64,000 nt of DNA. It comes from Candidatus Bilamarchaeaceae archaeon. GTDB lineage: Archaea; Micrarchaeota; Micrarchaeia; Anstonellales; Bilamarchaeaceae. This document shows, in pieces, positions 1-64,000 of the stretch; the stretch's first letter is position 1, and every line of letters begins with the position of its first letter. The stretch spans positions 930 to 64,929 of the forward strand of contig JAWCKZ010000003.1 of NCBI GenBank assembly GCA_038851325.1. The letters run 5' to 3'. A program made the translations under genes and the position numbers. Below the pieces are notes generated by a model, which did not search any database, was not told the origin of the DNA, and saw only the letters and a list, made by a program, of their open reading frames with translations.

Positions 1-72
1 AATTAATCTGGGCACAAGATTGCTACCTATGAAACCAGTTGCACCGGTAACCAAAATTCTGCTTTTTTTCAT
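1..72 (-). CDS. NAD-dependent epimerase/dehydratase, N-terminus only (runs off window)
   Basis: Reverse strand reads MKKSRILVTGATGFIGSNLVPRLI (TGxxGxxG); ATGA overlap with the stop of the upstream gene. Confidence 0.85.
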   Translation of the reverse strand, partial: MKKSRILVTGATGFIGSNLVPRLI

Positions 73-1838
73 TTTTTCACTTCTTTTTTGCGGATCATAA
101 AATTGCCGCACTGTGCATACTTTAGATCAGAATTATCAAGAGTAAAAAAGAGTTCATCAATGAAACCAACAAGAGGATAACCGTGAACGTTAAGTGATGT
201 GTTTAGTATTCCGCCAATACCAGAGAGCTCTTTGTAATGGTTCAAAAGCTTCCAGTATCTTTGATTATGTTTTGCTATCACAACATTGGGGCGCATTGTA
301 TAGTCCTTTCTATGAATGGCGGCTTTTAGGTTATTTTTCCCTTTTTCTGTTGTATCGAAGGTCGTAATCATATAGAAAGGCATTGATTTATGGCTTGGGT
401 GCGCATACTCCTCAAAATGCGAATCTAATACCGAACAAGCAAACGGCATCCAGAAATCCCTGCATTTTATTGTATTGTTTATCAATTCTATAGACTCTAA
501 CTTGGATGGGTCCGCTAATATTGCTCTATTTCCAAGACTACGCGCGCCCCATTCACCCCTACCACAAAATCGTCCTACAATTTTACCTTCGTTTACTAAT
601 TCCACAACTTCTTTCTCAGCATCTTTCACGTGCTCGATTTCATACTTTTTATCCAAATTTCTTTCACTAAGATAGCGCTCGATCTCAGCGTCGCTGTATT
701 CTTTTCCAAGATAAACTACTTCGTCAGACTTTCCGAACTCGCCTTTGTTTTCTAATGCCCAGAATGCTGCCCCTATCGCGACTGACTCATCGCCCGCAGA
801 CGGCATGAAATAACATTTTTCAACTTCTGATAGTTCTTGTATTTTTTTATTTAGCTTTACATTCATAAAAAGTCCGCCGCCAAAAGCAACCTTCTTAATC
901 TTATATCTCTTAATATTATCGAGAACAAATTTAATTGTTGTATCTTCAATTAGTTTCTGAATGCAGAAAGCAATATTATCAAATCGTTCTTCATGAAGAC
1001 GTTCTTGAAAGACATATTTACAAAAAGCGTAAGGAAGAAATAATTTGTATTTCAAGGATATGTTACCGTCTGAAACGTTTACAAGGTCTTTAAATTGTTT
1101 TTCATACAAAGGAAGCGCGTATTTCGGACTAGCATACGGTGCGAGACCCATTATTTTATATTCGTGCTCTCCTGGCTTCATACCCAAATAAAGTGTTATT
1201 GATTCGTATAACCTAGCTACAGAATCAGATGCATCTATTTTATTTAACATAGTATATTTTCCATTTTCATATACCCCAACAGTACCAGAAAGAAAATCTC
1301 CCGAACCATCTTGAGTTATTATTAATATTGGTTCATGGCTCTTATGAAGGTTGAAGAAGCCCACGGGTGCGAACGCATGCGAGAGGTGGTGAAGATTAAA
1401 AAGAATTTGTGATTCTTTGAAACCAAACTTAGTTTTCATCATTTTTTTGAATGCCCCTTGATCTATTCCGCAAGATAAAGAACCAAGAATATTACGAATG
1501 GCACGATGAATATGATGTACGCCAGGTGCATATCTGATTCCCAGTGATAATACATCACGAACCAAATCGATTCTTCTAATGTCATTCAAACTTGCAGGCA
1601 GAATATTTGTAAATTTTGCACCTCCTGGCCTATAGTAGCTACTTGAAAAGACAACATAGTCGATGTCAGAAGGAGAGAGATTATAAGAGTTAAACATATA
1701 AGTGAGCGACCTCTCAGGAAAACCACCTGTATTCTTGATATTAGTAAATTTTTCCTCTGAGATAGCACAGGTTAGAACGTTATCTTTTATCAGAGCCACG
1801 GTCGCATTATGCCCAACATGTATTCCAATAATATTCAT
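69..1838 (-). CDS. O-carbamoyltransferase (NodU/CmcH/TobZ family)
   Basis: GH-N-x-EEKF start, HHLSHA, DGSGD, EYKIMGLAPY, GGGLFMNVK, EWGARSLGNR, RDFWMPFA, LNTSLN; start moved to the ATG after a GGAGG. Confidence 0.92.
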   Translation of the reverse strand: MNIIGIHVGHNATVALIKDNVLTCAISEEKFTNIKNTGGFPERSLTYMFNSYNLSPSDIDYVVFSSSYYRPGGAKFTNILPASLNDIRRIDLVRDVLSLGIRYAPGVHHIHRAIRNILGSLSCGIDQGAFKKMMKTKFGFKESQILFNLHHLSHAFAPVGFFNLHKSHEPILIITQDGSGDFLSGTVGVYENGKYTMLNKIDASDSVARLYESITLYLGMKPGEHEYKIMGLAPYASPKYALPLYEKQFKDLVNVSDGNISLKYKLFLPYAFCKYVFQERLHEERFDNIAFCIQKLIEDTTIKFVLDNIKRYKIKKVAFGGGLFMNVKLNKKIQELSEVEKCYFMPSAGDESVAIGAAFWALENKGEFGKSDEVVYLGKEYSDAEIERYLSERNLDKKYEIEHVKDAEKEVVELVNEGKIVGRFCGRGEWGARSLGNRAILADPSKLESIELINNTIKCRDFWMPFACSVLDSHFEEYAHPSHKSMPFYMITTFDTTEKGKNNLKAAIHRKDYTMRPNVVIAKHNQRYWKLLNHYKELSGIGGILNTSLNVHGYPLVGFIDELFFTLDNSDLKYAQCGNFMIRKKEVKK

Positions 1839-1871
1839 AATCGCATCCTCCAAAATTACAAACATCAGACC

Positions 1872-2870
1872 CTAATAATTCTTAAATCTGTAATCCCTGA
1901 ATGCCTGATAGCCTTTTATAAGCTCCTCTATGCCGTCCTCCAAAGAGTACTTGTAAACAAACCCAGTTTTCTGTATTTTCTCCGTTGAAACAATATAATT
2001 TCGCTTGTCAGGATCCTGCCCTATTTCTGCATAAAAAATGTTAAACTCAGGTATCTTCTTTTTAATCAGGAGACAAAGTTCTTCTTTCGAAAGATTATAA
2101 TCGGGATGGCCAAGATTAAAGATGTTGTTTTTCATTTTTTCCCAGCGCACCATCGCCCACAAAAATCCTCTGGCAGCATCACGAACGTGAAGGAAATTGC
2201 GTTTGAATGCACGCTCGAAGAGAACTATGCTTTTCTCATTTATTGCTTTAAGAACAAAGTCGTTGACTAATAAATCCGTTCTCATCCTGGGCGAAAAGCC
2301 AAAAAGAGTTGCAAGCCTGAAAGAGATTGCGCCTCCGGCTGCCATTATCGCCTTCTCAGCCTCTGCTTTGCTTTTCCCATATGTGGAAATCGGATTCAGC
2401 GGCGATTCTTCTGTGCAGTAGGTCTCGCCAGTCGTGGTGCCGTAACCGGAGTTCGTATTTGGGAATATTATCTTTTCTCCCTTATTTCTGTGCTTTAAAA
2501 GATTGACTATTGCCTGGTGATTAACCAACCACGTTATCTCAGGTTTTTGCTCAGAAATTGGAAAGCCGACAATCGCGGCAAGGGGAAAAACAAAGTCGAA
2601 ATTCCTTTGCGAAAGCAAATTAGCGATCAACTTCTCATTGGTAACATCGCCGTATATGAATTCGAGTTTTTTTGTATGGAATAGGTTAAACAACGTATTC
2701 TGAGCGTATGATAAATTGTCAACAACAGTAACGCGAAATCCTCTTTGAACAAGCATTTCAACTAACACAGAGCCGAGATAGCCAGAACCGCCGGTGACGA
2801 GAACTGATACGCCTTCTTCTGCTAATTTCTTCAATCGCGCTTCTGTTGCGCCGTCAAAATCCTCAAGCAT
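1872..2870 (-). CDS. NAD-dependent sugar-nucleotide epimerase/dehydratase (extended SDR)
   Basis: VTGGSGYLGS, YGKSK catalytic motif, RLATLFG. Confidence 0.9.
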   Translation of the reverse strand: MLEDFDGATEARLKKLAEEGVSVLVTGGSGYLGSVLVEMLVQRGFRVTVVDNLSYAQNTLFNLFHTKKLEFIYGDVTNEKLIANLLSQRNFDFVFPLAAIVGFPISEQKPEITWLVNHQAIVNLLKHRNKGEKIIFPNTNSGYGTTTGETYCTEESPLNPISTYGKSKAEAEKAIMAAGGAISFRLATLFGFSPRMRTDLLVNDFVLKAINEKSIVLFERAFKRNFLHVRDAARGFLWAMVRWEKMKNNIFNLGHPDYNLSKEELCLLIKKKIPEFNIFYAEIGQDPDKRNYIVSTEKIQKTGFVYKYSLEDGIEELIKGYQAFRDYRFKNY

Positions 2871-2924
2871 TAAACATTCCACCCTTACGAAATTATAAAA
2901 GTTTTCCTTTTTAAAATAAATCTT

Positions 2925-3962
2925 ATGAAAACACTTTACGTAAAGGCGCGCGCACCGTCGAGAATAGGAATCGGTGGTGGCGGCTCAGACCTTCCTGCTT
3001 TCTTTGAAAGATACGGTGGTGCTGCGCTAAACGTTGCAATTGACCTTTACTCTTATACGAAGATGCATGTAAATGGCAGCAACGTTACAAGGATAACCTC
3101 GCATGACTGGGAAGTGGTGAGGGAGATAACGGATACGACGCTTGAGTTCGACCTAAACAAGAAAGACAATGTCGACATAATAAAGGCAGTAATGAAAGAA
3201 TGCGGCCTTGACCCTCGTGACGGCTATGAAATCCTTATACATTCTATGGCACCCAGAAACAGCGGGCTTGCAGGCTCATCAGCTCTGCTTGTGTCTCTTC
3301 TGCTTGTAATGTCAAATGTAGCAGGAAAACCTATTCTTGACAGAAAGTTGCTGGCTGAAACAGCAATAGATATAGAAAGAAACATCCTCAAAAGGATAGG
3401 CGGTCATCAGGATCAGTACGCATCTGTTTTTGGCGGGTTTAATTTCATTGAATTTTCAAAAAATGGAACGAAGATATACCCATTAAGGCTGCAGGAGGAC
3501 CTTGTAGCAGAGCTTCATTCAGCCATGATGCTGTTTGAAACACCTTACAGAAGAATAAAACAGGCACACGAGATCGAAAAAAAGAAAGAAGAAGATGTGG
3601 ATAAGGAAGGCGAGAGTGTAGAACATTTGAAGAAGATAAGGGATTACGCATACAAAATGAAGAGTGCGCTGATAGGAGGTGACCTCCAGCAACTGGGAGA
3701 ACTTCTCCATCAATCATGGCTGGAGAAGGAGAAGCTGCCTGGCGTGGCTGATAGCAATATAGACAGGCTCTACAAGATTGCGCTTGACAGCGGCGCATAC
3801 GGTGGCAAGCTGTGCGGAGCGGGGGCAGGCGGCTTTCTGTTCGTAATTGCAGAACTTTCAAACAGAAAGAAAGTTATCAATGCGCTGAAAGGCGAGGGCG
3901 CAAATCTGGTCAATTTTGATTTTGATTTTAAGGGTGCGCTTACATGGAGAACAGCTTATTGA
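2925..3962 (+). CDS. hddA: GHMP kinase, D-glycero-alpha-D-manno-heptose-7-phosphate kinase-like
   Basis: RAPSRIGIGGGGSD, SGLAGSS, GHQDQYASVFGG, GGKLCGAGAGG; adjacent to gmhA. Confidence 0.85.
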   Translation: MKTLYVKARAPSRIGIGGGGSDLPAFFERYGGAALNVAIDLYSYTKMHVNGSNVTRITSHDWEVVREITDTTLEFDLNKKDNVDIIKAVMKECGLDPRDGYEILIHSMAPRNSGLAGSSALLVSLLLVMSNVAGKPILDRKLLAETAIDIERNILKRIGGHQDQYASVFGGFNFIEFSKNGTKIYPLRLQEDLVAELHSAMMLFETPYRRIKQAHEIEKKKEEDVDKEGESVEHLKKIRDYAYKMKSALIGGDLQQLGELLHQSWLEKEKLPGVADSNIDRLYKIALDSGAYGGKLCGAGAGGFLFVIAELSNRKKVINALKGEGANLVNFDFDFKGALTWRTAY

Positions 3963-4522
3963 ACAAAAGACTTGGGGAGCATATCGAAGTAGCGAAGGAA
4001 ATGTGGAAAGATGAAAAGATAGCCCAACAGGTATCGCTGGTCACAAAGAAGATAGTTGAGTGCTACAAAAAAGGTGGGAAGACAGTGTTCTTCGGCAATG
4101 GTGGCTCTGCCGCTGATGCCCAGCATGCGGCAGCAGAATTTATGGGAAAATACCTCAAAGACAGAAAACCGCTTGCCTCGCTTGCGCTGACAACGAACAC
4201 TTCAGCACTTACAGCGATAGGGAATGACTATGGATACGAAGATGTCTTCAAAAGGCAGCTCGAAGGTCTGCTGAAAAAAGAGGATGTTGTCATCGGCATT
4301 TCAACAAGCGGAAACTCGCCAAATGTTGTAAAGGCGATTGAATGCGCGAAGAGTAGGGGCGTATTCGCAATAGCCTTCGTCGGAGCAAAAAAATGCAGGC
4401 TTGAGGATATTGCGGACGTATGCATAAAAGTGCCAAGCGAGTCGACACCACGGATCCAGGAAATGCACGAATTCCTACTGCATACGATTTGCGAGATGGT
4501 TGAGAGAGAGCTATTTTCTTAA
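3944..4522 (+). CDS. gmhA: Sedoheptulose-7-phosphate isomerase
   Basis: GNGGSAADAQH, TAIGNDYG, STSGNSPN, RIQEMH. Confidence 0.95.
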   Translation: MENSLLNKRLGEHIEVAKEMWKDEKIAQQVSLVTKKIVECYKKGGKTVFFGNGGSAADAQHAAAEFMGKYLKDRKPLASLALTTNTSALTAIGNDYGYEDVFKRQLEGLLKKEDVVIGISTSGNSPNVVKAIECAKSRGVFAIAFVGAKKCRLEDIADVCIKVPSESTPRIQEMHEFLLHTICEMVERELFS

Positions 4523-5799
4523 TTTTTCAGCCTTTTTTTCAGCAGTTTTTTTATTAATCTAGCGGCCTGAAGAAGATCTGCAGCGACAAAAGATGGAATT
4601 GCCTGATATTTTTTGTCTTGCCCTTTCAAGCCCTTTTTCAGCACGATAGTAGTACAACCAACGCTGTTCCCCATTAATATATCTGCAGAGGAATCGCCTA
4701 CCAGATAAGAACGAGAAAGGTCTATTCCAAACTTTCTCTGAATTTTCAAGAGCATGCCTGGCTTCGGTTTTCTGCAAAGGCAATTATCCTCTGGCTTATG
4801 CGGACAAACAAAAATTCCGTTTATTCTTATTCTGTTTTTCCTGAAAGCAGACAGCATCTTTTCGTGTATTTTTGATAGCGTTGCGGCGGTCGCAATACCG
4901 CGCCCAACCACTGATTGATTCGTGACAATAAAAATCGGTAAATCAAGCTTTGAAAGCACTTTGAGACCGGCAAGCGCGTTTTCTTCAAATACAAATTCGT
5001 CTGGGGTCTTCACATAGTCCGCCATGTGTTTATTAATCACACCGTCGCGGTCAAGAAATATTGCAGCTCTGCCTTTTTTCCTGCTTTTAAAAAATTCTTT
5101 TGCCTGCTGAAGCGATTGATGCGTGCCGATGTCCAAAAAAAAGCCGCAGCCTGCATAAGCAAACAATTTCTTTTTTGCGGCAAAAATAGGAAAGGCACTC
5201 TTTTCTATCGAAAAAACCTTTGGAATTTCGCCTTTTGCTACTAATGAATGCAAATACCTTATCGCTTCTGGGTCAAACAGATAAGCGCCTGCATTAAAAA
5301 AACCAAAACCTGTCTTTTGCTTTTCTAAAAAATACTTCACTCTTCCGCCTTTTTCCAATATTAATGCGCCTCTGCCTGTAAGCTCGCCGCACATCGCGTA
5401 TATGCTAACCAATGAACTTTTTTCTTTATGGAACTTAATAAACTTGTCCAGATCTAGGTTAAAATAAGTGTCTCCATTCAGAAGTAGCACGGGCTTGTCT
5501 GGCGACTGAAAAGCATTGAGAAGAGCGCCGCCTGTCCCAAGAGGTTCCTTTTCCTCGGAATAGGTGATTTTGAGCCCCCATTTTCTACCGTTGCCACAAT
5601 ATTTCTTAATCATTTCTGCTTTATATCCAACAAGAAGAACGACTTCCTCTACACCAAGAGAAGAAATTTGGGAAAGTAAATAAGAAAGAAACGGCTTTTT
5701 GTCTATTCTTAGTAGCGGCTTCGGTAGTTTTAAGGTGAGCGGCCTAAGCCGAGTTCCAAGGCCACCAGCAAGTATAGCCACTATCGGTTTTTTAATCAT
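4519..5799 (-). CDS. Fused heptose-1-phosphate nucleotidyltransferase (HddC-like) and heptose-1,7-bisphosphate phosphatase (GmhB)
   Basis: N-terminal LAGGLGTRL..PKPL, EPLGTGGA; C-terminal FLDRDGVIN, TNQS, CPH...CLCRKPKPG, GDS. Confidence 0.88.
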   Translation of the reverse strand: MIKKPIVAILAGGLGTRLRPLTLKLPKPLLRIDKKPFLSYLLSQISSLGVEEVVLLVGYKAEMIKKYCGNGRKWGLKITYSEEKEPLGTGGALLNAFQSPDKPVLLLNGDTYFNLDLDKFIKFHKEKSSLVSIYAMCGELTGRGALILEKGGRVKYFLEKQKTGFGFFNAGAYLFDPEAIRYLHSLVAKGEIPKVFSIEKSAFPIFAAKKKLFAYAGCGFFLDIGTHQSLQQAKEFFKSRKKGRAAIFLDRDGVINKHMADYVKTPDEFVFEENALAGLKVLSKLDLPIFIVTNQSVVGRGIATAATLSKIHEKMLSAFRKNRIRINGIFVCPHKPEDNCLCRKPKPGMLLKIQRKFGIDLSRSYLVGDSSADILMGNSVGCTTIVLKKGLKGQDKKYQAIPSFVAADLLQAARLIKKLLKKRLKN

Positions 5800-5867
5800 C
5801 TTTGCACCTTTTGATAGATAATATACTCACCTCTATATTTTTAAGCGATGTTAGTAAAATCTATTTC

Positions 5868-6971
5868 ATGAAAATTCTACAGGCGGTGCACGCATTTCCG
5901 CCAAGCCAGGGAGGCATAGAGCATCATGTATATCATCTGAGCAGGCAGCTCGCTGAACTAGGAAACGAAGTTGTTGTTATAACGACGAGGGATAAGGGAA
6001 CGAAGCCAGACGAAGAAGTTGGGGGTATCAGGGTAAAACGGCTTTTTGCAATCAATTTTCCATTTTTTTCTGCTGCAAGACTGCCGCTTGGCGCATGCCT
6101 GGCAATGATAAGGGAGAACGTCGATATTTATGCAAGCCATGGATATGGTTCCATTATGCCGCTCTTCGCAGCCATCGCAGCTGCGCTCAAAGGCAAGCCT
6201 TTCGTTTTCACACTGCACGGATACCCGGAAGTTCACGGCAAAAAGAGAATTTTTTACTATCTCTACAGGTTCTTCATAGCACCCATATTCTTAGCGGTAG
6301 CCAAAAAAGTAATAGTTGTATCGAAAACAACAGCCTGGAAGATTGAGCAAGAGGTAAAAAAAGAAAAGATAGTTTACATACCAAATGGCATTGATGATGA
6401 TTTTGATTGCGATCTGGATTATGAAAACAAAAACAACATAACGTATGTAGGCAGGCTTGATGAGGACAAAGGGGTAGATGTCCTTATCAGGGCATTCGCA
6501 GAAGTCAGGAGAGCAAACCCGGAATTGGCGCTTCAGCTGGTAGGGAAGGACGAAGGTGTGCGGAGCAAGCTTGAAACGCTTGCAAACTCTCTCAATGTGA
6601 AGCTTATTTTTACTGAAGTGCCTTATGAAAAAATGCCAGCCGTCTACTGTGATAGCAAAGCAATAGTCCTTCCAAGCAAATATGAGGGCTTTAGCCTTGT
6701 CTGGCTGGAAGCGATGGCGTCCGGGCGGGCGATGTTCAGCACACCCGTGGGCGAGGCACCGTATCTTTTCGAGCAGGCCTATGAGCAAAACAAGGATCTG
6801 TTCCTATTCAGCGATGAAAAGGAGCTTGTTGAAAAATTACAGAAATTTCTCAAAAACCAGAGCAGGTATAAAAAAATAATAGAGAGAGCAAAATACACTA
6901 TAAAAGAGGAGTATTCTTGGGAAAACGTTGCAAGGCAGACAGCGAATGTATATAGAGAGGCTGGGATATGA
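5868..6971 (+). CDS. Glycosyltransferase family 4 (GT-B)
   Basis: PPSQGGIE, IPNGID, YVGRL..KG, EGFSLVWLEAMASG. Confidence 0.9.
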   Translation: MKILQAVHAFPPSQGGIEHHVYHLSRQLAELGNEVVVITTRDKGTKPDEEVGGIRVKRLFAINFPFFSAARLPLGACLAMIRENVDIYASHGYGSIMPLFAAIAAALKGKPFVFTLHGYPEVHGKKRIFYYLYRFFIAPIFLAVAKKVIVVSKTTAWKIEQEVKKEKIVYIPNGIDDDFDCDLDYENKNNITYVGRLDEDKGVDVLIRAFAEVRRANPELALQLVGKDEGVRSKLETLANSLNVKLIFTEVPYEKMPAVYCDSKAIVLPSKYEGFSLVWLEAMASGRAMFSTPVGEAPYLFEQAYEQNKDLFLFSDEKELVEKLQKFLKNQSRYKKIIERAKYTIKEEYSWENVARQTANVYREAGI

Positions 6972-7915
6972 AAACGCTTATCACAGGTGGGGCGGGTTTT
7001 ATCGGTTCGCACATCGTGGAGGCGCTTGTCCAAAAAAATCATGAGGTCAGAATTCTCGATAATTTTTCAACTGGTAAAAGGGGCAACATCAGCCATTTGG
7101 AAAACAGAATTGAGATAATCGAAGGTGACTTGGCAGACAAAAAAACTGTTGATGAAGCAATAGAAGGAATGGAATGTGTGTTTCATCAGGCAGCGCAGGT
7201 ATCAGTCATCGAATCGATGAAAAATCCTGCAAAAACATGGGATACGAATATAAAGGGAACAAAACTACTTCTCAATGCCGCGGTTAAACACAAGGTAAAG
7301 AAAATTATTTTTGCTTCGAGCGCAGCGGTGTACGGAAACGAGCCTGGATTTCCTAAAAGAGAGGATATGGTAGTTAGACCAACTTCGCCGTATGGTAATT
7401 CGAAACGTATCGGAGAACTTCTAGCGGAAGAGTGCCACAGGAAGTACAAACTAAACGCAATCTGCCTTCGATATTTTAATGTGTACGGACCACGCCAATC
7501 GCCCTGGTCTGAGTATTCCGGTGTCATATCAAAATTCGTATCAAAAATGCTTAAAGGTGAACGACCTGTGATTTACGGTGACGGAAAGCAAACAAGAGAT
7601 TTTGTATACGTAAAGGATGTGGTCAGCGCAAATTTGCTTGCAATGGAAAAACCAGTAGGTTTTGGGGTGTATAACATAGCCACTGGAAAAGAGACAACCC
7701 TGCTAGAACTTACTCAAACGATAAATGAAATCCTAGGAACAGAAATAGAACCGGTGTTTGAACCTGAAAGGCCGGGTGATATAAAGCGCTCGGTGGCGGA
7801 TATATCAAAAGCAATAGCAGAGCTTGGCTATGAACCAAAGTATACTTTAAAAATTGGACTTGAGGAAACAATAGAATGGTATAAGAAAGAACATACGAGC
7901 GGGTTCGATGATTGA
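6968..7915 (+). CDS. UDP-sugar 4-epimerase-like extended SDR
   Basis: TGGAGFIGSH, ASSAAVYG, YGNSK, RYFNVYGP, TRDFVYV. Confidence 0.9.
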   Translation: MKTLITGGAGFIGSHIVEALVQKNHEVRILDNFSTGKRGNISHLENRIEIIEGDLADKKTVDEAIEGMECVFHQAAQVSVIESMKNPAKTWDTNIKGTKLLLNAAVKHKVKKIIFASSAAVYGNEPGFPKREDMVVRPTSPYGNSKRIGELLAEECHRKYKLNAICLRYFNVYGPRQSPWSEYSGVISKFVSKMLKGERPVIYGDGKQTRDFVYVKDVVSANLLAMEKPVGFGVYNIATGKETTLLELTQTINEILGTEIEPVFEPERPGDIKRSVADISKAIAELGYEPKYTLKIGLEETIEWYKKEHTSGFDD

Positions 7916-8819
7916 GATAGAACTCTTTAGGAAAAAATGGAAAAACCCAACAGTGCTTGCATCAGGTGTTCTTGGTACTACCCTTGGAAGCCTGGAAAGA
8001 ATCGCAGAGGAGGGCGCGGGCGCTGTAACCACAAAATCGCTTACCATAGAACCGCGCTCTGGCCACCCAGGTCCGAATGTCATCGAGATTGAATGCGGCC
8101 TCCTTAATGCAATGGGTTACCCGAATCCAGGTATAGAGGAAGGAATAAAGGAGTTCTCAAGATGGAGGAGGCCTGAACCACTCATCTTAAGTATAGCAGG
8201 GAAGAGCGCAGAAGAATTTGCAACAATCGCAGAAAGAATAGAATACTCTGGTTTTAGACCTGCGGCAATTGAAGCAGTTCTCTCCTGCCCTCACACACCG
8301 GGTTATGGTCTTATGGCAGAGCAGACTGGACCAGAATTCGTGCAAAGTGTAACGAGAGCGATAAAGGATAAATGCAAACTGCCTCTCATCATTAAACTGT
8401 CTCCTATAGCCACTGGTGAGGTTGCTGCTGCTAAAGCAGCTGAAGAGGCAGGCGCAGATGCGATAAATATGGGCAACACAGTCGGCCCGGCCATGAAAAT
8501 AGACATCGAACGAAAAAGACCTGTACTCGGGTTTGGACGAGGAGGGCTTAGTGGGCCAGCGATTAAGCCTGTTGTGATGCGGTGCGTTTATGACATTTAC
8601 GAAGCAGTTAAGATACCTATAATAGCAACAGGTGGAGTGACAACTGGCGAGGACGCGATCGAGTATATAATGGCTGGCGCGAGCGCTATTGGGGTAGGAA
8701 CGGGAGTATTTTACAGAACGCCCAGCATTTTCAACAAAGTAGCAAGCGAACTAAAGGAATGGTTGATGGAGCACGGTTATAAAAGTGTAAAAGAGATAAG
8801 GGGTGCTGCGCATGATTAG
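7908..8819 (+). CDS. pyrD: Dihydroorotate dehydrogenase 1B catalytic subunit
   Basis: NPTVLASG, TTKS, NAMGYPNPG, SCPH, GGLSGPAIKP. Confidence 0.93.
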   Translation: MIEIELFRKKWKNPTVLASGVLGTTLGSLERIAEEGAGAVTTKSLTIEPRSGHPGPNVIEIECGLLNAMGYPNPGIEEGIKEFSRWRRPEPLILSIAGKSAEEFATIAERIEYSGFRPAAIEAVLSCPHTPGYGLMAEQTGPEFVQSVTRAIKDKCKLPLIIKLSPIATGEVAAAKAAEEAGADAINMGNTVGPAMKIDIERKRPVLGFGRGGLSGPAIKPVVMRCVYDIYEAVKIPIIATGGVTTGEDAIEYIMAGASAIGVGTGVFYRTPSIFNKVASELKEWLMEHGYKSVKEIRGAAHD

Positions 8820-9600
8820 CCATCCGATGATAACAAGCAAGATCGTGGATATAATAAAGGAGAATAATAACGTAACAACATATGAGATAGACCATCGGCT
8901 TAATGCTTCTCCAGGGCAGTTCATAATGGTGTGGCTCCCGAGCATTGGAGAAAGACCGATGGGAATTGCTGGCGAGGACCCCTTGACAATAACCGTTGCC
9001 CATGTCGGCTCGTTCACAAATGAGATGAGAAAATTGAGAAAGGGCGATCCCCTTTCTTTTCGTGGTCCTTTTGGTAACGGATTCACAATTCCGAAGGCTG
9101 GCGAAAGGGCGCTTATTGTTGGAGGCGGAACAGGTATTGCGCCGCTTTATTTTCTCGCAAAAAAAGCAAGAGAAAGTGGTGCTCTACCATCAATAGTTTT
9201 TGGCGCAAGAAGCGCTTCCCTCTTTATATACAAAAAAAAGCTAGAGAGGATGGCGAAGGAACTCGTATTGACAACAGATGATGGTACAGGAGGGTTAAAG
9301 GGAACGGTAATGGTTGGTATCGAAGAGGCTGAAAGACACGGAAGAATAGATAGGGTGTACACATGCGGGCCAGAAAGAATGATGGTTGCAGTAGTCAAGT
9401 GGGCCTATGATAAAGGTATCCCATGCGAGGCAAGCCTCGAGAGATATATGAAGTGTGGAATTGGAGTTTGCGGCTCATGCACCATTGGAAAGCATAGGGT
9501 GTGCGCAGATGGTCCGGTTTTCCCTGGCGAGCTTCTGCTAAAAATACCTGAGTTTGGGTCTGTAAAAAGGGACGGAAGCGGTAGGCTAACTCCGCTTTGA
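8812..9600 (+). CDS. pyrK: Dihydroorotate dehydrogenase electron-transfer subunit
   Basis: PGQFIMV, GPFGNGF, GGGTGIAP, CGPE, MKCGIGVCGSC..VCADGPVF (2Fe-2S). Confidence 0.92.
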   Translation: MISHPMITSKIVDIIKENNNVTTYEIDHRLNASPGQFIMVWLPSIGERPMGIAGEDPLTITVAHVGSFTNEMRKLRKGDPLSFRGPFGNGFTIPKAGERALIVGGGTGIAPLYFLAKKARESGALPSIVFGARSASLFIYKKKLERMAKELVLTTDDGTGGLKGTVMVGIEEAERHGRIDRVYTCGPERMMVAVVKWAYDKGIPCEASLERYMKCGIGVCGSCTIGKHRVCADGPVFPGELLLKIPEFGSVKRDGSGRLTPL

Positions 9601-10134
9601 AGATATCATTGCTAGGTCATCCCCAGCCTCGAACGCACCATCAGTATATATTCTAAATCGCCTTCCTTCTTTTCTAATAAACTCGAAACCAAGAGCCTCG
9701 TCATCGCTGCCAAACCAACGTGTTAGTGCGTTTCCTATACAATACTGTGTATTAACTACTCTGCCGTCAACCTCTGCAAAACTATCCCCGGCTGATGCTA
9801 TCTCGATCAACCCTTTCTTTTTTCTCAGTATTATCGCAGTAGTTTGCATCTCGCCTATTTCTTCTGCCCATGTTAAAACAGCGGGCTTAAAATCTCGTAT
9901 TTTAAGAAGATCCACCAACTCTGGCATCCTCTCAGCCACAGCAGCAGCATCCCGTCCGCCACCGCCATACCCTTCATCAGTTATACTGATTCCATCAAAA
10001 ACAGCATATAAGTGCAAATTTTCATTGATGTAGGCAGCGTCATCGCAGCCCCAGTAGTGAGAAGCTCCCCATCGGTATCTAAGGACGCAAGTAAGAAAGG
10101 TAATGCGCTTTTCTTCGCCGATATTCAACTTCAT
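9586..10134 (-). CDS. Minimal PP2C/PPM-family protein phosphatase-like protein
   Basis: CDDA, YAVFDGI, GGRDAA, TTA, AGDS, LTRWFG, YTDG, DDLAMI; start may be 10170. Confidence 0.65.
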   Translation of the reverse strand: MKLNIGEEKRITFLTCVLRYRWGASHYWGCDDAAYINENLHLYAVFDGISITDEGYGGGGRDAAAVAERMPELVDLLKIRDFKPAVLTWAEEIGEMQTTAIILRKKKGLIEIASAGDSFAEVDGRVVNTQYCIGNALTRWFGSDDEALGFEFIRKEGRRFRIYTDGAFEAGDDLAMISSKRS

Positions 10135-10174
10135 ATCGCCAATTACTCCTTGAGCGGCTAGAAGTTCCATACAA

Positions 10175-11278
10175 TCACTGCGCCCCAATCAAACTCAGAA
10201 CAGAAGCGATACGCGCCCTAAAATCCTCTGCCTTTTTGTAATAATCTTTGTAGCCCACCCATTCATTATCGTAATGAAAATCATATATATCGTCATCTGT
10301 TATAACAAGCCAGATATCCTCTCCGTAGTCACACTCTGTATCTGAACATATAGAAGGCGCGCCTGGTTCGCCTATTGTAAAATAATACTGCCCACTCTGT
10401 GGCTCAATTGCAGGTGCGCCTTTTAAATTTTGGATGTCGCTGCCATCTCTAATGGTAACATTGCTGAGAGCAACGACACAATGTGAGTTGTAGCATATTA
10501 TGTAAACATTCTGCTCCGATGTACCAAGAAGCGCCTTCTCCGCGTCTTTGTAAAACCAATTGTTATATATCTTGTAATTGCCAGAGCCAGGCACAGCCGC
10601 AACTACCTCTTGACTTGCTTCTCGTGCTTTTAGATAATTGTAAGCTGCCTTAAAGAAAAGCGCCCAATCCTCGCAATCCCCTCCTTTGTTTTCAGCAAAC
10701 TCGTTAATGGAAAGAAGGGTATCTTTAACCTCTGTCTTATAGAGCCAGTCCTCCTCAATCTTCATGATAACTGGAATGCACGGTAGATTTATTTCCTTGC
10801 CAGATGAGCACCGGTCTATAAGATATTGAATTCTCGGTGAGAGAATGCCTATGTCAGAATTTTCCTTGAACCACCCCATAGACTCATTTATTCGCTGTTG
10901 AAACACACTGAGCTCAACACTTAGGTTCTCCATCTCCTCTCTTGCCTTTCTAAGTTCGGTCGCCAATAGAGCGCTCTTCTCAGTGCAGTTCTCATAGAGT
11001 TCACGTTCTAGAGTAAGTTCGTCTGTGCAGCGCCCCAGTGAATTGTTTGTCTCGTTGAGTGTAATATAGAGTTCGTTAAGTTCGTTTCTCAAGGAAGCAG
11101 TCGTGGCCTTCTCTTCACCAAGCTTCTGCTCGGTTTCGATTAAACTTGTACTGAGGGCAGCGTTTTCTTCCTCAAGAGCGGCTGCGCGCTCGCGCCACCT
11201 TTCGCTTTCAAAATAGAAGTAGACACAGCATAAAAGGAGCAGCACAGAGAAGAATATGATAATACCTATTCGGTTCAT
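10175..11278 (-). CDS. Membrane-anchored coiled-coil protein with transglutaminase-like cysteine protease domain
   Basis: N-terminal TM helix, heptad stalk, GDCEDWA ... HCVVA ... IEPQ. Confidence 0.65.
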   Translation of the reverse strand: MNRIGIIIFFSVLLLLCCVYFYFESERWRERAAALEEENAALSTSLIETEQKLGEEKATTASLRNELNELYITLNETNNSLGRCTDELTLERELYENCTEKSALLATELRKAREEMENLSVELSVFQQRINESMGWFKENSDIGILSPRIQYLIDRCSSGKEINLPCIPVIMKIEEDWLYKTEVKDTLLSINEFAENKGGDCEDWALFFKAAYNYLKAREASQEVVAAVPGSGNYKIYNNWFYKDAEKALLGTSEQNVYIICYNSHCVVALSNVTIRDGSDIQNLKGAPAIEPQSGQYYFTIGEPGAPSICSDTECDYGEDIWLVITDDDIYDFHYDNEWVGYKDYYKKAEDFRARIASVLSLIGAQ

Positions 11279-11326
11279 GCAAGTTCATAGCAAGAAAAAA
11301 ATTAAAAGCGATGGATAATCGAAAGT

Positions 11327-11482
11327 GTTAGCAGCAGCGCGCTTTCCCGTGCAGAGCACAGTACTCGCAACGCCGTGAAGGAGCTTAATTCGGCCGCATT
11401 CCGTCGCCGCACATCGGCGCCGTCGCGCGTCTTCCGTGTTCGGAATGGGAACGGGTGTTTCCTCCTTCCTATGACCGCTAAC
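11327..11482 (-). rRNA. rrf: 5S rRNA with 42-nt insertion (11389-11430)
   Basis: GTTAGCGG/CTGCTAAC terminal stem, CATAGG, GAAACACCCGTTCCCATTCCGAACACGGAAG...TTAAG, loop E AGTAC/GAAA; 114 nt without the insert. Confidence 0.93.
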
Positions 11483-11504
11483 GTTATACTATATGACGAC
11501 ACCG

Positions 11505-11520
11505 TTTTTAAATCTTTTTC
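11505..11520 (-). promoter_or_regulatory. BRE/TATA promoter of the 5S rRNA gene
   Basis: Minus strand GAAAAAGATTTAAAAA about 25 nt upstream of the 5S 5' end. Confidence 0.6.
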
Positions 11521-11563
11521 GGCACACTTTTTGTGTGGAAGAATGGGTTGTGAGATAAACGTT

Positions 11564-12967
11564 ATGGAGGAAAAAATAGCAAACAAACACGCTCTCGTTA
11601 TCGGAGACGTAATGATTGACGAGTATCACTATTGTAGAACTGAGAGAAAAACACCTGAAGGACCTTTTCTTGTTTGGGACCTTGAGCGGCTTGAGAGAAG
11701 GCTCGGTGGAGCCGGAAATATAGCACACAACATAAGAACACTTGGTGCCAGGGTAACACTTGCTGGTGTCGCGCTTAATGACGAGATTGAACGCCTCGCG
11801 GCTGAGAATGGAATAGAATGCTTTTTCGCAAGAGACGGGAGAGAGACCACCATCAAAAGACGCTTCTTCGATATTGAAACAAAAGCTCTGCTCGCCAGAG
11901 AGGATATCGAAAGCAGGAAACCACTGCCAAAAGATGCTGCCGAATTCCTTGCGCGCCAACTAAAGAAAAACGATTATGATGTTATCGTGTTCTCAGATTA
12001 TGCCAAGGGTGTTTTTAACAGAGAGACCGTCGATGTGCTCACTAACATAAAAGGCAGGGTGCGAATTGCTGACACAAAACCACAAAATGCGGAGCTTTTT
12101 AAAGGAAAAGTCAATGTAATAAAGATGAATTTTAGAGAATTCAAACAGTTTATGGAAAGATATGGTGCGGTTATTACCAATACAGATACCGATATTATTA
12201 CTGCTGGGAGACTGGCAAGAGAGAGCTTAAAGACGGATCTTCTTATAACCCGCTCTGAACAGGGAATGACCTACATTGGCAGGGAGATCCACCATATGAA
12301 GGCAGAGGCAAAGGAGGTTGTAGACATAATCGGCGCTGGTGACATCGTTAGTGCGGTATTCGCTGCTGCGCTCGCATCAGGTTTAAGCCTTCCAAATGCG
12401 CTGCACGTAGCAAATGTAGCTGCCTCGATAAAGGTAACAAAACATGGCAGCAGCCTTGTTAATTTTGATGAAATAAAGAGCGCGATCTTGCGAGAAGAAG
12501 GAAAGATAGTAAAGGACAACGTTCTCAAAGAGATAGTAGCACGAAATCGAGCCGCAGGAAAAAAGATAGTATTTACGAATGGTTGTTTTGATGTTCTCCA
12601 TCACGGGCACATACATCTGTTGAAAAGAGCAAAAGAATTTGGAGATGTCTTGATTGTTGGGTTAAACAGCGACGATTCTGTAAGAAGAATCAAAGGGACA
12701 ACAAGGCCAAGAATACCAGAACATGGTAGGGCGGAAGTGCTGGCGGCCCTTCCTTTCATTGATTATATCGTCATATTTAACACAGACACGCCAGAGTATT
12801 TAATAGAGATTATAAAACCGGATGTGTATGTGAAGGGAAAGGATTATAAAATAGAGAAATTGCCAGAGGCAGCTGTGGTTGCACGATATGGAGGGCGGGT
12901 GGAGCTGATAGAACTGGTGACTGACGGCACAAAAAAGATTTCCTCGAGTGAGATAATACGTAAATAA
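11564..12967 (+). CDS. hldE: Bifunctional heptose-7-phosphate kinase / heptose-1-phosphate adenylyltransferase
   Basis: IGDVMIDEY, GGAGNIA, SDYAKG, DIIGAGD; FTNGCFDVLHHGH, GLNSDDSV, KGKDY. The ORF-track N-terminal extension overlaps the 5S gene. Confidence 0.92.
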   Translation: MEEKIANKHALVIGDVMIDEYHYCRTERKTPEGPFLVWDLERLERRLGGAGNIAHNIRTLGARVTLAGVALNDEIERLAAENGIECFFARDGRETTIKRRFFDIETKALLAREDIESRKPLPKDAAEFLARQLKKNDYDVIVFSDYAKGVFNRETVDVLTNIKGRVRIADTKPQNAELFKGKVNVIKMNFREFKQFMERYGAVITNTDTDIITAGRLARESLKTDLLITRSEQGMTYIGREIHHMKAEAKEVVDIIGAGDIVSAVFAAALASGLSLPNALHVANVAASIKVTKHGSSLVNFDEIKSAILREEGKIVKDNVLKEIVARNRAAGKKIVFTNGCFDVLHHGHIHLLKRAKEFGDVLIVGLNSDDSVRRIKGTTRPRIPEHGRAEVLAALPFIDYIVIFNTDTPEYLIEIIKPDVYVKGKDYKIEKLPEAAVVARYGGRVELIELVTDGTKKISSSEIIRK

Positions 12968-12969
12968 CC

Positions 12970-13215
12970 CGTATAGCAACAGCCAAGCTTGCCTTTCTGT
13001 CGCTGTTGCAGATAAAACCACAACCACATTTACACAGAGCATACTTACCCTTCTGATGCCCTTCATTCAGTGCACTGCGCACAGGACACCATCTTGAGGT
13101 GCAGTAAGCACCTATCTCCTGCAAAGAAATGCTGAGCATTTTAGCATTTGATCCAAGGAATTGCTTCTGGATAGCAATTTTGGCGTTGTATTTCTTTGAA
13201 GTAAACGCATGGGTT
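12970..13215 (-). pseudogene. tnpB: Degenerate IS200/IS605 TnpB-like C-terminal remnant
   Basis: One frame reads SKKYNAKIAIQ-KQFLGSNAKMLSISLQEIGAYCTSRWCP...CKCGCGFICNSDRKASLAVA (RuvC-II-like strand, zinc ribbon, RuvC-III D); upstream stop and apparent internal deletion. Confidence 0.6.
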
Positions 13216-13330
13216 TAAGACCAAAACCTTTCTCATTTAAGATGCCCAACATTTATATTTAAGAAGCGTTATAATGGTTTGTCGCAATTCCTTCACCAAC
13301 AAGTTGATAGAACTCCTTGCGGCGGATATT

Positions 13331-14014
13331 ATGAAAGGTGAGTTTGCATTTCTCTTTGATTTTGACGGTGTTATTGCAGATTCCGAGCCACTTCATCTGG
13401 AGACATTCAGGGAAATCCTTGAGCCGCTTGGCATTAGGATAAGCAGGGAAAGATGGAATCGTGAATTCGTTGGCGTAGGCAGCCCTCAGATTATGAAGAT
13501 TCTTTTGGGTGAAATCGGGATAACTGATGAGAAGAAGATCGCATCTTATGTTGTTGAGCGCAGAGAGCTTTTCCAGAAAAGGATAACCGAGGGAAGATTA
13601 CAGGAAAAGAAGGGGATAGGAAAATTCCTCAAAGAAACGAAAAAACTGGGTATAAAAACAGCAGTTGTTTCAGGAGGCCATCGGAAAAACGTTGTGCTGG
13701 CACTCAAGGTTCTTGGACTGAATAAATATTTTGATGTAATCATTGGCAGGGAGGATTACGAAAACAAGAAGCCGCATCCGCAGTGCTATCTTGTAGGTGC
13801 AAAGAGGCTGGGCATGAAAATAAAGAATTGTATAGCATTCGAGGATTCGGTCTCTGGTTGCCTCTCAGCGCAGGCTGCAGGCATAAAGGTTGTCGCAGTA
13901 GAAGCGCCAGAGGGCGTGGAAGTCCATGGTTGCAAGCCTGCCATGAAAATAAAGGATTTTGAGATGGTACATCCGAAGGACATCATCAGGTTGTTATCCT
14001 CTCGATCTCTTTAG
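13331..14014 (+). CDS. HAD-superfamily hydrolase (beta-phosphoglucomutase-like)
   Basis: FDFDGVIADSE, KPHP, FEDS. Confidence 0.88.
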   Translation: MKGEFAFLFDFDGVIADSEPLHLETFREILEPLGIRISRERWNREFVGVGSPQIMKILLGEIGITDEKKIASYVVERRELFQKRITEGRLQEKKGIGKFLKETKKLGIKTAVVSGGHRKNVVLALKVLGLNKYFDVIIGREDYENKKPHPQCYLVGAKRLGMKIKNCIAFEDSVSGCLSAQAAGIKVVAVEAPEGVEVHGCKPAMKIKDFEMVHPKDIIRLLSSRSL

Positions 14015-15071
14015 CCTTCTCGGCCTCTTTTATCTCAATCGCTATTCGTCTACCGAAGCCGATGCTCTTTCTGAAAAGATATTCCGAATACGGTGTGAAA
14101 CGTGTACCGGGAGAGCCCGGCATCCGGAAGCTCACGTCGAAAACAACTATCCGTTCTTTTCCCTCTTTTTCCTCAAGCGCAGACTGAAGGGCAAATGGAC
14201 CGATAATACCGTTCTTGTAATGCTTCTTCACGGCAGCAACGAATTTCTCCCCTGCATCAAAGACCTTTTCAAGAAGGGATTCGCGCAGGGTGCATGCGAT
14301 ATGGCCGACTTCCACTGTCGTCAGCCTTTCATGCTTGAGCACTTCCATCTGCTGCTGCGCAGGAAGTCTGAGTACACCGTCAAGATTCGTCTGCCTTCTC
14401 ATGTCGATACCGAGCAGCTCGAGCTCGCCTTTGAGCGGAGAGTAAAAGAAGTTGAAGTTGAACTGCGCACCAAGAACAAATTCCTCTATCCTCGCCTTTT
14501 TCAATCCCTCTTCGTTGATGACGCCGCGCTTCAGGAGGGATTCGCTTTTTTCGATATATTCGTCGTGCGATGCTGCAAAAAAGAATGCACGCTCATAGCT
14601 GCGGCCAGCCTCGTTCACCTTCACGAGCACCGGAAATTCTATCTCTTCTGGCTTAACCGTTCTTGGGGAGTCGATTCCTGCCTCCTTGAGGAGGAAGTAC
14701 TGATTCTTCGGTGCGTCGCGCTCTTCTGCACGTAGAAGGTATTTATTGCCAAAAACAGGAACATTGAAATCCTTCTCTATTGAATCATAGCCTACATAAA
14801 CTGCAAAGGAACGATTCGGGACAAAGATTGCTTTCTGGTCCGTCAGTAGTTTCTGGTTTTTCTGCTCTACAATCTCCTTGAATTTATCGACGAGGAGAAT
14901 TTCATCAACTATACCTACCTCATCTTTCCCGCGTTTTCTCGTCTTATAATATTTCGCGTATGTCTTTTCCCTTCCCCTCTGGCAGACAACGAGGGTTCTG
15001 AACCCCTCTGCCTTTGCACCGTCGCAGACGTCAAGGGCCGAGTGGCTTCCCAAAGTCGATATTATTGTCAT
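13986..15071 (-). CDS. purP: Formate-dependent FAICAR synthetase (PurP family, ATP-grasp)
   Basis: TLGSHSALD, VPNRSF, GHIACTLRESLL, GIIGPFALQ, GRRIAIEIK. Confidence 0.88.
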   Translation of the reverse strand: MTIISTLGSHSALDVCDGAKAEGFRTLVVCQRGREKTYAKYYKTRKRGKDEVGIVDEILLVDKFKEIVEQKNQKLLTDQKAIFVPNRSFAVYVGYDSIEKDFNVPVFGNKYLLRAEERDAPKNQYFLLKEAGIDSPRTVKPEEIEFPVLVKVNEAGRSYERAFFFAASHDEYIEKSESLLKRGVINEEGLKKARIEEFVLGAQFNFNFFYSPLKGELELLGIDMRRQTNLDGVLRLPAQQQMEVLKHERLTTVEVGHIACTLRESLLEKVFDAGEKFVAAVKKHYKNGIIGPFALQSALEEKEGKERIVVFDVSFRMPGSPGTRFTPYSEYLFRKSIGFGRRIAIEIKEAEKAKEIERITT

Positions 15072-15109
15072 AGCGAAGAATTAACAGAAAAGAGTTTTAT
15101 CCCTTTTGA

Positions 15110-15562
15110 TTATATGAACCTTGCCAGCAGTTTTTTTGTTGCGGTCTCATGCATCCTAAGGAGAACTTCGGCATGCTTTTCAACATCTTTCAAGTTTTCC
15201 AATGCCATCGAGAAAAAAAGTTTCATCTGCAAAACTTCTTCTGTGTCAGGTAACTCTGCAGTGTTCAGAAACTCGTAACCTTCCGCGTACCTTTTGAGCC
15301 TATAGTATACGCAAGCTAGGAGTAGAGCGCATGGAGTGATATCTTCTCCTCTAGACATGCTAAAGGCTGCTCTTCCCTCGCGTAGCGCGACATCATACTT
15401 TTGGTCCCAGAATGCAGACTTTGCCAGAAGAAAATGCGCTACCATTTCGTTTGGAAATCTCTTGACAAAGTTTTCTGAAAGTTCGAGCGCAGCGGTGTAG
15501 TTTTTATTGTTTAAATAGAGAATGATCTGTTTCACGAATGATTCTTTTTTCGTAAATTCCAT
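15110..15562 (-). CDS. TPR-like hypothetical protein
   Basis: YTAALE..FP..AHFLLA; LLACVYYRLKRYAEG helical repeats. Confidence 0.6.
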   Translation of the reverse strand: MEFTKKESFVKQIILYLNNKNYTAALELSENFVKRFPNEMVAHFLLAKSAFWDQKYDVALREGRAAFSMSRGEDITPCALLLACVYYRLKRYAEGYEFLNTAELPDTEEVLQMKLFFSMALENLKDVEKHAEVLLRMHETATKKLLARFI

Positions 15563-15612
15563 GAAAAGAACTCCGAGAAAAGAAATTTAAGCATGCGTTC
15601 AGAAGTGGTTTT

Positions 15613-16425
15613 ATGGCGCGGCTCGAAGAAAGAGGGAAACCGGCTATTGAAAAGGAAAAAATCGAGGAAGCCAAGGCAGTTTTGAATAAACTTGTTGAGC
15701 ATTACGCTCAACAGGGTATCGAATTTTCGCTCACAAAAAAGGAGATTGAAAGCATAGCGGAGCAGGTAGCTGGGAAGAGCAATATAAGTGGTGCGGTACG
15801 ATGGCAATTGTTGAAAACGCTTGCTAGAAAAGACGCTGGGCTTGCAACCGAACTTTATGGAAGAATGTACAGCAGAACATATGGAGGGATAACCAAGAGT
15901 CAGTTAGATGAGGCGATTGAGCTTGCGAATCGACGTGGTGGTCTCGAAGGATTCCTAGATGCTAAGAGGTATATCAGAAGCTTGCCTAAGACCAAGGAAG
16001 AACTGTTGACTACCTCTGAAGATCTGCAAAAAACAAAAACCGTTCTAGACATGTTGAAGAAACTGAGAGAGATGAACAGAGAATTACTTAATGTTGCGAA
16101 CAAGCTTTATCATCATGACTATAAAATTGAAGAAGAGAAGGAAGCAAGAAACAAAATGAGAAAATTGGAGAAGGAACGAAACGACTTGCTGGAAAAACTT
16201 GGCCTAAGCCTGGAAAGATACCTTACAAAGGAGTACACGTGGTTATACGGGAAAGGATGGTGTATAATAGACAGCCCCCTCGCCGATGAGCTAAAGGAAG
16301 GAACATGCTCAAACCCTTACTCAGTCGCTGGTAATGCGAAGTATGTTGATGTGCGAGTAAATGCGATGATCGAAAAACTCGAAAAAAAGATGGCAGAGCT
16401 CAAAGGACAACAACTTGTAGTTTGA
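15613..16425 (+). CDS. Hypothetical helical/coiled-coil protein
   Basis: 270-aa ORF with TTTAA promoter-like element upstream; no recognised motif. Confidence 0.65.
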   Translation: MARLEERGKPAIEKEKIEEAKAVLNKLVEHYAQQGIEFSLTKKEIESIAEQVAGKSNISGAVRWQLLKTLARKDAGLATELYGRMYSRTYGGITKSQLDEAIELANRRGGLEGFLDAKRYIRSLPKTKEELLTTSEDLQKTKTVLDMLKKLREMNRELLNVANKLYHHDYKIEEEKEARNKMRKLEKERNDLLEKLGLSLERYLTKEYTWLYGKGWCIIDSPLADELKEGTCSNPYSVAGNAKYVDVRVNAMIEKLEKKMAELKGQQLVV

Positions 16426-16505
16426 AAACACTGTAAGCAGGTAACAGTCTAAGAATTCACCGATGTAGAATTTTCAATCAACGAGATAAAAATGCGCCAA
16501 ATTAT

Positions 16506-17834
16506 TTAAATTGCCTCGAGCAGAGCATCGATTATGGGCTGTTCGTAATCTTTGTTTACATGAATGGCTGCGGCGAGCGCATGCCCGCCACCGCTTTTTA
16601 TTAAACCAGGGAATTGCGGTATGATGCGCGATATCAAGGATGAGAAATCGAGCTTCTCTTTGCATTCCTTGTTAGCACGGAGAATGATTGTGCCGTCCCC
16701 CCAACCGATTATAATCGTTGGTTTTTCGCTTTTTACTCTCTCCAGCACAGCGCTCGTTATCTTGCTTTTATTTGGAAATTCTCCTTTTCTGGTAAGGCCG
16801 GCAAGCGGAACGAGATATATCTGAAACCCTGCCTTATCTTTCTGTTTTATTTTAGCAAGCGCCTTTTCAGCCGCATTGTCGATTGCCTCTTTTGCCTGAA
16901 GATGAATAGAAAGAAAAAGATCGTTCTTTCTAAGCACATTTCTATAAAACATTAAATTATTGCCGTAGACAGTGTGGGTGGCAAGATAATCAAGCACAAG
17001 AGCTGCTGCCCGGTCTTCTTCACTTGGTTCGCAAACATGGCTTTTGTCCCCCGCACACGCGATTCGCGCGTATCGTGCGCTATCAATGCCTAAAAGATGA
17101 ACAAGTTCTGCTGCAAGATAGCCAGCAGTATAGCTTGATGGCGAGCTTGCATTTGTAAGCCATGGTGAGAGCGTAAAATTCGGAATTGAGTGTATCTCTC
17201 TCTCGAGTGGATGATGGTCTATCAAGATTACTTCAGCACCAGAAGCGCGAAGGAGCTCCAATTGTCTTGCACTTCTCTCATTGGAACCAAAGTCAAGGAG
17301 TACCACAAGAGGTCTGCGCTCATTGTAAAGAAGACTAATGTCGGTCACAACATCATGCTGAGCATAGACCGCACTATTCTGCTGGAGAGGCTTCAGATAC
17401 ATGTAGTCGTTTAGTGCAAGCGCACCTGCGATCCCATCTGCATCCCCATGAAAACGAAGGAGAGTAAACCGGTTCAACTCCTTTGCGCTTGCAAGTCTTT
17501 TTGCGATTGCTAAGAAGGTGCTCCTCAGTTCTTGCGTCACTTGATTGGCTGCTATAAAGCTACCGGGCTGCACACCTTCTTCTACTTCCTTCACAATTTT
17601 CTCATAAAGCCCGGTACGCTCGCCCACCTCTCTCGCAGCAATTTGAAGAGGCAAAAGCCCTGAGAGCTGCCCTTTGACCTCAACTTCCTGCCCTTTCTCC
17701 AAGTTTTCAGAAGATGAAAAAATAACCTTTTGCTTTCCCGTATGAAGGACGTATTCTACCACGCTCCGAAGAGGTCGTGCTGATATCACAATACCAGAGA
17801 AAGAGAGTGTCTCTCCTATGGAATAGCCTTTCAT
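16506..17834 (-). CDS. RecJ-like DHH/DHHA1 phosphoesterase with N-terminal OB fold
   Basis: RFHGDADG, LLDFGS, IDHH, GGGHALAA. Confidence 0.8.
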   Translation of the reverse strand: MKGYSIGETLSFSGIVISARPLRSVVEYVLHTGKQKVIFSSSENLEKGQEVEVKGQLSGLLPLQIAAREVGERTGLYEKIVKEVEEGVQPGSFIAANQVTQELRSTFLAIAKRLASAKELNRFTLLRFHGDADGIAGALALNDYMYLKPLQQNSAVYAQHDVVTDISLLYNERRPLVVLLDFGSNERSARQLELLRASGAEVILIDHHPLEREIHSIPNFTLSPWLTNASSPSSYTAGYLAAELVHLLGIDSARYARIACAGDKSHVCEPSEEDRAAALVLDYLATHTVYGNNLMFYRNVLRKNDLFLSIHLQAKEAIDNAAEKALAKIKQKDKAGFQIYLVPLAGLTRKGEFPNKSKITSAVLERVKSEKPTIIIGWGDGTIILRANKECKEKLDFSSLISRIIPQFPGLIKSGGGHALAAAIHVNKDYEQPIIDALLEAI

Positions 17835-18475
17835 GTTTGTACAGGTCCTCCATTAAATCTTAGCACCACTCTATCGCCATCCTTCTTGTGTAGCGCCTTT
17901 CTAAGATTTTTTGAAGCCACAACCTCAACCACATCATCACTGTGGTGCGTGCGCTCTGGGAATATCAGAGCTGCTTTCATCACCCCTACCTTGCACGGAA
18001 GGACGCCCACGGCGCCATATCTCCTATGGTCGCGTATAAATGGGTTGACGGAGACCGCTTGAGAGCGAAGCGCGCTCTTCTTCCAAAGATCTTCTTTTCT
18101 AATGCGAAGATTAAGCGTTCCAGGAAAAGGAGATATCCCTGCGATCTCTTTTATTCCAATTTTGTATTCCGGAAGCGAAAGGTAGTACCTACCCTCTCCC
18201 AACCCTTTGGTTATCACGCCCGCGAGTTCCTCTACCCCTCCTTCGAAGGCTGCTTTCAGGATTGCATAATTTGTCTGAAGTTCGCTAACACCTTTTTTTG
18301 TAAGTATGATACCTGCTGGCGTCCTGACGACCGCGCCTTTTTCCTGAAGAACAGAAAGACGGCGAGATGCATTCTGCTGAGTCATTCCCAGTGCCTTGCC
18401 AAGTTCTGTTGTAGAAACCAGCACAGCATGCTTTAGCCCGCCCGCTCTAGCAAGGTATATAAGAACATCATCCAT
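17831..18475 (-). CDS. ribK: CTP-dependent riboflavin kinase with N-terminal wHTH
   Basis: STTELG..TQQNASRRL; GLGEGRYY, PFPGTLN, PERTHH. Confidence 0.9.
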   Translation of the reverse strand: MDDVLIYLARAGGLKHAVLVSTTELGKALGMTQQNASRRLSVLQEKGAVVRTPAGIILTKKGVSELQTNYAILKAAFEGGVEELAGVITKGLGEGRYYLSLPEYKIGIKEIAGISPFPGTLNLRIRKEDLWKKSALRSQAVSVNPFIRDHRRYGAVGVLPCKVGVMKAALIFPERTHHSDDVVEVVASKNLRKALHKKDGDRVVLRFNGGPVQT

Positions 18476-18510
18476 AATACAAATAATTTTGTAGGAAAGA
18501 ATAAAAAGGC

Positions 18511-19122
18511 ATGGGTATGTTTGAAAAAATTAAGATCGAAACAGCAAAGGATGTTTACGAACCTGCGGAGGACAGTTGCCTTCTTGCAAAGCATGCCATC
18601 AAATGCAGGGGAAGAATTCTTGAGATTGGTTGCGGCACCGGGATGGTCTCGCTCTATTGCGCTGCTGCGCACAATCAAAATGATGTCGAAGGGGTCGATA
18701 TAAATGAGAAAGCAGTAGCGCTGGCAAGGAAAAACGCGAAGGCGAATGGTATAAAGAACGCAAGATTTTATGTAAGCGATTTATTTTCAAAAACGAAAGG
18801 GAAATATGATTGGATACTCTTTAATGCGCCCTATCTTCCCACTGAGGAATATGAGAAACTAAAAGGAAAAATAAATTTTGCATTCGACGGGGGGCGAACT
18901 GGCCGCGATGTTATCGAGAAGTTTGTATCTTTAGCCCCTGCACATCTGAAGGCAGGCGGCGGCGTACTATTAATTGCGAGCAGTCTGAGCGGAATTAGTG
19001 AGATATGTAAAAAGTTTGCTGAGAACGGTTTTAACGCTGAGATAATCGATGAAGAGTCTTTTTTCTTTGAAAAACTATGTGTTATAAAAGCATGCTTGTT
19101 TAACATTTCTCAGAGTAAATAA
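18511..19122 (+). CDS. HemK2/Mtq2-like N5-glutamine methyltransferase
   Basis: VYEPAEDS, LEIGCGTG, FNAPYLP, DGGRTGR. Confidence 0.88.
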   Translation: MGMFEKIKIETAKDVYEPAEDSCLLAKHAIKCRGRILEIGCGTGMVSLYCAAAHNQNDVEGVDINEKAVALARKNAKANGIKNARFYVSDLFSKTKGKYDWILFNAPYLPTEEYEKLKGKINFAFDGGRTGRDVIEKFVSLAPAHLKAGGGVLLIASSLSGISEICKKFAENGFNAEIIDEESFFFEKLCVIKACLFNISQSK

Positions 19123-19140
19123 AATGCAAAAGGTATAGAT

Positions 19141-19593
19141 ATGAAAGCAGAGGAAACATGCGAGATATGCGGTCAACCTGGTTTATTTGCCATTGTAATT
19201 GTCGAAGGTGCACGACTTAGCGTGTGCGCGAGATGCGCAAGAGGTAAGAAAATACTCTATCGTCTCGCTGAAGAAGGAGAAGAGAGCGAACACAGGCCAA
19301 CTGCAAAAACGAGCGAAGAAGAAGAGATTGTAGAAGGATACGGTGAGATAATCAGAAAAGCGCGCGAAAGGATGGGTGTTTCGATAGAAGTTGTTGCTGA
19401 AAGAATAAACGAGAGCGCGAGTTATCTTGAGAGGATAGAAAGAGAAAGCGTGATGCCTACGCTTGTTGTGGCACGAAAACTTGAAAAGGAGCTTGGGATA
19501 AAATTAATCGAGAAAGTTTCTTCTTCGATTGCACCATCATTTCAGAAAACTAGATACGCAGAGCCCACGCTTGGTGATTTTACGGGTGAGTAA
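19141..19593 (+). CDS. mbf1: Archaeal MBF1 (zinc ribbon + HTH)
   Basis: CEICG...VCARC, IRKARE, KLEKELGIKL, TLGD. Confidence 0.88.
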   Translation: MKAEETCEICGQPGLFAIVIVEGARLSVCARCARGKKILYRLAEEGEESEHRPTAKTSEEEEIVEGYGEIIRKARERMGVSIEVVAERINESASYLERIERESVMPTLVVARKLEKELGIKLIEKVSSSIAPSFQKTRYAEPTLGDFTGE

Positions 19594-20634
19594 GTGGGCG
19601 TTGATCTCGGCGAGATTGTTGTGAAAAGAAAAACCAGTCTTGAAGCGCTGAGCGGTAAGGTTATAGCGATAGATGCTTTTAATGTGTTGTACCAGTTCCT
19701 TGCTTCAATACGGCAAGAGGATGGCACTCCGCTCATGGATTATAAGGGAAACATAACTGCTCATCTCTCTGGCTTGTTTTACAGAAGCCTGAAGCTTCTT
19801 GAGAATGGAATAAAACCCGTTTATGTTTTTGATGGCAAACCACCGGAATTGAAAGAAGCCGTTCATCTTGAGCGCGCGAGTGCAAAGGCAGAAGCGCATG
19901 AGAAATGGAAAAAAGCCCTTGAGGAAGAGCGCTTGGAAGAAGCGAAGAGGTATGCAAGCGCAACCTCACGGCTGACGTCAGAAATGGTAGAGGAGTCAAA
20001 AGAACTACTTGATGCTATGGGAATTCCGTGGATCCAAGCACCTGGAGAAGGAGAGGCACAGTCGGCCTGTATGGCGCGGGACGGGCTTGCATACGCCGCA
20101 GCATCGCAGGATTTTGATTCGCTTCTGTTTGGCGCACCGATTCTAATAAGAAACATCTCGATAACAGGTCGAAGGAAGGTGCCGAGGCAGGACAGATATG
20201 TAATGATAGAGCCTGAGGAAATTTCGCTCGAAGAAACGCTCAGCACGCTTGGCATAAACCGTGAACAGTTGATTACGATAGGCATACTAATCGGGACCGA
20301 TTACAACAGAGGGATAAAAGGCGTGGGACCAAAAACGGCACTGAAGATAGTGAGAGAGTATAGCGATTTTAACAGTGCCATCGCGTATGTTGAGAAAAGG
20401 TATAACTACGAGTTTGAAACAGCACCGAGAGAGATACTTGATATTTTTCTCAATCCGCCCTGCGTCAAAATAAAAGAACGACTGACCTGGAAGAGAATCG
20501 ATATAGAAGCAGTGGTAGAGCTCCTTGTCCGTGCGCACGATTTCTCTGAGGAAAGAGTTAGAAAAACTGCTGAGAGCGTGATAAAAAGCCTTGAGGAAAA
20601 AGGAGAACAAAGGAGCCTTGGGCAGTGGCTTTAA
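19594..20634 (+). CDS. fen: Flap endonuclease 1
   Basis: MGV start, IDAFNVLYQFL, EGEAQ, SQDFD, GTDYN, PIP box QRSLGQW. Confidence 0.97.
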   Translation: MGVDLGEIVVKRKTSLEALSGKVIAIDAFNVLYQFLASIRQEDGTPLMDYKGNITAHLSGLFYRSLKLLENGIKPVYVFDGKPPELKEAVHLERASAKAEAHEKWKKALEEERLEEAKRYASATSRLTSEMVEESKELLDAMGIPWIQAPGEGEAQSACMARDGLAYAAASQDFDSLLFGAPILIRNISITGRRKVPRQDRYVMIEPEEISLEETLSTLGINREQLITIGILIGTDYNRGIKGVGPKTALKIVREYSDFNSAIAYVEKRYNYEFETAPREILDIFLNPPCVKIKERLTWKRIDIEAVVELLVRAHDFSEERVRKTAESVIKSLEEKGEQRSLGQWL

Positions 20635-21068
20635 CGGTTTTTTTGCTGTTTCGCATTTATATGTACAGGTATCTCAGGTTTATAATTCAAAATCGAACTG
20701 ACTGTCCTCTCGCGCAAGAGCGTAAAGGTCTCTTTAGCCTCTTTTTTAATCTCATCATCATTGTGCTCTGATTTCATTACCCTTTCAAGCGCTTTGCATA
20801 TTTTCTTATAGTCCTCAAGGAGAGGCTTAAAATCGCGCATTTTTTTCAATCCATCCAGACGAACTGCAGCTGGTTGTTTCCAGTTCACTATTACTGACAG
20901 AGTAGTGTTAAGCTCCTTCCAGGATGGAATTCGAAGTCTTTCCTTAGCGCTGGCATTCCTTCCAAACAGATGGCTTGTTGGCTCTATTTTTTTACTTGTA
21001 TCGGAATCACCCGTAGACAAAAGGAGAGCGCGCTGAGGCTCTCTGTAACTTTTTATCATCGGTATCAT
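20631..21068 (-). CDS. Hypothetical protein, possibly one HEAT-like helical pair
   Basis: 145-aa ORF between fen and purF with an AT-rich upstream region. Confidence 0.55.
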   Translation of the reverse strand: MIPMIKSYREPQRALLLSTGDSDTSKKIEPTSHLFGRNASAKERLRIPSWKELNTTLSVIVNWKQPAAVRLDGLKKMRDFKPLLEDYKKICKALERVMKSEHNDDEIKKEAKETFTLLRERTVSSILNYKPEIPVHINAKQQKNR

Positions 21069-21181
21069 CTCGACTAATCGTATTTTATTTGGTGAATTAA
21101 TTTGGTAATTAACAGGGCAAAAATATATAAACCTATTTTAGTGCGACAAAACGATTTAAAAATAAGTAGAGAAAAGGCATT

Positions 21182-22549
21182 ATGAAAGTGAAAGAAAAGC
21201 ACGAGGAGTGCGGAGTCGTTGGAATATACTCGAAAAAAGGCAAAAATGTTGCTCCTCTTCTTTACAAAGCACTTGTTGCGCTTCAGCATAGAGGACAGGA
21301 CGCAACAGGCATGGCTATCTACCATAATGGAAAAATCACAGAGAGAAAAGGAGTGGGAATTGCTGGGGAGGTATTCAGCGAAAAGGACCTCGCGCTACCG
21401 GGCGCGATAGGAATAGGTCACACGAGATACCCCACTATAGGAGGGTGTTCTGGAAAGAACGCTCAACCAACTGTATACGATGAAATCGCGGTGGCGCACA
21501 ATGGCCATATAGCAAATTACAACGAGATACGCCAAGAGCTAGAAAAGAGCGGATATGTGTTTACCTCAACCGTTGATTCTGAACCGGTGGCGTATTGGTT
21601 GCACAGAGAAAAAGAGCTCGAAAAAGGAGTGCGGAGTGTACTGGAAAACTTTGAGGGCGCGTTCTCTGATGTTGCACTCTATCATGGCGCGCTTCTATGC
21701 TTTCGTGATAAACACGAAATAAGACCGCTGGTATGGGGAGAAAACGAAGAGATAATAGTGATTGCATCAGAAACTGTAGCGCTGGATGTTTGTGGCGCAA
21801 GCTATAAGGGGGATGTACCAGGAGGTGGATTTTTTTTAATAAATAATAATAGAATAGAGAGGGTAAAGATTAGCGAACGCGTGCCACGCCATTGTATGTT
21901 TGAGTATGTTTATTTCTCCAGACCAGATTCAATAATAAATGGAAAGAGTGTTCATTCTGTTAGACTAGCGCTGGGCAGCGAACTTGCGCGGGAAGCGCCA
22001 GCGCGCGCCGACGTCGTCATTCCAGTACCAGACACTTCCAGAACAGCAGCCATGGCTTACGCAAAAAGCCTTGGGCTGACATACGATGAAGGCCTTATAA
22101 AGAACAGGTACATAGCAAGGACTTTTATTATGCCAACTCAGAAAAAGCGGACGGAGGCCGTTCAGTTAAAACTTAATCCGTTGCGAGAGGTAATAGCGCA
22201 TAAACGAGTTGTACTCATAGATGACAGTATTGTTCGTGGGACAACGGCGCGCGAGATTGTTCAAATTATAAGAAGCGCGGGCGCAAAAGAAGTCCATGTT
22301 CGGATAACCAGCCCTCCAATAATATCGCCGTGCTTTTACGGCGTGGATATCCCGACATACAAGGAATTGATAGCGTCCTCAAAAAATGTCGATGAGATAG
22401 CAAGGTTTGTCGGTGCGGATAGCCTTGCGTATCTCTCAATTGATGGTTTAAGAAAGGCGATAGGACTACCGATATGCGAAGGGTGCATAACTGGCAAATA
22501 TCATACTACTTTTGTGCAAAAACTAGCAGAGCAAAGAAGGTCTGGGTGA
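21182..22549 (+). CDS. purF: Amidophosphoribosyltransferase (propeptide, Fe-S type)
   Basis: EECGVVG, LQHRGQD, GHTRY, CMFEYVYF, DDSIVRGTT, PCFYG, CEGC. Confidence 0.96.
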   Translation: MKVKEKHEECGVVGIYSKKGKNVAPLLYKALVALQHRGQDATGMAIYHNGKITERKGVGIAGEVFSEKDLALPGAIGIGHTRYPTIGGCSGKNAQPTVYDEIAVAHNGHIANYNEIRQELEKSGYVFTSTVDSEPVAYWLHREKELEKGVRSVLENFEGAFSDVALYHGALLCFRDKHEIRPLVWGENEEIIVIASETVALDVCGASYKGDVPGGGFFLINNNRIERVKISERVPRHCMFEYVYFSRPDSIINGKSVHSVRLALGSELAREAPARADVVIPVPDTSRTAAMAYAKSLGLTYDEGLIKNRYIARTFIMPTQKKRTEAVQLKLNPLREVIAHKRVVLIDDSIVRGTTAREIVQIIRSAGAKEVHVRITSPPIISPCFYGVDIPTYKELIASSKNVDEIARFVGADSLAYLSIDGLRKAIGLPICEGCITGKYHTTFVQKLAEQRRSG

Positions 22550-22550
22550 T

Positions 22551-23102
22551 ATGATAACGTTTGCAATCATCTTGCTTTGCATCCTAACCTTTCTGTTTCA
22601 AGATTTGTGGTTTTTAAAGAATTTTGCGCTCGTTTCTGGTGCGTTATCTACAGAACCGTGGAGGGCGCTTACAAGCATGTTTCTCCATGCTGATGCTTCT
22701 CATCTCTTATTCAATATGCTTGCGCTGTCTATGTTTGGGACATATTTGGAAGGAAAGGTTGGTAGCAAATGGTTTGTTTTAATATACTTGGTATCAGGCA
22801 TTACTGGAGCGATTGGGTTCGAATTGCTCAATCCGCCGGGCGAGTATGCTGTTGGCGCATCTGGCGCGATATATGGGGTAATTGGGGCGCTCGCGATTTT
22901 AGCGCCACGGCTTACTGTATATGTCTATTTTGTTCCGCTTCCTATATGGGCAGCGAGTATATTGTACGCCTTCATAGAACTTGTTGGATTAGGCCGACTG
23001 GATAACATAGCGCATTCCGCGCACCTTCTTGGATTGGTAGGAGGGTTTATAACCGCAAAATTATATAGTTATTATACCGTAGGGGATAGAGAATGGTTGT
23101 AG
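22551..23102 (+). CDS. Rhomboid intramembrane serine protease
   Basis: PWR..TSMFLH, HLLFNM, GASGA, AHSAHLLG. Confidence 0.92.
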   Translation: MITFAIILLCILTFLFQDLWFLKNFALVSGALSTEPWRALTSMFLHADASHLLFNMLALSMFGTYLEGKVGSKWFVLIYLVSGITGAIGFELLNPPGEYAVGASGAIYGVIGALAILAPRLTVYVYFVPLPIWAASILYAFIELVGLGRLDNIAHSAHLLGLVGGFITAKLYSYYTVGDREWL

Positions 23103-24673
23103 TGGAAATCGATTACGACGACTTCAAGGATATGTTTAGATTGGATAAGGCAAAGGTTGTGTCTGGATTAACTGAAATAGGCGCGCCGACGGAGGTTGAC
23201 GAAGAAACCGGAAAACTTTTTGTAGAGGTTACGCCGAATAGACCTGACTGGTATTCTGTTGTTGGACTCGCAAGAGCGCTTCAAGCGTATTATAAAGAGA
23301 GGGTAAAACGATACAAAGCAGAAAAAAGCAACTACAAGATTGTTGTTGATAAAAAAGTAAGTAAGATAAGGCCGTACACTGTCGGGGCGGTTGTAAAAGG
23401 ACTTGAATTTAATGATGTTAGCATAAGAGACGCTGTTCTTCTCCAGGAAAAGCTGCTTGCCACTCTCGGTAGAAGGGTAAAGCGATTTGGGATAGGTATT
23501 TACCCGCTGGAGAAATTGAAGTTCCCAGTAAGATACACCACCATGAAACCTGAAGAGATAGTGTACAAACCGCTAAACTACCCAAAGGTCGCTGACGCAA
23601 ATGAGATATTGAGAGAGCACCCGAAAGGAATGGAGTACGGACACATCATAAAAAACGCAAAGGAATACCCTGTTTATCTTGATGCTGATGGAAATATAAT
23701 GGCACTTATACCAATCGTAAACTCCGAAGATAGCGGGAGAGTGGATAGGGCGACAAAAGACATCTTTATAGAAGTAACTGGCGTAGATGTTGTTGGGATA
23801 AATCAAGCTCTGAATATTCTTGTTTGCCATTTTGTTGATTTAGGAGGGCGTGCTTATAGTGTCGAAGTTGAGTACGAAGATAGAAAGATACGGAGCCCGG
23901 AGTTGAATTACACAAAGCTAGACATTGATGAAAAAGAGGTCGAACGAGTGCTTGGGGTGAGAATTGAAAAAAACGAAATAAAAAAAGCATTGCTGCGGAT
24001 GGGTTATGCTGTCGAATCAAATTATGTTGCAACGCAGCCTTACAGGGCGGACATTCTGGGCTTCATAGATGTGATAGAGGACATCGCGATAGTTTATGGT
24101 TATAACAACTTTGAACCAACGGTACCTGACTTCTTCTATCCAGGCAAGAAAATTGTAAAATATAGAAAGATAAATGATATAATGCAAAGGATGGGGTTTG
24201 TTGAAATAAGCACGCCAGTTCTAACAAATAAGAATATTTTAGAGGTATTTGGACAAAAAGGGTTGGAGGTCTTAAACCCAAAGACAATAGAGTATACAAC
24301 AATTAGGCCAAGCCTTATTCCATCGGTTATGGAAGTGTTGGTAAAAAATAAAATGAGGGGATTGCCCCAACGGATCTACGAGGTCGGTCGGGCGCTTTGT
24401 GTAAATGAAAAAACAATGCTCTGCTTTGCCTATGTTGATAAGGACGTTGATTTTCCAATTATGCGCGGATACATCCAAACATTGTGTAAGGAGATGGGTT
24501 GGGCTTTTGCGCTTGAGAGTGCACCGATCGAGTTTTTTGAACAACCTTACAGCGCAAATATTGTTCTAAATAAAAAGATAAAAGGAGTAGTTGGCAAAAT
24601 AAACAAAGAAACTATGGCTGCCTTAGACATTCTTTTTCCGACTTATATTTGCCAACTTGAACTCAGCGACTAA
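23093..24673 (+). CDS. pheT: Phenylalanine-tRNA ligase beta subunit
   Basis: EVTPNRPD, RPY, QEKL, YRADIL..DVIEDIAI.YGY, IRPSL. Confidence 0.93.
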   Translation: MVVVEIDYDDFKDMFRLDKAKVVSGLTEIGAPTEVDEETGKLFVEVTPNRPDWYSVVGLARALQAYYKERVKRYKAEKSNYKIVVDKKVSKIRPYTVGAVVKGLEFNDVSIRDAVLLQEKLLATLGRRVKRFGIGIYPLEKLKFPVRYTTMKPEEIVYKPLNYPKVADANEILREHPKGMEYGHIIKNAKEYPVYLDADGNIMALIPIVNSEDSGRVDRATKDIFIEVTGVDVVGINQALNILVCHFVDLGGRAYSVEVEYEDRKIRSPELNYTKLDIDEKEVERVLGVRIEKNEIKKALLRMGYAVESNYVATQPYRADILGFIDVIEDIAIVYGYNNFEPTVPDFFYPGKKIVKYRKINDIMQRMGFVEISTPVLTNKNILEVFGQKGLEVLNPKTIEYTTIRPSLIPSVMEVLVKNKMRGLPQRIYEVGRALCVNEKTMLCFAYVDKDVDFPIMRGYIQTLCKEMGWAFALESAPIEFFEQPYSANIVLNKKIKGVVGKINKETMAALDILFPTYICQLELSD

Positions 24674-24718
24674 CACCCCTTACTTCCAGTATTCCTTCTC
24701 AGATAATAAACAATTTTA

Positions 24719-24979
24719 CTAAAGTTCCTCTATATCATTTGTAAATATTTTGAACACAGTAATCGACGCAGTACCGGCTTTTTGCCTGAAAGCCAGAAAA
24801 AATGAGTCAAATAAAGTCTCGTTCGCATCTGCCACAAGAAGTGTTGATTTTGTTAAATAACGAACACCTTGTGTGTTTAATTTAGTAATTAATGAGTTTA
24901 AAGAATAATAAAAATTCCTTTTTATTTTATTGAATTCTTTTTTTGTTTTAAATTTTAGATCATAAACATAAACTATCAT
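24719..24979 (-). CDS. Small Cas2/VapD-like ferredoxin-fold protein (tentative)
   Basis: MIVYVYDL...FYYSL...G.RYLTKSTLLV; very AT-rich. Confidence 0.45.
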   Translation of the reverse strand: MIVYVYDLKFKTKKEFNKIKRNFYYSLNSLITKLNTQGVRYLTKSTLLVADANETLFDSFFLAFRQKAGTASITVFKIFTNDIEEL

Positions 24980-25065
24980 GTATCTATAGTTACATTTATG
25001 GTTTTTTAACTCTTTCTTTTCGTCGTTTAATACTGGAAGTGCGCCCCCCTCCTTTATCCTATGCG

Positions 25066-26472
25066 CTACAAATCTCTTTTTCCGCTTGCGCGCGTCATAT
25101 TTTCAGAATATTCTATGAATTTTTTCACTGCTTTTACAGCAGAGTTGGGGCTGTTAAAGATCGGCACGCCCTTACTTTCCAATATCTTTCTATAACTCTC
25201 TGTATAAGCACCACCTACACTCACAACAGCGATCGGTTTTCGTTTATCTTCAGCTGCTTTTATCAAAACATTAATTATTTCCTCATTCATCGTGGGTGTT
25301 TGCAAGAGAGCGCAAATGATAATAAAATCAACATCGCTATCATTGTTAAACTCCTCTATCGCTTTGTCATACAATTCAACACTCGCATCAGCAACAAGGT
25401 CCAATGGATTGCTTACGTTGCTATAATTTGGCAGCACTCTCCGTAGGCGTTCTACTGTTTCCTCTTTTAATCGCGCTAGCATTAACCCCTCTTCCTCCAC
25501 AGCGTCTGTTGTGAGAACACCGAGCCCGCCTCCATTAGTTATTATTCCTATCTTTCTGCCTTTCGCCAGCGGTTGACTGAATATCTTCATCAAATCAAAA
25601 AGCTCGTCTAGACTACGCGCTTCCGTAACTCTTGCTTGCCTGAACGCTGCCTGATATGCAAGATAGTTCCCCGCAATATTTCCGGTATGCGAACGAGCAG
25701 CCTCCTGCCCCGCGCGCCCTCTTCCAGCTTTAAGCACGATTATCGGCTTTTTTTTGTTAATCCTTTGCATCGTGTTAAGAAGGCGTCTTCCATCTCGGAC
25801 TGCCTCCAGATAGAGAACAATTAACTTTGTTTTCTCATCCTTTCCGAGATATTCAAGCAGGTCTGTTTCATTTATTACAGTTGCGTTGCCATACGATATG
25901 AATTTAGCGATTCCAATTCCATAATAACTCGCTACGTCTATTATAACAGAACCAACCGCACCGCTTTGCGTTATAAAAGAGACGCTACCAAGTCCAGGTC
26001 GTCCCAGTTTGTACATCGGAAAAAATATGCTATCCATGCGGTTGTACGGATTAAAAACACCAAGACAATTGGGACCTATAATCGGCATGTCGTTCTCTTC
26101 GGCGCTTTTGCGCAACGCAACAGCCAAATCTCGCCTTCCAATCTCCTCAAAACCACCGCTCAGAATAAGAGCTCCGCCAACTCCTTTTCTACCGCATTCC
26201 TCCACGACCTGCGGCACTGCTTCAGCTGGTATTGCTATTATTGCGCAATCCACGCTTTCTTTCACCTCAAGCACAGATCGATAACACCGCAGGCCTAATA
26301 CGTTTTCATACTTTGGGTTAATTGGATAGATTTTTCCCTGATATTTTCCATCGAGAAGATTTCTTAAAATAACATTTCCTATTTTCCCAGGAACTGCCGA
26401 TGCGCCTATGATCGCCACACTCTTTGGTTCAAGTATCTTATTTATTCTGTTTGCCATCTTTCTACTTACCAT
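25066..26472 (-). CDS. acdA: ADP-forming acyl/acetyl-CoA synthetase alpha subunit
   Basis: PKSVAIIGAS, GPNCLG, TQSGA, SHTG (phospho-His), TNGGG, NPLDL. Confidence 0.93.
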   Translation of the reverse strand: MVSRKMANRINKILEPKSVAIIGASAVPGKIGNVILRNLLDGKYQGKIYPINPKYENVLGLRCYRSVLEVKESVDCAIIAIPAEAVPQVVEECGRKGVGGALILSGGFEEIGRRDLAVALRKSAEENDMPIIGPNCLGVFNPYNRMDSIFFPMYKLGRPGLGSVSFITQSGAVGSVIIDVASYYGIGIAKFISYGNATVINETDLLEYLGKDEKTKLIVLYLEAVRDGRRLLNTMQRINKKKPIIVLKAGRGRAGQEAARSHTGNIAGNYLAYQAAFRQARVTEARSLDELFDLMKIFSQPLAKGRKIGIITNGGGLGVLTTDAVEEEGLMLARLKEETVERLRRVLPNYSNVSNPLDLVADASVELYDKAIEEFNNDSDVDFIIICALLQTPTMNEEIINVLIKAAEDKRKPIAVVSVGGAYTESYRKILESKGVPIFNSPNSAVKAVKKFIEYSENMTRASGKRDL

Positions 26473-27095
26473 TATTTCACCATTCTCGCATCAACAATAT
26501 CGCAACCATCGCTATCAAATATTACTGGATTCAAATCAAGCTCGGTTATGTCCTCTTTTGTTATGAACCGGCACGTTTCTATTATAAGCTTCTCAAGAGC
26601 GGCTTGATTTATTGGTTTTTGTCCGCGCGCACCAGTTATTAGTGGATGCGCTTTCAGCTCTGTGATCATCTCAGCAACATCCTCTTTTTTTACAGGGCAG
26701 ATACGCGCTGTTACATCTCTGAAAATCTCGACGTAAACACCGCCCAACCCTAGGATAACCATATGTCCAAATTGCGGGTCCTTTTTACCGCCTATGATAA
26801 GCTCGATTCCCTTCCGTGCCATTTTTTGCACAAGCACGCCATCCACCTTTTTTTCACCAGCACTTGCGAGCACTTCAGCATAAGCGTGCCCGAGCACCTC
26901 ATCATTTTTTATTCCAAGTTTAACACCACCAACATCTGTTTTGTGGCTTATCTCAGGTGATACTATCTTTAATGCAACAGGATAACCTATCCTCCGCGCC
27001 AGGCGTAGCGCTTCCTTCTCGCTTTTCGCAAGACCATATGGAAGAAGCCTGAAGCCATGTTTCTCAAGGAGCCTAAAGTCATCAATCAGCGTCAT
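26472..27095 (-). CDS. acdB: ADP-forming acyl/acetyl-CoA synthetase beta subunit
   Basis: GYPVALK..SHKTDVGGV, DPQFG, ELDLNP, VDARM. Confidence 0.93.
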   Translation of the reverse strand: MTLIDDFRLLEKHGFRLLPYGLAKSEKEALRLARRIGYPVALKIVSPEISHKTDVGGVKLGIKNDEVLGHAYAEVLASAGEKKVDGVLVQKMARKGIELIIGGKKDPQFGHMVILGLGGVYVEIFRDVTARICPVKKEDVAEMITELKAHPLITGARGQKPINQAALEKLIIETCRFITKEDITELDLNPVIFDSDGCDIVDARMVK

Positions 27096-27149
27096 GCTCT
27101 TCTTTCTTGTAGCAGTTTAATAAATATTTTTGTGCATTTCTTCAATGCT

Positions 27150-27242
27150 GGGCTCATAGCTCAATGCTTTCCATTCAGCGAGCAGTGGTAGAGTGCCCGC
27201 TTGGCGTGCGGGAGGCTGGGGGTTCAAATCCCCCTGAGTCCA
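27150..27242 (+). tRNA. tRNA-Ala(GGC) with 21-nt intron at 15/16 (27165-27185)
   Basis: GGGCTCA/TGAGTCC acceptor with G3:U70, CCCGC-TTGGCGT-GCGGG anticodon arm, GGGGG-TTCAAAT-CCCCC T arm. Confidence 0.92.
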
Positions 27243-27252
27243 TGGGAGATTT

Positions 27253-27771
27253 ATGGATTTTTATTCTGTGGTTAAGCAGCGCCGTTCTGTGCGCGCATTC
27301 TTAGAACAGGACATAGAAAAGGAGAAGCTGGATCGAGTGATAGGCGCATTTATGCTGGCGCCCTCAGCAGGCAATCTTCAGGCATACAAGGTTTACATCG
27401 TTAAAAACCCCGCTCTCAAACAAGAGCTTGCAGAGGCAGCGCTTGGTCAAGAATGCATCTCTGGTGCACCGCTAGTGCTTGTTTTCTGCGCAGACAAAAA
27501 ACGCTCTGCTATGAAATACAGTGAACGCGGCTTTGAGCTTTACTCTGTTCAGGACGCGACAATAGCTGCGGCTTACGCTCAACTTGCTGCTGCGGCAGAG
27601 GGTTTAGGCTCGGTCTGGGTCGGTGCATTTGACCCACTTGAGGTTTCAAGACTGATTAATGCAGACCCGTATGTTGTACCAGTCGCTATTATCCCTATCG
27701 GCTATCCAGCTGAGCACCCCTTCATGAGGGAAAGGAGAAGCGTAAAAGAGATAGTAAAAGAGATCAAGTAG
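27253..27771 (+). CDS. Nitroreductase family protein
   Basis: RRSVRAF, APSAGNLQ, GLGSVWVGAF, IPIGYP. Confidence 0.92.
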   Translation: MDFYSVVKQRRSVRAFLEQDIEKEKLDRVIGAFMLAPSAGNLQAYKVYIVKNPALKQELAEAALGQECISGAPLVLVFCADKKRSAMKYSERGFELYSVQDATIAAAYAQLAAAAEGLGSVWVGAFDPLEVSRLINADPYVVPVAIIPIGYPAEHPFMRERRSVKEIVKEIK

Positions 27772-28714
27772 CCGGTTTCGCCTTCAATTTCTCCAGCATA
27801 TCCTTTGTCATCTTCGCCAGATCGTATTCGTGTGTCCAGCCCCAATCCTTCCTTGCTTGCGAGTCGTCGATGGACTTTGGCCAGGAGTCTGCAATTGCCT
27901 GCCTAAAATCCGGCTTGTAAGTGCAAGTAAATTCAGGAATGTGTTTCCTTATTTCTTCAGCTATCTCTTTCGGAGTGAAGCTTATTGCAGCAAGATTATA
28001 GCTTGTTCTTATCGTTATTTTTGACGCATCAGCTTCCATAAGTTGGATAGTTCCTCTTATCGCATCTGGCATATACATCATGGGCAGCGCGCTATCCTCA
28101 CGGAGATAGCATTCATATTTTTTATCTTTTAGCGCAGCATGGAATATCGCAACTGCATAATCAGTTGTACCGCCGCCAGGTGGCGCCTTATAGCTTATCA
28201 GGCCTGGATAGCGCACGCTTCTAACATCAACTCCCCATTTCCTGAAATAATAATTGCACAGTAGTTCACCAGTAACTTTCGTAACGCCATACATCGTTCC
28301 CGGCTCAAGAATCGTTCTCTGCGGCGTTCGCTCTCTTGGTGTAGTTGGGCCAAAGGCAGCTATCGAGCTCGGCCAGAAAACCCGCTCAAGTTTCTGATCT
28401 CGTGCGATATCAAGAACATTCTTCAGCGTTCCGATGTTCACATGCCATGCAAGTTCTGGATTTTGTTCTCCCTTCGCAGAGAGAATCGAAGCAAGGTGGT
28501 ATATGGTGTCGATGCCATACTTCTTCACAACTCCGAGCAGTGCTTCCTTATCGTTCGCATCAGCAAATTCCACAGGCCCCTCGCTAAGCTCTGCGCTCGG
28601 CTTTGCGGTGTGCGCCATGGCCACGACATTATTTTTACCATACCTTTTTCGCAACTCAGGCACAAGGTCAGAACCTATCTGCCCTGTTGCGCCAATAACT
28701 AAAATGCTTTTCAT
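27764..28714 (-). CDS. L-threonine 3-dehydrogenase (SDR type)
   Basis: IGATGQIG, HLASILSAKGE, PSSIAAFG, YGVTK, PGGGTTDYA, RQAIADSWP. Confidence 0.88.
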   Translation of the reverse strand: MKSILVIGATGQIGSDLVPELRKRYGKNNVVAMAHTAKPSAELSEGPVEFADANDKEALLGVVKKYGIDTIYHLASILSAKGEQNPELAWHVNIGTLKNVLDIARDQKLERVFWPSSIAAFGPTTPRERTPQRTILEPGTMYGVTKVTGELLCNYYFRKWGVDVRSVRYPGLISYKAPPGGGTTDYAVAIFHAALKDKKYECYLREDSALPMMYMPDAIRGTIQLMEADASKITIRTSYNLAAISFTPKEIAEEIRKHIPEFTCTYKPDFRQAIADSWPKSIDDSQARKDWGWTHEYDLAKMTKDMLEKLKAKPAT

Positions 28715-28855
28715 TTGTTCACCTCTCGCCGAAGATAACTCGCCCATTTGTTTTTAAATAATTGTCTCGCTTCTACGGTGATCGACGAAGAAGAAGAAAA
28801 AAAGCCATGCTGAACATAAGCCAGCAAAGAATTTCCAATCCCGCGCTATAGAATT

Positions 28856-29155
28856 TCACTCCTTTGCTCCGTACTTCTTCAGCATTTCAACAGTTTCAGT
28901 ATTCCCCCGATAGGCAGCCCACATCAATGCCGTCGTTCCATATTCATTCTTCGCGTTCACATTCACTCCCTTTGTAAGCAGCTCTTCCACCTCTTTTGTG
29001 TTTCCTTCTTTAGCCGCTTCAAGAAGTTGGGTGTTTAAGGCCTTCTGTTGTTCTTCTGTAAGCTTTGGTTTAGCTGCCGGTTCTACGAGCGGCCCTTTCA
29101 GTCTTGGACCTTTCTTCTCACATCCTTCGCGGGCCTTTTCCATTGTTTTTTGCAA
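28856..29155 (-). CDS. Small ankyrin-repeat protein
   Basis: LLEAAKEGN...LLTKGVNVNAKNEYGTTALMWAAYRGNTETVEMLKKYGA. Confidence 0.85.
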   Translation of the reverse strand: MQKTMEKAREGCEKKGPRLKGPLVEPAAKPKLTEEQQKALNTQLLEAAKEGNTKEVEELLTKGVNVNAKNEYGTTALMWAAYRGNTETVEMLKKYGAKE

Positions 29156-29220
29156 TTTGAGGTGGTAAATTACTATGTTTATGTTATCGTCGGGATCTGG
29201 TAAAGTTCACCTGTGCTATT

Positions 29221-30411
29221 TCAGTTTATTATTCCTAGCTCCTTCCCGACCTTCTCAATCTTTTCAATTGCAAAATCGATGTCCTCTCTCTTGAAATCAG
29301 CCCTCATCATAGTCCTTATCCTTGCCTTCCCCTTAGCAACCATTGGATAGACAATGGGTAGCGCATAAACACCTTCCTCAAAAAGCCGCTCGCTCATTCG
29401 CCTTGCCTTCCCCTCATCATAGGTCATTACTGGCGTGATCGGAGTAACGCTTTCGCCTATATCAAAATTCAGCTCTCTCAGCCTTTTTTTGTAATACTTT
29501 GTATTTCTCCAAAGCTTCTTTACCAGTTTATCGCTTTTTTCGAGTAGTTCAAGCGCAGCAATGGATGCAGCAACAACAGCAGGCGGATGGGATGCGGTCA
29601 GGAGCCATGTTCTCGATTTGTTCAGAAGATATTTCTTCATTATTTTTGTACAGGCGATAAAGCCACCCATTGTTCCAAAGCCCTTTGAGAAGGTTCCCAT
29701 GTCAACATCAACACGGCCCTCCAGCTTAAAGTGGCTCACGGTTCCTCGTCCACCCTCCCCCATCACTCCATCGCCGTGCGCATCATCGACATAGACGCAT
29801 GCGCCGTACTGTTCCGCAAGCGGGACGATCTTGTCGAGGGGCGCAACGTCTCCATCCATTGAGAACACACCATCTGTCACTATCAGTATCCGTTTTGGGT
29901 TTTTCGCCCTCGCTTCCTTCAGCTTTGTCTCAAGATCGCCAACATCACGATGTTTGTATATCATTCGCTCTGCTTTCGTAAGCCGCACGCCGTCTATTAT
30001 TGAACCGTGGTTCAGCTCATCCGAGATGACAACATCTCCCTCCCGAAGAAGAGCAGGAATTGCGCCGGAGTTCGCCGTAAATCCAGTGTTGTAGTACAAC
30101 GCATCCTCAGTGCGCTTGAATCGCGCAATCGTTTCCTCAAGTTTAAGATGCAGGTCCATAGTGCCAGCAATCGGGCGCACGCTTCCAGAACCTACACCGT
30201 ATTTTCTCACAGCAGCTATCGCAACTCTCTTAAGCACTGGATTGTTCGAAAGTCCAAGATAGTTATTCGAGCATAACATGAGCACCTCTTTCCCTGCGAC
30301 TGTTGCACGAGCCGAGGAAGGACCTTCAAGCGTTTTTGGATTCCATAAAAGATTCTGTGCCTCAAGGGCTTCCAATTCCGCCTTTAAATCGTTCTGAAGC
30401 TGTTCGTTCAT
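29221..30411 (-). CDS. kbl: Glycine C-acetyltransferase (2-amino-3-ketobutyrate CoA ligase)
   Basis: CSNNYLGL, SDELNHGSIIDG, TDGVFSMDGD, DDAHG, GTFSK, ARIR; near threonine dehydrogenase. Confidence 0.88.
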   Translation of the reverse strand: MNEQLQNDLKAELEALEAQNLLWNPKTLEGPSSARATVAGKEVLMLCSNNYLGLSNNPVLKRVAIAAVRKYGVGSGSVRPIAGTMDLHLKLEETIARFKRTEDALYYNTGFTANSGAIPALLREGDVVISDELNHGSIIDGVRLTKAERMIYKHRDVGDLETKLKEARAKNPKRILIVTDGVFSMDGDVAPLDKIVPLAEQYGACVYVDDAHGDGVMGEGGRGTVSHFKLEGRVDVDMGTFSKGFGTMGGFIACTKIMKKYLLNKSRTWLLTASHPPAVVAASIAALELLEKSDKLVKKLWRNTKYYKKRLRELNFDIGESVTPITPVMTYDEGKARRMSERLFEEGVYALPIVYPMVAKGKARIRTMMRADFKREDIDFAIEKIEKVGKELGIIN

Positions 30412-30506
30412 CAAAACACCTCTTTTTGCCGAGCCTGCATGGCGCAGGTATTATTTTAAACATTGCGAGCGCCGCTACGTTTAGAGCCGAAGTAAATAAT
30501 CAGATT

Positions 30507-31238
30507 TTATGCTTTCAGCTTGGTGGGAACAAGCCCACTGAGTTTCGCGGACAGTTCTACCTTCTTTGTACTTTCTTCGATCCACGGAGCCCAAGCTATA
30601 TAAATTTCCCCTTTTTTGGCGTCATAGCTTGCATAGAGAGGAAGTTTATCAGCTGGAATCGTTGCGTTCTCAAATTTGATTTTCTTTGTCTTCGGGACGT
30701 TCTCCGGTTTTATGCCAGATGGCGGTGTTATTCCTACTATTTCATTAAAATTTTTTACAAAAAGCTCTGCTATGCCCTCCCATCCCCCGCCTTTCTTAAG
30801 TTCCTCAGCCAAAAGCCGCCAGCCAGTACCCCTGTGCTCATCTGCCTTGGTTATCTCGGATGTCACACTACTGATTATTACATTTACTAACTTATCCACT
30901 GGTTCTTTTGGTTTGAATTGCTCCTTCACGTATCTTATAGCTTCTGGTGTGACAGATACCTTGGCAGTATGATCCCTTACGTCTATCTTGAAATAGGGAG
31001 GTGATTTGTCTATCAGTTGTTGCGCTTTTTTCATATCTCCAAGGTCTACTTTTTTCTGTATGTCCTCATGGAGTTTTTTTGCCTCATTCTGTAAATCTTC
31101 GATAGTCCTAGTTACTACTGTATTATACGCATTCGTTAGGATGTTCTTCAGCTTCTCAGGTTCAATATTGGCTAAATTACTTATGGGGATTTTTTTGGCC
31201 TCTTCCTTCTCAGCCGCTAATTCCGCTGGGCATACCAT
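30507..31238 (-). CDS. Hypothetical protein
   Basis: Long ORF; GGTGA RBS before MVCPAE. Confidence 0.6.
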   Translation of the reverse strand: MVCPAELAAEKEEAKKIPISNLANIEPEKLKNILTNAYNTVVTRTIEDLQNEAKKLHEDIQKKVDLGDMKKAQQLIDKSPPYFKIDVRDHTAKVSVTPEAIRYVKEQFKPKEPVDKLVNVIISSVTSEITKADEHRGTGWRLLAEELKKGGGWEGIAELFVKNFNEIVGITPPSGIKPENVPKTKKIKFENATIPADKLPLYASYDAKKGEIYIAWAPWIEESTKKVELSAKLSGLVPTKLKA

Positions 31239-31242
31239 ACTT

Positions 31243-32295
31243 TCACCCTTTCTTATCATCCTTTTTTTCTTTATAAGCATTTTTCTCTTCGATAACAGCC
31301 GTCTCTGTATTACCCTCTTCTGCTACCTTTATGCTGAATGCCTTTTTTCCTATCCTCACTTCCAGAAAACCATCCTTCTCTTCCATTGAAACGTCGCCGG
31401 TCACCAGTTTATCCGATTTGTACCTTTTTGTTTTCCATTTACCTTCGGTTGTCTCGACGAGTATAATGTTCTCCTTTCCTTCCTTAGCAAGCACCACAAG
31501 CCCTTTATACTGTGTTATTGCTGCCTTCATTTTTGGCTTAACCGGTTCTTCTGCAATGGCGATACAAGTAGCGGCCGTGGGTGGTTCAAGCGGTAGCTCA
31601 AACAACTCGCCCTTCATCGTGAAGAGATAGAGTTTATCGTTTGATATTACTCTATATACCAGTCCGATGTCAGCAACTAATTTTATCACATTGAAAACCA
31701 CGTGTTTAAGGAGGATGCCCCGCTCGCTTACTTGTGTAAAGCCGAGACCATATAAATTCACTGGTTGAAAAGACCCACCAAAAACCCCCAGCATGTCATG
31801 TCCGGCGAATACCCTGTAGCCACCTAGCGTTATGAGTACTTCGGTTGGGGTGAGCAAATAGGTACGATAATCGCCGCAGAATATCGTGTCTGGCGAACCA
31901 ACGCGTTCTGGGGTGTCCAATTTTATTGTGGCTTCGACCTGGTCGTAGATTTCTTCTGTGCTTTTATATGTTAGGCTCCAGTCACTCTCGTTGAATATAC
32001 ATTCGCCAGCGCTCCACCTGCCTCTCAGAATGTTTTTTGACGCCTTTGAAGCATTCTCCAGTTTAACCTTCCTCTCTTCTTTCTTGTTTTTCCCCTTCTC
32101 CTCATTTTTCTTAATAATCTTAGAAGCAACTGGTTTTTCAGCAGTCTTCTTTGTTGCTAGTCCGTCATGAGAAAAAACAGAAAGCGAGAGAAGCGGCAGG
32201 AGTGCCGCCCAACATACCCTATTTGTTACCCTCTTAATCCCTTCTTTAAAATGCGCAAGACATCTGTGCCGTCTCGGTAAAATGCGGTTATTCAT
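31243..32295 (-). CDS. Hypothetical exported beta-rich protein
   Basis: Basic extended n-region, hydrophobic h-region (WAALLPLLSLSVFS), Lys-rich linker. Confidence 0.6.
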   Translation of the reverse strand: MNNRILPRRHRCLAHFKEGIKRVTNRVCWAALLPLLSLSVFSHDGLATKKTAEKPVASKIIKKNEEKGKNKKEERKVKLENASKASKNILRGRWSAGECIFNESDWSLTYKSTEEIYDQVEATIKLDTPERVGSPDTIFCGDYRTYLLTPTEVLITLGGYRVFAGHDMLGVFGGSFQPVNLYGLGFTQVSERGILLKHVVFNVIKLVADIGLVYRVISNDKLYLFTMKGELFELPLEPPTAATCIAIAEEPVKPKMKAAITQYKGLVVLAKEGKENIILVETTEGKWKTKRYKSDKLVTGDVSMEEKDGFLEVRIGKKAFSIKVAEEGNTETAVIEEKNAYKEKKDDKKG

Positions 32296-32333
32296 GCAAT
32301 AACTTAATCTGCAACATTTTAAAATACTTTCCA

Positions 32334-32603
32334 CTACTTTTTCCTCCTTTTCTTTTCCTCCTTTTTCTTTCCTTTCTTAGCCGGCTTTACCTTCTTTTTC
32401 TCTTGTATCCTATCTATGACTTCCGTAACCTCTGCAAGTTCAACTGCCATCAACTCCAATGTCGGAACCACTTTTTCGAGTGATATAAGAAGTCTATCAA
32501 GCCAGCTTGCTACCATTTTTACATCTGCATTTTCTCCAGTTGCGTATATCTCCTGCTTGATTGCCCGTACCTCGTCCAAAAACTCTTGCAGCGTCTCAAC
32601 CAT
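32334..32603 (-). CDS. Hypothetical helical protein with Lys-rich tail
   Basis: 89-aa ORF with GGTGG RBS. Confidence 0.6.
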   Translation of the reverse strand: MVETLQEFLDEVRAIKQEIYATGENADVKMVASWLDRLLISLEKVVPTLELMAVELAEVTEVIDRIQEKKKVKPAKKGKKKEEKKRRKK

Positions 32604-32660
32604 CGTACCACCACTCTATTTTCCTATTTGATTTTTAAATCTGTTCTCTCTACTCTTATC

Positions 32661-33440
32661 ATGAAAATACGGTTTCCAGCTGTTGCAGGTAGCTTTTATC
32701 CTGAAGATCCTGAGGAGATAAAGAAAATGGTTTTTGAGTTTCTTGAAAAGGTAAAGCCGAGAAGAGTAGATAATCTAAGAGCAATCATCTGCCCGCACGC
32801 TGGTTATATCTATTCAGGTCCTGTTGCTGCCTACGCATATAAACTTCTTGAAAACAGTAAATTCAAAAAAATAATAGCGATTGGCCCTTCTCATTATGGA
32901 ATGTTCCTTGGCGCTGTCGAGGACGATTCAGACACGTGGCAGACGCCGCTTGGTATCGTAAAAACAGGCAGGATTTCTCAATTTGCGAAACGTGGTGTGA
33001 TTAGCTGTTATCCAGAAGCCCATGCGCCGGAGCATTGCCTTGAGGTTCAGCTTCCTTTCCTTCAACTTACACTTAAGAGCGATTTTGTGTTTTATCCGCT
33101 GCTGACAGGCGAAGTCTCACCTGCAATTCTCGCGGACGCCATAGAACCTGCACTGGACAAAGAAAGCCTTTTGTTAATAAGCTCTGACCTCTCCCATTAC
33201 CATCCCTATGCAGACGCAGTCAGGATAGACAGGATAGCGAATGAGTGTATCCCTGCACTCAACTTCAAAAAGGCAGAGCTTATGGAGGCGTGCGGGAAGA
33301 CTGCAATAATAACAGCAATGCACATAGCAAAGGCAAAGGGCTGGGAGGGCGTGCTGCTTGACTACAGAAATTCAGGTGATACTGCAGGGCCGAAGGATGG
33401 TGTTGTGGGGTACGGCGCATACGCATTTTACGAGGGATGA
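32661..33440 (+). CDS. amrB: MEMO1-family protein (AmmeMemoRadiSam protein B)
   Basis: PAVAGSFYP, PHAGYIYSG, GPSH, EHCLEVQLPFLQ, SSDLSHY, CG, SGD, VVGY. Confidence 0.93.
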   Translation: MKIRFPAVAGSFYPEDPEEIKKMVFEFLEKVKPRRVDNLRAIICPHAGYIYSGPVAAYAYKLLENSKFKKIIAIGPSHYGMFLGAVEDDSDTWQTPLGIVKTGRISQFAKRGVISCYPEAHAPEHCLEVQLPFLQLTLKSDFVFYPLLTGEVSPAILADAIEPALDKESLLLISSDLSHYHPYADAVRIDRIANECIPALNFKKAELMEACGKTAIITAMHIAKAKGWEGVLLDYRNSGDTAGPKDGVVGYGAYAFYEG

Positions 33441-33441
33441 G

Positions 33442-34005
33442 ATGCTTTCAGAAAAGGAAAAAAGCTTTCTGCTTTCGCTCGCCAGACGAGCCATCGAGCA
33501 TTATTTTGCCACTGGTAAAAAGCTTGAGCTTGACCCTTCAGAGATTCCAAGCGAAAATCTCATCAAGAATGGTGCATGTTTTGTCACGCTTAGAGTAGGG
33601 AAGAGGTTGCGAGGATGTATAGGGAGTCTAGAGGCCCATCGCCCCCTTTTCCAGGACGTTATCGATAATGCACTTTCATCAGCATTCGGTGATCCACGCT
33701 TCTACCCCCTCACGCCCCAGGAATTGAAGCAGGTCAAGATAAGCATCTCCTATCTCACCCAGCCCGTGGATTTTCCAGTAAGCGGACCCGCTGACCTCCT
33801 AAAAAAGCTTGTGCCACATAGGCATGGTCTCATTATTCAGCAAGGATACGCGAGAGCGACATTCCTTCCTGCTGTCTGGGAAGAGATACCTGATAAGGTA
33901 GCATTTCTTGAGCATCTCAGCATGAAGGCAGGGCTCGGGCCTGATGGCTGGAAAGACCCGCGAACGAAATTCTTTGTCTACGAGGCAGAAGAATTTTCAG
34001 AATAG
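33442..34005 (+). CDS. amrA: AMMECR1-family protein (AmmeMemoRadiSam protein A)
   Basis: ACFVTL, LRGCIG, DPRF, ATFLPAVW, KAGL. Confidence 0.93.
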   Translation: MLSEKEKSFLLSLARRAIEHYFATGKKLELDPSEIPSENLIKNGACFVTLRVGKRLRGCIGSLEAHRPLFQDVIDNALSSAFGDPRFYPLTPQELKQVKISISYLTQPVDFPVSGPADLLKKLVPHRHGLIIQQGYARATFLPAVWEEIPDKVAFLEHLSMKAGLGPDGWKDPRTKFFVYEAEEFSE

Positions 34006-34706
34006 GTTTTTATTAGTTGTAGCACTTCCCTTGGGCTTAGTTCCCTTGGTCTTCGCTTTGCCCACTTTAAATCCGCGTTCTGTAGGATATTTCGTATCTT
34101 TTTATTCTTATGCTGAAAGAGCTTTCTGATTAAGTTCTCTTCATATTCCATCAATTTCACACCAGTTGGCTTTAGGACAATCAGTGCCGAATCAACCTTC
34201 GGCTTTGGGATAAAAAGATGCGCCGGCACGCGTAGCACAATTTCAACGTCAAAAAATATCTGCGACGTCACGCTCAGGCGCCCGTAATTGCTGCTGCCCG
34301 GCTTTGCAACCATCTTTTCAGCAAACTCCTTTTGCACCATCAACACTGCGCGCTCTATTTTTTCATCCTTGAGTCTGAAGATGATATCTGATGAAATGTA
34401 ATATGGTATGTTTCCGATTACCACAGTTACGTCGTTCGGCACTTGCATCCCCAGAAAGTCAGTTTCAATTATGACCGCCCGCCGGTCGCTCCTGAATTTT
34501 TCCCTTAGGATTTCTGCGAACTGCCGGTCTTTCTCGACAGCATAAACCTTCGCTGCTCCGGCTTCAAGCAGCTGCTCTGTTAGCCTTCCATCTCCTGCAC
34601 CTATCTCAAGAACAACCCTGCCCCTGACGCCTGCAATTTCTGCCTCTTTTTTCAGGATGTTTTTATCGCTTAGTAGGTGCTGGCCTAGTCTTTTTTTCAA
34701 CCTCAT
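33978..34706 (-). CDS. rsmA: 16S rRNA adenine dimethyltransferase
   Basis: LGQHLL, LEIGAGDG, GNIPYYISS, QKEFA, YGRLSV, PKPKVDS. Confidence 0.93.
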   Translation of the reverse strand: MRLKKRLGQHLLSDKNILKKEAEIAGVRGRVVLEIGAGDGRLTEQLLEAGAAKVYAVEKDRQFAEILREKFRSDRRAVIIETDFLGMQVPNDVTVVIGNIPYYISSDIIFRLKDEKIERAVLMVQKEFAEKMVAKPGSSNYGRLSVTSQIFFDVEIVLRVPAHLFIPKPKVDSALIVLKPTGVKLMEYEENLIRKLFQHKNKKIRNILQNADLKWAKRRPRELSPREVLQLIKTYSENSSAS

Positions 34707-35611
34707 TTCCCCCTTACCTTTCTCCAGTATGTATATTTCATGGGGAGGGTTACTGTCGTCGCGATGGCTACGATGACGGTAAGAGCAGCAAGCACGATTA
34801 GGACTGCGACACCAATAATCGCCCACTCTGCTACCGAAAGCGCACCGGTACTTATGCCCGGGAGCATCAGGACAAAGACCGGCGCTGCAAACATCAGGAG
34901 TATGATCAATGGCACGGCGAGAACCATCAAAATGAAACCTTCAAGCAAGCCGACAAAAATATCAAACACTATGGTCGGCACGAAATTCTTCAGCGCGATG
35001 TCTATGGATTTTTTCAGGCTTTCAAGCACGCCCATCCGCGTAATTATAAGCTCAAAGAGCACGAATTGGAAAAGAAATCCTATGATTAGCTTTATTGTTA
35101 AGTCGATTAGGTAACGGAGCAGTGCGTTCAGCAGGTCTATCATACCAGATGCGGTGGACCAGTCCATAATGGTATAAAGCACCATCCCCATGCCGAGTCC
35201 GATTACAAACACAATTACCAATTCGATTATAATAACAATGATGCCTATCGCAGTCATCGCAAGCGAGTAGAATAAAACCGGCTTCAGGTTTTTGTTGAAA
35301 GTTTCATTTATGCCAATCGGTGCAGGCCATTTGTTTACGACGTTATATACAATAGACTGCACAGTAGTCGCTGCAACCGATACTAAGAAGGTGAGGGGAA
35401 TCGCGGCGAGCAGCGCCACCAAAACTCCTAGCGGGCCAAGCAGCTCGTAGATGCCCAACCCAAGAAGCGCAGTAATGAGAATACCTGCTATTAACACCAC
35501 GGCGGCGAGCAGGTGAATCGTCAATATCTTCTTGAATAATCCTATGAAATTCTTCTCTGCGAACTGCCATCCTTCCTTTATACTATCGAATACAACATCA
35601 ATACCTGTCAT
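34703..35611 (-). CDS. Multi-pass membrane protein
   Basis: About six hydrophobic helices; SLKKS motif. Confidence 0.75.
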   Translation of the reverse strand: MTGIDVVFDSIKEGWQFAEKNFIGLFKKILTIHLLAAVVLIAGILITALLGLGIYELLGPLGVLVALLAAIPLTFLVSVAATTVQSIVYNVVNKWPAPIGINETFNKNLKPVLFYSLAMTAIGIIVIIIELVIVFVIGLGMGMVLYTIMDWSTASGMIDLLNALLRYLIDLTIKLIIGFLFQFVLFELIITRMGVLESLKKSIDIALKNFVPTIVFDIFVGLLEGFILMVLAVPLIILLMFAAPVFVLMLPGISTGALSVAEWAIIGVAVLIVLAALTVIVAIATTVTLPMKYTYWRKVRGK

Positions 35612-35739
35612 GTGTTTTTTTAGTTTCGCATCTTTTAAATTCCTTTGGCCGCTCGCATTGTTGCGTTATGGCATTGCAGATCAGAATGGCCAAATTCTTT
35701 AAATATCTTACGTGACAAATTCTTTTTCAAAGTGATAAA

Positions 35740-36045
35740 ATGGCAAAGATGAGGATTAAGCTGAGCGGCGAGGACCCGACCGCGCTTGAGGGCGTTGTCT
35801 CTCAGATAAGGGAGCTTGCAAAGACCCTCGGCCTGAACTTCATAGGACCTGTGCGACTTCCTAGAAGGCGGTTTACCGTCACAGTCAGACGAACTCCATG
35901 CGGCGATGGGAGCGATACATACGAGCATTGGGAGAAGCGCTTCCACAAGCGCCTTATAGAAGTGGAAGGTAGCGATAAATACATGAAGCAACTATTAAAG
36001 GTAAAGGTTCCTACGAATGTTTTTGTTAAAATCTCATTGAGTTAA
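35740..36045 (+). CDS. rps10: 30S ribosomal protein uS10
   Basis: RIKLSG, GPVRLP, RRTPCGDGSDTYEHWEKRFHKRLI. Confidence 0.97.
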   Translation: MAKMRIKLSGEDPTALEGVVSQIRELAKTLGLNFIGPVRLPRRRFTVTVRRTPCGDGSDTYEHWEKRFHKRLIEVEGSDKYMKQLLKVKVPTNVFVKISLS

Positions 36046-36055
36046 TGGTACCCAA

Positions 36056-36535
36056 ATGGTTCGACTGCTTTTTGACGAGATGGTCAAAAAAACCGCCAAA
36101 TGGGCGAGACTTTTCGGAGTAGACAGCGAATGTGCAAAAGGAAACGATACCGAAATACTCAGGCACGCTAGGACGAACAAGCGGATTCTTGTGACTCGAG
36201 ACAACAACCTTGCTGCACGCGCGCCCAAATACAAGGTAAAGGCCGTTTTGTTAACCTCCTTGGCCATACCAGAGCAGCTTTTCTCTATAGAGAAGGCGCT
36301 TCGTAAACAAGTTTTTAGGTTTCCTGAAGCTACGCGTTGTCCGGCTTGCAATGGTATTCTTACAATTGTGAGTAGAAAGGAGGTCGTTGGCAAGGTGCCT
36401 GATGGTGTGTACTCAAAACAAGAACGATTTTGGGTATGTAAAAAATGCGGGAAGATTTACTGGGAGGGAGGCCACTGGAAAAACATAACAAGGGTCTACA
36501 ATGAGTTGAAAAGAAAAAGAGAGTTAGCTACTTGA
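36056..36535 (+). CDS. Mut7-C RNase-domain protein
   Basis: LLFDEM, WARLFGVD, RILVTRD, RCPACNG, CKKCGKIYWEGGH. Confidence 0.9.
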   Translation: MVRLLFDEMVKKTAKWARLFGVDSECAKGNDTEILRHARTNKRILVTRDNNLAARAPKYKVKAVLLTSLAIPEQLFSIEKALRKQVFRFPEATRCPACNGILTIVSRKEVVGKVPDGVYSKQERFWVCKKCGKIYWEGGHWKNITRVYNELKRKRELAT

Positions 36536-36776
36536 GTAGGCCACTCGCTGTCTCCATTATAAGAGAAGATGCTCCGGCTATAGCAGCAACGATAACGCCA
36601 CCTACCATCATGCTGACGCCTATGCTTTGCCATTTTCCTCTTGAGTCAGCCGGTTGTGTAAAGGATAAACCGTACAGTATCCCACCCAATACAAGAAGTA
36701 TGAGTCCTATAACGGGCGCTATTGTAAGTAAAAATGCTGCTATGTTGGATGCAACAACTTCGAGTCCAATCGCCAT
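36528..36776 (-). CDS. TrbC/VirB2-like pilin (two-helix membrane protein)
   Basis: 82 aa, two hydrophobic helices joined by SRGKWQ; GGI.Y and GGVIV patterns. Confidence 0.55.
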   Translation of the reverse strand: MAIGLEVVASNIAAFLLTIAPVIGLILLVLGGILYGLSFTQPADSRGKWQSIGVSMMVGGVIVAAIAGASSLIMETASGLLK

Positions 36777-36800
36777 ATTATCATTCTCCTTCGCGTCTAT

Positions 36801-39800
36801 TTAAAAACCTTTTTGCTCTGCCTTTGGCAGCGGTCTAAACTCCTTTTTCTTCTTAGTCAAGAAAGGCAGGGTTATCTCGCCTGTCCCTTCATCGAATCCA
36901 CTACCCTTTCTTTTCATGTAATAAACGCCTACGGCAGCTCCTACTGCTGCGAGCGCTATTATCGCAAGCAATGGATTTATGCTCTCAGGCTTGAAGGAGG
37001 CGAGTTGCGATATCAGAGCTTTCCCTTTTTTCATTGCTTGTATGTACTTTCCGTCAGTGATGTACTTTAGCATCGCACTGAGTTCGTTTTCCAATGTTGT
37101 TCTCGCATCGCCGGGCATACTATTCTTTTTTTCTTCGTAGGCTCCCCTCACAATAAGGAACTGATTCTCTGCCTCTTCCTTCAACTCTCCCAAAGCCTCC
37201 CTTATTTTATTTCCTTTTCCTTTGAGTTGCTCAAGCTTCATTTTTGCCATCTTTAGATTTTTATCATCGAAATATCTTTGTACATCCTCAATTAGCCTTT
37301 CGGTTTTAGCCAGGTCAAGTTCAAAGAGCGATTCCCACTCTGTTCCTTTTGCTTCATTCATCTGCTCCTTGTAGCTTTCTGCAAGTTTTTCGATCCCTTC
37401 TTTTACGCTTAGAAACTCTGAAGTAGCCGTCTCAAGTTCTGCTGCCATTTCTCTCTCCTTCTGGTCTACGAACGCTTCTGCTGCACCCAACGCTTCTGAG
37501 AGTTCAATGGCTGTTTTCGGGTCATTGTTGAACTCGAGTGCGCTCAATTTATTTTCAACATCAATAAACTCCTGAGGAGTTGTGGTTGTCCCTATGTTCG
37601 CGAGCCTTGTTTTCAGTGCGTTATATTCCTTCCATGCATTCGTTACGTACTCTCCCACTATCTCATTCGTTCCTTTGCTCTCAGCGGTTTTTAAAACACC
37701 CAATTCGTCAATTATACTGTCCGCGCTCTCTGCAGCCCTAAGACTGTTTTGGAGAGCAGCTCTTCTTTGCTGCAGTGCAAATACAAGGGTATTGTTTCTT
37801 TTGACAGTTGCAAGTATCGCATCAAGCTCTCCGGCTTCGGCTTGCATTTTTGCCTTGAGTTCTACGAGTTCGTTATAAGCTGTCTCCTGCTCACGATTCC
37901 ACTCAGAAATTTCAGCATCAAACCTTTCTTTAAGCCTTATTGCCGTGGCAGTGTCGTTTGCTGCTATTGCGGCATTTATCTGAGAAGGTAGAGCGCGCAG
38001 TTCATCTGGCAATGCCCCGCATTTTTTCCCGCTGCCGAGACAGTTATCAGTAGACGGCAGCGACGGAGCTATTGTTTGGATGGCCTCTGGCGCATTTACA
38101 ACTACAAAGTCTATGAGCACAATAGCCTCTTCATCAGCCTTTAAGTTTGCAAGCTCCAGCATGCACGGCGGAGATGCGCACTGGTTGTTCTTTATAGTCG
38201 CGCTCCTTGCTGAAACCGAAAGGCCTGTTATTTCAGGATAATCTATCTGCACCGTAAGCGGTAAGGAATCAATATTGACTTTTGGGGTTATCTTGATTTT
38301 CTTTTCAACTTGGACATTTGTTCCAAGCTTTGTCGTCTCAACCTCCTCCCTTTTCTTATAACCGTCTTTTATCGTGTACTCCATTCTGACGGTATGTCTG
38401 CCTTTCTCAAGGGCAAGCGGTGCTCTACCATCAACGGTCGCGGAAGAACCAGGCGGGAGGGCAAGCCTTCCAGGAGCATAGAGCTCAATTATCCTTTCTT
38501 CAGTTACGATCACGCTTCCATCCTCCCTTCCAACTCCATTCTTTTGATCACTAACGGTTTTTGCAAGAACAGCATTTTTCTCTATGGTAAGAGAAAAGGT
38601 CCTGAGAGGTTTTATCTCTTTTATCGTGAATATAGTCGTTCCGTTTTCCGTCCTGACAGCGTTGACGTTATCTCGTCCGTTTTTTATATCAGACAGTAAC
38701 AGTTGTACGTCTATTCCTATGTCAATAGGGACGTCAATATCAGTGCCGCTTTTCTGACCAGTGTTTGTTATTATGAGGATGATGTCTACATGAGAGGGTG
38801 CGTCAATTTTTATGTCTTCGCTAACCCGGCTGCTCTTTGTTATTAACAGATTTGAGAGGAGAATTCTGTGTGCGCACACAGAAACCTCCTCAGCTATTCT
38901 TTCGTATTCTGCGCGTATCGCTTTGAGTCGCCCTATTGCGTTTATGTAGTCTATTCCGCTGTTTGTTATAAGGCCCCTATCTGCGTTGTTTAGGTCTCCA
39001 GCAAGATCAGCACCACAGTTTCCTGATTCTGTTATATTCGTAAGAAGTTCCTTTCTAATATCGATTAGGTCCCCATACTTTAAATTCGCCTTTCTGATTA
39101 TCGATTCTATGGCTCTTCTTAAGGTTGTTTTATCGTATTCCTCGTTTGTTTTCATATTGTTTAATATAGCCTTTTCACTCTCAACATTAATCTCATCGAT
39201 TTCAGCCCTGTTGATGAGATCTTCGAGTTGCTCTGCAAGCGGAAGTGTCTCATTCTCGAGAACGTTTCCATAGCTAAGTGCTGTACGTGCATACTCGGCA
39301 GCAGCAATATACCTGCTGTATTTTTCACCAAGTGCAGTAGCAGAATTTCCAGAGTTTAATTCCTGTAGCGCTCTTTGATAATAGTTTCCAACCTTTTGGT
39401 TTTGCGTTCTTTGGTAGAGCGCAGCTGCTTGTTGTACGAGCGCCTCAGCCTCTTGTCTTCTTTCCTGCACTATCCGCCCTGCGTCAGAAATGATAGCGTT
39501 TCCCTCGCTCTCCATTCCAGAATAAATGCCTATTGCTTCTTTAACCCTGTTTGTTGCATTCTTTATGTACCCTTGGTTTCTGGCATTGTAAGTTGTGGCT
39601 GCATTTGCAAGGAGCGAATCTGCCTCGCTCTTCTTTGCGCTGAAGTCAGAATATCTTTGTGCAATTGTCCCTATTGCTGTTTCATTTAGGCCGCGCGACC
39701 CCAAGGCCTCTGTTATCCTGTTCAATTGGTGGTTATCAAGTTCTGTTTTCTTTGCGCCAACGCGCGCAGAGTAGTTCTCGGCTTGGCTTTTATAATTTGA

Positions 39801-40997
39801 GTATATGGCATTCGCGCGCGCGAACGTCGTATTTCCTTCTGATGTCAATCCGACCACGAGTGGATTAAAGCCACGGCGGTCCTCCCACAAAAGCTTCATT
39901 ATTTCGGGATATTTTGTGAGAGTTGGCGGGAAGCAAAAAACCTCAAGTTGCAGTTCGTCCTTTTTCCTTTTTGCGATCGCAAGTTGGCCGTATGTCGACT
40001 CCTCAGCGCCGCTATCTATTATAGTGATTGCAGAGCGTATATCTTCACACTTTGCCCCTGGACTTTCCAAGTAATCTCTGTCACATACACCAGAGAAGTT
40101 TAGTGTTCTGTACATGTTCTTTAACGCTGCCACATTTGTATCCGCAGAAGAAAAACTTTCAGCAAGTGCACTGAGCGCATTCCCAGCAGCATTCTTCCAG
40201 TTTGTTGGATAGTTTTCACATGCGCTATCATTTGGATGTGCTGGTCTTCTAACATGACAGGGCGAACCGGGTACACTTTTACCGTTTGGGGGGTAAAACG
40301 TAAGTATATCTTCATAGCCCATAAGGAGACAAATCCCTTCCGTGAAAGGCGCGGCAGTGGTGGCAAGTTCCTGATGCGGGCCGCGGGTATCAGAGTTTCT
40401 GCATCCCTGATATTGCGCTTGGGCGGTTTTATAACTTATATATGCGCTCCTTAGCTTCACGCGCACAGATGCTCTATCACCGCTAAAATCAAGAGTGATA
40501 TTGGAAAGTCTTCCGGGTGTTGAGGCATTACTCATGTTAATCTCTATGTTTCTAATTATGTTCTCAAGCTCCATTCCATCTAGAGCAGAGCTATAACGTT
40601 CTATATCCCACGCGCCGCTGCGATACCCCACCCCACTTGCGGTTATGGTTCTTAGTGTATATCTACATTCTGGGCATGAGTAGGAATCTCCATCGTCATC
40701 AGTGCAGCTTTTGTGGTATACGTAGGGCTCATTGTAACAAATAACCCTGTTCGGTGGCGCGATGTCTATATTGTAATTGGCAGGAGGTACAATAAAACTG
40801 CCTCTTGGCACAGGATAAGTTGTTGTTGGGCTGAAGGATTGATTTGAAGTACTGTTTACACAAACGCGCGTAGTGTAATATCCAGCAAGCCATTGCGCGT
40901 CCTCCCAGGGTGTGGCGATATTGTATGTAGATACATTAATAGCGCTAAAAAATTGTGTAAATAACATTAATATGGCGAGAATTGTATTGTTTTTCAT
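36801..40997 (-). CDS. Large surface protein: signal peptide, Cys-rich head, coiled coils, beta-sandwich region, C-terminal TM anchor
   Basis: 1398-aa ORF; C-terminal LLAIIALAAVGAAVGVYY followed by a basic tail. Confidence 0.75.
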   Translation of the reverse strand: MKNNTILAILMLFTQFFSAINVSTYNIATPWEDAQWLAGYYTTRVCVNSTSNQSFSPTTTYPVPRGSFIVPPANYNIDIAPPNRVICYNEPYVYHKSCTDDDGDSYSCPECRYTLRTITASGVGYRSGAWDIERYSSALDGMELENIIRNIEINMSNASTPGRLSNITLDFSGDRASVRVKLRSAYISYKTAQAQYQGCRNSDTRGPHQELATTAAPFTEGICLLMGYEDILTFYPPNGKSVPGSPCHVRRPAHPNDSACENYPTNWKNAAGNALSALAESFSSADTNVAALKNMYRTLNFSGVCDRDYLESPGAKCEDIRSAITIIDSGAEESTYGQLAIAKRKKDELQLEVFCFPPTLTKYPEIMKLLWEDRRGFNPLVVGLTSEGNTTFARANAIYSNYKSQAENYSARVGAKKTELDNHQLNRITEALGSRGLNETAIGTIAQRYSDFSAKKSEADSLLANAATTYNARNQGYIKNATNRVKEAIGIYSGMESEGNAIISDAGRIVQERRQEAEALVQQAAALYQRTQNQKVGNYYQRALQELNSGNSATALGEKYSRYIAAAEYARTALSYGNVLENETLPLAEQLEDLINRAEIDEINVESEKAILNNMKTNEEYDKTTLRRAIESIIRKANLKYGDLIDIRKELLTNITESGNCGADLAGDLNNADRGLITNSGIDYINAIGRLKAIRAEYERIAEEVSVCAHRILLSNLLITKSSRVSEDIKIDAPSHVDIILIITNTGQKSGTDIDVPIDIGIDVQLLLSDIKNGRDNVNAVRTENGTTIFTIKEIKPLRTFSLTIEKNAVLAKTVSDQKNGVGREDGSVIVTEERIIELYAPGRLALPPGSSATVDGRAPLALEKGRHTVRMEYTIKDGYKKREEVETTKLGTNVQVEKKIKITPKVNIDSLPLTVQIDYPEITGLSVSARSATIKNNQCASPPCMLELANLKADEEAIVLIDFVVVNAPEAIQTIAPSLPSTDNCLGSGKKCGALPDELRALPSQINAAIAANDTATAIRLKERFDAEISEWNREQETAYNELVELKAKMQAEAGELDAILATVKRNNTLVFALQQRRAALQNSLRAAESADSIIDELGVLKTAESKGTNEIVGEYVTNAWKEYNALKTRLANIGTTTTPQEFIDVENKLSALEFNNDPKTAIELSEALGAAEAFVDQKEREMAAELETATSEFLSVKEGIEKLAESYKEQMNEAKGTEWESLFELDLAKTERLIEDVQRYFDDKNLKMAKMKLEQLKGKGNKIREALGELKEEAENQFLIVRGAYEEKKNSMPGDARTTLENELSAMLKYITDGKYIQAMKKGKALISQLASFKPESINPLLAIIALAAVGAAVGVYYMKRKGSGFDEGTGEITLPFLTKKKKEFRPLPKAEQKGF

Positions 40998-41086
40998 ATC
41001 AACCCCGCATATTTTTAGATGGAAACAATTTAAAAACCTTAATATAGTTATATGGTATGCAATTTTCTGTTAAATAATCGTACAAA

Positions 41087-44000
41087 TTATATAAAATCGC
41101 TCAGCCCGAGCTGTCTTTCTTTTTCGTCCTCAAATATGTTATTTATCTCGTTTTCAACAAGAATCAGCCTCTGCTTCAGATAATCCGGCAGTTGATATCT
41201 GTTTAGTATCTCCTTTGTTATCTGAAGATATTTCTGGATTCCGCCTTTATTTATTGTGAGTAGTAGATTTCCACCACATTTTATGCACTTCCCAAAAAGA
41301 GGAACTCGGCGGTACTTAAAGTTACAGTTCACGCATCTGAAAGCCTGTCTGGAGAAGGAGCGCAGATTTCCATACAAATCAGGTATGAAATGACTGAGAA
41401 TGAGGCGCTCTGCAGCGTCTCTTTTGTCAACTGCCCTTATCTTATCGTGCAGAAGAAACTCAAGCCTAACTTTTTCAGGAACGCTTTCGAGTCTTACATA
41501 TGTTGTCCTTATGTTTCCGCCGCTAAAAAGCGTACCTGGAATGGTTATTGGTACGTAAAACTGCGCGGCTGTACCGAGCATATCCTTTACTGTTTTTATC
41601 TTCACATCAGATGGCCAGGCGCACCTTTCGCAGGCTCTGTAAAATTCAAGGTTGTATGTTGTCACCACCTCCATACAGTGTGCTTCGTCATCGATTTCTT
41701 TTGGGTCAATTGTACTCGTAAGAACAAGAGGAGCATCCATGGTCCCGCCTCTTTTCTCGTCAAGATATCTTCTAGAGAAGTTTATGAGCGCATCTAGGAG
41801 AAGCATAACACTGTCCTCATCCCCATCACAATTTCGTCTGCGTGCTGCTATGAGGAAGGGATGCCCATAGCCAACATTCGCTTCAGTGTATCCTATTATT
41901 CTGCACAACACGCCTGCGCTTGTGTGCGGGGAAAGGCTGACGCAAAGATGCCCTATCAAGTCAGTTGGCTTTTCTGCCTTGTAATACGGCTGGATGCCAT
42001 AGAGTGTGGTTAACATCTCGTCTATGAACCTTGAGACCTTGAATAGATACTCCAACCCATTTTTGGACAGCACAATGTCCTGGGGATAAAGAGCCAAGAG
42101 TTGCTCAGCATTTTTTAGTTCGTTGCCAAGGTAATCTGTTGTGTAACCGAGTTGCTTGGCTTTTTCAACCGTAAGCCCTATCTCCTTCGGAACGAAATGC
42201 GTTAACACGACATCTGTCGCATCAAATCTACTCGTCCCGTCTCGAAAAACATAAACCCCGTTTTTTGCTCTTAAGAACCCTTTCTCAAGTCTTTCCGGGA
42301 TCCTTGTGGCATTTGAGAGCCCTTTGACACCCTTTAGCTCTTCTGGAACAAACCCGAGCACTCTTTTCGTTGCTTCAAAAAGAGAAACTATATCAACAGG
42401 TCTTCTATCATAGCTAAGCGTTTTCTCACCACAGTGCATCTCAAGTTCAGTCGGCCTTCCACACTTTCTGCATACAAATTCTGGTCGAGTCTCATTGCCA
42501 CAAAGGTCACACTTTCTATAGAATGTTATTCTTCCGCATTGCGCGCACTTAAACCGTGCAAGTTCAAGATTCAATGTTCCCCTAGCGCCTTTTACATTCT
42601 TAATCTCTTTCAAGAGACTTCTGTTTTTTACAGAACCTGTCGGGAAAAGAACGCAAGGGCTTCCATCCATAATTCTTTCTTTAGCCTTTTCTGGCCTTCC
42701 CATCCTAGCGCCGATGTAAGTCGGTGCCCATGGTTTTATTACGATTCCGGAAAGCTTGTTTACAGCGTCCAGCGCATTACTGGCATTCGGCATTTCCTTA
42801 GTCGGGCATGTCGAGTTGTATAGTATTGTAGCATAATTTGTGTCTATAATTATCTTTCCATTATGCACCTTATGTTCTACTAGTAACTTTTCAAGAATGC
42901 ACTTCTCCTCGGTGAGCGGAAGCACGAGCGATTTTCCTTCCTCATTGTAATTGCTGAGTAGTTTTCTAAGCCGTCCAAGTTCCTCAAGACTTATATCGTG
43001 CCATGGCAAGGTGTAGTCTGGATGGAGCGGTACATTATTGATACGTGAAAATGCAAAGGCTTCTGCGGCATCCTTTGGCTTCTTTGGTTTTACTCCTTTT
43101 TCTTGTGCTTCTAGTTCCCATATTTCGCTTACATAAGCAGGCGGCATGAGCGGATGATTCGATTTTAAAAAATCACCATAGGTTACCAGTATGTCTCCAA
43201 GAAAAAGGATCTCACTTACCTGCCCTCTCACCTTTTCTGCTTCCTCTATGCTGCGTACCTTTTGGACACTGCCATCAATCAACTTTACAACTGGTGGTTC
43301 AAGACAAGCATGTGGAATAACGACACATCCCTTGCCAGGACGTTCTATTTTCATATGTGTGCCATATGCGAGAAAATTATCCAAGAGTACCATGGTCGCA
43401 GGATGAATGTTCTTTCCCATGAGGCCGTTGGTCTCGCTTCTTCCGTACCTAAGCCTGAAACCGCCCTTTGCAGACGGATAGCTAAAAACAGGTCTTCCTG
43501 CAACCAAACCATCTAAGTAACCATCATCTGGTTTTATCTCTATCTTTTCTTCCTTCACCTTAATCCTTATCACGCTTTCAAGCCAATCCCAATTGACTTT
43601 TAACTTTTTTGCGTATTTTAGGACCTTGGCTGCCTTCTGCGCTATTCCTTCGCATATTACGAGCGGTATTCCGCCTCTTATTTTGTCAGTTTCGATTCCA
43701 GGTACATTTTTGTAGGAAGACACCTCTATCTCTTCAGTTGGCTCACCGTCAACGCATACTGGGCAATTTTTTATTATTATCCTTATGTGTTCCTCCGGCG
43801 GAAAATATTGAAGATGCGCAACCCGTGCTTCGTATATTGATATTTCTTCCACATAGCGTTCTATCTGAGTGTCTGTAGCTCTGTAATCACCAATACCTGC
43901 TATTCGTCGTGCAACATCTGCTAACAAAACACTTAGCGCTGCCGCCGTCCCACCCGCGCTTCTTATAGGTCCTGCGTAATAAACCGCAACATAGTCGCTT

Positions 44001-44389
44001 CCATCAGGATTTTGCTTTATTCGTACCTTTGCTATCCCCTCTGTGGGCGCAACAAGCACACCCTCTGTGAGTATCCCCACACCAGTTCTCACTGCTTGCT
44101 CTATTAGATATTCCTTACTGGCTTTTATTATCTCACCATTGGCTATTTTTTTTGCTATCTCAAACGCAATGTCCTCCCGCGCCATCCCGCTCTTTTCCAT
44201 GTTCCTTATTAATTTTGCTATGTTTGGTGGCCCGACAATTCCCTCAACGCGCGCAGCAACATCCTTTGCTATTTTTACTTCAACATCATCGATTGGGTCG
44301 TAACCTTTTCGGCGCGCCTCTGCCGCAATAGTATAAGCTCGACCAAGCTCGTCCTTGAGAGTTGAAAAATAGGATTCGATATCAGCCAT
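41087..44389 (-). CDS. polC: DNA polymerase D large subunit DP2 (no intein)
   Basis: LTEGVLVAPTEG, GPIRSAGGT, GARMGRPEKAKER, RRNCDGDED, zinc fingers, PIP QLGLSDF. Confidence 0.97.
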   Translation of the reverse strand: MADIESYFSTLKDELGRAYTIAAEARRKGYDPIDDVEVKIAKDVAARVEGIVGPPNIAKLIRNMEKSGMAREDIAFEIAKKIANGEIIKASKEYLIEQAVRTGVGILTEGVLVAPTEGIAKVRIKQNPDGSDYVAVYYAGPIRSAGGTAAALSVLLADVARRIAGIGDYRATDTQIERYVEEISIYEARVAHLQYFPPEEHIRIIIKNCPVCVDGEPTEEIEVSSYKNVPGIETDKIRGGIPLVICEGIAQKAAKVLKYAKKLKVNWDWLESVIRIKVKEEKIEIKPDDGYLDGLVAGRPVFSYPSAKGGFRLRYGRSETNGLMGKNIHPATMVLLDNFLAYGTHMKIERPGKGCVVIPHACLEPPVVKLIDGSVQKVRSIEEAEKVRGQVSEILFLGDILVTYGDFLKSNHPLMPPAYVSEIWELEAQEKGVKPKKPKDAAEAFAFSRINNVPLHPDYTLPWHDISLEELGRLRKLLSNYNEEGKSLVLPLTEEKCILEKLLVEHKVHNGKIIIDTNYATILYNSTCPTKEMPNASNALDAVNKLSGIVIKPWAPTYIGARMGRPEKAKERIMDGSPCVLFPTGSVKNRSLLKEIKNVKGARGTLNLELARFKCAQCGRITFYRKCDLCGNETRPEFVCRKCGRPTELEMHCGEKTLSYDRRPVDIVSLFEATKRVLGFVPEELKGVKGLSNATRIPERLEKGFLRAKNGVYVFRDGTSRFDATDVVLTHFVPKEIGLTVEKAKQLGYTTDYLGNELKNAEQLLALYPQDIVLSKNGLEYLFKVSRFIDEMLTTLYGIQPYYKAEKPTDLIGHLCVSLSPHTSAGVLCRIIGYTEANVGYGHPFLIAARRRNCDGDEDSVMLLLDALINFSRRYLDEKRGGTMDAPLVLTSTIDPKEIDDEAHCMEVVTTYNLEFYRACERCAWPSDVKIKTVKDMLGTAAQFYVPITIPGTLFSGGNIRTTYVRLESVPEKVRLEFLLHDKIRAVDKRDAAERLILSHFIPDLYGNLRSFSRQAFRCVNCNFKYRRVPLFGKCIKCGGNLLLTINKGGIQKYLQITKEILNRYQLPDYLKQRLILVENEINNIFEDEKERQLGLSDFI

Positions 44390-44543
44390 CGCTATTATAT
44401 CGCAGGAAAAGAATAAAAACCAAACAATCCCGGTTGGTCGAGAAAATAGGGACAGAGAAAAAAGAGAGCTCGCAATCAATCGGCTTAATACGACGCTTTA
44501 TGAGAGAGCCATCTGATTCTAATCCAGTTTCTGGCGCTGTGCA

Positions 44544-45803
44544 TCATGTTCCTTCCTGCCAGCTGTGAAGGTATTTTTCCTGCTCCTTCGTGAGGACGTC
44601 CTTCTTTACTCCCATCACTTCAAGCTGGAGCTCTGCTATCTGGTTGTCCAGCTCCTCAGGCAGTTTTATCACAACCGGCTTCAGTTTTCCCTTGTTTTTT
44701 ACTAGGTACTCGCATGCAAGCGTCTGGCCTGCGAATGAGGTTGCCATTACCTCAGATGGATGACCCTCTGCTGCAGCAAGATTCACAAGCCTGCCCTCAG
44801 CGGCGAGATAGATCTTCTTCCCATCAACATCGTATTCGTCCAGGAACTGCCTTATCCTCCTCTTTTTCCATTTTTTATTCATGCCTGCTACATCCACTTC
44901 GACATCAAAATGACCTGCATTCGCGAGAAGCGCCCCGCTCTTCATGTTTTTGATATGCTCCGTTGTTATCACATGTTTGTCTCCGGTAACCGTGAGAAAT
45001 ACATCGCCTATCTTTGCAGCTTCTGCGATAGGCATAACCCTATAACCATCAAGCACAGCCTGCATCGCCCTGAAAGCATCAACTTCTGTTACTACCACGT
45101 TTGCGCCCATCCCTCTCGCGCGCATCGCAACCCCTTTGCCACAATCCCCGTATCCGCAGACAACGAACGTCTTGCCTGCCAGAAGAATATTGCTCGCTCG
45201 AAGAAGGCCATCTATGGCAGACTGTCCAGTACCGTAGTAGTTATCAAGGTAATGCTTCGTCTTATTGTCGTTGACCGCAATTACGGGGTATTTCAGGACA
45301 CCATCCCTTTCCATTGCGCGCAGCCGTATGACGCCAGTGGTCGTTTCCTCGCAACCGCCGATTATTTTCGGTAGCAGGTCCGCGTGTTTCGTGTGAATTG
45401 TCGTGACAAGGTCGCAGCCATCGTCTATAGTTATATCCGGTTTGTGCGAAATAACAGCTTCAATGTACCTGTAATAATCCTCGTTGCTCTCACCTTTGTA
45501 CCCGTAAACATGAAAACCTTCTTTCGCAAGCGCTGCCGCAACGTCATCCTGTGTGCTAAGCGGATTGCAGCTTGCAATGGCGACCTTTGCCCCGCCTGCA
45601 GCAAGCGTTCGGACAAGGACAGCTGTTTCCTTTGTAATATGAAGAGCCATTCCTATGGTAAGCCCCCTGAACGGTTTCTCTCTTGCCACCCGCGCCCGTA
45701 TCTTTGCCATGAGGGGCATGTGCGCCTCTGCGAATTCGATATTAAGCCCTCCCTGCTCTGCGAGCGAAAGGTCTTTTATTTCATAATTTGCAGCTTTGTC
45801 CAT
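44544..45803 (-). CDS. ahcY: Adenosylhomocysteinase
   Basis: SCNPLSTQD, DDGCDL, EETTTG, GYGDCGKG, GRLVNL, GHPSEVM. Confidence 0.96.
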   Translation of the reverse strand: MDKAANYEIKDLSLAEQGGLNIEFAEAHMPLMAKIRARVAREKPFRGLTIGMALHITKETAVLVRTLAAGGAKVAIASCNPLSTQDDVAAALAKEGFHVYGYKGESNEDYYRYIEAVISHKPDITIDDGCDLVTTIHTKHADLLPKIIGGCEETTTGVIRLRAMERDGVLKYPVIAVNDNKTKHYLDNYYGTGQSAIDGLLRASNILLAGKTFVVCGYGDCGKGVAMRARGMGANVVVTEVDAFRAMQAVLDGYRVMPIAEAAKIGDVFLTVTGDKHVITTEHIKNMKSGALLANAGHFDVEVDVAGMNKKWKKRRIRQFLDEYDVDGKKIYLAAEGRLVNLAAAEGHPSEVMATSFAGQTLACEYLVKNKGKLKPVVIKLPEELDNQIAELQLEVMGVKKDVLTKEQEKYLHSWQEGT

Positions 45804-45959
45804 ACTATCTACTCCCTTATTTTCATGAAAGTAAATAATTATTAATTTGCTGATAATGGCTGTAGCCTTGGCGCGATATGAAGTACACAGCCATTTCCTT
45901 TCGCTACATTTTTTCCACTTAAATAACTTTTTTAAACATTTAACTACAATATTTACAAT

Positions 45960-48383
45960 ATGCTTGAGAGCAGGAAAGCCGATGGCACAGAGTCGGTGGC
46001 TAAGCTTACTATTAGAGCGCGCGCAAAAAATGTTTTTAGGAAGCTGCTTCCTGTCATTGCACCAGCAGCATTTGTTGGAGGGATGGCGGTTGGGGCTGGT
46101 ATTCGAGACTATATTGCAAAGCGACACGAAGAATTGATGGCAAAAGAATGCGCCAATACTGTTGCTCAGGAGACATGGAGAGCAGCCTCAGAAAAAGCAG
46201 AGGATCTCGCAAAGAACTTAAATAAAATAAATTGGATACTGATTGAGAGAACTGGTTCTGACGAAAAAGAGCTTGCGGAGAACTTCAAGCAGTTGAGCAA
46301 ATTTCTTTCGCATATTCAGTTCTGGTCCCCAGATAAAAGGATACAATTAATGCGAGATATCTTAGAGGAGTCAGGTCAGAATCCCTTGCTTTCATTAGAA
46401 TTATTGTCGACCATCTTTTCTTCTCAATCGCCTTTATTCAGTGGAGAAGAGAAGATCGCTAGCAGGTTGCACGCGATCGCAGAGCTTAGTGTGCAGATAT
46501 CTGATAAAGATAAAGAAAAGGCTGCGCTGAGCTTATTCCATATTCTACATTATCACTGCTCTTCTATAGACGCATTGGATGTGTTGGAGGATGCACTTAA
46601 GCCCCAAGTTGGCACTTCAGCCCTTCGTCGTGCACCAGAGTTTTTTTATGTCATCAATAATCTGGGTCTTGTTTGTAATACTGAAATGGCCAAACAATTA
46701 ATCAGAACAGTAGCAGCTGTCTCATCGGCTGCACCACAGCAGAACGATGAAGCATTAAACACACTCGGAGCAATCATCTCCTGCAGCGGTTCCAAAGATA
46801 GCTGCTCTGACGCAGCAACCAAAATAAAAAATCTGCTTGAAACTGTGGAGGCCATTGCAAATTCTGTTAATTCAGATCGTTTTCTTCTTGACTATCTTAG
46901 GATTATAGCAAAACTAAAAGATAAAGTGAAGCAAGAAGAATTTGGTAAGGCCTTCGCAGATCAACTCTTGGCGAAAGTGACAAAGATGCAACTTGCCTCC
47001 TATTTTCATGAAGACCTCGCTTTCAAACTTCTTTTAGCTGCGTTGGATAACAAAAAATTTGATTTTGAAAAGTTTACAGAGGAACAGGCAGCAACTTTCG
47101 GAGTGGTAGCTAATAACATTTCCGTTATAGCAGGAAATAGAGCATCCGAAGCTGTAGAAATTGTGGTCGAATATCTGAAAGGAACATCCATAATGGAGAA
47201 CAACCAACTGAAGTTTATTGGTCCTGAACCTTTTGATGGTTTGAACGCGATAGAAATTACAGTTAATAAATCAATCAGCGATCTTGATAGGTTGATTGAA
47301 AATCTTACCCTTCTTAAAAAATCAGCGTTTTCCTCTTCAGGTGATAGGGAAGAGGACTATACTTCTATGATGGAAAGGTTTTTAGGATTAGAAAGCCTGC
47401 TTCGCCAGAGAAGCAATCGTATCACAAAAGCAGTCCGCAAACTTGAAGAGGAGCCAAACTTTGATATTAGAATGGCGAGGGCGATAGAACTCATCATCGA
47501 TGGCTCTTCAGAAGAGAAAATTTTGAAAGAACTGGCTGCGACTCGGCAGTTATTGAGGATGGGAATCGCACCGTTCCACAATATTCGCCCTGTCGATTAC
47601 GAAGAAGGTGCAACGCTTGTAAAGAATATTTTCGGGTCTGATAAATTGACCCCTGAGCGTCTTATAAATTTTTCTTACGCCGTCTCAGTTCTTGGGAAGG
47701 AGAAAACTGATAGGTTGTACAGATTGCTAGGGTTGGAATATTTTTGCAGGTATCCCCCTGAACTCCTTTTTGAGGCAAGCAAGAATGCTGAGTCCAGGGA
47801 AAACCTACAAAAGCCTCTTGCGCTTCTTGTGTTCCCAAAGACAGATTGGAATAGGGTTTTTTATCATGCAGGAAGCGAACTTATTCCGCTTACGCAGCAT
47901 TATAGCGTCATCCTAACCGAAACTGGTTCTGATGAGATCTTTTATGATAAAATAAATACGATAGCAAGTCTATTTGGTAAGCTCTCTCTTCTCGTTATAA
48001 ACGGGCATGGCTCGCCATTTGGTGTTTCTCTAGGAAGGACGCCATGGTGGGCGTCATTAACACCAAACAAGGCGAGGGACTCCACGCTCGATCATTTAGA
48101 TGATCAAGCTCTCCATAAAATTAGGGGTAGCTTTGTCCCAAACCCGATAGTTGTACTCAACTCATGCGAGACAGGAATGTTCAAGACTGGAATAGGCGGA
48201 ACCATTTCAAAGATGCTCGGTGCTCAAGTATTTGCACCAACCGCACCAGTCTCTGCTCCAAAGTTTATTTTTGATGTTAATGGCAGGGTATCACAGGTAT
48301 GCTACTCCAGTAATTTTTTCAAACCTCTCACGAGGGCGTATCTCAACGGAGAGACGGCGAAGATCTACAAGTGCGATAAATAG
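45960..48383 (+). CDS. Membrane-anchored helical-repeat protein with C-terminal caspase-like (clan CD) domain
   Basis: N-terminal TM helix; long alpha-helical region; LLVINGHG...VVLNSCETG. Confidence 0.55.
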   Translation: MLESRKADGTESVAKLTIRARAKNVFRKLLPVIAPAAFVGGMAVGAGIRDYIAKRHEELMAKECANTVAQETWRAASEKAEDLAKNLNKINWILIERTGSDEKELAENFKQLSKFLSHIQFWSPDKRIQLMRDILEESGQNPLLSLELLSTIFSSQSPLFSGEEKIASRLHAIAELSVQISDKDKEKAALSLFHILHYHCSSIDALDVLEDALKPQVGTSALRRAPEFFYVINNLGLVCNTEMAKQLIRTVAAVSSAAPQQNDEALNTLGAIISCSGSKDSCSDAATKIKNLLETVEAIANSVNSDRFLLDYLRIIAKLKDKVKQEEFGKAFADQLLAKVTKMQLASYFHEDLAFKLLLAALDNKKFDFEKFTEEQAATFGVVANNISVIAGNRASEAVEIVVEYLKGTSIMENNQLKFIGPEPFDGLNAIEITVNKSISDLDRLIENLTLLKKSAFSSSGDREEDYTSMMERFLGLESLLRQRSNRITKAVRKLEEEPNFDIRMARAIELIIDGSSEEKILKELAATRQLLRMGIAPFHNIRPVDYEEGATLVKNIFGSDKLTPERLINFSYAVSVLGKEKTDRLYRLLGLEYFCRYPPELLFEASKNAESRENLQKPLALLVFPKTDWNRVFYHAGSELIPLTQHYSVILTETGSDEIFYDKINTIASLFGKLSLLVINGHGSPFGVSLGRTPWWASLTPNKARDSTLDHLDDQALHKIRGSFVPNPIVVLNSCETGMFKTGIGGTISKMLGAQVFAPTAPVSAPKFIFDVNGRVSQVCYSSNFFKPLTRAYLNGETAKIYKCDK

Positions 48384-48460
48384 TATACGAATGTTTAGGA
48401 TAAATGACCGACATTGGCTAAAGTTTAATCTTTATTAAATTTAATGGCGACATTTCCTCA

Positions 48461-50830
48461 ATGAAGATTAGAAAAGCATTTCTTCTTTCGCTTGGTTACG
48501 TGATCAAGGGCAGCAGAACCTACGTGTCGCTTCTGCTAAAGGGCAAAAAGACGGTGAAACGCTATTATCAGTGCGATCCCTATTTTCTTGTTGATGCGCC
48601 AGCAGCTGTGAAGGATGACATAAAAAAGATTTCGGTCGAACAAAAGGGGAAAATGATAACGCCGTTGGCAGTTGAAGAAACAGAACGACTTGTCAAACTA
48701 AAAAAGAAAAAATTCCTGAAGGTTCTCTGTCGTGAGCCATCGCACGTTCCTCTGCTAAAGCGTGCGATTCCCTATCCATGCTATGAGTTCGAAATCCCAT
48801 TTGTGCGCAGATTTTTGTTTGACATGCAGCTCACACCAAACTGGTTAATCCGCTATGAACGAGAGGGGAAGATAATAAGAAAAATACTTTCATGCGAGCC
48901 GGTCACCCCTTCTCTTAAGACACTTGCTTTTGATATAGAAACATACAATCCACTGGGCACACCAAGGCCGAAAAAGGATCCCGTGCTTATAATAAGCTAT
49001 ACGGATTCTAAGAGCGGCGCGCTTACCTATAAGCCATGCTCGAGAGCGGGCGTTGAGATTGTTAAGGATGAAAAAGAGTTGCTTGAGCGCTTTTCGCGAC
49101 TTGTGGCGCATTCCGATCCAGATGTTCTTGTTGGGTATAATTCAGGAAACTTCGATCTTCCGTATCTCTATGAGCGCGCAAGGCTTTTGAAGTCGGCGTT
49201 CAATCTAGGGAGATGGAAGGGAAAACTAAGGAGTGTAAAACGGGGAATGATAGGCGGAGCGAGCATCTCTGACAGACTACATCTTGACCTCTATCCAATC
49301 ATCAGACTCTTTGGTTTTATCGGAGTTTTGAAGACATCGGAGTTTACGCTGAATGCTGTTGCCAACGAGGTACTTGGAAAAAAGAAGATATCTGTTAAGC
49401 GGGCAGATATCTGGAGGCTTTGGGATGAAAACAGAATGGATGAGCTGATAGAGTACGCTGTGAGGGACGCGGAACTTACAAAAGCACTTTGTGAAGTTTA
49501 TCTGCCGCTTGAGCTTGAGTTGAGCAGCATTACAAAACTCCCTCTATTTGATGTTAGCCTTGCAACGAGTGGGCAGCTCGTTGAAAACCTTCTTATGTAC
49601 AATGCAGCAAAACGTGGAGAGCTTATTCAGCTCAGACCTGTTGGTGAGGCCATCGAGGAGAGACTCGCAAACCCAATAAAAGGGGCATTCGTAAAACTGC
49701 CAGAGCCAGGAATTTACGAGCAGATAGCAGTACTCGACTTTCGTGGACTATATCCCTCGATAATTGTTTCTTATAACATTGATCCCGCAACCCTTACTGA
49801 GAGTCATGAAGATGAGACCTTTGTTTCTCCAACAGGTGCGCAATTCAAAAAATCCCCAAAAGGGCTAATTCCATCTGTTCTGGAGGAGCTCATAGACCTT
49901 CGGAGCGCATTGAAGAAGAGGTTAAAGACTCTTGACCCAACAAGCAGGGAGTATAAAATTCTCAGCGCACGTTCGCAAGCGATAAAGATACTTTCAAATT
50001 CCTTTTATGGTTACCTAGGTTACGCCCGTTCACGATGGTATTCAAGAAAATGCGCTGAGAGTGTTACTGCTTGGGGGAGAAAACATATCCATGACACGAT
50101 CGAGGCAGCTGAAAAAAGCGGGTTCAAGGTTCTTTATGCAGATACAGATTCGGTATTTCTCGTATACAAGAGCAAAGAAGAGGTTCTTAATTTTGTGGAT
50201 AAGATAAACAAATCGCTTCCAGAAAAGATGGAGCTTGAGATAGAGGGTTTCTATCCACGCGGCGTTTTTGTCAGTAAAAAGGCAGAGGAAAAGGGAGCGA
50301 AAAAGAAATATGCCCTCCTCAGCGAGGACGGAAGAATAAAGATACGTGGTTTTGAGCTTGTTAGAAGAGATTGGTCGCAAATTGCAAAGGAAACACAATA
50401 TCATGTTCTCGAGGCGATACTAAGAGAAGGAAGCAGGGAGAAAGCCGTTGCGGTTGTCAGAGAAGCGATAGAGAGATTGAAAAGCGGGGCTGTTGATATA
50501 TCAGAATTGGCTATAGTAACGCAGCTCAATAAAGACCCTCGCGCAGGTTATGAGGTTATAAGTCCTGAGCTTGCTGCGGCGAAGAAACTCATAGCAGAAG
50601 GCGTTCCGGTGGAAAAGGGAAGCATTATTTCGTATGTTATTACAAAGAAAGGTAGCAGTATCTCAGAGAAAGCGATGCCAACTGATTCCGCAGAGGATTA
50701 TGACATTGACTATTATATTAACAATCAAATACTTCCGGCTGTTATGAAGATTCTGAGAGAGCTCGGCTATGACGAGTACAGGGTTAAGGTAGGTGGGAGG
50801 CAAAGATTGCTCAATTCATTTTTTGAGTAG
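48461..50830 (+). CDS. polB: Family B DNA polymerase
   Basis: FDIET, YNSGNFD, DFRGLYPS, KILSNSFYGY, YADTDS, KKKY, PIP QRLLNSFF. Confidence 0.97.
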   Translation: MKIRKAFLLSLGYVIKGSRTYVSLLLKGKKTVKRYYQCDPYFLVDAPAAVKDDIKKISVEQKGKMITPLAVEETERLVKLKKKKFLKVLCREPSHVPLLKRAIPYPCYEFEIPFVRRFLFDMQLTPNWLIRYEREGKIIRKILSCEPVTPSLKTLAFDIETYNPLGTPRPKKDPVLIISYTDSKSGALTYKPCSRAGVEIVKDEKELLERFSRLVAHSDPDVLVGYNSGNFDLPYLYERARLLKSAFNLGRWKGKLRSVKRGMIGGASISDRLHLDLYPIIRLFGFIGVLKTSEFTLNAVANEVLGKKKISVKRADIWRLWDENRMDELIEYAVRDAELTKALCEVYLPLELELSSITKLPLFDVSLATSGQLVENLLMYNAAKRGELIQLRPVGEAIEERLANPIKGAFVKLPEPGIYEQIAVLDFRGLYPSIIVSYNIDPATLTESHEDETFVSPTGAQFKKSPKGLIPSVLEELIDLRSALKKRLKTLDPTSREYKILSARSQAIKILSNSFYGYLGYARSRWYSRKCAESVTAWGRKHIHDTIEAAEKSGFKVLYADTDSVFLVYKSKEEVLNFVDKINKSLPEKMELEIEGFYPRGVFVSKKAEEKGAKKKYALLSEDGRIKIRGFELVRRDWSQIAKETQYHVLEAILREGSREKAVAVVREAIERLKSGAVDISELAIVTQLNKDPRAGYEVISPELAAAKKLIAEGVPVEKGSIISYVITKKGSSISEKAMPTDSAEDYDIDYYINNQILPAVMKILRELGYDEYRVKVGGRQRLLNSFFE

Positions 50831-50866
50831 CGCAACATATTTATAACCTCTCGCATTCTTCTCTTC

Positions 50867-51916
50867 ATGCGCGGTCCTTATGCACCGTTAAAGAGATATC
50901 TTGAGATACGCGATCGCAAGAGAGTTCCTTTTTTTATGTTGATCAAAAAGATAGCGTGCGAAAGGAGCAGTAATCTTGATGATATGTGGGCAGAGCATAA
51001 GCGCGGTTTGAAAATTTTTAGAAGGCTGAAGAGGAATGAGCCAAAGGCCATGGCAGAGACGAGCGACGAATCCTACTCCCTACTCGACCTGAAGTATGAT
51101 ATTGCGATGGAGCTGCTGAAATCATGCGTTTTCTGCGAAAGAAGATGTATGGCGAACCGCGCAGAAGGAAGGCTTGGGTGGTGTAGGGTTGGATCGCAGA
51201 GCCGTGTTGCAACTATGTTCGAGCATTATGGGGAAGAAGATGTACTTGTGCCGAGCGGTACGATTTTCTTCAGTGGCTGCACATGGAAGTGTGTTTATTG
51301 TCAAAACTGGGATATAAGCCAGTTTCCAGAGCGCGGAGTGGCAATGACCGGTAAAGAAATCGCATGTTGGATAGATGACAAGGCTGAGAGCGGGCGGATA
51401 ATAAATGCAAATTTTGTCGGTGGAGAGCCGACCCCAAACCTTCACACTATAATAGATACTGCACGAAACATGAAAAGTCAGACACCCATCATATGGAATT
51501 CGAACATGTATATGAGTGAGGAGAGCCTTGCACTCCTTGAGGGTGTGGTGGATCTCTATCTTGCAGATTTTAGGTATGGGAATGATAATTGCGCCATGCG
51601 ACTTTCAAGCGCTCCAAGATATATGGCAACGATGAGGAGAAACTTTAGGCGCGCGAGCAAGGATGCTGAGATGGTGATCAGAATTCTTGTCCTTCCAAAT
51701 CACATCGAGTGCTGCGCAAAGAATATCCTCAAATGGATCGGTGATAACATCGCTGACAGGGTTTATGTAAATCTTATGAGCCAGTACAGGCCTGAATACA
51801 AGGCAGTTGAGTATCCGGAGATCGCGCGACGGTTGTACAACGAGGAGTACGAAAGAGCAATCCAGTATCTAAAGAACGCAGGAGTAAAATATTATGAGAT
51901 TCAGGGGAGGATATGA
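50867..51916 (+). CDS. Radical SAM protein, PflX-like
   Basis: CVFCERRC, HYGEE, GTIFFSGCTWKCVYCQNWDISQ, GGEPTP. Confidence 0.9.
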   Translation: MRGPYAPLKRYLEIRDRKRVPFFMLIKKIACERSSNLDDMWAEHKRGLKIFRRLKRNEPKAMAETSDESYSLLDLKYDIAMELLKSCVFCERRCMANRAEGRLGWCRVGSQSRVATMFEHYGEEDVLVPSGTIFFSGCTWKCVYCQNWDISQFPERGVAMTGKEIACWIDDKAESGRIINANFVGGEPTPNLHTIIDTARNMKSQTPIIWNSNMYMSEESLALLEGVVDLYLADFRYGNDNCAMRLSSAPRYMATMRRNFRRASKDAEMVIRILVLPNHIECCAKNILKWIGDNIADRVYVNLMSQYRPEYKAVEYPEIARRLYNEEYERAIQYLKNAGVKYYEIQGRI

Positions 51917-52515
51917 AAAGGAATTCAAAATACAAGCTGGCTATATTCGATTTCGACGACACGCTCGTTCATCTTGACATCGACTGGGAAAAGGTGAAGA
52001 TAGAACTCATAGAAAAAGTAGAGGCTGATGGCACAAAGATACCAGAGAGAATTAAGAGCGCAGACCCTATGGATGCTGCAAACTATCTTTCCGAACGCGG
52101 ATATAAAGAATTAGTTGTAAGCGATTTTAGAAAAAATGAGGATGACTGCGTAAGACGCGGTGGTTGCACCATCTTTCCTTCCATGATGAGACTGCTAAAA
52201 GAACTAAAGGCAGCCGGTTACTTAATTGCGATAGCATCAGGTAACACAACAATAACAATAAACGAAGTTCTAAGCAAAGAAGGCATAAGTCCTGATTTTA
52301 TAGCAGGACAGGATAGCATTAGGGTGAACAAACCCTATCCAGATATCCTAAATCTTATCCTTCGACAACTTAAGGTGGGAAAAGAAGAAGCAATTTTTAT
52401 AGGAAACAGCAGTTTCGACGCCCGCGCAGGAAAAAATGCGGGTATAAAAACGATAATAATAAAGCCAAACAATGAAAAGGATGTGGCTTTGCTTTCGAAG
52501 CTTTTACTCCATTAA
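51913..52515 (+). CDS. HAD-superfamily hydrolase
   Basis: FDFDDTL, KPYP, IGNSSFD. Confidence 0.85.
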   Translation: MKRNSKYKLAIFDFDDTLVHLDIDWEKVKIELIEKVEADGTKIPERIKSADPMDAANYLSERGYKELVVSDFRKNEDDCVRRGGCTIFPSMMRLLKELKAAGYLIAIASGNTTITINEVLSKEGISPDFIAGQDSIRVNKPYPDILNLILRQLKVGKEEAIFIGNSSFDARAGKNAGIKTIIIKPNNEKDVALLSKLLLH

Positions 52516-52521
52516 TCTCTA

Positions 52522-53421
52522 TTAACCTTTCAGCAGTTTGAGAAGAAGCGCCTCCTGGGCCCACATCCTATTCTCTGCCTGGTCCCAAACTGCTGCGTGC
52601 TTACCGTCAAGAACATCATCTGTTATCTCCAGCCCCCTATGAGCTGGAAGGCAATGCATCACTATGCAATCTGGCTTGGCATTCATCAGCAGCTCGCTAT
52701 TAACTTGATATGGTGCGAATGCTGTTTTCCTTGCTGCCTCCTCTGCCTCCATTCCCATGCTCACCCAGACATCTGTGTAGATAACGTCCGCTCCTTTCAC
52801 TGCCTTTATTGGGTCATGCTCGATGGTTATCCTTGTATACTTCGAGGCCTCCTTTACATACTCCTCATTTGGCGGGTATCTCTCTGGGCAAGAAAGGGTT
52901 ATGCCCATATTGTATCTTGCAGCAGCAAGCATGAGGGAATTTGCAACATTGTTTGCTGCATCACCTATGTAAACAAGCTTTCCTTTTATCTTTCCATGCT
53001 CTATTATCGTCTGAACATCAGCTAGCGCTTGGCATGGATGCTCGAGATCAGTAAGGGCGTTTATCACAGGCACACTTGCCCATCTCGCAAGCTCAACGAG
53101 AGTAGCGTGCTTAAAGAGCCGCGCGCTGATGGCATCTCCATATCGTGAGAGTACGCGTGCAGTATCCGCCATCGTTTCTCCACGGCTTAGTTGGGAGCTC
53201 TTAAAGTCCATAACAAGAGAGCGACCTCCCAGATTATAGATTGCGGTTTCAAAGGATAACCTTGTTCTCGTTGATGGTTTTTCATAAAGTGATATGAGGA
53301 CCTTGCCGTTAAGGTCTGTTCTCTTCCGGTTTCTTTCTTTCTTCAGTTTGATAGCCAGGTCTATTATCTCCTTCATAAATTCTACAGGGGTTTCCCTAAT
53401 CGTGAGAAAATCTCTTTTCAT
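52522..53421 (-). CDS. argF: Ornithine carbamoyltransferase
   Basis: STRTR, HPCQ, DVWVSMG, HCLP, QAENR. Confidence 0.95.
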   Translation of the reverse strand: MKRDFLTIRETPVEFMKEIIDLAIKLKKERNRKRTDLNGKVLISLYEKPSTRTRLSFETAIYNLGGRSLVMDFKSSQLSRGETMADTARVLSRYGDAISARLFKHATLVELARWASVPVINALTDLEHPCQALADVQTIIEHGKIKGKLVYIGDAANNVANSLMLAAARYNMGITLSCPERYPPNEEYVKEASKYTRITIEHDPIKAVKGADVIYTDVWVSMGMEAEEAARKTAFAPYQVNSELLMNAKPDCIVMHCLPAHRGLEITDDVLDGKHAAVWDQAENRMWAQEALLLKLLKG

Positions 53422-53510
53422 AATCCCACCTAAGGGCCTATGCACGAAAAGTTTTATAATATTAGGCACGCGTTGACCTTTAAGAGCACCATGGTAGCGG
53501 TTCTTGGTCC

Positions 53511-53801
53511 CTATTCTGCAGAAACCAAAAATTTAAAACAGTAGGTTGAACTAGAGCGGTTCTTTTTCAGCTCACTACCAAGATATCTGCATATAGCGAC
53601 CTTGCGGAATCCATGCTTCGTTACGGCTGTCTTTATTATGGATTCTACCTCTGAGCCGTCTATATCGCCAGGCAACTTTATCTCAATCTGCTTTCCTGTA
53701 CATGAAAGAACAGCTTGGGCCCTGATATCGTCTACACCAGCCCTTCTGGCGATGGTTAAAAGGAACCTATATTTTCGCACTGGCAGCCCGGTGTTTTCCA
53801 T
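53511..53801 (-). CDS. Hypothetical protein
   Basis: 96-aa ORF with TTTAAATA about 35 nt upstream. Confidence 0.5.
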   Translation of the reverse strand: MENTGLPVRKYRFLLTIARRAGVDDIRAQAVLSCTGKQIEIKLPGDIDGSEVESIIKTAVTKHGFRKVAICRYLGSELKKNRSSSTYCFKFLVSAE

Positions 53802-54016
53802 TATTTATCACTAATTGTTATTAAGAGCCGAAATATTTAAATATTTTATCATTTTTTACCACAAAGAAGGAAAAAAGTGTGATATCCAACGCAAAATACC
53901 AAAAAAATTGTAAAAAATATACAAAAATTGCTGCCAAAACGCCACTACGCCAAAATGGAATCCCAGAGATCGACCAATTAAGATAGGATTAAAAATCTGG
54001 AAAGCAAAATTCTGTC

Positions 54017-54559
54017 ATGATCGACCTAACCGAAATTGAGAAAAAACTCATGGAAAAAGAAAGCGCGCTTGACAAGCTGCTCGTAAAAGCGCGAGAGACA
54101 GTGCGCGAATGTTCAAATGCAATAAAAGCGATACATTCTAGGGACCTGAGGACTGCCAGGGCGCACCTTAAAGAGGCTGAAAAAGGAGTGCAGGTATTAA
54201 CCAAGATGAAAAGCGAATTTCCTGCGCAGGTGGGCCACGTTCTTCAGGAATATGCCGAGGCGCAGATTACACTTGAGGCTATCGAAAGGAAGCGGATCCC
54301 TCATTATAAAGAACTTGGCGTAGAGGAGGTACCATATATCCTTGGTCTTCTTGATGCTATTGGCGAGCTTAAACGTGAAATGTATGAATCTTTAAGAAGA
54401 GGAGAGAGGAAGGAGGCTGAGAGATATTTTTCGCTAATGGAAGAGATATACGATACTCTTCTTCCACTTCGCTTTTCCAACGCTGTCTTACCTGATTTTA
54501 GAAGAAAACAAGATGCTGCACGAATGCAGATAGAGCAGGCCAGGGGGGAACTTTTATAG
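54017..54559 (+). CDS. Translin/Trax (C3PO)-family protein
   Basis: AIKAIH, QEYAEA, YILGLLDAIGELKR, RRKQD. Confidence 0.85.
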   Translation: MIDLTEIEKKLMEKESALDKLLVKARETVRECSNAIKAIHSRDLRTARAHLKEAEKGVQVLTKMKSEFPAQVGHVLQEYAEAQITLEAIERKRIPHYKELGVEEVPYILGLLDAIGELKREMYESLRRGERKEAERYFSLMEEIYDTLLPLRFSNAVLPDFRRKQDAARMQIEQARGELL

Positions 54560-54560
54560 T

Positions 54561-54842
54561 ATGAAATCGCGCGTTCATATTTCTATCTATGGTGATGTGC
54601 AAGGAGTTTTCTTTCGTGCTGGTACTGTCAGCGTGGCAACCGAGCTTGGGTTGGTTGGGTGGGTGCGAAACAGAACAGATGGCTCTGTAGAGGTAGTTGC
54701 CGAGGGAGAGAAGAAGGCTCTTGAGCAGTTGATAGAGTGGTGTAAGCATGGACCAACTGGTGCAACTGTAGAAAACGTGAAGGTGGAATGGAAAGCGCCA
54801 AGCGGTGAATTTAAGAGCTTTACGACAAGACCGACAGAGTAG
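54561..54842 (+). CDS. acyP: Acylphosphatase
   Basis: GDVQGVFFR, GWVRN..DGSVE, GP. Confidence 0.95.
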   Translation: MKSRVHISIYGDVQGVFFRAGTVSVATELGLVGWVRNRTDGSVEVVAEGEKKALEQLIEWCKHGPTGATVENVKVEWKAPSGEFKSFTTRPTE

Positions 54843-54844
54843 CC

Positions 54845-55225
54845 TCACTCCGGGTGGAATCTTTCCTTTTTTATACTTGACTTTCTTCTGGGATCCGAGT
54901 AGCGCTTGGTAAGCTTCATCCCTCCTATTTTACTTATGGTTGTCTCCAGTTCGCCGATTTCCATCTCCTCATTCAACGCCTCTCTTGCTTCCTCTGTCAG
55001 CGTTATAAACTCTCCACTGGTCGTTTCTTCTGTAGAGAGTACAGAGTAGACGAGCGCTGCAACCTTATGCGAGACTCCTTGCGGCAATTTTATTGTTTTT
55101 TCTCCTTCTGCACTTTTCAATGCTGTGGATATTATTCTCTCAGAATCTGCTATTTCCTTTGCGGTAAAGCCCTTTTCCCTAAGCCATTCTACAGAATCCT
55201 CATCAAATATCAGAGCCATAAACAT
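54845..55225 (-). CDS. Hypothetical acidic protein
   Basis: 126-aa ORF downstream of tRNA-Val. Confidence 0.6.
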   Translation of the reverse strand: MFMALIFDEDSVEWLREKGFTAKEIADSERIISTALKSAEGEKTIKLPQGVSHKVAALVYSVLSTEETTSGEFITLTEEAREALNEEMEIGELETTISKIGGMKLTKRYSDPRRKSSIKKERFHPE

Positions 55226-55261
55226 AATTTGTATAGAAACAATTTTATTGCTATACTAAAA

Positions 55262-55377
55262 TGGGCTCGCCCGGATTCGAACCGGGGATCTCCACCGTGT
55301 GAGGGTGGCGTCTTAACCACTTTCTGGATTTTGCCTTTTAAGTTACAGAAGACAAAAAGCCTCTCGACTACGAGCCC
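55262..55377 (-). tRNA. tRNA-Val(CAC) with 43-nt D-loop intron (about 55320-55362, position 15/16)
   Basis: GGGCTCG/CGAGCCC acceptor, CCACC-CTCACAC-GGTGG anticodon arm, CCCGG-TTCGAAT-CCGGG T arm. Confidence 0.92.
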
Positions 55378-55380
55378 GCG

Positions 55381-55953
55381 TCAGTGAGAAATTTTATTGT
55401 CAGGGCCTTTGTGAGAAGATAGCGGCTTAACGAAAAGATACTGCTTTTCTTTTCCTTCGAGTTCATTTACTACTCTATTGACAAAGATACTAACCGGGTC
55501 TGTCAGAGAAGGAACTCTTGCCTTTAGATCCGCGAAGGATTCAAATCTCTTTTCCTCCCTAACTCTGAGGATAGCTTCCATATTTTTCTTTCCTATTCCT
55601 GGAAGTAGGTCAAGGGTGTGGACTCTAATCGAGATGGGTTTTGCATTGTTTATGAACGCGATAAAGTCGCTTTCCCTCGTTTCCACTATTCTTCTTATTG
55701 CTGTTGGAAGAAAACTTTTTGCGCTACTCGTCAACGCATCATAAGATATTCGTCCTTTAATATGGTCTATTTCAGTACGTTCCCCTTTTCCCACGTAAAC
55801 TCTTTGACCTACAACAATGGCTGCTGTTGGTTTTATGCTTGCCTCCAAAAGAGTGAAGTATCTCTCACCTACGAGTTGGACTATAGGCTCACGTTTTATC
55901 TGAGTTGCGTGCCCCATAGGAAGGTATTCGATAACCCAAGCGTAATCCTCCAT
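55381..55953 (-). CDS. DUF655 putative RNA-binding protein
   Basis: YLP.GH, FTLLE, GQRVYVG, LLPGIGKK, FESFADL; conserved position next to rpo4. Confidence 0.9.
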   Translation of the reverse strand: MEDYAWVIEYLPMGHATQIKREPIVQLVGERYFTLLEASIKPTAAIVVGQRVYVGKGERTEIDHIKGRISYDALTSSAKSFLPTAIRRIVETRESDFIAFINNAKPISIRVHTLDLLPGIGKKNMEAILRVREEKRFESFADLKARVPSLTDPVSIFVNRVVNELEGKEKQYLFVKPLSSHKGPDNKISH

Positions 55954-55957
55954 TCGC

Positions 55958-56269
55958 TCACCCTAAGGCCTTCATTATTTCGTTCAGCTCCTCCTCACTT
56001 AACTCTATCTTTTCCTTTACCAGTATGGCTTTCAGTGTAGATATTGTTTTTGGGTTTACTTCAATCATTTTAATAGCAGCCTCAGCAGTAATTTTTTCAT
56101 TCTTTTTCATTAACTCGCTGATTTTTTTCACCTTCAAATCAGAATAAACCCTTTCAGCGTGCTCTAGCGCAAGCGTTTGCTCATAGTTTAACTCGCCCTC
56201 CTTTTTTCTTTGCTCAAGTAATTCCTTCGCCTCGCTAGCTGGTATTGGTTTTGATTCTATAATTTTCAT
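55958..56269 (-). CDS. rpo4: RNA polymerase subunit Rpo4 (F)
   Basis: SEAKELL, LNYEQ..ALEH; lies between eL21 and DUF655. Confidence 0.88.
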   Translation of the reverse strand: MKIIESKPIPASEAKELLEQRKKEGELNYEQTLALEHAERVYSDLKVKKISELMKKNEKITAEAAIKMIEVNPKTISTLKAILVKEKIELSEEELNEIMKALG

Positions 56270-56273
56270 AAGC

Positions 56274-56552
56274 TCACCTCGATGGTACTAGGTGTATTGC
56301 GGTTGTTATGATCTTCTTTATCTTCCCGCCATCCAAGATTTCAACAACATAGCTATTGCCCCTTTTTTCAACCACACGGCCGCGTCTTCCAGCGTATCTG
56401 TGAGGCGGTCGAGCACGAACGACATGCAGCGGTCTTATGTGGACATTGTCTCCTACGTTAAATCTTCTAGCCATGGCGGACACAGTAACCTCTCGCGCTT
56501 TCTTCATCCTCTTGGTTGTCTTGCTAAGGCTACCTCTGGATCTTTTAACCAT
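56274..56552 (-). CDS. rpl21e: 50S ribosomal protein eL21
   Basis: KRSRG, F.VGD.V.I, PPHRYAGRRG.V, HL. Confidence 0.93.
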   Translation of the reverse strand: MVKRSRGSLSKTTKRMKKAREVTVSAMARRFNVGDNVHIRPLHVVRARPPHRYAGRRGRVVEKRGNSYVVEILDGGKIKKIITTAIHLVPSR

Positions 56553-56656
56553 TTATCTCCCTCTAAGTCCTCGTACGGTCTCTTAAAAATAAGATAGCAA
56601 GTTTTTAAAATGGTTTCCACTCAATTTTGTTTATAAATCTTTGCCCGGGTGATCAA

Positions 56657-57214
56657 TTGAAATTAGAAAAAAAACGCGATTTTGTTATCACAAATATTGT
56701 TGCATCAGCCTCTCTCGGTCTCGAACTGGATCTTTTTCAGATTCATGATAAGGTTAAGGATGTAGAGTACGAACCAGAACAGTTCCCGGGCGCAATCCTA
56801 AAATTTGATGAACCAAAAGCGACCCTTCTTCTTTTTAAAAATGGAAAGGTCGTGTGTGTGGGCTGCAAGAAAAAATCACAGATGGAGCAAGCAGTCGAAA
56901 AAGCAAGAAAGATGCTCTTGCCATATGCAAAAAAAATATTAACAACACGAAAGCCAAAGATAGAGATAACAAACATAGTTGCAGCTGCAGAACTTGGTCT
57001 TACGCTTGATCTCTATAAGATAGCAGAGAAGGCTGATAACGTTGAATATGAGCCAGAGCAATTCCCCGGAGCTATCTTAAAATTTAGGGACCCAAAGGTC
57101 TCGCTTTTGCTTTTCAAGAATGGAAAGGTTATATGTGCTGGTGCGAAAACAGAGGAAGAAATAAGAAAGGCACTTGGGATGGCTAAAAGGGCGCTTAAGT
57201 CCTACTCTGAGTAG
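56657..57214 (+). CDS. tbp: TATA-binding protein
   Basis: Two repeats of NIVA..YEPEQFPG..LLFKNGKV; TTG start after GGTGA. Confidence 0.97.
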   Translation: MKLEKKRDFVITNIVASASLGLELDLFQIHDKVKDVEYEPEQFPGAILKFDEPKATLLLFKNGKVVCVGCKKKSQMEQAVEKARKMLLPYAKKILTTRKPKIEITNIVAAAELGLTLDLYKIAEKADNVEYEPEQFPGAILKFRDPKVSLLLFKNGKVICAGAKTEEEIRKALGMAKRALKSYSE

Positions 57215-57222
57215 GTGAAAGA

Positions 57223-57741
57223 GTGAGCCATCGCATTCTCTATATCGTTCTCCTGTTTCTTCTTTTTGGTTGTTATGGCCTGCCAACTTCCGAGGAATGC
57301 GAACGACTTACTAATGCACAAGAGCGAATGGAATGCTACAGAAACGCGGCAAAGACAGCAGCGTACTTAGGCGATGTTGTCAGTGTACGGCACATTTGTC
57401 TGAATGTCATCGATGAGATAGGTAGAAACTACGGCATTGAGAAACAGGCGCGTGTTGAGAAGAATCTCTGTCTTTATGAGTGCGCAAAGATACTTGCAGC
57501 AAATGAAAATGTTGATATATCTGAATCAATCGATCTGTGCAATGAAATAGAGACGCCAACAGGAGCGACTCTCTTTGGCGCTCCTGTAACAGAACCAGTG
57601 TGCCGTGAACAGGTTGAAAGGTTGGGTCGAGTAAGGCCATCTGAGTATTATAGAAATGATAATAACATCTGCGCAAATATCGTATTTATCCTTCTTTTAT
57701 GCTTGCCGCTATTTATGATGAGCCATCGTAGCGATCCATAA
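57223..57741 (+). CDS. Cys-rich lipoprotein-like protein with C-terminal TM helix
   Basis: LLFGC lipobox-like signal; repeated C..I...CY units; NNIC followed by a hydrophobic helix. Confidence 0.6.
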   Translation: MSHRILYIVLLFLLFGCYGLPTSEECERLTNAQERMECYRNAAKTAAYLGDVVSVRHICLNVIDEIGRNYGIEKQARVEKNLCLYECAKILAANENVDISESIDLCNEIETPTGATLFGAPVTEPVCREQVERLGRVRPSEYYRNDNNICANIVFILLLCLPLFMMSHRSDP

Positions 57742-58039
57742 GTTCAAGTGCTTTTTTAACACTCATCCCTTCCCTTACACCAATATTTTCAGCCCAACTT
57801 GTGACATGTCTTATCTTTGCTTTTTTAAACTCCTCTATATTTTTTACGCCAGCAACAAAGGCAGCTACATCCCCTATTTTCTCAGCTGTTTCCTTGTCTA
57901 TATAGCTGCAAGCAACATAGCCGTTTTTGGCCTTTATAACAATTAATGGGAGGTTTCCGATTTTTTGTTCGACAGCTTCGTATCGCCTTCCCTCAAATGC
58001 CACCTCTAAGAGGTGGTTTAATTTTTTAGGGTGCGCCAT
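57713..58039 (-). CDS. YunC/DUF1805 family protein
   Basis: PLIVIKA.NGYVACSY, AAFVAGV, GVREGM. Confidence 0.8.
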   Translation of the reverse strand: MAHPKKLNHLLEVAFEGRRYEAVEQKIGNLPLIVIKAKNGYVACSYIDKETAEKIGDVAAFVAGVKNIEEFKKAKIRHVTSWAENIGVREGMSVKKALELMDRYDGSS

Positions 58040-58286
58040 ATCTCCATTCCCTCCTTCTTTCAGCAGCGCGTTTCTTTTTTTCAAAAACTCCGCGGTGTTT
58101 TCCGCAGCTTATACAATAATAAATTTCAACAAAATCAGAGTAAGTGACATTTTCATCTCCTTTTAAATCAGTGGAATAAGAACGACGGCGTATATCAGAG
58201 ACGGCTTTATCGCGCGGGATGGTCCGCCCACAGCCAGCACATCGCACAAGTCTCTCTCTTCCTCTTCTTCTCCTTCCCATAATCAT
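58026..58286 (-). CDS. rps26e: 30S ribosomal protein eS26
   Basis: VRCAGCGR.IPRDKA, YCISCGKH. Confidence 0.92.
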   Translation of the reverse strand: MIMGRRRRGRERLVRCAGCGRTIPRDKAVSDIRRRSYSTDLKGDENVTYSDFVEIYYCISCGKHRGVFEKKKRAAERRREWRYGAP

Positions 58287-59005
58287 CACTCCAGCGAGCC
58301 CAGTCTTCCGATGAGGGATCCATCAAACCTGAATACTAATGCATCGCTCAATTTAAATAAGTTATTATTAAGTACCGGACCTAAGTGTTCATCTGGCTTT
58401 AACGATGAGCCAACAAGTGGATTGAATGCAGGCATTAAAATCAGCCTTGATTTTTTGTTGAAATTTTCATAATATTTTTTTATTTCTTCAGGATTTGCAT
58501 CTGCAAAAAGCCATACAGGTTCTATATGTCTTTTGCCAAGCTTGTCCTTAAGTTCTATCTGCGGATGTTGATGTGCTGATATTATACTTGCGCATTGCAT
58601 AACTTCTTCACTTGGCCAAGAATGGCCGTGAAACAATCCAAGGCCGTAATACGAAAAGCCATCTGATGGAACTACGCACAACTTACTTTCCTCTATGCCG
58701 CCATCATGATTCCCGCGCACTATTATGACCTCTACAATCTCGTTCAACTGTTTTAGCATTTCAGCAGTGACATTATCAAATATACCGATTTGCTCTTTTA
58801 CATCTCCGTTTATTATAAGTCGCTTTGCCTTTGTTCTGTCGAGCAGCGCTTCAATCTTTTTTTCGAGTCTTTCACTAAATTTATTATCAACGATTCCGCG
58901 CTCACGTAGTTTACTTTCAATACCAAAATGCACATCACCAATTATTAGCGCGCTCTTATAGAACACAGCCGGTTCGTTATAGAGAAAACGCACTGTGGCA
59001 CGCAT
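58286..59005 (-). CDS. Metallophosphoesterase (calcineurin-like)
   Basis: GDVHFG, GDVK, GNHD, HGH, HQHP, MPAFN. Confidence 0.9.
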   Translation of the reverse strand: MRATVRFLYNEPAVFYKSALIIGDVHFGIESKLRERGIVDNKFSERLEKKIEALLDRTKAKRLIINGDVKEQIGIFDNVTAEMLKQLNEIVEVIIVRGNHDGGIEESKLCVVPSDGFSYYGLGLFHGHSWPSEEVMQCASIISAHQHPQIELKDKLGKRHIEPVWLFADANPEEIKKYYENFNKKSRLILMPAFNPLVGSSLKPDEHLGPVLNNNLFKLSDALVFRFDGSLIGRLGSLE

Positions 59006-59040
59006 AGCATTCTATCTCACTCAGGAATTTAATACCTTTC

Positions 59041-60894
59041 ATGCAAAAGCACACTGTGGTGAAAATCTATTTCAGGCACGACAGCACGAGGCCGTTCCAG
59101 AAAAAATTCATGGCTGATGTATACACCGCGCTCCGGAATGGAAAAAACTTCATGGTGCACGCGCCAACCGGTTCTGGGAAAACAGATGCCGCACTTTCTG
59201 CGGCCATCTCATTTGCAGTGGATAATGAGATGGACATTTTCTTTTTAACCCCAAAGATATCGCAGCACAGGATTGCACTAGAGGTTGCTGTTGGGATAGG
59301 GCGTAAGTTCTCTCTCCCAATCCGCGCGGTTGATATAATAGGACGAAAACATGCATGCATTGATGAAGAAGCTGCAGAAGTGGAAGGGGAGGGATTTTAT
59401 CACATCTGCGAACTTAAGCGGAAAAAGAATAAATGTGCATTCTACAACAATATAACTGGTAGGGGGTTGCTCGATATTGAGAAGGTAGAGGAGGAGATAA
59501 CACACCTCGTGGAGATAATTGAGTATGGGAGGGCGCATTCTGAACTTATCGAAAAGGGCCGTGAAAAAAACTTTTGCCCCTACGAGCTCATGCTGAGAAT
59601 AGGCGCAGCATCAAACATTATAATAGGTGATTACTACCACCTTTTTGTACCGGCCATTCGCAATGTCTTGCTGAGCAAAACAAACAAAAGGCTTGAGAAT
59701 TCAATTGTTATTATCGACGAGGCACACAACCTTGCTAATAGGGTGCGCAACTATCTCTCATCAACCATTAGTACACAATCTTTAAAAAAGATTGAAAAGG
59801 AGATGCGCGTTGCAGGTTTTGAACCTTCCAGCATAGAAAACGCCTTCAATGAATGGGCTGAAGAGATACTGGGAGGCAATCAAGAGTTGGTAGTTGAGAA
59901 AGAGGATTTTTATCCGTTTCTCTCAGCGTTTGGGGCAGATTTCATTACTGCACTTGAGGAGGCTGGGCTTGCTTTTGCCTCCGCAACCGGAAAGCGGAGT
60001 GCCTGTCTCAGATTTATTCATTTCATAGAGAGTTGGGACGATCAGCTCGAATCCGTAAGAATCATTGAGAGAAAAGATAGCGGCTTTTTACTCTCAAAGA
60101 AAGTGTTGGACCCATCTCCCCTAACAGATGTTCTAAACAAAAGCTACGCCAGCATCTTAATGAGCGGAACACTTTTGCCACTGGCGATGCATCGCGATGT
60201 TCTCGGCGTTGATAAGCAGAGGACCATAATGACAGCATACCCCTCTCCATTCACAAAGGGCAGTATACTAAATATTATATGCGATGGAGTTACAACTCGC
60301 TACCCCGAGCGAACAAAAGAAAACTACAGCAAGATTGCGGAGAGGATAGCTGCCATCATAACAGCAACACCCGGTGGCGTTGCTGTATTTTTTCCATCGT
60401 ATAACGTTATGGATGGTATCATTCCATTGATTAAGGCGGGCAGACTTCTTGTTCAGCGTCCTGAAATGAAGCCACGCGAGGTTCGCGCGCTTCTGGGTGA
60501 GTTTTCAGAAAATGGAGGAGTGCTCTGCGGAGTTCAGGGAGGCTCTCTTGGCGAGGGCGTTGATTATTGTAAAGGAGAAATAAAAACCATAGTGATTGTT
60601 GGCGTTGCACTGGATGAAATGAATCTCGAAATAGAAGCGCTTATAGATTACTATGAGAAAAAATTTGGAAAGGGATGGGAGTATGGCTATTTGTATCCAG
60701 GAACAATAAAGGCGCTCCAGGCAGCGGGTCGCGGGAGGCGGAAGGAAGGAGATCGCGTGGTAGTCGTTTACATGGATGAACGATTTAAATGGGCGAGGTA
60801 CAATTGGATTTTCGATAGGAAGGAAAAGACTATAATAACATCAGAACCGGAGAAGTATGTCGCACAATTCTGGGGTTGGAGTGGTAACAAATAA
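59041..60894 (+). CDS. xpd: XPD/Rad3-family Fe-S DNA helicase
   Basis: APTGSGKT, four Fe-S Cys, DEAHN, SGTL, FPSY, EGVD, QAAGR. Confidence 0.92.
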   Translation: MQKHTVVKIYFRHDSTRPFQKKFMADVYTALRNGKNFMVHAPTGSGKTDAALSAAISFAVDNEMDIFFLTPKISQHRIALEVAVGIGRKFSLPIRAVDIIGRKHACIDEEAAEVEGEGFYHICELKRKKNKCAFYNNITGRGLLDIEKVEEEITHLVEIIEYGRAHSELIEKGREKNFCPYELMLRIGAASNIIIGDYYHLFVPAIRNVLLSKTNKRLENSIVIIDEAHNLANRVRNYLSSTISTQSLKKIEKEMRVAGFEPSSIENAFNEWAEEILGGNQELVVEKEDFYPFLSAFGADFITALEEAGLAFASATGKRSACLRFIHFIESWDDQLESVRIIERKDSGFLLSKKVLDPSPLTDVLNKSYASILMSGTLLPLAMHRDVLGVDKQRTIMTAYPSPFTKGSILNIICDGVTTRYPERTKENYSKIAERIAAIITATPGGVAVFFPSYNVMDGIIPLIKAGRLLVQRPEMKPREVRALLGEFSENGGVLCGVQGGSLGEGVDYCKGEIKTIVIVGVALDEMNLEIEALIDYYEKKFGKGWEYGYLYPGTIKALQAAGRGRRKEGDRVVVVYMDERFKWARYNWIFDRKEKTIITSEPEKYVAQFWGWSGNK

Positions 60895-60918
60895 AAAACA
60901 TCCAGACAATTTAACCTC

Positions 60919-61800
60919 ATGACGCGAATCGTAATCCTTGATGAAATGGAAAAAGAAGTTGTCGAGCGCATAAAACAACTCGGTGAGGTTGCTTATCTTC
61001 CAGCAAACCTTGATAAAGCATTAATGGATGCGAATGTTCTCATAGTCAGGAGTAGGACGAAGGTGACCGCAGAGCTGCTAAAGAAGGCACCAAAACTAAG
61101 GGTAGTTGCGCGGGCAGGTGTTGGGCTTGACAACATAGATGTGCCCACATGCGAGGCAAAAGGGATAAGAGTGCTAAACACCCCGGCCGCATCAGCAAAC
61201 GCAGTTGCAGAACTTACGATAGGTCATATTATATCAGCAATGCGCTTTATAGCAAAGGCGCATCATCAAATGAAAAATAAAATCTGGGACAAAAAAAGCC
61301 TTGTCGGGCAGGAGATCGAAGGAAAAACGCTCGGCGTAATAGGTTACGGACGGATAGGATCGCTTGTTGGTAAAAAGGCAAGCGCACTTGGCATGAAAAT
61401 CCTTGCCTATAATCCGCCACCGCGACATGAGGATGGGATAGCAAGATTCGTTGAACTAGAACAGCTATTCGCGGAGGCTGATATTATAACACTGCACGTA
61501 CCATTGACGCCAGAGACTAAGAACATGATAAATAAGAATACGATAGCTAGGATGAAGGATGGTGTGATAATAATAAACACAGCGCGCGGCGGCGTAGTAG
61601 ACGAAGACGCTCTATACGCTGCGTGCAAATCAGGAAAGATAGGCGCAGCTGCTCTTGATGTCTACTGGGAAGAGCCCTATAAGGGTAAACTGCTTGAACT
61701 GGACAACGTCTTCTTCACACCTCATCTTGGCGCAAGCACAAAAGAGGCGCAGGTAAGAATCGGCAGCGAGCTGATAGAGTTACTTAGAAAATCACTCTGA
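60919..61800 (+). CDS. D-2-hydroxyacid dehydrogenase (short SerA-like)
   Basis: RAGVGLDNID, GYGRIG, NTARG, TPHLGAST.EAQ. Confidence 0.9.
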   Translation: MTRIVILDEMEKEVVERIKQLGEVAYLPANLDKALMDANVLIVRSRTKVTAELLKKAPKLRVVARAGVGLDNIDVPTCEAKGIRVLNTPAASANAVAELTIGHIISAMRFIAKAHHQMKNKIWDKKSLVGQEIEGKTLGVIGYGRIGSLVGKKASALGMKILAYNPPPRHEDGIARFVELEQLFAEADIITLHVPLTPETKNMINKNTIARMKDGVIIINTARGGVVDEDALYAACKSGKIGAAALDVYWEEPYKGKLLELDNVFFTPHLGASTKEAQVRIGSELIELLRKSL

Positions 61801-62091
61801 CTACTCTATCTCTGCCTCAACAACACCAGGTTCAAACACTACCTCCATGAAATCCTTTTTGCTTTTTCCCTTTGGGAAGACGATCATGTCGCGCGATTTT
61901 ATCGGAAGTTGGAGTTCTTCGGCAAGCCTTATCATCTCGCTTTCCGGAATCGGGTACCTGCCCATGAGGTAAGAAAAATAGCCATTACCGCTTTTTTCCT
62001 TGACGACATTGAGTCTGTGAGTCTGTCTTATTCCGTTTACCATCACCTTGACTATCACGAAGCCCTGCTTAAGTATCTCATCCTTTTTCAT
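61801..62091 (-). CDS. Hypothetical protein
   Basis: ORF overlapping the end of the NAD kinase gene. Confidence 0.6.
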   Translation of the reverse strand: MKKDEILKQGFVIVKVMVNGIRQTHRLNVVKEKSGNGYFSYLMGRYPIPESEMIRLAEELQLPIKSRDMIVFPKGKSKKDFMEVVFEPGVVEAEIE

Positions 62092-62791
62092 ACCACCCAA
62101 CCCCTTTAAAGAAATCAAGATAACCGTCCTTCCTTATTATTACTGTTTCGTTCGGTTTTAATTCCTTTATGTGAATGCCGTCGACAATAAGCGCGCAGTG
62201 CCTGTCAGCACTGACCACAACATCCTCATTCTCAGAGATGCTGATTGGTTTAAATGCCCTGCGATACGGCGCAATCGGCACTGCCTGAATAATCCTTGAC
62301 CTATGCGAAAGCTTCCTGCCGCCTGCTGAGTATGCGTAGCTTGCAGATCCGATTGCAGATGAAATAATGAGACCATCGCCTAGAAAGTAGAAGTGCTTTT
62401 TGCCTATTTTCAGTCGGAGCCCAAGAACGCGATAATCGTTTGAATGGATAACAACATCATTCACTGCAGTCGCCTTTTTCTTTTTGGTTGTGTACTCAAG
62501 AACCTGAACTTTGTCAGTTTTCTCCTTAAGCTTTTTGAGCAATTCTCTTCTCCAATTGTCGCGTCGCAACTGACACATGTAACTTCTTTTGCTGCCAATG
62601 CCAAGGACTGCGCCATCAAGTTGTTTCATGTGATTCGCATAGAGGATGGTGCCATCTCCACCTATGCAAATTGTCACGTCCGCACCTTTTTTTACGACTC
62701 TGTGCCCGGCTGCTAAAAGAAGTCGCTTCAACTCTCGCACGAGCTTCTTCGTCCATCTTTTAAGAGGGTTTGAGATGAGTTTTATTTTCAT
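62078..62791 (-). CDS. nadK: NAD kinase
   Basis: GGDGT, ND, GDGLIISS..GSASYAYSAGG, VDG. Confidence 0.9.
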   Translation of the reverse strand: MKIKLISNPLKRWTKKLVRELKRLLLAAGHRVVKKGADVTICIGGDGTILYANHMKQLDGAVLGIGSKRSYMCQLRRDNWRRELLKKLKEKTDKVQVLEYTTKKKKATAVNDVVIHSNDYRVLGLRLKIGKKHFYFLGDGLIISSAIGSASYAYSAGGRKLSHRSRIIQAVPIAPYRRAFKPISISENEDVVVSADRHCALIVDGIHIKELKPNETVIIRKDGYLDFFKGVGWYEKG

Positions 62792-62858
62792 AACCTTATA
62801 GTGCATACTTATTTTAAATCTCTTATTCTGTAGAATGTTTCTACGGAAGGGTGATGGT

Positions 62859-63275
62859 ATGAGACCATTTGCTTGTGATGGCGTACTAATAGAACACGGG
62901 AAGATTCTTCTGATAAAACGAGGCAAAAGGCCTGAATTAGGTAAGTGGGCAATTCCAGGAGGGCTTATAAAGGAAGACGAGACTGCCGAGGAATGTCTTA
63001 GAAGAGAAATGCTCGAAGAAACAGGGTTATCGGTAGAACCAATAAGATTTTTTGGGATATATTCTAATCCAAGCAGAGATCCGAGAAAAACAATTAGTGC
63101 AGTTTATCTTGTTAAACGAAAAGAGCAGAGCACAGAACCAAAACCAGGCAGCGATGCGATTGCGTTAGAATGGTTTGACCTTGAGAAACTACCAGAACTC
63201 GCGTTCGATCATGAAGAAATAATACATGATATTAGGATTACTCTTTCTCGATCATTGCAAGGTCCTCAAGGCTGA
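62859..63275 (+). CDS. Nudix hydrolase
   Basis: PGG....ET.EEC..RE..EETG Nudix box, RDPR, LAFDH. Confidence 0.92.
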   Translation: MRPFACDGVLIEHGKILLIKRGKRPELGKWAIPGGLIKEDETAEECLRREMLEETGLSVEPIRFFGIYSNPSRDPRKTISAVYLVKRKEQSTEPKPGSDAIALEWFDLEKLPELAFDHEEIIHDIRITLSRSLQGPQG

Positions 63276-63759
63276 CAAGTTCTTCTTCCTCTTTTTCTTT
63301 CGCAAGCGCAGCCTTTCTTTCAGCGTTTCTTACGGATTTCATTTCGCTGTAAAGTTTCCTTAATTCCTCCCTTATTTTTTTGAGGTCTTCTTCTATATCT
63401 TTTACCTCTTTCTCCCCTTTTTCTATATCAGCAAGAATGTAGCGGATTTTTTTTCGTGCTCTTTCTATCTCGCGGACTTCAGCTAGCTTTTCATCTATAT
63501 CCTTTACTTCTTTTATCCATTCCCGTTCTATTTTTGGGGTATACGCCTGGGTCGCTATCCGAAATTCAAGACTTCTCTTTCTTCTTTTTATAGGTTCTAT
63601 GTCGACATTTTTTGTTTTTTCCAGGAAAGGTTCCAATGCTTTTTGCTCGTATCTCTTGTATCTCAGCCGCCTGTTTATTACCTTGATCTTTTCAATCAGT
63701 TCTGCCTTCTTTTTTTCAAGTTCAAGTATCTTTGCTTTCAACTCATCGGCGTTCTCCAT
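63238..63759 (-). CDS. Archaeal coiled-coil protein
   Basis: Heptad-rich; LEFRIATQAYTPKIERE. Confidence 0.7.
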   Translation of the reverse strand: MENADELKAKILELEKKKAELIEKIKVINRRLRYKRYEQKALEPFLEKTKNVDIEPIKRRKRSLEFRIATQAYTPKIEREWIKEVKDIDEKLAEVREIERARKKIRYILADIEKGEKEVKDIEEDLKKIREELRKLYSEMKSVRNAERKAALAKEKEEEELVSLEDLAMIEKE

Positions 63760-63934
63760 AGTACCACAGAATTCAGTGTTACTAAGAATTATTCAGTAAA
63801 GTATTTAAAAATGTGACTGGTGCGCGGTTCATTCTCGAAAAACAGGCTTTCCTTTTTACTAAGAGGAGCATTAGTAACTAATAAGGGCTAACAAGCGATT
63901 TATAAATGGCTCATCGCAAATATATATGATCCTT

Positions 63935-64000
63935 ATGCCTAAGGTGAAAGAAATCGAGGTTTTACCGGCTATTCTGTCAAAGGATAGAAAAGATATGATG
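63935..64000 (+). CDS. Possible ribulose-phosphate 3-epimerase N-terminus (runs off window)
   Basis: MPKVKEIEVLPAILSKD resembles the Rpe I.PSIL start; TTTATAAA upstream. Confidence 0.45.
   Translation, partial: MPKVKEIEVLPAILSKDRKDMM

Follow-up and report, generated by a model that had tools for sequence, protein, structure and literature searches.

Archaeal BHB introns are known in tRNA, in 16S and 23S rRNA and in one mRNA family (cbf5); they are cut out by EndA and the exons are joined by RtcB. To our knowledge, 5S rRNA has so far been regarded as free of introns, and where a prokaryotic 5S gene was oversized, the excess was interpreted as an expansion segment. The introns of Thermoproteales 16S genes are few per gene, often hundreds of nucleotides long, and some of them contain homing-endonuclease ORFs. 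According to the available part of one report, the 16S introns of these thermophilic archaea are of the BHB type and vary among relatives (PMC4496867). Highly similar short BHB introns at different positions and in different genes of one genome were described in 2010, and the accessible portion of a review states that such introns imply a copy-and-paste spread limited by the need for a BHB motif (PMC4090602).

In the case of 5S rRNA, two inserts are covered by the available sections of a further source: the expansion segment of Halococcus morrhuae, 108 nt at positions 104.1-105, and a 46-nt insert of Thermoanaerobacterium at the helix III bulge, positions 52-53, which is sterically open (PMC7812874). 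The retention of both was shown or argued, and both are conserved within clades (PMC7812874, in part). The splicing endonuclease of ARMAN-2, an organism with heavily interrupted tRNA genes, cuts strict and relaxed BHB motifs, and the relaxed HBh' form is accepted by broad-specificity splicing endonucleases; the accessible text of the ARMAN-1/-2 work deals with tRNA substrates only and does not mention rRNA or 5S (PMC3239211).

The 5S rRNA gene described here was found in the window, i.e. the whole analysed stretch of 64,000 nucleotides from the genome G000. The source organism is a tiny hot-spring archaeon of Candidatus Micrarchaeota. The Rfam RF00001 match scored 39.2 bits with default filters, the gathering score being 38, and 49.0 bits with lax filters, where it spanned 11326-11482. 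The genome is 90.9% complete and consists of 18 contigs. The parts of the gene and its flanks are the following:

11327-11482, minus strand: 5S rRNA gene, 156 nt, the sole 5S match in the genome (RF00001 match and whole-genome search).
11431-11482, minus strand: 5' exon, RNA nt 1-52, ending with ...CACGGAAG (alignment with six congener 5S genes).
11389-11430, minus strand: putative intron, 42 nt, RNA nt 53-94, composed of A, a hairpin, GCCG and AA (congener alignment, BHB layout, family homology and model R1).
11327-11388, minus strand: 3' exon, RNA nt 95-156, beginning with UUAAGC (alignment with six congener 5S genes).
11505-11512, minus strand: TTTAAAAA box, 23-30 nt upstream of the 5S 5' end, TATA-like by position (read from the sequence).
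11295-11307, minus strand: T-rich run TTTTAATTTTTTT, about 20 nt past the 5S 3' end, terminator-like (read from the sequence).

The location of the TTTAAAAA box is what we take to be the usual archaeal TATA position. The boundaries of the insert were set by six intron-less 5S genes of the same genus, independently of any folding. These congener genes are 114-115 nt long and all read ...ACACGGAAGUUAAGC..., the insert being absent from 6 of 6 genomes. By comparison with them, the insert is exactly 42 nt between GGAAG and UUAAG and its position is unique: if the boundary is slid by one base either way, the sequence of the relatives is no longer reproduced. By cmscan, 41 nt were assigned to an insert in loop C, a placement that was rejected since the boundaries given by the congeners lie elsewhere. 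The insert separates the conserved GGAAG from UUAAG and splits the 2-bp G-U/A-C step of helix III (Rfam consensus). The predicted 114-nt product was identical to the 5S of the congener G003 at 107 of 114 positions and folded into the usual 5S shape. The sequence-only reading had placed a 42-nt insert at 11389-11430 of a 156-nt 5S gene and derived a normal 114-nt 5S from cuts after the second nucleotide of each bulge; the RF00001 match and the congener genes bore out the former, and the identity to G003 with the canonical fold the latter.

The occurrence of oversized 5S genes was determined in five overlapping surveys, in which a 5S match was obtained for 55/61, 92/99, 141/151, 145/151 and 148/151 genomes (G244, with a 5S of normal length, is counted in the last two tallies). 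Only three oversized genes, those of G000, G014 and G204, were detected across all of them; in the family-level survey (92/99) only G000 and G014 were oversized. One 5S copy is the norm in the surveyed group. The partial 5S matches G122:C20, G173:C10 and G302:C7 were rejected as candidates, being ordinary genes cut by contig ends and not genes with large inserts. A sensitive repeat search gave no 5S in G042, G191 and G298, the other genomes without a match being outside this repeat.

G014 and G204, two other Micrarchaeota genomes, have different 5S inserts at nearby sites. The 43-nt insert of G014 is 3-5 nt downstream of the G000 site and conforms partly to the BHB layout: h' of 9 bp and both bulges are in the exact BHB register, one of three possible registers, and the H helix is poor (2/4). 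Its similarity to the GGUUUUUAGG-type rRNA inserts was marginal, with a score of 39 vs the null maximum of 37. A motif scan of G014 resulted in 3 exact matches, two of them in 16S and 5S, at a high background. The 52-nt insert of G204 is located on the loop C side and has 3/4 H pairs, h' of 10 bp and a good register; no sequence relative of it was found among the 97 rRNA inserts described below, the G204 assembly being without a 16S to compare.

The presence of the insert in DNA was supported by contigs from four metagenome DNA runs of one study. A flank variant with 13 differences had none of them in 11327-11460, the contig-covered part of the 5S gene including the insert. Breaks of the public contigs lie at 11431-11466, in the conserved 5' portion of 5S, and under a 31-letter rule the junction 11430/11431 was bridged by no public contig, the best two reaching 30 letters beyond it. 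These two contigs, X1 record 1 and X4 record 25, run from the 3' exon through the intron and 30 nt into the 5' exon without gaps and with equal depth on both sides. No contig joining the exons across the insert was found among the contigs listed, which is weak evidence since contigs drop rare variants.

The junctions of the 5S insert were read as the following elements:

11433-11436, minus strand: H(a), CGGA in the exon, forming the 5' strand of the central BHB helix (motif reading; R1 model positions 3-6).
11391-11394, minus strand: H(b), intron GCCG, pairing with the exon by 3 Watson-Crick pairs and A.G (motif reading; the equivalent columns of alignment A1 covary with the exon).
11430-11432, minus strand: bulge B1, AGA, predicted 5' splice site after G52, the second bulge nucleotide (same register as in the rRNA copies).
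11388-11390, minus strand: bulge B2, AAU, predicted 3' splice site after A94, the second bulge nucleotide (same register as in the rRNA copies).
11426-11429, minus strand: h'(a), CGCG (motif reading; model R1).
11395-11398, minus strand: h'(b), UGCG (motif reading; model R1).
11405-11419, minus strand: apical hairpin CGCC-GAUGUGC-GGCG (family alignment and structure, cmsearch alignment).

All the pairings and bulges proposed by the sequence-only reading, i.e. exon CGGA with intron GCCG, AGA and AAU, and CGCG with UGCG, were present. On a point of naming, what it labelled the inner helix, CGCG/UGCG, is in BHB terms the flanking helix h', the central helix H being CGGA/GCCG; its apical stem CGCCG/CGGCG was found as well, but was read in the family alignment as the 4 bp CGCC/GGCG within it. 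The apical hairpin is flanked by tandem G.A/A.G and by a C-G, G-C step, matching the family core. The predicted cuts, after the second nucleotide of both 3-nt bulges, coincide with the congener-set boundaries. When the insert was shuffled with its boundaries kept fixed, the combination of 3/4 or more H pairs with 4 or more h' pairs was reached by 21/20000 mononucleotide and 58/20000 dinucleotide shuffles, a pass rate of 0.1-0.3%.

The 5S motif is of the relaxed HBh' form and not of the strict hBHBh' form: helix H has 3 Watson-Crick pairs and A.G instead of the 4 pairs of the strict motif, the outer helix h is all but missing with 1 pair, and h' has 4 bp. At 37 C, enforcing the BHB cost 3.8 kcal/mol relative to the minimum free energy fold (-55.6 vs -59.4). 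The formation of H needs helix III unfolded, and in the unconstrained fold loop C (CAUUCCG) prefers pairing with the complementary intron stretch CGGAAUG.

The 16S and 23S genes of the same genome are also enlarged, to 2068 and 3652 nt compared with 1491 and 2911 nt in G003, and the alignment with G003 revealed 14 inserts in 16S and 10 in 23S, mostly of 35-54 nt. These short rRNA inserts are too small for protein coding. One of the 16S inserts sits within a motif, between CAGCCGC and CGCGGUAA. A set of 97 rRNA inserts of 25-70 nt was collected from five genomes, of which 58 had well-defined junctions and 31 a unique register. Helix H was complete (4/4) in 27 of these 31 inserts, 3/4 in 3 and 0/4 in 1; with foreign introns placed in the exons, 4/4 was obtained in 3.4% and 3/4 in 21.5%. 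Since 3/4 occurs in only 3 of the 31 well-bounded rRNA copies, the 5S copy is at the weak end of the range.

Two 42-nt inserts in the G000 16S gene were identical to the 5S insert at 32/42 and 31/42 positions, with alignment scores of 54 and 51, respectively, the shuffle null having a maximum of 33, a mean of 23 and an sd of 3.5. The family alignment A1 was built from 10 rRNA copies of 3 genomes without any 5S sequence. In A1, 90.5% of the cells were paired, compensatory changes were detected in 11 of 15 pairs, and the covariation score was reached by 0/500 shuffles. The exon-intron helix was paired to 95%, and for 3 of its 4 pairs both partners had changed; the exon-pairing tetranucleotide of the rRNA inserts covaries with the exon. 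The covariance model R1, derived from A1 and therefore from 16S and 23S copies only, was matched by the 5S insert over its full length:

11385-11438, minus strand: full-length R1 match on the 5S insert, model positions 1-54 of 54, 31.8 bits, E 4.2e-7.

This was the single match in a search of 81 kb, in the exact register, and its score is in the lower part of the family range of 21-67 bits. The family core consists of h' of 4-5 bp, tandem G.A/A.G, two Watson-Crick pairs, a 4-bp apical stem and a 7-nt loop, and every one of these elements is present in the cmsearch alignment of the 5S insert. The 5S copy retains the tandem G.A core, has G-C where 7/10 members have A-U, and reads GAUGUGC in the apical loop vs GAUGUAU in the family; the one non-standard pair at the top of its h', C.A, is shared with G000_ssu351. 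A K-turn reading of the core was dropped, the tandem G.A pairs being without an adjacent 3-nt bulge (by eye, A1).

In the whole G000 genome, R1 matched 15 places at E up to 1; three of them lie in the D-arms of tRNA genes. With the limit set at E 1e-4, there were 13 matches in G000, 5, 3, 1, 1, 1 and 0 in the six other genomes of its genus, and 9 in G014, a member of a different genus. The match G000:C12:19172-19225 was considered as RNase P CR-I and rejected, the RNase P RNA being elsewhere and Rfam giving nothing there. The family is best read as lineage-specific mini-introns of about 42 nt, which would have spread into the 16S, 23S and tRNA genes of G000 as well.

Only 16 tRNA matches were obtained in G000, with the genome 91% complete. 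In the case of tRNA-Glu(UUC), removal of the family insert at its predicted boundaries together with two other inserts resulted in a perfect 75-nt cloverleaf, while only a defective call was obtained with the family insert kept. ARAGORN found no tRNA at the three tRNA loci when the family insert alone was removed, because further inserts remain there. When all BHB candidates were removed by brute force before ARAGORN was applied, many inconsistent calls resulted at these loci, and the hand-anchored tRNA-Glu test was preferred. The D-loop intron of the tRNA-Ala gene in the window is, as a side observation, also without helix h.

Both splicing enzymes are encoded in the genome. RtcB ligase was detected with 559 bits. 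EndA has 391 aa, with an N-terminal PF02778 domain and two catalytic-type PF01974 stretches, and matches PDB 4fz2_A over the full length (E 4.5e-130); a second PF01974 protein of the genome has 154 aa. PDB 4fz2, named there only as tRNA intron endonuclease, is presumably the ARMAN-2 enzyme. Judged from its sequence, the G000 EndA is predicted to be a three-unit epsilon2-type splicing endonuclease of broad specificity, with the same Pfam layout as the ARMAN-1/-2 enzymes and the end-to-end 4fz2_A match.

The 42-nt 5S insert is most likely a BHB intron spliced by the endonuclease, a copy from a mini-intron family that is spreading. Its anatomy and register, its membership of the family, its absence from congeners and the genes for both enzymes are observed; cleavage and ligation of the pre-5S RNA are inferred, because there are no RNA data for the organism. 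Five lines of evidence support the choice of the sequence-only reading for a BHB intron over a retained expansion segment. The insert is absent from all six congeners and from nearly all other surveyed 5S genes; it is homologous to 16S and 23S inserts of the same genome, as the R1 match indicates; the rRNA inserts obey the BHB rule far above the null; the same family occurs in tRNA genes, where its removal is needed for the cloverleaf; and the genome has the epsilon2-type EndA and RtcB.

According to the proposed mechanism, the gene would be transcribed to a precursor of 156 nt or more, in which the intron would fold as its own hairpin of h' (CGCG/UGCG), tandem G.A pairs and apical stem. The 3' tetranucleotide of the intron, GCCG, would pair with CGG(A) of the exon immediately before the 5' junction; the H pairing would transiently replace helix III, with the bulges AGA and AAU flanking the 4-position helix. 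The three-unit endonuclease might then cut after the second nucleotide of each bulge, RtcB would join the exons to the normal 114-nt 5S, helix III would reform, and the 42-nt intron would probably be circularised by RtcB.

Retention of the 42 nt in the mature 5S, where they would protrude from helix III/loop B at the central protuberance, is unlikely. It is favoured by the 46-nt insert retained at the helix III bulge of a bacterial 5S, among the least obstructed sites according to the available part of the source (PMC7812874), and the G000 insert also folds largely on itself, with no RNA evidence contradicting retention. However, expansion segments are expected there not to interrupt core motifs and not to be complementary to the core, and the 5S insert fails on both points (PMC7812874, in part): it splits GGAAG from UUAAG and the helix III step, its GCCG pairs with exon CGG, and CGGAAUG is complementary to loop C. 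An expansion segment also has no reason to keep an exon pairing which is in the BHB register and covaries across the family. The insert is not clade-shared, and retention is not credible for the family copies in the CAGCCGC-CGCGGUAA motif of 16S and in the tRNA D-arm. The sole archaeal 5S expansion site reported in the available sections is 104.1-105 (PMC7812874).

The evidence for the BHB applies equally to excision without religation, which would leave a 5S of two pieces, 52 and 62 nt, connected through the pairing of helices I and II, similar to rRNAs fragmented by the excision of intervening sequences. The fold indicates that these helices would hold the halves, and Stepanov and Fox name introns or intervening sequences as excision alternatives in the accessible part of their article (PMC7812874). 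The presence of RtcB and the tRNA copies of the same family, which must be ligated for a tRNA, make a two-piece 5S very unlikely. No archaeal case is known in which the EndA products stay unligated. The least likely of the explanations weighed is a disabled or silent 5S copy, with an uninterrupted second copy in the unassembled part of the genome, or, as a variant, a locus that is an assembly chimera. The incomplete assembly leaves room for it, as does the lack of a single public contig across 11430/11431 under the 31-letter rule. Against it, the exons are intact with 107/114 identity to the congener and the canonical fold, TATA-like and T-run signals are on the gene flanks, a single 5S copy is usual in the group, and the two contigs X1 record 1 and X4 record 25 are continuous with even depth; the absence of a listed contig joined across the insert adds weakly to this.

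Taking the 5S insert as a BHB intron, its resemblance to the known archaeal introns includes two 3-nt bulges, a 4-position exon-intron helix, the cut after the second bulge nucleotide, sporadic occurrence among close relatives, a location in conserved parts of stable RNAs, and EndA and RtcB encoded in the genome. The differences are the 5S host and the relaxed HBh' form with 3/4 H pairs and no outer h. Furthermore, the 5S intron, with its 42 nt, belongs to a multi-copy family and is neither a unique nor an ORF-bearing rRNA intron, and the 14 and 10 mostly 35-54-nt inserts of the G000 16S and 23S contrast with the introns of Thermoproteales 16S. With the Halococcus and Thermoanaerobacterium 5S it shares the oversized gene and one compact self-folding insert, that of Thermoanaerobacterium being of similar size and 1-2 nt from the G000 5S site. 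Unlike those, the G000 insert is missing in congeners, has BHB junctions and has homologues in tRNA and at 16S/23S core sites. The intron family of 2010 was reported in tRNA genes, as far as the available part of the review covers it (PMC4090602), whereas the G000 family crosses 16S, 23S, 5S and tRNA, has a conserved structured core and occurs in Micrarchaeota using an epsilon2 endonuclease. In the searched literature, supplements not covered, neither a 5S intron nor swarms of rRNA introns of about 42 nt were found described; for the 5S intron, this agrees with the sequence-only reading, which knew of none.

It is somewhat favoured, by a small degree only, that the 5S insert marks a landing site of an 'archaeal introner', non-autonomous and actively spreading. 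This would be a structured RNA of about 42 nt with a fixed core and a 4-nt exon-matching tail, copying itself into any stable-RNA gene that allows a BHB cleavable by EndA to form. The tail would match the exon just upstream of the landing, and the hosts would be tRNA, 16S, 23S, 5S and at least one unidentified RNA. The possible routes of its movement would be reverse splicing by EndA/RtcB followed by reverse transcription, or a route at the DNA level.

If the 5S is spliced, the range of the archaeal splicing endonuclease reaches the last rRNA species. The score of 39.2 bits near the gathering value of 38 is a warning for annotation, as such 5S genes can drop near or below thresholds, and the findings have a bearing on 16S-based surveys and on the tRNA annotation of DPANN archaea. 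The wider family pattern may outweigh the 5S case in importance. Because the family crosses RNA classes, varies between congeners and matches the exon by a tetranucleotide, the way in which BHB introns are gained, a long-standing question, becomes directly testable. If the introner reading is true, 5S would be the fourth archaeal RNA class with spliced introns, and the family would provide a natural system for the movement of BHB introns.

The Rfam 5S model matched window positions 11327-11482 (minus strand) at 39.2 bits with default filters, just over the gathering score of 38, and at 49.0 bits with lax filters. The gene length of 156 nt given in the sequence-only reading was thereby confirmed. 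No other 5S match was detected in the genome of the window (G000; 0.90 Mb, 18 contigs, 90.9% complete). The gene appears to be an independent transcription unit, since two elements read from the sequence flank it:

23-30 nt upstream of the 5S gene, minus strand: TTTAAAAA box
about 20 nt downstream of the 5S gene, minus strand: T-rich run

The GTG start of the listed 530-aa ORF (11375-12967, plus strand) lies within the opposite-strand 5S gene; an ATG seen in the sequence near 11564 is more likely the true start.

The 5S genes of all six same-genus genomes (6/6) were 114-115 nt long and read ...ACACGGAAGUUAAGC.... Against these congeners, the 42 nt previously placed at 11389-11430, between GGAAG and UUAAG, proved exact, with boundaries that cannot slide. 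The same alignment overruled the cmscan placement of a 41-nt insert in loop C. Excision gave the claimed normal 114-nt product, 107/114 identical to that of the intron-less congener G003 and with a normal 5S fold. In the Rfam consensus, helix III has a two-pair step at its base; the insert separates the G of this step from the U and thus lies in a stretch that is among the most conserved of archaeal 5S rRNA.

In the canonical bulge-helix-bulge (BHB) layout applied here, the central helix H pairs exon -6 to -3 with intron -6 to -3, the first bulge comprises exon -2, -1 and intron +1, the second intron -2, -1 and exon +1, and the intron-side helix h' extends from intron +2 to intron -7. The layout is validated by the tRNA-Ala of the window. 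Two tRNA features were located:

27150-27242, plus strand: tRNA-Ala(GGC), 93 nt, with a 21-nt D-loop insert (Rfam, 56.3 bits)
55269-55320, minus strand: partial tRNA match that scored below threshold (28.3 bits; positions 7-64 of the model)

The D-loop insert forms a textbook BHB (H = GCUC/GAGC, bulges AA/U and AG/U, h' of 3 bp, without the outer exon-side helix h), and its removal leaves 72 nt with a normal D-arm. ARAGORN called no tRNA gene over the window, tRNA-Ala(GGC) included. With introns allowed, it reported tRNA-Arg(UCU) with a 27-nt insert at C3:56191-56306, and the 55269-55320 locus is probably a further multi-intron tRNA gene.

The BHB pairings proposed for the 5S insert were reproduced with this layout: H is CGGA/GCCG (three Watson-Crick pairs plus A.G), the bulges are AG/A and AA/U, and h' is CGCG/UGCG. 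The insert has no real outer helix h. With the boundaries fixed, at least 3 H and at least 4 h' pairs occurred in 21/20000 mononucleotide and 58/20000 dinucleotide shuffles. The precursor fold with the BHB forced was 3.8 kcal/mol above the unconstrained fold at 37 C. On the minus strand, intron CGGAAUG (11399-11405) is perfectly complementary to CAUUCCG in loop C of the 5' exon (11442-11448), and the unconstrained fold pairs them. This could be a folding trap or a chaperone effect in the precursor, or chance, the latter because GAUGGAAUGCG is a family motif.

The 5S insert was 32/42 and 31/42 identical to two 16S inserts of equal length from the same genome, with alignment scores of 54 and 51 and a shuffle maximum of 33 (n=200). 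Ten 16S and 23S insert copies from three genomes, the 5S copy left out, were aligned (A1). Their common structure has H and an h' of 4-5 bp, then the tandem G.A/A.G with two Watson-Crick pairs, and an apical stem (4 bp) that closes a 7-nt loop. The paired cells amounted to 90.5%, compared with 26-41% in slid controls; both-side changes occurred in 11/15 pairs, and the observed covariation score was reached by 0/500 shuffles. The exon-intron helix was found to covary (95% paired, compensatory changes in 3/4 pairs). The family intron tail matches whichever exon hosts it. The covariance model from A1 (R1), searched against both strands of the window and of eight 5S loci (81 kb in total), gave a single match, at window 11385-11438 on the minus strand (31.8 bits, E 4.2e-7). 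The match spanned positions 1-54 of the model, and both the initial A of the intron and its terminal AA fell in register.

In the family core (A1 columns 15-19 and 35-39; window about 11400-11424, minus strand), the tandem G.A/A.G stands beside two Watson-Crick pairs. The 7-nt loop, GAUnUAU, is nearly invariant. As the core is conserved beyond the needs of a bare splicing substrate, it could represent an element for protein binding or for mobility.

The 16S and 23S genes of G000 span 2068 and 3652 nt, those of G003 1491 and 2911 nt, respectively:

C17:7002-9176: 16S gene of G000 (L041, L139)
C13:5569-9226: 23S gene of G000 (L040, L140)

By alignment, 14 inserts in 16S and 10 in 23S, mostly 35-54 nt, are absent from G003, and the 16S 3' end carries an additional 106 nt of insert. 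The 16S/23S counts were 10/9 in G006, 24/36 in G014 and 2/0 in G005; G001 had 2 inserts in 23S. In the set of 97 rRNA inserts of 25-70 nt, 58 had well-defined junctions (at least 26/28 positions matching the intron-less reference). H was paired 4/4 in 46 of these, 3/4 in 8 and at most 2/4 in 4; 46 introns started with A and 32 ended in AA. Because the best register had been picked where several fitted, the count was repeated on 31 single-register inserts, resulting in 4/4 in 27, 3/4 in 3 and 0/4 in 1. Exons paired with introns of other sites gave 4/4 in 3.4% and 3/4 in 21.5%. At least three sequence subfamilies were distinguished, with the motifs GAUGUAU, CAGGUUUUUAGGAAGG and GAGGGUUUUUAGGCACG. 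One 43-nt insert of G000 interrupts the 16S motif CAGCCGC/CGCGGUAA, which we take to be the universal 515-533 region; a working ribosome would hardly tolerate such an addition there.

Across the G000 genome, R1 matched 15 places at E ≤1: six in 16S, three in 23S, a weak one upstream of 23S, one in 5S, one in an unidentified RNA and three in tRNA D-arms (Glu-UUC, Glu-CUC and Gln-UUG, identities read by eye). The places outside rRNA were:

C8, about 30815-31055: tRNA-Glu(UUC) carrying inserts in the D-arm (42 nt), at 37/38 (77 nt) and in the T-loop (35 nt) (L135)
C4:65740-65793 and C10:3537-3590: similar D-arm copies
C12:19172-19225: insert of the R1 type, flanked by GGAGGAAA and AGGCC (28.8 bits; L138)

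Without its three inserts, the family one cut at the model boundaries, tRNA-Glu(UUC) folds into a cloverleaf of 75 nt whose acceptor stem is fully paired (7/7). It was undetected by Rfam and ARAGORN unless all three were taken out; with the family insert retained, ARAGORN called it only with a mismatched acceptor and D-arm. The C12 region had neither an Rfam match nor a long ORF, and RNase P RNA was excluded as the host, being located at C1:80486-80691. Among 37 relatives searched at E ≤1e-4, R1 was detected in 11 genomes, all of the window's family (G000 and 10/22 others), and in 0/14 genomes of other families. The copies numbered 13 in G000, 9 in G014, 5 in G001, 3 each in G006 and G019, and 0 in G005.

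Five overlapping surveys (G000-G328) gave 5S matches in 55/61, 92/99, 141/151, 145/151 and 148/151 genomes. Besides G000, two oversized 5S genes were detected. That of G014 (same family, different genus) is 158 nt long and carries an AU-rich insert of 43 nt, located 3-5 nt downstream from the site in G000 (h' of 9 bp, bulges AA/A and AA/G, H only 2/4). That of G204, from another family, is 168 nt long, and its insert of 52 nt lies on the side of loop C (H 3/4, h' of 10 bp, bulges AA/A and AA/C). In each of the three inserts, a single A precedes a hairpin, which is followed by six nucleotides with AA at their end; this asymmetry is as predicted by the BHB layout. G184, a congener of G204, has a normal 115-nt 5S. 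Its 16S gene (C49:3715-6087, L142) is 2373 nt long, about 900 nt beyond the model, so rRNA inserts occur in that more distant family too.

The 5S insert was present in contigs from four runs, all belonging to a single study; the runs in which this DNA occurs are hot-spring metagenomes. X1 record 1 and X4 record 25, from public metagenome contig sets, cover 11000-11460 gap-free. This interval takes in the 3' exon and the intron, together with 30 nt from the 5' exon. The 13 differences of the X4 variant all lie outside the portion of the 5S gene that its contig covers. No contig of the four-run set joined the exons across the insert position. Contigs break in 11431-11466 because this stretch is common to many other organisms (depth in thousands), and 11430/11431 is consequently bridged by no public contig under the 31-letter rule. 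That this 5S copy is silent or chimeric is considered very unlikely.

Retention of the 42 nt as an expansion segment is unlikely. The available part of Stepanov and Fox (PMC7812874) describes a retained 46-nt bacterial 5S insert at the helix III bulge, a single archaeal expansion site at 104.1-105 and the blocking of positions 57-58 by uL5, and states that excision is not excludable without experiments. As to the enzymes, a 391-aa ORF of G000 has an N-terminal domain of the splicing endonuclease EndA and two catalytic-type stretches, and matches PDB chain 4fz2_A over the whole length (E 4.5e-130). It fits the three-unit type of the ARMAN-1/-2 epsilon2 endonuclease, which, in the available part of its report (PMC3239211), has about 390 aa and cuts strict and relaxed BHB motifs in vitro. 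A 154-aa protein with a catalytic-type domain and the RNA ligase RtcB are additionally encoded; excision without exon ligation is regarded as very unlikely. The splicing interpretation is weakened by a central helix with only 3 of 4 pairs, by the lack of an outer helix, by competition from helix III and by the complete lack of RNA data. A BHB intron, as first proposed, remains the best-supported reading, and it is quite probable that the insert is spliced by EndA and RtcB, the splicing itself being inferred.

In the literature searched, neither an archaeal 5S intron nor swarms of about 42-nt rRNA introns were described. The nearest analogue is the transposition of tRNA introns reported in Thermoproteales, as covered by the review PMC4090602. 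Only 16 tRNA matches were detected in G000, at least 9 of them lengthened by inserts, indicating that the organism relies heavily on its splicing machinery.
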